Below are positions 1 through 12,491 of a stretch of 12,491 nucleotides of DNA, piece after piece (positions within the stretch are counted from its first letter, which is position 1; every line of letters starts with the position of its first letter). The DNA lies in assembly GCA_964493715.1 (NCBI GenBank), contig CAZBPC010000071.1, forward strand, positions 4,604 to 17,094. The letters run 5' to 3'. The notes below the pieces were generated by a model. It was not told the DNA's origin and did not search any database. It saw nothing but the letters and a program-made list of their open reading frames with translations. This stretch comes from an uncultured archaeon. Lineage in GTDB: Archaea > Asgardarchaeota > Lokiarchaeia > Sigyniarchaeales > SOKP01. Made by a program: the position numbers and the translations under genes.

Positions 1-1065
1 TGAATTTAATTGTTTCCCCTCATTTTCAAAAAAGAACTCTACCATGGATAATTTCATCTTAAAATTCCTTATAATTTTTTTCACGTTTGGGTACTTTTTG
101 TAAGATTTTAGACTTTCCTTGGAGGTATCTTCATTTTCTAATGCATTAATCGCACAGTATGCGGCAGCTTCACCAGATACGATACTTGGATGTATTCCTT
201 CTCCACTAATGGGTGAAACAAATCCAGCTGCATCACCTATAATCATCAGATTGTCAGCATATAAAGATCTGTCAATAACACCAGAACCAGGCATGGGATA
301 AGCTCCACTCCAATGAGTTTTATAATTAGATCCAGAGAAAATTTTTTTAATAAAAGGGTCTTTAAAGAAATTAAAATGTACTTCACTTAAATTGTATTTT
401 GCATTGTCTTCATTACAAGTACCGCATCCAATATTGAATTTATTATCTTTCAATGGAAAAATCCAGCCATAGCCTTTATATTTTTGGAAAAAAAGGAAGA
501 TTTTTGACGCATCTAAAGATAATTCTCCTTCCATAATTGCGCATTTCGCTTGATATAGATCATTTATTTGCCATTTTTTCCTTATACCTGAATTATTTGC
601 TAATTTGGAACTCATGCCATCAGCAATAATTAGTATTTTGCCTAAAAAGTCTGTTGAATCAGATTTTGTTTTAGTCTTTATACCTATTTTATTACCATCC
701 TTATAGAGAAAATCGTAGGAAAGATGCTTATCAAATAATTCTGCTCCAGAATCGATCGCAACGTTTCTTATTACATTATTAAATTCTAACCTATCCACGT
801 TAATCGAAGATTCCCTAATATTTTGCCAAGAATATTCCAAATTGTCATAATCACTTGAATACATTGAAACGCCATTAATTTTATGATAATCAAGCTTTCT
901 TAATTGAGGATAATACTTAAAAATCCGTGAACTAACTCCTCCACCACAAGGTTTTCTCCAATTTGTATTTCTTTCAAGTAGGGCTACTTTAAACCCTGCT
1001 TTAGCTAAAACTTCCGCACTTTTACAACCTGCAGGACCCGCACCTGATATTACAACGTCAAACAT
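1..1065 (-). CDS. Geranylgeranyl reductase family FAD-dependent oxidoreductase (DGGGPL reductase-like); 3' end runs off the window
   Basis: Not in the ORF track (no stop in window). Hand translation from ATG at 1065..1063: MFDVVISGAGPAGCKSAEVLAKAGFKVALLERNTNWRKPCGGGVS... with Rossmann GxGxxG, KPCGGG, IIADG, GYGWIFP (YxWxFP GGR motif) and IGDAAGFVSPISGEGI. The frame stays open to position 1. AAGGT precedes the ATG. Confidence 0.9.
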   Translation of the reverse strand, partial: MFDVVISGAGPAGCKSAEVLAKAGFKVALLERNTNWRKPCGGGVSSRIFKYYPQLRKLDYHKINGVSMYSSDYDNLEYSWQNIRESSINVDRLEFNNVIRNVAIDSGAELFDKHLSYDFLYKDGNKIGIKTKTKSDSTDFLGKILIIADGMSSKLANNSGIRKKWQINDLYQAKCAIMEGELSLDASKIFLFFQKYKGYGWIFPLKDNKFNIGCGTCNEDNAKYNLSEVHFNFFKDPFIKKIFSGSNYKTHWSGAYPMPGSGVIDRSLYADNLMIIGDAAGFVSPISGEGIHPSIVSGEAAAYCAINALENEDTSKESLKSYKKYPNVKKIIRNFKMKLSMVEFFFENEGKQLNS

Positions 1066-1141
1066 ATTAGAACCTTTAAATAATGATAATATAATTCTTT
1101 CTTGGAAATTATTTAATTCTTTAGATTCTTATTTTAGAACT

Positions 1142-2350
1142 ATGAATAATCAAAGTGAAAAAGATTTCTACGACTTTATTATAGCGGGAGCAGGTCCAGC
1201 GGGATTATCAGCTGGTATCGTCGCCGCTAGGAAAGGACATTCAGTTATGATATTAGAACGAGGGAATGTTGCTGGTCCTAAGCCTCGTGGGGAAGGGATG
1301 GGCTATTTTCCAGTGGTTGATGAAATTTTAGGTGAAAATTTCCTACCATCAATCGGGATTAAGTCAAATGGTGGACGAGTTTGGCATTCACCAAATGACG
1401 AGCATAATTTGACCACGTTTAAAGACTATCCTCACTACTTCTTTGAATGGCGTAAATTTATTGATAGATTTGTTGAAGTTTCCAATCAAGAGGGAGTTCG
1501 AATGAAATTCAACTGTGAAGTCATTGATTCTATAGAAGATGATGGAGTCTGTAAGGGTGTGAGATATCAAACTAATGGAAAAGTCAATGAGATTCGTGGA
1601 AAGATAATATTGGATTGTAGTGGGTATGAAGGAGTAATTGGTAAGCAATTTGGAGTGCCATATGAACTAATGCGATGTCCAATAGTCAAATGTCTTATTA
1701 GTAAGGCAAATTACACGCTTGAAAATACTCCAGATTTAAATTTTTACTTTATCGGAAATGGCGATTTGGAATATGCTCCTCAATTCCCCCCTGCTGTTGC
1801 TTACTTTTTCCCCTTAGATGGAGACCGTGCAGAAGTAGGTCTTATGTTGAGGATGGCTCAGGTACCAAATATGAAAACTGTTAAGATTCCAAATAATAAT
1901 GAAATAATTAAAGCATGGCATAAGGTAAAATCATCTTATCCTGGATTTAACGAATACTTTAAAGGCGCTAATATTGATTATGAAGAGGTTACTAGTCTAC
2001 CTAATGCGAAAATGGCTGAAAAGTTTGTTCCTCATCCTGGAGTTGTAATAATAGGAGATAGTGCTGGTTTTATTAATCCTTTTGGATCCTCTGGGCTATA
2101 CTACTCGATGAAAATGGCAAAGTATTGGGTACAAATGCTTTCAGAAAAACTTGAAACTGTAGATTTATGGAACAAGCAAAGTATCGATGACTACCAAACA
2201 CGATTTGAGGAATCCGAGTTATACCAAGAAGTAAAGGGCATGTATGATTTAATAGGGGCCTTTGAATACAAGATTTTTAATAGGTTACGGACTTCTGAAA
2301 AAATTAATAAGAAGTGGGACTATATAGAGAATCTTTTAAAGCAAGCTTGA
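1142..2350 (+). CDS. NAD(P)/FAD-dependent oxidoreductase, geranylgeranyl reductase-like family (divergent active-site motifs)
   Basis: 402 aa ORF with DFIIAGAGPAG (FAD binding), ILDCSG and IIGDSAGFINPFGSSG (GD motif). The canonical KPCG and YxWxFP motifs appear as KPRG and AYFFP. Confidence 0.85.
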   Translation: MNNQSEKDFYDFIIAGAGPAGLSAGIVAARKGHSVMILERGNVAGPKPRGEGMGYFPVVDEILGENFLPSIGIKSNGGRVWHSPNDEHNLTTFKDYPHYFFEWRKFIDRFVEVSNQEGVRMKFNCEVIDSIEDDGVCKGVRYQTNGKVNEIRGKIILDCSGYEGVIGKQFGVPYELMRCPIVKCLISKANYTLENTPDLNFYFIGNGDLEYAPQFPPAVAYFFPLDGDRAEVGLMLRMAQVPNMKTVKIPNNNEIIKAWHKVKSSYPGFNEYFKGANIDYEEVTSLPNAKMAEKFVPHPGVVIIGDSAGFINPFGSSGLYYSMKMAKYWVQMLSEKLETVDLWNKQSIDDYQTRFEESELYQEVKGMYDLIGAFEYKIFNRLRTSEKINKKWDYIENLLKQA

Positions 2351-2360
2351 ACCTCATTCA

Positions 2361-2392
2361 ATCTTTTTTATATTTTATGACAACAAAAAATG
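2361..2392. terminator. Putative bidirectional oligo-T (archaeal-type) terminator region between convergent genes
   Basis: T6 tract at 2364..2369 on + just after the stop at 2350, and A6 at 2385..2390 (T6 on minus) just after the stop at 2396. No GC-rich hairpin. The AT-rich background weakens this call. Confidence 0.35.
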
Positions 2393-2395
2393 GGA

Positions 2396-3418
2396 TTAGC
2401 TCATTGATACTTTTATTTTGTTTATGTAACCTTTCCTTTTTCCGAAATTTACACCTAGTATTAAACCAAGAATTCCTGATATAACATCAACCAGTAGAGT
2501 AATTATAAGAGCCTCAGTCACTGTTAGATTGAACTTTTTTATGATAAATAGCCCAACAAACACTAAAACACCAGCAACTAATGGTATGGCAACTAATGAT
2601 ATAATTAAAAGTTTTAATGAGATACTTTTCTCCTTATTTGTTCGAAGCAAGAATAGATCTATTAAAACGTGCTTACTGCCAACACTCCACATCCATAAAA
2701 TTATTACAAGACTGGCTAAATAAATACCGATAGATAAATCGATAAAATAAATAGATCCATTAGCAATAACAGTTTCAGTATAGCTCTTAAGATTTATTAT
2801 AAAATTTAAACCCAACACAATTATTGTCCACGGAATTAAATATTGCCAAAAAAGATGTCTTGTATATGCACTGGGCGAATTAGAACTTGATTGTAAGTTC
2901 TTAAAAGCAGTCACAAATGAATCGAGGTCCTTTTTAAGATGGCGCTTTATGAGTACAGTATTTAAGATGAATGTGATAACAAAGGCAATTATAATTGCTA
3001 TTATATAATTAAGAAATTCTGGATTGATTAACCAAAAAACTAGCCATAATACAGATAAAGTCCCAATACTTAAAATGATTGCTTCAGGGGTTAATCTGCG
3101 CCAAGGACTTTTAAATTTTTCATTCTCGTTTACTGAATCTGACTCTTTTAATTTCCATTTTCCATTTATAAAGGCAATTTGAGAATCTTTTATTGCATTA
3201 TATGGAACTATTAATGAGATATAGGTAATATATAAAATAATGAACCCAAAATTTGTAATCAATAAGTTATGGGTATTCCCTTTTCCAATAAGAACGTAAT
3301 AAAGTAGACCAAATATAATAAGATTAATCAAGTTGGAGATAATATTTAATGCATTCACTTTTTTAATCCATTCTTGCATGCTTAATACTTCTTTAGCTTT
3401 TTTTCCTTTTTCATTCAT
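2396..3418 (-). CDS. Hypothetical integral membrane protein (~8 TM segments)
   Basis: 340 aa ORF with about eight hydrophobic stretches by eye, in two groups of four separated by a polar linker (KRHLKKDLDSFVTAFKNLQSSSNSPS). Starts 33 bp downstream of the GH29 stop on the same strand. No family recognised. Confidence 0.75.
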   Translation of the reverse strand: MNEKGKKAKEVLSMQEWIKKVNALNIISNLINLIIFGLLYYVLIGKGNTHNLLITNFGFIILYITYISLIVPYNAIKDSQIAFINGKWKLKESDSVNENEKFKSPWRRLTPEAIILSIGTLSVLWLVFWLINPEFLNYIIAIIIAFVITFILNTVLIKRHLKKDLDSFVTAFKNLQSSSNSPSAYTRHLFWQYLIPWTIIVLGLNFIINLKSYTETVIANGSIYFIDLSIGIYLASLVIILWMWSVGSKHVLIDLFLLRTNKEKSISLKLLIISLVAIPLVAGVLVFVGLFIIKKFNLTVTEALIITLLVDVISGILGLILGVNFGKRKGYINKIKVSMS

Positions 3419-3451
3419 CTTTTATTCTCAAACCTTTTTATATTATTTCAT

Positions 3452-4906
3452 TTAACTTGCGTTTCTTGGTTGGGGAGAAATCTTAAAACTATATGCGGGA
3501 GAAACTTCAATTTTTTCTGGAAGTATTATTTTTAGATTCATTCCTTCTTGATACCATTCTAGTTTACCATTATATCCTAATAAATGAATGGTGGTATTTT
3601 CGTTAACGATTATCGAATTGATAGTAATAATTGTATTTAGCTTATTTAATACTATTGCATAGAGAATATCATCTTTCTGTGTATAACGTAAATTTAAATC
3701 ATTCATTGTTTTCCCTTCTGCAATAATCCAAGGTCTTGTTCCAAATATGGCTTCTCCATTCACTTCAAGCCATTTTCCCAATCCAATTAATCTCTCCAAT
3801 TGAAGTCTGGGAATTGTCCCATCGACCATTGGTCCTACATTTAATAAAAGATTTCCATTTTTGCTTACAATATCTACAAACAGGTAAATTAATTCATCAA
3901 CCGATAAGTAATCGTTTTCAGTTTCAAATTTATTATATCCAAAAGAATTCCCAATTCCTCTACAAGTTTCCCACTTTTCTTCTAATATTTCTTTCGATTG
4001 AGTGTATTCGGGAGTTAAAAAATCATAATGTGGCGGTTTAAAGGCTATATTTTTTCCCTTTTTTAACATTCGTTTTCCGAACCAAGAAATTAAGGCTCCA
4101 GTTAATCTAGATTCAATCAATTTTCGAAAGGATGGAGAAGTTTGTATCCAACGATCATTTACAACTCCATCAGAGATTTTGTTATAAAAATACGAGAACA
4201 ATTCATTAATATTTGTATTTGGAGGATATCCCATATCACTCCATAAAATGGAAGGCTCATAATCATCAATTAATTCGCGCCAATGATTATTAACGTATTC
4301 TGTGTATTCAGGATCGGTAGGACCATTAGTTAAAAATGTTTTTATATTTGTAACAGGAATCTCATTAAAGGACCAATCCCAACAACTACTATAATAAAAA
4401 CCCATCTTTAAATCCCTACTTTTTATCGCCTTTGTGAGATCTCCTACAAGATTTCTCTTTGTCATATAATTTTTCTTTTTAGGATTAGGATATTTACTAT
4501 GCCATAAAAGAAATCCGTCACCGTGTTTTGTTGTAAAAACTACATATTTTGCACCTATTTCTTTAAATATATCTGCCCATTTCTCTGGATCCCATTTTTC
4601 AATTTCCTTATTAAATATTGGAACAAAATCATCGTATTTAAAATCATCACCATAAACTTCATTATGATATTTATAGGTAGGACTTTCTTTAATCCTTAAA
4701 GAATTTAAATACCATTCTGCATAAGGATTATTTATAAAATGCTGTACTGGACCTTTCTTCATAGAATTTACTAAATCTGTTCCTGTAACAGCAAATGCTG
4801 GAACTGAAAATAAACCTAAATGAATAAAGATTCCTAATTTAGCATCATGAAACCAATTAGGAACTTCATGTGTTTTTACTGATTTTAATTCAGGTGTGAA
4901 AGTCAA
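3452..4906 (-). CDS. Alpha-L-fucosidase, GH29 (Thermotoga AfcA-like), variant copy; TTG start
   Basis: 484 aa with WFHDAKLGIFIH, NPYAEWY, TKHGDGF, LWSDMG (nucleophile Asp), NDRW, DFLTPEY (acid/base Glu), WETCRGIGNSFGY, GNLLLNVGP and NGEAIFGTRPW. The N-terminus aligns with the ATG-started paralog. No signal peptide. Confidence 0.92.
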   Translation of the reverse strand: MTFTPELKSVKTHEVPNWFHDAKLGIFIHLGLFSVPAFAVTGTDLVNSMKKGPVQHFINNPYAEWYLNSLRIKESPTYKYHNEVYGDDFKYDDFVPIFNKEIEKWDPEKWADIFKEIGAKYVVFTTKHGDGFLLWHSKYPNPKKKNYMTKRNLVGDLTKAIKSRDLKMGFYYSSCWDWSFNEIPVTNIKTFLTNGPTDPEYTEYVNNHWRELIDDYEPSILWSDMGYPPNTNINELFSYFYNKISDGVVNDRWIQTSPSFRKLIESRLTGALISWFGKRMLKKGKNIAFKPPHYDFLTPEYTQSKEILEEKWETCRGIGNSFGYNKFETENDYLSVDELIYLFVDIVSKNGNLLLNVGPMVDGTIPRLQLERLIGLGKWLEVNGEAIFGTRPWIIAEGKTMNDLNLRYTQKDDILYAIVLNKLNTIITINSIIVNENTTIHLLGYNGKLEWYQEGMNLKIILPEKIEVSPAYSFKISPQPRNAS

Positions 4907-4913
4907 TTTTAAA

Positions 4914-4918
4914 TCCTC
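4914..4918 (-). promoter_or_regulatory. Shine-Dalgarno-like GAGGA upstream of the TTG start of the variant GH29
   Basis: Minus strand reads GAGGA-tttaaaa-TTG (7 nt spacer), which supports the TTG start. Confidence 0.55.
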
Positions 4919-5017
4919 ATTATTATCGCTTAATAGAGCAAGCTAAATTTTAGTAAAGCTTTTTGAAAATGAATATTAATTTAGTAATTAATTTTATTAA
5001 TTTTAGTGGAAAATTAT

Positions 5018-6052
5018 TTAATTTTGCTGCACAGACTTGAATAATGCATCAACATTAGCGGGGTTCACATCTGGGAGAATAGCTTCGTGACTAGGAGATA
5101 TTATCAATCCTGTTGGAAAAATGCGTTTTAATTCAAATACCTTTTCTCGGATTTGGTCAGGATTGCCAAAAACTAATAAATTCTGAGCATCAAGACCTCC
5201 ACAAAAAGAAATTTTATCTCCATAATTACTTTTTAAAGATTTAACATCCATTTTAGCAGCTAAAGCTTGTATAGGGTGAATAGCATCGATTCCCAAATTA
5301 ATTAAATCAGGGATAACATCAAATATTGAACCACAAGAATGATAAATGACTTTTAAACCATAACTTTTAGCTTGATCAATAATCTTTTTTGATCCTGGGA
5401 GGGCAAATTTTCTAATGTTTTCTGGAGAAACCATCAATCTCTTTTGTCCTCCGAAATCATTTCCAATAAGGACAGCATCTATTTTTCCCTTAGTTGCTTC
5501 GTAAAAAATTTTATTTGCCTTTAGATAAAATTCAACTATCTTTTCTGAAACAGCTTTTATTATTTCGGGATTCTTTAATATATTGATAAGAGCTCTCTCC
5601 ATCCCGAAAGCAGAATACACGTCTTGAAAATGTGCTGACCACATAATCCCCAACACCGGATATTCTTCTGGAACATCTTCAATACGCTGCTTGCATTCTT
5701 CTGAATCCATATAATTTGATGGGTCAGGCCACTCAAAATCGTCCACTTTAGAAGGATCAGAATAATCTTCAAAAAATCCAGGTGCTGTTAAAGTTCTTTT
5801 TGAATAATTAATTGTACCTTTTTTAGCAAAATCAAACGCACATGCGATGTGATTATTAGGAGGATAATTATAAGGAACCTCTACATGCCAAATGTCATCA
5901 TTAATTTTTAATTTTAAATCTACTAGATTCTTAACTTGAAAATACTTAAATAATCCTTCATAAGCTTCTTGAACTGGTATACCTAACCAACATGCGGGTC
6001 TATCTACAGATTTTCTCTCTAATGTAGCAAAAAATCTCTCTTTATGATTCAT
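5018..6052 (-). CDS. Uroporphyrinogen decarboxylase (URO-D)/MtaA-CmuA methyltransferase superfamily protein (not HemE)
   Basis: 344 aa with N-terminal MNHKERF...VDRP, GNDFGGQKRLMVSP, YHSCG (5330..5341), IHPIQ, FCGGLD and ISPSHE. Lacks the HemE MRQAGRY motif. Confidence 0.85.
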   Translation of the reverse strand: MNHKERFFATLERKSVDRPACWLGIPVQEAYEGLFKYFQVKNLVDLKLKINDDIWHVEVPYNYPPNNHIACAFDFAKKGTINYSKRTLTAPGFFEDYSDPSKVDDFEWPDPSNYMDSEECKQRIEDVPEEYPVLGIMWSAHFQDVYSAFGMERALINILKNPEIIKAVSEKIVEFYLKANKIFYEATKGKIDAVLIGNDFGGQKRLMVSPENIRKFALPGSKKIIDQAKSYGLKVIYHSCGSIFDVIPDLINLGIDAIHPIQALAAKMDVKSLKSNYGDKISFCGGLDAQNLLVFGNPDQIREKVFELKRIFPTGLIISPSHEAILPDVNPANVDALFKSVQQN

Positions 6053-6218
6053 CTATTTTTATATCACTTATGTGTGCTTAAAAGTCATCCAGAAATTAAT
6101 TTCATTAAAATAAAAGTTATTTTAAAACTTTCCTGCAATATTAAACATAAATATTAATTTAAGAAATCACGAATTAAATAAAAAAACATATGCAAAAAAA
6201 ATGGGATAGTTATTAAAA

Positions 6219-7406
6219 ATGAATGCTCGTGAAAGAGTTGTAAAGGCGATAAACCATGAAGAACCCGACATTATTCCGTCATATGAAGGTTCAATTGATA
6301 ATTTAAGCATTATTAATTATTATGACGAAAGATATGGGATGGATGGCTTAGCAAATCTTCAGAAGCTTTTGTACTTTTTAACCTTCGGTAACAATAATTT
6401 ATTAAATAAATTAATGCAATCTTTATCTCGAGGGAAAAAAGCAGCTAAAACAGCTGTAGAACCTGGAGTAAGACTATATAAAAAGATTGGTTTAGATCTT
6501 GTGCCTATTACTTTATGTATTCACCCATATAAATATTATAAAAATGGTTTTATAAGTGAATTTGGTCATCGTTTTGAATATAAGGAGAATCCTGCTGATA
6601 AAATGAATTTATTATATTATATGGGGGGATCCTTTGACAATTTTGAAGAATATGAAAAATTTCCTCTTCCAGATCCCGATGATCCATTAAGAGAAAACCT
6701 TTTTAAAGCAGCAGTGCAACTTGAAAAAGAGAATAAGGAAGAGATTTGTTGCGCTCCTGGGATAACTGGTATGATGGAAATGACTTGGGAAGGATTTGGT
6801 TTAGAAAGTTTCAGCAAACTTTTAACTAATAAAAAAAATGCTAAAAAAGTTTTTGACGATCGAGGTAAATTCTCTGTAGAGATGGTTAAACGCATAATTG
6901 AATGGGGCGGAACAGGACCAATGTTAATATTTGATGATTATGGATATAAAAAAGGGTTATTCATGAGCCCTCAAAATTATAGGGAATTTGTTATTCCATG
7001 GTTAAAAGAGATTTGTAAACAAGCACATAAAGGTGATTTACAAGTAATTCTGCATAGTTGTGGTGATATTTACCAAATTTTTGAGGATATTATTGAAGCT
7101 GGAGTCGATGCTGTTCATCCAATTGAACCGACTACTTCTAATCCTGAATATAATATTTTTAAACTCAATGAAAAATATGGCGATAAAATTACTTTCCTGG
7201 GAAATGTTTCACCTCAAGATCTTTCAGATAAAGACCCTCAAACTATCTTGGAATATGTTAAAAGCTTAATTAAGAATATTGCTCCAGGAGGTGGCTTTAT
7301 TCTAAGCTCTGGTCATAGTATTAATCCAGCAATTAAGTTAGAAAACTTTCTTGCAATGAGAGAAGCATTACAAAAATATGGGAAATATCCTATAGTAGTT
7401 AATTAA
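6219..7406 (+). CDS. Uroporphyrinogen decarboxylase (URO-D)/MtaA-CmuA methyltransferase superfamily protein (not HemE)
   Basis: 395 aa with MNARERVVKAINHEEPD, FDDYGYKKGLFMSP, LHSCG (7053..7064), VHPIE, FLGNV and GGGFILSSGHSI. Lacks the HemE MRQAGRY motif. Confidence 0.85.
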   Translation: MNARERVVKAINHEEPDIIPSYEGSIDNLSIINYYDERYGMDGLANLQKLLYFLTFGNNNLLNKLMQSLSRGKKAAKTAVEPGVRLYKKIGLDLVPITLCIHPYKYYKNGFISEFGHRFEYKENPADKMNLLYYMGGSFDNFEEYEKFPLPDPDDPLRENLFKAAVQLEKENKEEICCAPGITGMMEMTWEGFGLESFSKLLTNKKNAKKVFDDRGKFSVEMVKRIIEWGGTGPMLIFDDYGYKKGLFMSPQNYREFVIPWLKEICKQAHKGDLQVILHSCGDIYQIFEDIIEAGVDAVHPIEPTTSNPEYNIFKLNEKYGDKITFLGNVSPQDLSDKDPQTILEYVKSLIKNIAPGGGFILSSGHSINPAIKLENFLAMREALQKYGKYPIVVN

Positions 7407-7437
7407 AAAATAAAAATCTAATATATATAATTTTGAG

Positions 7438-8811
7438 TCAAATAGGTTTAGGAGTAATTTTGAGAACGTAGGCGGCAGAGTTCTTCAAATTAAATGGGAT
7501 TGATATTTTTAATGTTCCATTCACTTGTTGCCAATTTAATAGCTCCTCATAACCCAATATTTTAATCTTAGAATCTTCCATAATTCGTAAATCGCATATG
7601 GTAATCTCATTCACATTTGAATCGGTTAAGAGATGAATATAAAGATTATTATCTTTTTGAGTAAATTTAATAGGGATTTTCTCAAGGGTTTCTCCTTCAG
7701 CCTTTAGCCACGGTCTAGTTTCAAAAATCGCTTCACCATTAACTTCTAACCATTTTCCAATCCCTAAGATTGCTTTCTTTTGCAATTCTGGTATTGAACC
7801 GTCCATTTTTGGTCCAACATTAATAAGAAGATTTCCATTCTTACATACAACATCAATTAGCAAATAAATTAACTCTTTTGGAGCCAAGTACTCATTTTCA
7901 GTTTCTATTTTATTATATCCGTAGGAATTTCCTATACCTCTTGTGCTCTCCCATTTATAATTAGTAATTTTGGGCATCTTTTCATATTCTGGAGTTATAA
8001 AATCCCAATGCCTTACTGTAGGATGTTTAAATTCAGATTTATGGGATTGTTTCCATCTATCATTTATAACCCCTTCAGGTAATTTATTATAAAAGTATGA
8101 GAAAATTTCATATACATTAGTATTAGGAGGATAACCAATATCATTCCATAAAATTATGGGTTCAAATTTATCTATAAGCTCATACCAATGATTATTAGCA
8201 TAATTTGTGTACTGGATCGAATCTGGGCCGTTTGAAATAAATGATTTGCCATCAATTATGGGATTAGGGTTAAATGACCAATCCAATGCACCAGAATAAT
8301 AAAAACCCATTTTTAAACCTCTCTTTTTTACGGCGTTAGTGAGTTCACTCACAATATTCCTACTAGCATGATATTTTTTTTTATTTGGGTTTTTGTAGTC
8401 GCTTGACCATAAAAGAAAGCCATCATGATGTTTTGTTACTAAAACAACATACTTTGCTCCAGCTTTTTTAAAGAGATCAGCCATTTCATCAGGATTCCAT
8501 TTCTCAATTTCCTTATTAAAGATTGGAATAAATTCATCATAAGAAAAATTCGCTCCATAGGTTTGTTCATGAAATTTTTGTGTTGGACTTCCTTTTATCC
8601 TTAAAGAATTTAAATACCATTCGGCATAGGGATTATTTTTAAAATGCTCTTCAGGACCTCTCTTCATGGAATCTACTAAATTTATTCCAGTAATAGCAAA
8701 TGCTGGTACAGAATATAATCCCCAATGAACAAAAATTCCAAATTTTGCATTATGAAACCAATCTGGGACCTCATGTTGCTTTAATGAAGCTTTTTCAGGA
8801 GTGTATTTCAT
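7438..8811 (-). CDS. Alpha-L-fucosidase, GH29 (Thermotoga AfcA-like), canonical copy
   Basis: 457 aa with WFHNAKFGIFVHWG, NPYAEWY, TKHHDGF, YYSGALDW, LWNDIG (nucleophile), NDRW, DFITPEY (acid/base), WESTRGIG and GNLLINVGP. No signal peptide. Starts 32 bp downstream of fucI. Confidence 0.95.
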   Translation of the reverse strand: MKYTPEKASLKQHEVPDWFHNAKFGIFVHWGLYSVPAFAITGINLVDSMKRGPEEHFKNNPYAEWYLNSLRIKGSPTQKFHEQTYGANFSYDEFIPIFNKEIEKWNPDEMADLFKKAGAKYVVLVTKHHDGFLLWSSDYKNPNKKKYHASRNIVSELTNAVKKRGLKMGFYYSGALDWSFNPNPIIDGKSFISNGPDSIQYTNYANNHWYELIDKFEPIILWNDIGYPPNTNVYEIFSYFYNKLPEGVINDRWKQSHKSEFKHPTVRHWDFITPEYEKMPKITNYKWESTRGIGNSYGYNKIETENEYLAPKELIYLLIDVVCKNGNLLINVGPKMDGSIPELQKKAILGIGKWLEVNGEAIFETRPWLKAEGETLEKIPIKFTQKDNNLYIHLLTDSNVNEITICDLRIMEDSKIKILGYEELLNWQQVNGTLKISIPFNLKNSAAYVLKITPKPI

Positions 8812-8843
8812 ATTTTTTTCAATCTCATTCTGTAAAAAATGTG

Positions 8844-10646
8844 CTATAACTTACCATATAAAGGACCAAAATTAGAACATGCTCTAAAATCTGCCCCTTC
8901 TAAGTTTTCAGTTCCAAAGCTGGTCCAAACACTTGGCCTGAATATCTTTTGGTTACGAATATTATGCATAAAAACTGGTATTCTTAACATTGATGCGAGA
9001 GTGATCAAGTCCGCCCCAATATGACCATAAGAGAGAACTCCATGATTGGCTCCCCAATTATTCATTACATCATATACAGTTGTAAATGCACCAACACCAG
9101 TTAATCTTGGAACAAACCAAGTAGTAGGCCAAGTATTATTAGTTCGATCATCTAATACTTTATGGATATTAAATGGGACATCAATCGCCCAACCCTCAGC
9201 TAATTGAAGCACTAATCCGATATTTTGAACGATATTAACTCTTGAAAGGGTCATTGGCATTTCCCCTCTTGTTAAAAAGTTTGAAGAAAATCCCCCTCCT
9301 CTAAAATATTCATAAATAACAGGGTCCCATTTTGAAGCGAGTAAACATCTCTTGACTTCTTCTTCTGTAATTAGCCAGAAGGGCTTTAATGCTGGTTTTC
9401 CCTCTATTTCTTGTTGTCCAGTACCATCCATCGTTGCAGAACCAGAATTAATAAGATGAATTATGCCTTTCTCTGCTTTCCCAGTTAACTTCATCCCAGT
9501 GACACGCTCTACTGCTTCTGGACTCCAAAAAGTTCTAACGTCGGCAAAAATCTGTGCGGTATTAGTTAACAAATGACTAAACAACATGGTGATTCCATTC
9601 AAAGCATCATTTTCGGTTGCCATCAGATAGGGTTGTCTGATTCCATTCCAATCAAATGAAGAGTTTAAAATAGTTTCCATGAAATCCCCATTCGGCATGA
9701 AATCAGTCCAATGGCGTTGTCCTTGAAATCCAGCAACTATAGCGTTATGTCCCAATGATTCTTCCCCATATCCCTTATTTTTTAATTCTGGATTACCTAC
9801 CATGAGATCTCTACAAATCATCGCCATTTTTATCATAATATCCCACTCTTCATCTTTTTGTACTCTGCTTTTTTGAAATTCGGAAGGGTTTGTATCTATT
9901 CCTTCTTTACAATATTCTTTCACCCATTTGAAAGCTAAATTGAATTCATTTTTATCATATATTCCTTCATGAATTCTCCGAGAAATTTCTGACATATCCA
10001 CATATTCATTTCTCATATCAAAATATTTCTGGAAATACTTTTCATCTATGATGGATCCAGCAATGCCCATTGAAACACTTCCTATTGATAAATATGATTT
10101 TCCTCTCATCCAAGCCACTGAAAGACCCGCCTTGGCAAATCGCAATAGTTTCTCTTTTACATCTTCAGGTATACTTGTATCATTTTCGTCCTGAACATCT
10201 TTTCCATAAATTCCAAATGCAGGTAACCCTTTTTGCGAATGAGCGGCTAAAACTGCTGCAAGATATACTGCACCTGGTCTTTCTGTACCATTAAATCCCC
10301 ATATAGCTTTAGGAATAAAAGGATCCATATCCATAGTTTCTGTTCCATAACACCAACAAGGAGTGACGGTTATTGAAACACCTACATCTTCCTTTCGGAA
10401 TTTTTGTGCACACTCTTCTGCTTGGGCAACACCACCAATCGTAGAATCTGATATCACGCATTTTACATTCATTCCATTAGGATATACTAAATGTGCACTT
10501 AGAAACTTAGCCACTGAATTTGCCATACCCATTGTTTGTTCTTCAAGCGATTCGCGAACTCCTTTTTCTCTTCCATCAATAGTAGGTCTGATACCAATTT
10601 TTGGGATAGCACCTTTTAACCTTTTCTTTCCAATGTGTTTCTCCAT
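8844..10646 (-). CDS. fucI: L-fucose isomerase
   Basis: 600 aa with [52 protein letters not shown] (catalytic/Mn Glu), FADVRT (Asp) and WGANHG (His). These are all hallmark FucI motifs. Confidence 0.97.
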
Positions 10647-10650
10647 ATAT

Positions 10651-10657
10651 TTTACCT
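10651..10657 (-). promoter_or_regulatory. SD-like AGGTAAA upstream of fucI
   Basis: Minus strand reads AGGTAAA-atat-ATG. Near-identical AGGTAAA-tata-ATG precedes the MFS gene at 12341..12354, and AAGGT precedes the GGR start at 1065. Confidence 0.45.
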
Positions 10658-10735
10658 AAAATTATCAATGAATTAAGATTTAAAAAAGATAATTAAGAAA
10701 TAATTAAAATTTTTATTACTAAATTGAAAAATCCT

Positions 10736-12223
10736 TCAAATTATTTTGTCCCAAACTTTACGAGTAATATTGTTAGGATCGTTTTCTACTTTTGGTTCCT
10801 GAGCCAATATCATTACTGCTCTTTTTTTTAAGTCATAGATTGGCCATTCAGGGATACCAGAATGAGAAGGAATTCCAGTTCTAGCAAAAGTTACCCACGT
10901 GTCCATCATCATCTTAGATAAATCCTTGGTCTTTGGTGTTTTAATAATCACCCCTTCAGTCATGTCTTCTCCTAAAGTACCAAATACGAAAGCCATTTCA
11001 AAAGTATGCAATGCGGCACCAAACTTAGGAGAATCATAATAGAAGATATAGTGATATATATTATTTTGGTGTTCAACGTGAGCTTCAAGTTGACGAAGAA
11101 TTGGAATTCTAAACAAGGAATCTGATAATAAGAAATCCCAATATTTAAAATCGTTCTCGGGATAAATTAGTTTTGTTTCTGCTTTATAGATTTTTATTAA
11201 TTCCTCTAATTTTTCTTCAGAAATTCCACTTTTTTTGAATTGGGATTTCATTAACTTCATTATCAACGATCGTTTAACTTGATTGGAATTTTTTAGAAGA
11301 TCTGAGATCATTCCTAATTCTTCACTGTTATATCCGATTATTATTGGAACCTTAGCAGAATTTCCCTTCTTGATAATATCAATGGGCTGCTCGGGCATAA
11401 CTTCTCCATCTACGAAAGGTCTGAATGGATTATCTTTTAGATCGAAAACAGTGCCTGCAATCTTCTTTTGAACTTTAATCAGCTTTGTTAGCTCTATTTT
11501 TTTTAAGGTGTTAATATCATTTAATTTCAAACCTAATTTTTTCATAAACTTTTTCGCACCATTCCTAGCACTCTCTGCATCAAAATCTCGGGGGTTTGTT
11601 GCTCCACTCTCGATTATTGCTTTTTGATATAGTTCTTGAGCTAATGGAATAGTGAGTAAAATCCCTACAGACATTCCACCTGCGGACTCTCCAAAAATTG
11701 TAATGTTCTTCGGATCTCCCCCAAATTTTGCAATATTGTTTTGTACCCATTCTAAAGCTGCAACTTGATCTAAGATTCCTATATTTGGAGGTATTCCAGG
11801 TAAATTCAGAAACCCTAATGCTCCTAAGCGATAATTAAAACTCACTATAACAACATTGCCATATTCTGCTAACTTAGAACCATTGAATCTCTCTCTTGAA
11901 CCTGCACCAATTACGAAACCACCTCCATGAATCCAAAACATGACGGGTCGCTGCCTATTATCTGCTTGAGGAGTCCAAATATTAAGATAAAGACAATCTT
12001 CATTTTCTTCTTGTTTTATTGGGCTTTCATCGATATAATTTTGGGGTGCAATAGAACTGAAATTAGTAGCATCTTTTATATCATCCCAAGGATCCATCGG
12101 TTGAGGCTTTTGAAATCTCAAATCTCCCACGGGAGGTTTTGCATAAGGGATTCCATAGAACCTTTGATAACCAGATTCTTGAACTCCTCTAATTTTTCCT
12201 TTTAGTGTTTCTATTACAACCAT
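10736..12223 (-). CDS. Type-B carboxylesterase/lipase family protein (PnbA-like alpha/beta hydrolase)
   Basis: 495 aa with GIPYAKPPVGDLRF, EDCLYLNIW, WIHGGGF (oxyanion hole), NYRLG, FGGDP, GESAG (catalytic Ser, 11678..11692), GYNSEE (Glu) and ALHTFE (His). Confidence 0.93.
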   Translation of the reverse strand: MVVIETLKGKIRGVQESGYQRFYGIPYAKPPVGDLRFQKPQPMDPWDDIKDATNFSSIAPQNYIDESPIKQEENEDCLYLNIWTPQADNRQRPVMFWIHGGGFVIGAGSRERFNGSKLAEYGNVVIVSFNYRLGALGFLNLPGIPPNIGILDQVAALEWVQNNIAKFGGDPKNITIFGESAGGMSVGILLTIPLAQELYQKAIIESGATNPRDFDAESARNGAKKFMKKLGLKLNDINTLKKIELTKLIKVQKKIAGTVFDLKDNPFRPFVDGEVMPEQPIDIIKKGNSAKVPIIIGYNSEELGMISDLLKNSNQVKRSLIMKLMKSQFKKSGISEEKLEELIKIYKAETKLIYPENDFKYWDFLLSDSLFRIPILRQLEAHVEHQNNIYHYIFYYDSPKFGAALHTFEMAFVFGTLGEDMTEGVIIKTPKTKDLSKMMMDTWVTFARTGIPSHSGIPEWPIYDLKKRAVMILAQEPKVENDPNNITRKVWDKII

Positions 12224-12270
12224 AACTTAACAAAAATTAACGAGACAATTAATTAATTTTGGTTATTTTT

Positions 12271-12298
12271 GTTATATAAAGTTATAAACCTTTATATT
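12271..12298. promoter_or_regulatory. Candidate divergent archaeal-type TATA boxes between the esterase and MFS genes
   Basis: TTTATATA on minus (12273..12280), about 50 nt upstream of the esterase ATG. TTTATAT on plus (12291..12297), about 55 nt upstream of the MFS ATG. The AT-rich context makes chance matches plausible. Confidence 0.35.
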
Positions 12299-12351
12299 GT
12301 AAAAAAATCAATCTATATGCACCTTCAATTTAAAATAAAAAGGTAAATATA

Positions 12352-12491
12352 ATGGAAATTCATAGTAAAAAACAATTGAGTTCGAGGAATTTATGGGGAT
12401 ATGCTTTAGGTGCCATTCCTAATGGATTGTTAGTGTTTATCTTTGGGTTAAAGTACATTCAACTCTTTTTTGACAAATTACATTTGAACCC
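12352..12491 (+). CDS. MFS transporter, probably GPH/MelB (glycoside-pentoside-hexuronide:cation symporter) family; N-terminal fragment only
   Basis: Not in the ORF track. Hand translation gives MEIHSKKQLSSRNLWGYALGAIPNGLLVFIFGLKYIQLFFDKLHLN(P), which matches the GPH TM1 pattern GY-x-LG...Y-x-x-x-F-x-D-x-L-x-L-x-P. AGGT SD-like sequence upstream. Open to the window end. Confidence 0.7.
   Translation, partial: MEIHSKKQLSSRNLWGYALGAIPNGLLVFIFGLKYIQLFFDKLHLN

Follow-up and report, generated by a model that had tools for sequence, protein, structure and literature searches.

Two URO-D/MtaA-fold proteins encoded among fucose genes of an Asgard archaeon as candidate O-demethylases of methylated 6-deoxyhexoses

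Why does an archaeon encode two proteins of the URO-D/MtaA fold among its genes for fucose utilization? The question is raised by a 12,491-nucleotide stretch of DNA (the window in the following) from the metagenome-assembled genome of an Asgard archaeon (Lokiarchaeota/Promethearchaeota) found in salt-marsh sediment. The window holds both GH29 genes and the sole FucI gene of this 3.68-Mb genome together with two of its 18 URO-D paralogs; this clustering of GH29, FucI and URO-D genes exceeds chance, and other genomes show the same linkage. From the observations described below we consider it moderately probable that the two URO-D proteins, here called UROD1 and UROD2, catalyze the corrinoid-dependent O-demethylation of methylated 6-deoxyhexoses in a cytoplasmic fucoside cluster and thereby serve FucI.

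Gene content of the fucose locus

The gene for UROD1 (5018-6052, minus strand; 344 aa, PF01208 with 84 bits) is directly followed on the same strand by a gene for a GH29 alpha-L-fucosidase (GH29 A, 3452-4906), and this unit ends with a gene for a 340-aa, multi-pass membrane protein (2396-3418, minus strand), which was recognized by the hydrophobic stretches in its translation and has no match in Pfam or NCBIfam. UROD2 (6219-7406, plus strand; 395 aa, PF01208 with 99 bits) is encoded divergently from UROD1. The AT-rich intergenic region of 166 bp between the two (6053-6218) presumably carries their promoters, and reading its sequence revealed no convincing motif in common with the other intergenic regions. 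A second unit on the minus strand starts with a gene for a type-B carboxylesterase (10736-12223; PF00135, 1.1e-127 from residue 3), continues with the gene for the L-fucose isomerase FucI (8844-10646) and ends with a second alpha-L-fucosidase gene (GH29 B, 7438-8811).

The two fucosidases are 56% identical to each other and match PF01120 over its full length (GH29 A: 298 bits, 1.5e-88; GH29 B: 306.5 bits, 3.9e-91), followed by PF16757 (Fucosidase_C) at 35 and 31 bits. Since the PF01120 match begins at residue 3 in GH29 A and at residue 2 in GH29 B, neither protein has room for a signal peptide. FucI scores well above the curated cut-offs of its families (NF008220, 1065 vs. 775 bits; TIGR01089, 1024 vs. 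850 bits) and is present in a single copy, with one tblastn match in the genome. Every gene named in the initial annotation, i.e., the GH29 pair, FucI, the URO-D pair, the esterase and the membrane protein, was thus recovered at its place, and genes resembling fucK, fucA, fucU or fucO are indeed lacking from the window.

The proposed MFS/GPH importer could be confirmed in part. Its gene (12352-12489, plus strand, divergent from the esterase gene) is represented by its first 46 codons only, because the contig, and with it the window, stops there, and yields no direct family match. However, the encoded N-terminus shares 43% identity (E 2e-5) with that of a 466-aa PF13347 (MFS_2) protein, which comes after the UROD2 ortholog in a syntenic Asgard locus (L031), and the label as a GPH (MFS_2)-type sugar transporter therefore rests on homology. 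A candidate for the missing remainder on another contig (C72) was rejected, being just 24% identical to the L031 protein.

Sequence motifs and predicted structures of UROD1 and UROD2

UROD2 is homologous to UROD1 across its full length. While the UROD1 family is found in Asgard archaea as well as in bacteria, with 54-70% identity between the two groups, UROD2 belongs to a separate, expanded family that is restricted to Asgard archaea. Both proteins contain an H-S-C motif, which is fully or almost fully conserved within their families. The invariant residues of the UROD1 family include H238-S-C240-G and S319-P-S-H322-E323, and C284 is nearly invariant; in the UROD2 family S280-C281 is invariant and H279 and H366 are nearly so. 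The H-S-C motif aligns to the sequence LHICGN of MtaA (4ay7), whose zinc site we take to be H-x-C ... C. At the position of the Cys in the MtaA sequence APGCGIAP, UROD1 has an invariant and UROD2 a nearly invariant His.

Neither protein can be assigned by its score to a curated methyltransferase family or to HemE. Against all models for MtaA, MtbA and CmuA (including TIGR01463, NF040654 and NF041608) they reached 52-71 bits, far below the cut-offs of 235-600; the best MtaA-type scores, both to NF004889 (cut-off 244), were 57 bits for UROD1 and 71 bits for UROD2. An identity as HemE (TIGR01464, cut-off 302.95) was rejected at 16.7 and 37.1 bits, respectively. Searches of the PDB by sequence, with single sequence or profile, gave no match for UROD1 at E <= 0.01, and for UROD2 they gave CdmB (9rui, 8e-6 over 163 residues) and MtaA (4ay7, 7e-5).

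The predicted structures are confident (pLDDT 91.8 for UROD1 and 92.7 for UROD2). HemE and MtaA (4ay8, TM 0.70) are the best folds for the UROD1 model and match it equally well, followed by MetE, and MtaA is the top match of the UROD2 model. For both models together, TM values to MtaA range from 0.70 to 0.77; Zn-dependent MetE and many HemE structures (Foldseek E 1e-13 to 1e-10, TM 0.62-0.70) were matched as well. As the URO-D (beta/alpha)8 fold is common to HemE and the methyltransferases, a fold match does not discriminate between them. UROD2 is a second candidate corrinoid methyltransferase beside UROD1, of either the MT1 or the MT2 type.

Genomic context of UROD1 in archaea and bacteria

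The initial annotation had suggested checking whether the linkage recurs in other genomes. In a census of 15 Asgard-type and 64 bacterial-type UROD1 loci, each with at least 3 kb of flanking sequence, it clearly does so for UROD1. At a distance of up to 5 kb from UROD1, a GH29 gene is present in 14 of the 15 Asgard-type loci, FucI in six and a UROD2 ortholog likewise in six, with varying gene order; GH29 directly adjoins the UROD1 ortholog in all eight Asgard genome loci and in all three further genomes of the same family that have the ortholog. Two loci (L010 and L023) have the arrangement AFOR-aldolase II-FucI-GH29-GH29-UROD1 together with an FGGY kinase. On the other hand, UROD1 is missing from seven of the ten GH29-bearing genomes of the same family, so the utilization of fucosides in itself does not require it. 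The assignment of both URO-D proteins to a fucose system is supported for the UROD1 clade; UROD2 belongs to its separate Asgard-only family. The esterase and the membrane protein, also counted as parts of the system before, are not conserved parts of it: among Asgard-type loci an esterase gene is within reach of UROD1 in the window and one other locus only (L029, 8.2 kb away), and the membrane protein is lineage-specific, with homologs only in three near-identical relatives (L026-L028, 83-99% identity). The esterase may remove acyl groups.

In 39 of the 64 bacterial-type loci a deoxyhexose marker (RhaM, RhaT, GH29, FucI, GH78 or GH95-like) occurs within 5 kb of UROD1, and in 25 none does. The most frequent neighbors are the mutarotase RhaM (29 loci), RhaT (18) and CUT2-type ABC transporters (about 11), followed by GH29 (6) and GH95-like (5) proteins. 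The start of RhaM lies at most 150 bp downstream of UROD1 in 26 of the 68 loci with at least 500 bp of downstream sequence, and three loci (L021, L016 and L025) are compact operons of importer, UROD1 and RhaM only, without a glycosidase. This linkage is seen in unrelated bacterial phyla; on a tree of the UROD1 family, RhaM linkage requires 17 changes, GH29 linkage six and the corrinoid label seven.

The presumed linkage to genes of corrinoid methyl transfer was found as well, in several architectures. A protein with B12-binding and B12-binding_2 domains and the motif D-x-H-x-x-G is encoded within 5 kb of UROD1 in 11 of the 64 bacterial-type loci (L014, L016, L042, L043, L058, L072, L078, L082, L084, L099 and L100). 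In some of these loci the operon is complete and also encodes an MT2, either MtaA-like or pterin-binding, as well as a MetH-type reactivation domain and MTHFR. The order is SSF-UROD1-RhaM-RhaT-corrinoid protein-MtaA-like-Met_synt_B12 in L084 and L099, corrinoid protein-MtaA-like-Met_synt_B12-UROD1-RhaM in L014, and RhaT-GH29-UROD1-corrinoid protein-Pterin_bind-MTHFR in L072. A constant UROD1 beside a varying type of MT2 is what one would expect if UROD1 were a substrate-specific MT1. In L100 the gene for the corrinoid protein precedes that for MtaB, a methanol MT1, so this corrinoid protein could act in methanol use instead of with UROD1. Neither the window nor any of the 15 Asgard-type loci contains a gene for a corrinoid protein, an MT2 or an activator.

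In addition, the complex of the L084 UROD1 ortholog with the corrinoid protein of its operon was modeled. The complex score was 0.79, compared with 0.02 for the best of three controls; the mark used for this score is reached by 58 of 80 solved complexes and by 2 of 110 mismatched pairs. Between runs, at least 86% of the contacts are shared, the pLDDT of the corrinoid partner is at least 83, and the contacts involve segments 152-162 and 203-213, stretches that are invariant in the UROD1 family, including the protein from the window. This model supports binding of the bacterial ortholog to its corrinoid protein.

The search of the remaining genome that had been recommended uncovered, outside the window, five small corrinoid proteins and one partial one, a RACo/RamA-type activator (RACo at 310 bits) and FGGY kinases (six FGGY_N matches above cut-off). 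A FucA-like class II aldolase is encoded next to AFOR on contig C125 and is 65% identical to the aldolase of the L010 fucose cluster. One contig of the genome carries RhaA-AFOR-aldolase II-GH78; no RhaM was found in the host genome.

Proposed function and alternative explanations

We propose that fucosides would be imported via the GPH-type transporter and that the two fucosidases, lacking signal peptides, would free fucose and O-methyl-fucose from them in the cytoplasm. UROD1 would act as substrate-specific MT1, in which a metal, probably Zn, on H238, C240 and H322 would polarize the ether oxygen, and the methyl group would be accepted by Co(I) of a corrinoid protein whose gene lies elsewhere in the genome. 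Removal of the O-methyl group by UROD1 and UROD2 would allow FucI to use the sugar, followed by an FGGY kinase, a class II aldolase and aldehyde:ferredoxin oxidoreductase (AFOR), all encoded on other contigs; lactaldehyde would probably be handled by the ferredoxin-dependent AFOR rather than by FucO or AldA. The methyl group would pass through an MT2 into C1 metabolism. The substrates would be methyl-fucose and perhaps also methyl-rhamnose. In the literature, no biochemical precedent was found for Co(I) cleaving aliphatic methyl ethers of sugars.

Among the alternatives, it appears unlikely that the two URO-D proteins are TIM-barrel enzymes that depend on a metal and act on deoxyhexoses independently of corrinoids, for instance as isomerase, epimerase or a hydrolytic de-etherase or de-esterase releasing methanol. 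In that case the corrinoid genes would have a different task, for example the capture of methanol with MtaBC. The low scores against the MtaA models would fit this reading, as would the presence of cofactor-free HemE and corrinoid-independent MetE in the superfamily and among the fold matches; moreover, no corrinoid gene is nearby in 53 of the 64 bacterial-type and in all 15 Asgard-type loci, and L100 provides an example of MtaB adjoining a corrinoid protein. However, MtaB occurs in just one of the 11 corrinoid-linked loci, and L072, L084, L099 and L014 combine UROD1, a corrinoid protein and an MT2 with no other MT1 candidate. The L084 complex model also passes its controls via invariant UROD1 surface segments. 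Finally, nine of ten bacterial genomes with a UROD1 ortholog encode a small corrinoid protein, although such proteins are widespread in anaerobes.

Rather improbable is a role of the URO-D proteins as corrinoid O-demethylases of methoxylated aglycones (phenolics, flavonoids) derived from fucosides or rhamnosides; the sugar genes would then be neighbors simply because the substrates occur in nature as glycosides. Such a role would be compatible with the corrinoid linkage of the bacterial loci and with the GH78 rhamnosidase and GH29 genes adjoining UROD1 in some loci, and the characterized UroD-superfamily O-demethylase MT1s covered in the available parts of PMC13222342 all use methoxylated aromatics or haloalkanes. 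Yet the commonest neighbors of UROD1 handle free monosaccharides, namely RhaM, directly downstream in 26 of 68 loci, RhaT and CUT2-type ABC transporters with Peripla_BP_4, and the importer-UROD1-RhaM operons do without any glycosidase. An identity of 54-70% across domains likewise fits one small, invariant substrate.

We give slightly less credence still to UROD1 being an MT2-type enzyme, which like MtaA would pass the methyl group of a methylated corrinoid on to a thiol or another acceptor, or an enzyme of biosynthetic sugar methylation. MT2 enzymes have the same H-x-C motif and MtaA-like fold, and in L100, with MtaB as MT1 and a corrinoid protein, UROD1 is the only URO-D-fold candidate for an MT2. 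But L084, L099 and L014 already possess a canonical gene of the MtaA-like type, which scores 184 bits against PF01208, L072 has a pterin-binding MT2 beside UROD1, and an MT2 role would not account for the close linkage with RhaM, RhaT and GH29; the catabolic nature of the neighbors (glycosidases, importers, isomerase) speaks against biosynthesis. Very improbable is chance juxtaposition, for which one could point to the varied contexts of the 18 URO-D paralogs (MFS_2 transporters, HdrA-like oxidoreductases, sulfotransferases and AMP-binding enzymes among them) and to the place of UROD2 in that expanded family, but which for UROD1 is already contradicted by the census, the further genomes and the tree.

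Comparison with known systems

The proposed demethylation by UROD1 and UROD2 most closely resembles the three-component corrinoid O-demethylase and dehalogenase systems of anaerobes, to which an activating enzyme belongs as well. According to the available parts of PMC13222342 and PMC10418091, their UroD-superfamily MT1s (MtvB, OdmB, VdmB and CdmB) have a corrinoid protein and an MT2 as partners and in some cases contain zinc, which CdmB does not need (PMC13222342); homologs of such MT1s have been reported for Asgard archaea in the same source. The known MT1s are TIM barrels as well, and in some bacterial loci UROD1 shares an operon with a small corrinoid protein carrying D-x-H-x-x-G, with an MT2 of the pterin-binding or MtaA-like type and with a reactivation module. 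Whereas the known systems act on aryl methyl ethers and halomethanes, the context of UROD1 points to methylated 6-deoxy sugars and hence to aliphatic ethers, and the archaeal locus has no partner genes beside UROD1. UROD1 has no sequence-level similarity to any solved MT1, UROD2 matches CdmB weakly (8e-6), and the H-x-C...H motif of UROD1 is absent from CdmB.

MtaA and MtbA (4ay7/4ay8; TIGR01463, NF040654) are the best or near-best structural matches of both proteins and have the aligned H-x-C. They differ in that UROD1 and UROD2 stay far below the family cut-offs, have His instead of Cys at the third ligand position and are not accompanied by methanogenesis genes; at least for UROD1 the context favors an MT1-type role. 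With the bacterial FucI-FucK-FucA pathway the archaeal system has the full-score FucI in common, and the L010 and L023 clusters hold aldolase II, FGGY kinase and AFOR, while kinase, aldolase and mutarotase are not encoded in the archaeal locus studied here.

With regard to the reaction, the available parts of PMC6292453 and PMC10033563 describe a cytochrome P450 that demethylates 6-O-methyl-D-galactose during porphyran use by marine Flavobacteriia. There, a sugar O-methyl group that blocks catabolism is removed by an enzyme encoded in a polysaccharide-utilization locus, and UROD1 would have an equivalent function. The P450 reaction is oxidative and O2-dependent, yields formaldehyde and is carried out by an unrelated protein family. 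The UROD1 system would, in contrast, operate under anoxic conditions on fucose- or rhamnose-type sugars and conserve the methyl group on a corrinoid, which, if true, suggests a so far undescribed oxygen-free route for stripping methyl groups from sugars.

Gene Content of the Locus

The window comprises the final 12.5 kb of a 17-kb contig from a 3.68 Mb assembly with 31% G+C, which contains an archaeal 16S rRNA and whose proteins have close homologs carrying the names Lokiarchaeota or Promethearchaeota. Its DNA occurs in salt-marsh sediment metagenomes, and no RNA dataset was found among the 24 runs containing the stretch, all of which are DNA from salt-marsh or sediment metagenomes.

The gene list of the initial annotation was borne out by ORF calling and family scans, which resolved four transcription units. 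The first, on the minus strand, starts with UROD1 (5018-6052), one of two genes of the URO-D/MtaA fold, followed by a GH29 gene (GH29 A, 3452-4906) and the gene of a 340-aa membrane protein assigned to no family (2396-3418). The second such fold gene, UROD2 (6219-7406, plus strand), forms a unit of its own, divergent from UROD1 with 166 bp between them. The third unit, again on the minus strand, encodes a type-B carboxylesterase (10736-12223), FucI (8844-10646; NF008220, 1065 bits) and a second GH29 protein (GH29 B, 7438-8811), and the fourth, on the plus strand, consists of the first 46 codons of a transporter gene ended by the contig end (12352-12489). These are the sole FucI and the only two GH29 genes of the genome. 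A search for a shared regulatory motif yielded no convincing common word among the AT-rich intergenic regions. Upstream of the fucose genes lie two genes of the FAD-dependent geranylgeranyl reductase family (1-1065, minus strand; 1142-2350, plus strand) with no visible tie to them.

In both GH29 proteins and the esterase the family match starts at residue 2-3, leaving no room for a signal peptide, and these enzymes should act in the cytoplasm. The removal of acyl groups originally proposed for the esterase gained no comparative support; the esterase, like the 340-aa membrane protein, is a lineage-specific addition. The transporter fragment gave no direct family typing; 43% identity connects it with the N-terminus of a PF13347 (GPH) protein encoded 3′ of the UROD2 ortholog in the syntenic locus L031. 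An end-cut GPH gene on contig C72 of the same genome was considered as the rest of this transporter and rejected, being 24% identical to the L031 protein. On C72 (L120:4599-12000) it precedes a 123-aa ORF and genes of a Peptidase_S15/CocE-type hydrolase, a GH38 alpha-mannosidase and a SIS-domain protein, a further cluster for cytoplasmic glycan processing.

Family and Fold of UROD1 and UROD2

Both proteins match PF01208 and are homologs from end to end (about 31% identity), with UROD2 carrying an additional helical insert close to its N-terminus. Matches to the MtaA, MtbA and CmuA models were weak and far under the curated cut-offs, as were the scores against HemE. Scores so far below the HemE and MtaA cut-offs indicate that neither protein is an equivalog of these enzymes, and both are best regarded as members of the wider UroD superfamily. 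According to the consulted parts of two reports, this superfamily also includes the MT1 enzymes, the substrate-specific methyltransferases that load the corrinoid protein, of corrinoid O-demethylases (PMC13222342, PMC10418091). The AlphaFold models are confident (pLDDT 91.8 for UROD1 and 92.7 for UROD2) and resemble Methanosarcina mazei MtaA (TM to target 0.70-0.77) and HemE about equally, with the Zn-dependent MetE next. At the sequence level, UROD2 weakly matched MtaA (7e-5) and CdmB (8e-6), the latter being the Acetobacterium MT1 that transfers methyl from chloromethane to the corrinoid. UROD1 gave no useful match to PDB sequences, either as a single sequence or as a profile. In the protein atlas only ‘URO-D family’ clusters were returned.

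An H-S-C motif is invariant in the UROD1 family and nearly invariant in the UROD2 family, and the position of the downstream Cys ligand of MtaA is occupied in both by an invariant or nearly invariant His. Cys284 of UROD1 is nearly invariant as well. In one member of the UROD2 family (P0178), Tyr replaces both presumed metal-ligand His residues, H279 and H366, a paired change that agrees with the two residues working together.

Distribution and Neighborhoods of UROD1

The UROD1 family is sharply delimited and has been widely exchanged. The best 120 homologs of UROD1 are 59-90% identical to it and come from Asgard archaea, Clostridia (among them Mahella australiensis and Clostridium thailandense), Limnochordia and Planctomycetota, among others; at least 551 relatives were found in a scan of metagenome contigs. 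In a tree of 99 rows, 96 of them distinct and a few identical copies, the Asgard-type sequences form one group of 24 rows (SH-aLRT 98) amid bacterial rows. This topology is consistent with a single inter-domain transfer, the direction of which is not readable from a tree with so long an outgroup branch. In the taxonomic family of the window, GH29 is present in 21 of 40 other genomes, and of ten GH29-bearing ones searched in full, three contain a UROD1 ortholog, located in every case about 320 bp from a GH29 gene, and the other seven lack one. The distribution in this taxonomic family is hence patchy. A phylum-wide sample returned UROD1 in none of 198 other genomes at E ≤ 1e-60, an unreliable lower bound since at most ten candidates were scored per genome and the three same-family orthologs were found afterwards. 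GH29 matches in three related Asgard genomes (G151:C30:16790-17878, G210:C141:6793-7878 and G075:C11:17061-18146) contain one or two in-frame stops (TAA or TGA), the one in G210 being the GH29 gene that adjoins its UROD1 ortholog; these may represent broken genes, sequencing errors or recoding.

For a census of neighborhoods, 20 UROD1 loci from species-representative genomes and the best 80 of the at least 551 metagenome relatives were used; reference proteins were placed by tblastn, and neighboring ORFs were clustered and the clusters named with Pfam. Neighbors within 5 kb were counted for loci with at least 3 kb of flank, that is, for 15 Asgard-type (≥65% identity) and 64 bacterial-type loci. 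Among the former, GH29 was found in 14, FucI and a UROD2 ortholog in six each, and GH78 and an FGGY kinase in three each. Gene order differs among these loci: two (L010, L023) have the order AFOR-aldolase II-FucI-GH29-GH29-UROD1, close to GH78 and an FGGY kinase, and in another (L006) a sulfatase sits between UROD1 and FucI.

Bacterial-type loci most often contained the mutarotase RhaM (29 of 64), a RhaT-family permease (18) or CUT2-type ABC components (10-11), besides a corrinoid protein (11), GH29 (6), GH95-like proteins (5), an SSF transporter (5) and pectate lyase (4). At least one deoxyhexose marker was present in 39 of them and none in 25, and of the 68 loci with enough downstream sequence, 26 had RhaM no more than 150 bp downstream of UROD1. 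Mapped on the family tree, the labels require 17 changes for RhaM, 11 for RhaT, seven for the corrinoid protein and six each for GH29 and ABC components, numbers that are inflated by cut contigs; that several changes occur indicates that the associations are not one inherited block. A protein of about 362 aa without Pfam match recurs in five UROD1 loci, directly upstream of SSF and UROD1 in two (L084:710-1801, L100:1549-2637) and about 4 kb downstream of UROD1 in a third (L016:15072-16190).

Corrinoid Proteins in UROD1 Loci

The 11 corrinoid-linked loci show several architectures. L084 and L099, and in part L078 and L082, carry SSF-UROD1-RhaM-RhaT-corrinoid protein-MtaA-like-Met_synt_B12-like on one strand, and the Rikenellaceae locus L014 has the order corrinoid protein-MtaA-like-Met_synt_B12-like-UROD1-RhaM. 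L016 consists of CUT2 ABC-UROD1-RhaM-corrinoid protein. L072 reads RhaT-GH29-UROD1-(one gene)-corrinoid protein-pterin-binding MT2-MTHFR, with MT2 denoting the methyltransferase that unloads the methyl-corrinoid; bacterial O-demethylases that supply methyl-H4F are classically arranged in this way. Three loci of one bacterial clade (L042, L043, L058) combine a fucose-isomerase-like gene, UROD1, pectate lyase, a PocR/AraC regulator, a corrinoid protein and GH106. Ahead of UROD1 (at about 3600-7500) these also contain a split transketolase, an Asp/Glu-racemase-like gene and the gene of a 466-aa protein in which the C-terminal domain is all that is present of L-fucose isomerase; this may constitute an alternative route for the demethylated sugar. 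In L100, an SSF-UROD1-RhaM-RhaT operon, the corrinoid protein is followed by a full MtaB (methanol:cobalamin methyltransferase; 7864-9237, 527 bits), which precedes a Met_synt_B12-like gene and occupies the place of the MtaA-like gene of the sister loci. The corrinoid proteins of UROD1 loci bear a D-x-H-x-x-G motif.

For the UROD1 ortholog of L084 and the corrinoid protein of its operon, a complex model reached a score of 0.79 (best of three controls, 0.02), with runs agreeing in at least 86% of contacts and a partner pLDDT of at least 83. The mark set for such scores is reached by 58 of 80 solved complexes and two of 110 mismatched pairs, counts that are only a rough calibration here because own alignments were used. 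The predicted contact segments of UROD1, 152-162 and 203-213, are stretches that are largely invariant in the family and in the window protein as well. The model supports binding between this bacterial pair.

The strongest rival reading is that the UROD1 reaction is corrinoid-independent. Most UROD1 loci are without a nearby corrinoid gene, and none of the 15 Asgard-type loci has one within 5 kb; a corrinoid-free enzyme is at odds with the complex model and with the variety of corrinoid architectures. Co-occurrence adds weak evidence, as small corrinoid proteins are common in anaerobes: at least one is present in nine of ten bacterial genomes with a UROD1 ortholog, and the tenth, whose ortholog matches in part, has a MetH-sized one only. 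If a corrinoid protein is involved, UROD1 could alternatively act as the MT2. Yet UROD1 stays constant while the type of MT2 varies, as is typical of a substrate-specific MT1.

Corrinoid and Deoxyhexose Functions Elsewhere in the Genome

The initial annotation had called for a search of the remaining genome, and corrinoid proteins, an activator of the RACo/RamA type (310 bits), six FGGY kinases and an aldolase II were indeed found there; RhaM was not found in this genome. Small B12-binding_2 proteins number five, and a contig end truncates a sixth. They form several corrinoid methyltransferase modules with diverse neighbors: those on C40 and C6 (L123, L124) are flanked by MttB-family genes, two on C101 (L106) share their surroundings with two other URO-D genes, another on C102 (L122) adjoins an MFS_2/GPH sugar transporter, and the cut gene on C157 (L111) adjoins a 516-aa URO-D ORF. 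No partner of UROD1 could be singled out among them. The 6.5-kb contig C125 (L121:1-6475) carries a rhamnose-type cluster, RhaA-AFOR-aldolase II-GH78, in which RhaA is reduced by the contig end to its C-terminal 247 residues, and the AFOR-aldolase II pair and GH78 are counterparts of the genes in the fucose clusters L010 and L023 (56-66% identity). The genome thus has downstream deoxyhexose catabolism and corrinoid machinery, but encodes them outside this locus.

The genome encodes 18 URO-D paralogs in varied contexts (two MFS_2 transporters, HdrA-like, sulfotransferases, GH94-like, PfkB kinase, AMP-binding), from which no general rule for UROD2 emerged; the best 120 matches of the UROD2 family carry only Asgard or metagenome names. 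One paralog (C12:51385-51792), a 145-aa remnant with an in-frame TAA, is probably a pseudogene.

Proposed Function

Ordinary sugar catabolism is blocked by methylation of the sugar, as in 2-O-methyl-fucose, methyl-rhamnoses and 6-O-methyl-galactose. The most economical reading of the data is that UROD1 is the MT1 of a corrinoid-dependent demethylase for a small, invariant methylated 6-deoxyhexose. Its product would be the free sugar, passed to the mutarotase in bacteria and to FucI in the archaeon of the window. By analogy with MtaB and MtaA, a metal would polarize the ether oxygen, followed by attack of Co(I); no precedent for such cleavage of an aliphatic sugar ether was found. UROD2 may serve either as the archaeal MT2 or as an additional MT1 directed at a different methyl position.

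Aromatic aglycones would be an alternative class of substrates for UROD1, but its tight coupling to importers of free monosaccharides and to a mutarotase argues against them. A position among fucose genes by mere chance is contradicted for UROD1 by its recurrent linkage to GH29 and other deoxyhexose genes across genomes.

We put forward, tentatively and as a proposal that falls slightly short of an even balance, that UROD1 is the founding member of a family of corrinoid-dependent O-demethylases for sugars that is widespread and passed on horizontally. These would represent the first anoxic removal of methyl ethers from carbohydrates (methyl-fucose and methyl-rhamnose of pectin RG-II, algal and microbial glycans) and deliver sugar methyl groups to C1 metabolism, both in anaerobes of sediments and the gut and in Asgard archaea, with UROD2 marking an Asgard-specific radiation for other methylated substrates. 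If true, this would explain a family that carries the annotation ‘uroporphyrinogen decarboxylase family protein’ in numerous genomes from gut, digesters and sediment, tie polysaccharide degradation to methyl-group (acetogenic or methylotrophic) metabolism, and give part of the large URO-D expansion in Asgard archaea a concrete physiological role.

In the literature searched, which did not extend to subscription journals and supplementary files, no report on corrinoid-dependent sugar demethylation or the UROD1 family was found, nor one joining ‘uroporphyrinogen decarboxylase’ with ‘rhamnose mutarotase’. The only sugar demethylation encountered there is, as far as the consulted parts of the reports describe it, the O2-dependent P450 route for 6-O-methyl-galactose in aerobic marine bacteria (PMC6292453, PMC10033563). 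The candidate described here, well supported by its genomic context, would be a three-component corrinoid demethylase, a known kind of system acting on a new class of substrates, and would extend corrinoid O-demethylation from aromatic ethers and C1 compounds to carbohydrates.

Follow-up and report, generated by a model that had tools for sequence, protein, structure and literature searches.

The window analysed here, a stretch of 12,491 nucleotides from an uncultured archaeon of the Asgardarchaeota, carries two genes for glycosidases of family GH29, two genes of the UroD superfamily and a gene for L-fucose isomerase. The first GH29 gene (P0001; 3452..4906, minus strand) starts with a TTG codon and encodes 484 amino acids with a catalytic domain and a C-terminal beta-sandwich. 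Directly downstream of it lies a gene for a 340-aa multi-pass membrane protein (P0333; 2396..3418, minus strand), which is conserved in loci L038-L041 only and matched no Pfam or NCBIfam entry. Homology of this protein to the N-terminal membrane domain found in GH29 proteins of the P0123 clade was considered and rejected (best BLASTP E values 0.69-0.80). At a distance of 111 nt P0001 is preceded by a gene for a 344-aa protein of the UroD superfamily (UROD1, P0331; 5018..6052, minus strand; PF01208 at 9.7e-24). For the region 3452-6052 there were 24 sequencing runs listed, all of DNA and labelled as salt-marsh metagenomes. The second UroD-type gene (UROD2, P0332; 6219..7406) lies on the plus strand and encodes 395 amino acids. 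It is followed on the minus strand by a canonical GH29 gene (P0002; 7438..8811, 457 aa, 56% identity to P0001), the gene for L-fucose isomerase (8844..10646; PF07881, PF07882, PF02952), which is syntenic in loci L043-L045, and a gene for a protein of the carboxylesterase family (10736..12223; PF00135 at 1.1e-127), a putative sugar deacetylase. At locus L045 the pathway genes include fucose isomerase, an FGGY kinase, a class II aldolase and an aldehyde:ferredoxin oxidoreductase.

P0001 matched the Pfam profile PF01120 (Alpha_L_fucos) with 298 bits (E 1.5e-88; cut-off 25.2) over profile positions 14-345 of 345, and its C-terminal domain matched PF16757 at 1.7e-08. The profile match, the presence of nucleophile and acid/base and the two-domain architecture place the protein in GH29. 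It is of the Thermotoga maritima type, without N-terminal extension, and shares 40% identity over the full length with the T. maritima fucosidase (TmFuc). A Foldseek search with the AF2 model (pLDDT 93.1) returned 1hl9, 2wsp and 1odu as top matches, with a target-normalised TM of 0.93. Between the NDRW and TPEY motifs P0001 has an insert (residues 254-291; 4034..4147, minus strand) of about 25-28 amino acids beyond the short form, where P0002 shows 28 gaps in the pairwise alignment. The insert is predicted to form a helix-loop-helix (helices 258-265 and 267-282, pLDDT 72-85). According to a mapping of long and short forms on the tree, it is common to long-form Asgard GH29 proteins and not specific for the variant.

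A preliminary description of the window had pointed to differences in three motifs between the two GH29 copies. Translation confirmed KHGDG, HLG and YYSSCWDW in P0001 versus KHHDG, HWG and YYSGALDW in P0002. In the first motif, Lys127 and His128 (4523-4525) are followed by Gly129, encoded by GGT (4520..4522, minus strand; acc on the plus strand), which replaces the O2-binding His129 of TmFuc. In the second, His29 is followed by Leu30 (TTA, 4817..4819, minus strand; taa on the plus strand), which replaces the Trp after the O4-binding His (Trp35 in TmFuc). The third (4396-4373) includes Ser174-Cys175-Trp176 of the beta4-alpha4 loop (4379..4387, minus strand); Trp176 (codon 4381-4379) takes the place of a Leu and is what characterises the variant class. 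A fourth change, LWND of P0002 to LWSD (Asn223 to Ser, 4240-4238), lies outside the region treated in the preliminary description and belongs to the same coupled set as Gly129 and Trp176. Ser223 directly precedes the nucleophile Asp224 (4235..4240 for both, minus strand); this position is Asn in 103 of 103 relatives with the His-His pair and Ser, Gly or Ala in the variant clades. The exchange in HWG is private to the lineage of the window, as the Trp is found in 103/103 His-His relatives and also in the other variant clades. P0002 reads ACA AAA CAT CAT GAT GGC TTT and CAT TGG GGA at the two corresponding places. The earlier statement that each codon change needs at least two substitutions is correct for the codons as they stand, since CAT and GGT as well as TGG and TTA differ at two bases; nevertheless, a change from Trp to Leu is possible by a single one (TGG to TTG). 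Indeed, a sequencing or assembly error, already thought unlikely, can be dismissed, as the same four variant motifs are present in four other assemblies with 87-97% protein identity.

The catalytic residues are retained as had been described, namely Asp224 in LWSD, Arg252 in NDRW and Glu300 in TPEY (4007..4009, minus strand), which aligns to the acid/base Glu266 of TmFuc. Asp224 (ILWSDMG) and Glu300 (LTPEY) align to LWNDMG and TAEY of TmFuc and are both invariant in 63 relatives. For the -1 subsite we used the list and the roles of the 12 first-shell residues given for TmFuc (Phe32, His34, Glu66, Trp67, His128, His129, Tyr171, Trp222, Asp224, Arg254, Glu266, Phe290; PMC11796335 Table 10). The same source lists His129 under O2 hydrogen bonding, in agreement with the role ascribed to the second His before, and as conserved in all seven structures compared (PMC11796335 Table 10). 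P0001 keeps 11 of the 12 residues, including the O4 histidines (His29, His128), the O3 pair Glu64/Trp65, the platform Tyr171 and the C6 pocket (Phe27, Trp222, Phe322). Trp65 corresponds to Trp67 of TmFuc, which also forms a hydrogen bond to O2. With Gly in place of His129, the subsite deviates from the complete one of an alpha-L-fucosidase sensu stricto (EC 3.2.1.51, GH29-A type).

The three exchanges at positions 129, 176 and 223 are coupled. In a set of 181 Asgard-type GH29 proteins all 22 proteins with Trp176 have Gly, Cys or Ala at position 129 together with Ser, Gly or Ala at position 223, while Trp176 is present in 0 of the 159 others. The full triad (G/W/S in P0001) is thus found in 22/181 proteins. 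The idea of the preliminary description that the change from His to Gly opens a cavity at O2 is too simple in the light of this coupling; as judged from the sequences, the O2 side of the pocket is rebuilt rather than merely hollowed. Covariation and strand topology suggest a contact of Trp176 with positions 129 and 223, in a geometry that we infer from them. The expectation of a conserved KHGDG clade was borne out insofar as the His-less variant is not a one-off, while the exact KHGDG is rare (1/398 genomes of the phylum, close relatives of the window, and P0123). As a clade marker the exact motif had to be rejected, because Gly and Cys alternate within a single clade (P0123 versus P0272-P0274). 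The class is therefore defined by the lack of the imidazole and not by Gly, and it is the loss of the imidazole that matters rather than a gained thiol. Among 150 diverse GH29 representatives about 20 are non-His at position 129. The pair P0001/P0003 sits on a long stem branch (0.46 substitutions per site). The best tree needs 4 changes for the origin of the triad, and a single Trp176 clade was not rejected by the AU test (p-AU 0.366) on a 63-row subset made up of 15 of the 22 Trp176 rows and of 48 of the 159 others, the latter thinned at 66% identity. As one origin is not rejected, we do not claim convergence. A sign test gave p 0.125 with 4 independent pairs, a number too small to reach significance.

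P0001 is selectively maintained and not decaying. Its dN/dS is 0.166-0.177 at dS 0.28-0.38; P0002 has a value of 0.157, and the neighbouring genes have 0.11-0.20. The reading frame is intact in 5 assemblies without stops, L039, L040 and L041 show no difference in any of the motifs, and the variant motifs are kept throughout four metagenome populations. Decay of the gene, which had been named earlier as an outcome that would speak against an altered specificity, was hence not borne out (purifying dN/dS of about 0.17, intact frame, catalytic residues kept).

Inspection of the gene neighbours of His-less GH29 genes, as suggested in the preliminary description, revealed a gene of the UroD/MtaA superfamily as conserved partner. 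Among 398 genomes of the phylum, 13 have UROD1 orthologs, at 15 places altogether. Members of the UROD1 family are also present in Clostridium, Mahella, Limnochordia and Planctomycetota. A search of the phylum with the DNA pattern for TKH[G/C]DGF found five genomes, and in all of them (5/5) UROD1 adjoins the GH29 gene with the pattern. Conversely, the GH29 protein encoded directly beside UROD1 is His-less at 11/11 Asgard loci; residue 129 is readable in 10 of these (Gly 1, Cys 8, Met 1), while the GH29 of L077 is cut before residue 129 with only Trp176 and Gly223 visible. In three genomes of Victivallales a GH29 gene lies directly upstream of 6 of 9 UROD1 orthologs. These GH29 proteins belong to other subfamilies, and all six lack the second His (KHC 4, KHI 1, KHV 1). 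A GH29 with the His-His pair is encoded about 0.8 kb downstream of UROD1 at L089, where it is not the adjacent GH29. No UROD1 was found within the stretch examined at 14 bacterial loci for KH[C/G] GH29 proteins, and no GH29 in the 1.5-kb flanks of UROD1 at 3 places in Victivallales and 4 in Asgard genomes, some of which are at contig ends or have a split gene. According to this, the linkage is one-way. Sulfatase genes adjoin UROD1 in the Asgard locus L043 and in the Victivallales loci L090 and L092, a neighbourhood as compatible with sulfated as with methylated fucans; the window, L042, L044 and L045 have no sulfatase gene. We found no description of the His129-less GH29 class or of a GH29/UroD-like pair in open-access literature text.

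UROD1 shows the invariant motifs H238-S-C240-G, C284 and H322-E323, a pattern of HxC and C/H/E which we take to resemble that of the zinc ligands in MtaA and MetE. It is thus probably a zinc-dependent enzyme, as far as these residues indicate. Its scores with NCBIfam models of the MtaA/CmuA type were weak (52-57 bits; cut-offs 235-244), as were those with the MtaA and MtbA equivalogs (37-38 bits; cut-offs 400-600). The HemE model (TIGR01464, cut-off 303) gave 16.7 bits, less than the models of the MtaA/CmuA type, and UROD1 belongs to the superfamily without being a HemE. No sequence relative was found in the PDB at E <= 0.01. The fold neighbours include the MtaA-type methyltransferase of Methanosarcina mazei (4AY7/4AY8) and UroD at a TM of about 0.7, followed by MetE. 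UROD2 (PF01208 at 4.3e-28) has the HSCG motif as well and is about 30% identical to UROD1. Its orthologs adjoin the fucose isomerase gene in L043, and at two loci of Victivallales (L083, L087) UROD1 has a second URO-D gene downstream of it. The genes of known O-demethylase systems usually include one for a corrinoid protein. By tblastn (E <= 1e-3) no corrinoid (B12-binding) protein was detected near UROD1 genes in 39 stretches that together span 241.6 kb, and Pfam revealed no B12-binding proteins among the neighbours examined. Elsewhere in the genome at least 8 small corrinoid proteins are encoded. As annotations of the His129-less GH29 genes and of UROD1, "alpha-L-fucosidase" and "uroporphyrinogen decarboxylase" are probably both wrong.

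With moderate confidence we propose that P0001 is an active, retaining exo-glycosidase of GH29 for a C2-modified fucose-type sugar and works together with an enzyme of the UroD superfamily. In its pocket everything that would recognise a 6-deoxy-L-galacto sugar is kept, and the O2 side alone appears to be rebuilt, where small residues take the places of the hydrogen-bonding His129 and of Asn223 next to it and position 176 has acquired a Trp. The class of His129-less GH29 proteins would work together with UROD1 and often with UROD2. The glycosidase would release a fucose-type sugar with a substituent or an altered group at C2, which UROD1 and UROD2 may turn into plain L-fucose or a catabolisable equivalent. 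The product would then be consumed by the pathway of the adjacent fucose isomerase, while the canonical GH29 would handle unmodified fucosides. The UroD/MtaA superfamily includes O-demethylases (bioRxiv 10.1101/2023.07.31.551370), and a partner from such a superfamily makes the earlier idea of a 2-O-methylated substrate more attractive. The best single candidate for the substrate of P0001 is 2-O-methyl-L-fucose, although this assignment, taken by itself, is less likely than not. In a more far-reaching and speculative version, the His129-less GH29 together with UROD1 and UROD2 would constitute an oxygen-independent pathway for O-methylated fucose, shared as a module by Asgard archaea and anaerobic bacteria via gene transfer. 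The GH29 would then be the first enzyme outside GH139 to release 2-O-methylfucose, and UROD1 a new kind of sugar-ether demethylase within the UroD superfamily, which might depend on a corrinoid protein from another part of the genome or work without corrinoid. The 2-O-methyl-L-fucose could originate from plant RG-II or from algal or diatom polymers reaching the anoxic salt-marsh sediment.

An explanation to which we assign a rather low probability is that P0001 is an ordinary alpha-L-fucosidase with a repacked wall, in which Trp176 (N-epsilon1) and Trp65 take over the hydrogen bond to O2 and the link to UROD1 is unrelated to C2. Unmodified alpha-L-fucosides would then still be hydrolysed, perhaps with a preference for other linkages or aglycones than in the canonical copy. 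Since Trp65 is kept and the N-epsilon of Trp176 could replace His as donor, plain fucose may indeed still be a substrate. The retained first-shell residues, including the O2-binding Trp of the AEW motif, agree with this explanation, as do the diverse non-His representatives, which suggest that position 129 tolerates change, and the common occurrence of tandem GH29 pairs with divided linkage specificities in fucose loci. Nevertheless, it leaves unexplained that 17 of 17 GH29 proteins encoded directly beside UROD1 lack the second His, including the truncated one counted by its Trp176 and Gly223. Furthermore, the loss of this His spans two domains of life and at least three GH29 subfamilies with different replacements (Gly or Cys with Trp176, Cys without Trp, Ile, Val, Met), whereas all solved GH29 structures that were compared, those of an L-galactosidase and an L-glucosidase among them, have retained His129.

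The modification at C2 could also be an ester, with P0001 acting as an exo-hydrolase for 2-O-sulfated or 2-O-acetylated fucose of fucoidan-type sulfated fucans; the small residues would fit the ester and Trp176 and Ser223 would bind it. We consider this unlikely, even though sulfatase genes adjoin UROD1 at three loci, a carboxylesterase gene is present in the window and the bacterial carriers are Victivallales, Verrucomicrobia and Pirellulales, which are typical degraders of sulfated glycans. No basic residue was gained near the site, where the new residues are Gly/Cys, Ser/Ala/Gly and Trp. Moreover, sulfatases and esterases need no enzyme of the UroD type, so that the tightest linkage, that to UROD1, would not be accounted for, and four of the loci, among them the window, are without sulfatase. 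Very improbable, finally, is a non-catalytic or decaying paralog, either a relic of the duplication or a protein that binds sugar without hydrolysis. The long stem branch and the loss of a residue that all solved GH29 structures share would be in line with it, but dN/dS matches that of P0002, the frame is uninterrupted in 5 assemblies, nucleophile, acid/base, Arg252 and the sugar-binding residues are retained, and the class, conserved in more than one genus, has its genes linked in an operon-like array.

Few glycosidase families have been studied as well as GH29, for which the His-His pair counts as a signature of the sugar pocket. The data reveal a conserved and selected GH29 class without the O2 His, the genes of which are linked to the gene of an uncharacterised UroD-type enzyme in both Asgard archaea and Victivallales. 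The pairing points to an undescribed route for the consumption of modified fucose, and GH29 and UROD1 provide a concrete two-protein system for expression and assay. Should the substrate turn out to be a methylated fucose or one modified at C2 in another way, this would be a new specificity for GH29, show how anaerobes handle methyl-ether sugars without oxygenases and refine the carbohydrate menu inferred for sediment Asgard archaea.

Compared to TmFuc (GH29-A; 1HL8/1HL9/1ODU), P0001 shares the nucleophile Asp224, the acid/base (Glu266, Glu300 in P0001), the counterpart of Arg254, the O4 histidines, the O3 Glu/Trp pair, the Tyr171 platform, the C6 pocket and the two-domain fold. It differs by His129 to Gly, Leu176 to Trp, Asn223 to Ser and Trp35 to Leu, by the 25-28 extra residues between NDRW and TPEY and by the conserved UroD-like partner gene. 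The alpha-L-glucosidases ClAgl29A/B (7XSF-7XSH) and the exo-alpha-L-galactosidase BpGH29 (7LJJ), all among the Foldseek fold neighbours of P0001, provide a precedent for an altered -1 His signalling a new sugar specificity. A change of His34 to Asp gave the L-glucosidase, in which the counterpart of His129 still contacts O2 (PMC9774334). These enzymes alter the recognition of C4 and C6 and keep the O2 His (His199 in ClAgl29B), whereas P0001 keeps the recognition of C4 and C6 and has lost the O2 His. UROD1 resembles the members of the UroD superfamily (MtaA/MtbA, O-demethylase methyltransferases, MetE, HemE) by PF01208 and the TIM-barrel fold, but shares 15-18% identity with them and is encoded beside a glycosidase; no corrinoid protein, activase or MtaB-type gene was found in the neighbourhoods examined. 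The candidate function of P0001 is that of BT0984 of Bacteroides thetaiotaomicron (GH139), which releases 2-O-methyl-L-fucose from chain B of RG-II by an inverting mechanism (PMC12282258). GH139 is a family unrelated to P0001, in which Pfam finds GH29 domains only and NCBIfam nothing, and the likeness is possibly functional only. GH139 accepts the O2-methyl group, for which an Asn and a His would leave no room in the related family GH95 (PMC12282258), and the absence of this blocking pair from GH139 parallels the loss of His129 and Asn223 in P0001.

The genome carries only two GH29 genes, both within the window: P0001 (3452-4906, minus strand; 484 aa, TTG start) and its canonical paralog P0002 (7438-8811, minus strand; 457 aa), whose products share 56% identity. 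All sequence details given in the preliminary description were found. P0001 has Gly129 (GGT, 4522-4520, minus strand) and Leu30 (TTA, 4819-4817, minus strand) where the canonical copy has CAT and TGG, with a two-base difference in each codon, reads YYSSCWDW instead of YYSGALDW, and contains LWSD, NDRW and TPEY. The replacement of Asn223 by Ser (LWND to LWSD; 4240-4238, minus strand) had been overlooked.

P0001 matches Pfam Alpha_L_fucos (1.5e-88) as well as the fucosidase C-terminal domain and is 40% identical to the Thermotoga maritima fucosidase (TmFuc); the numbering of the two proteins is the same between about residues 106 and 253. The structural model proposed earlier was made with AlphaFold2 (63 relatives; mean pLDDT 93.1), and TmFuc entries are its closest structures (TM 0.93, target-normalised), followed by GH29 alpha-L-glucosidases and an exo-alpha-L-galactosidase. 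Table 10 of PMC11796335 lists twelve GH29 residues within 5 Å of fucose, of which P0001 keeps 11, the sole change being His129. The same table assigns His129 of TmFuc an 'O2 H-bond', a role shared with Trp67, and shows it kept in all seven structures compared, which agrees with the earlier statement that the second His contacts the fucose 2-OH. According to PMC9774334 the equivalent His touches O2 in the L-glucosidase ClAgl29B too, and a helix-loop-helix replaces alpha5 in that enzyme. P0001 belongs to a long form with 25–28 extra aa between NDRW and TPEY (residues 254-291; 4034-4147, minus strand), for which a helix-loop-helix is predicted; on the GH29 tree the two forms, long and short, are interspersed.

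A metagenome scan revealed four loci encoding the P0001 protein at 97, 97, 89 and 87% identity in full synteny. For the analysis of selection the window was compared with L039, L040 and L041, while L038 was left out because its protein is the same as that of L039. The gene has equal length and zero stops in all four sequences, and HLG, KHGDG, YYSSCWDW and LWSD are identical. Its dN/dS is 0.166–0.177 at a dS of 0.28–0.38 (Nei-Gojobori), compared to 0.157 for the canonical GH29, 0.14–0.18 for UROD1 and 0.11–0.16 for UROD2. P0001 has an intact GH29 catalytic apparatus and is under purifying selection, and the decaying gene considered in the preliminary description is not borne out.

The exchange of His129 is real, but it belongs to a coupled triad and is not a lone change. 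Two sets were analysed, the best 120 database relatives and then 181 Asgard-type GH29s including relatives of P0123. His129 is absent in 31 of the 181 clusters (17%). Trp176 occurs in 22 proteins, each of which carries Gly, Cys or Ala as residue 129 and Ala, Gly or Ser as residue 223, and in none of the remaining 159. In nine others residue 129 is Met, Ser, Leu or Ile, with Leu/Ile176 and Asn223 retained. All 103 His-His rows of the first set have Asn223 and Trp30; the change of Trp30 to Leu is confined to the lineage of the window. Since one and the same clade has both Gly and Cys at this position (Gly129 in P0123, Cys129 in its sisters P0272-P0274), the common denominator is the lost imidazole and not a gained Gly or thiol. 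These four Trp176-class proteins of Promethearchaeota (598–658 aa) have a multi-pass membrane domain of about 170 aa at the N-terminus and are fucosidase-like enzymes anchored in the membrane. In the secondary structure of the model, positions 129, 176 and 223 come directly after beta3, beta4 and beta5, which are neighbouring strands, and the side chain of Trp176 may fill the space vacated by His129 and Asn223. The O2 side of P0001 has been rebuilt in a coupled manner.

The Trp176 state corresponds to four changes on a tree with a weak backbone from which the six trait columns had been removed. With a subset of 63 rows, a single clade was not rejected by the AU test (p-AU 0.366, log-likelihood difference 12.5); the state may have arisen once, long ago, or several times by convergence. 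Across 398 genomes of the phylum the motif TKH[G/C]DGF has Gly in the genome of the window only and Cys in four others, and no ortholog of P0001 above 62% identity was found in them. The exact KHGDG motif, for which a conserved clade was sought earlier, is rare; the four metagenome loci keep it. A separate KHMDG class (P0065, P0112, P0313, P0314, P0301, P0310) has Met129 and retains Leu/Ile176 and Asn223; in part of its members Thr also replaces the O4-binding His (TW, not HW), and in one genome (G171, locus L069) the gene adjoins a UROD1 ortholog. Three GH29 matches from related genomes (L006, G152; L013, G163; L028, G134) contain one in-frame TAA each and may be pseudogenes or assembly errors.

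In the window a carboxylesterase gene is followed by fucose isomerase, the canonical GH29, UROD2 (6219-7406, plus strand, opposite to its neighbours), UROD1 (5018-6052, minus strand) and the variant GH29. Directly downstream lies a gene for a 340-aa multi-pass membrane protein (2396-3418, minus strand) without a match in Pfam or NCBIfam. It is conserved in close relatives only (dN/dS 0.19–0.20) and could be a transporter or anchor. Two divergent genes for geranylgeranyl-reductase-family FAD proteins (1-1065, minus strand; 1142-2350, plus strand) flank the sugar cluster, and their synteny is kept in L038 and L039; no link between this pair and the fucose genes is evident. Four other pattern-positive genomes carry a canonical GH29, a KHC-type GH29 and then a UROD1 ortholog of about 69% identity. 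A UROD1 ortholog hence adjoins the KH[G/C]-type GH29 in all five, which answers the earlier question about gene neighbours. Fucose isomerase lies beside this array in three of the four (upstream in L045, downstream in L043 and L044), and none is shown in L042. L045 additionally contains an FGGY kinase, a class II aldolase, an aldehyde:ferredoxin oxidoreductase, GH78 and GH51.

An independent survey starting from UROD1 (orthologs with at least 61% identity) yielded 15 places in 13 of the 398 genomes; the 40 other genomes of the window's own genus had none. A GH29 directly adjoins UROD1 in 11 loci and is His-less in all of them. Residue 129, readable in ten, is Gly (1), Cys (8) or Met (1), and in the eleventh (L077), truncated by a contig end, only Trp176 and Gly223 can be read. 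No GH29 was present in the 1.5-kb UROD1 flanks of L078, L079, L080 and L082; contig ends and a split gene are among these.

Scanning species-representative genomes for TKH[G/C]DGFxLW gave 22 loci. The Asgard loci belong to the same His-less class. The bacterial ones (Victivallales, Verrucomicrobia, Bacteroidota, Acidobacteriota, Pirellulales and one Mycobacterium) represent other GH29 subfamilies without the Trp176 triad, whose closest solved relatives (8z63, 6gn6, 9eu4) are His-His; in 14 of these loci no UROD1 was found within the stretch fetched. In four Victivallales loci a UROD1 ortholog, sharing 58–63% identity with the archaeal protein, directly follows a KHC GH29, with a gap of 2 nt in L047. 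A UROD1 search of three Victivallales genomes detected nine orthologs (at least 54%) and two paralogs (36–38%). Six of the nine have a GH29 directly upstream, always without the second His (KHC 4, KHI 1, KHV 1); in L089 a His-His GH29 lies about 0.8 kb downstream of UROD1 and is not the adjacent one. In two of these six loci UROD1 is directly followed by another URO-D gene, which mirrors UROD1/UROD2 of the window. The three remaining orthologs adjoin a sulfatase together with a GFO/IDH/MocA oxidoreductase (L090 and L092) or a PFL-like glycyl-radical-type enzyme (L085). Over both domains 17 of 17 UROD1-adjacent GH29s lack the second His, as against 17% of the Asgard-type clusters, in at least seven sequence solutions or lineages, a count that includes kin and is therefore given without a p-value. 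A UroD-type gene is strictly, and one-way, associated with O2-His-less GH29s in fucose-catabolic clusters of two domains. The identity between Asgard and bacterial UROD1 (58–64%; L047, L052, L063, L083-L092), together with its absence from the 40 other genomes of the genus, suggests that a GH29-UROD module moved between domains.

UROD1 (P0331) matches Pfam URO-D. Its top NCBIfam scores are for MtaA/CmuA-type methyltransferases (52–57 bits), all far under the cut-offs, and HemE scores 16.7 bits. Relatives at 58–74% identity come from Asgard archaea and anaerobic bacteria, among them Clostridium sp., Mahella australiensis, Limnochordia, Planctomycetota and Deferrimicrobium. His238-Ser-Cys240-Gly, Cys284 and His322-Glu323 show little or no variation across 49 sequences, a pattern presumably similar to the MtaA and MetE zinc sites. 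A sequence search of the PDB gave no match. The AlphaFold2 model (pLDDT 93.3) is about equally near uroporphyrinogen decarboxylases and an M. mazei MtaA-type methyltransferase (TM about 0.65–0.72; 15–18% identity), and MetE ranks next. Chemistries described for the superfamily in 10.1101/2023.07.31.551370 include decarboxylase, MetE, epoxide-CoM transferase and corrinoid O-, S- and halogen-demethylases. The 39 stretches around UROD1 genes that were searched (241.6 kb in total) contain no gene for a B12-binding protein, which counts against a corrinoid system of the classical type. Elsewhere, the genome encodes at least eight small corrinoid proteins (about 208–228 aa; contigs C6, C40, C101, C102 and others; L094-L099), including a tandem pair on C101, which implies several corrinoid methyltransferase systems in this archaeon.

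Taken together, P0001 would release a 6-deoxy-L-galacto sugar altered at C2, which UROD1/UROD2 would convert to a form usable by the fucose isomerase pathway. A dead paralog would explain the lost His129, and the observed purifying selection speaks against it. P0001 might also be a plain fucosidase with a repacked wall; the other fucose-site residues are kept, but this reading would leave the missing His of all 17 UROD1-adjacent GH29s unexplained. A 2-O-sulfo- or 2-O-acetyl-fucose hydrolase is a less likely alternative. UROD1 orthologs adjoin S1-type sulfatases in L043 (12542-13945; Asgard G171, together with a UROD2 ortholog) and in L090 and L092 (Victivallales G398), and the large COesterase-family carboxylesterase at the end of the fucose cluster (10736-12223, minus strand; E 1e-127) is possibly a sugar O-deacetylase.

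2-O-methyl-L-fucose fits best as a candidate substrate of P0001, because the UroD superfamily includes methyl-transfer enzymes and all named carriers are anaerobes, barred from oxygenase demethylation. The DNA of the window also occurs in salt-marsh-labelled metagenome runs; such a habitat could supply plant RG-II, and the run label itself says nothing on function. A further reason comes from the known fucosidases: GH139 accepts the O2-methyl group, which Asn and His would obstruct in GH95 (PMC12282258). Since GH29 enzymes are known to act on L-fucose only and GH139 is the sole MeFuc family (PMC12282258), release of MeFuc by P0001, if true, would be a function new to GH29.
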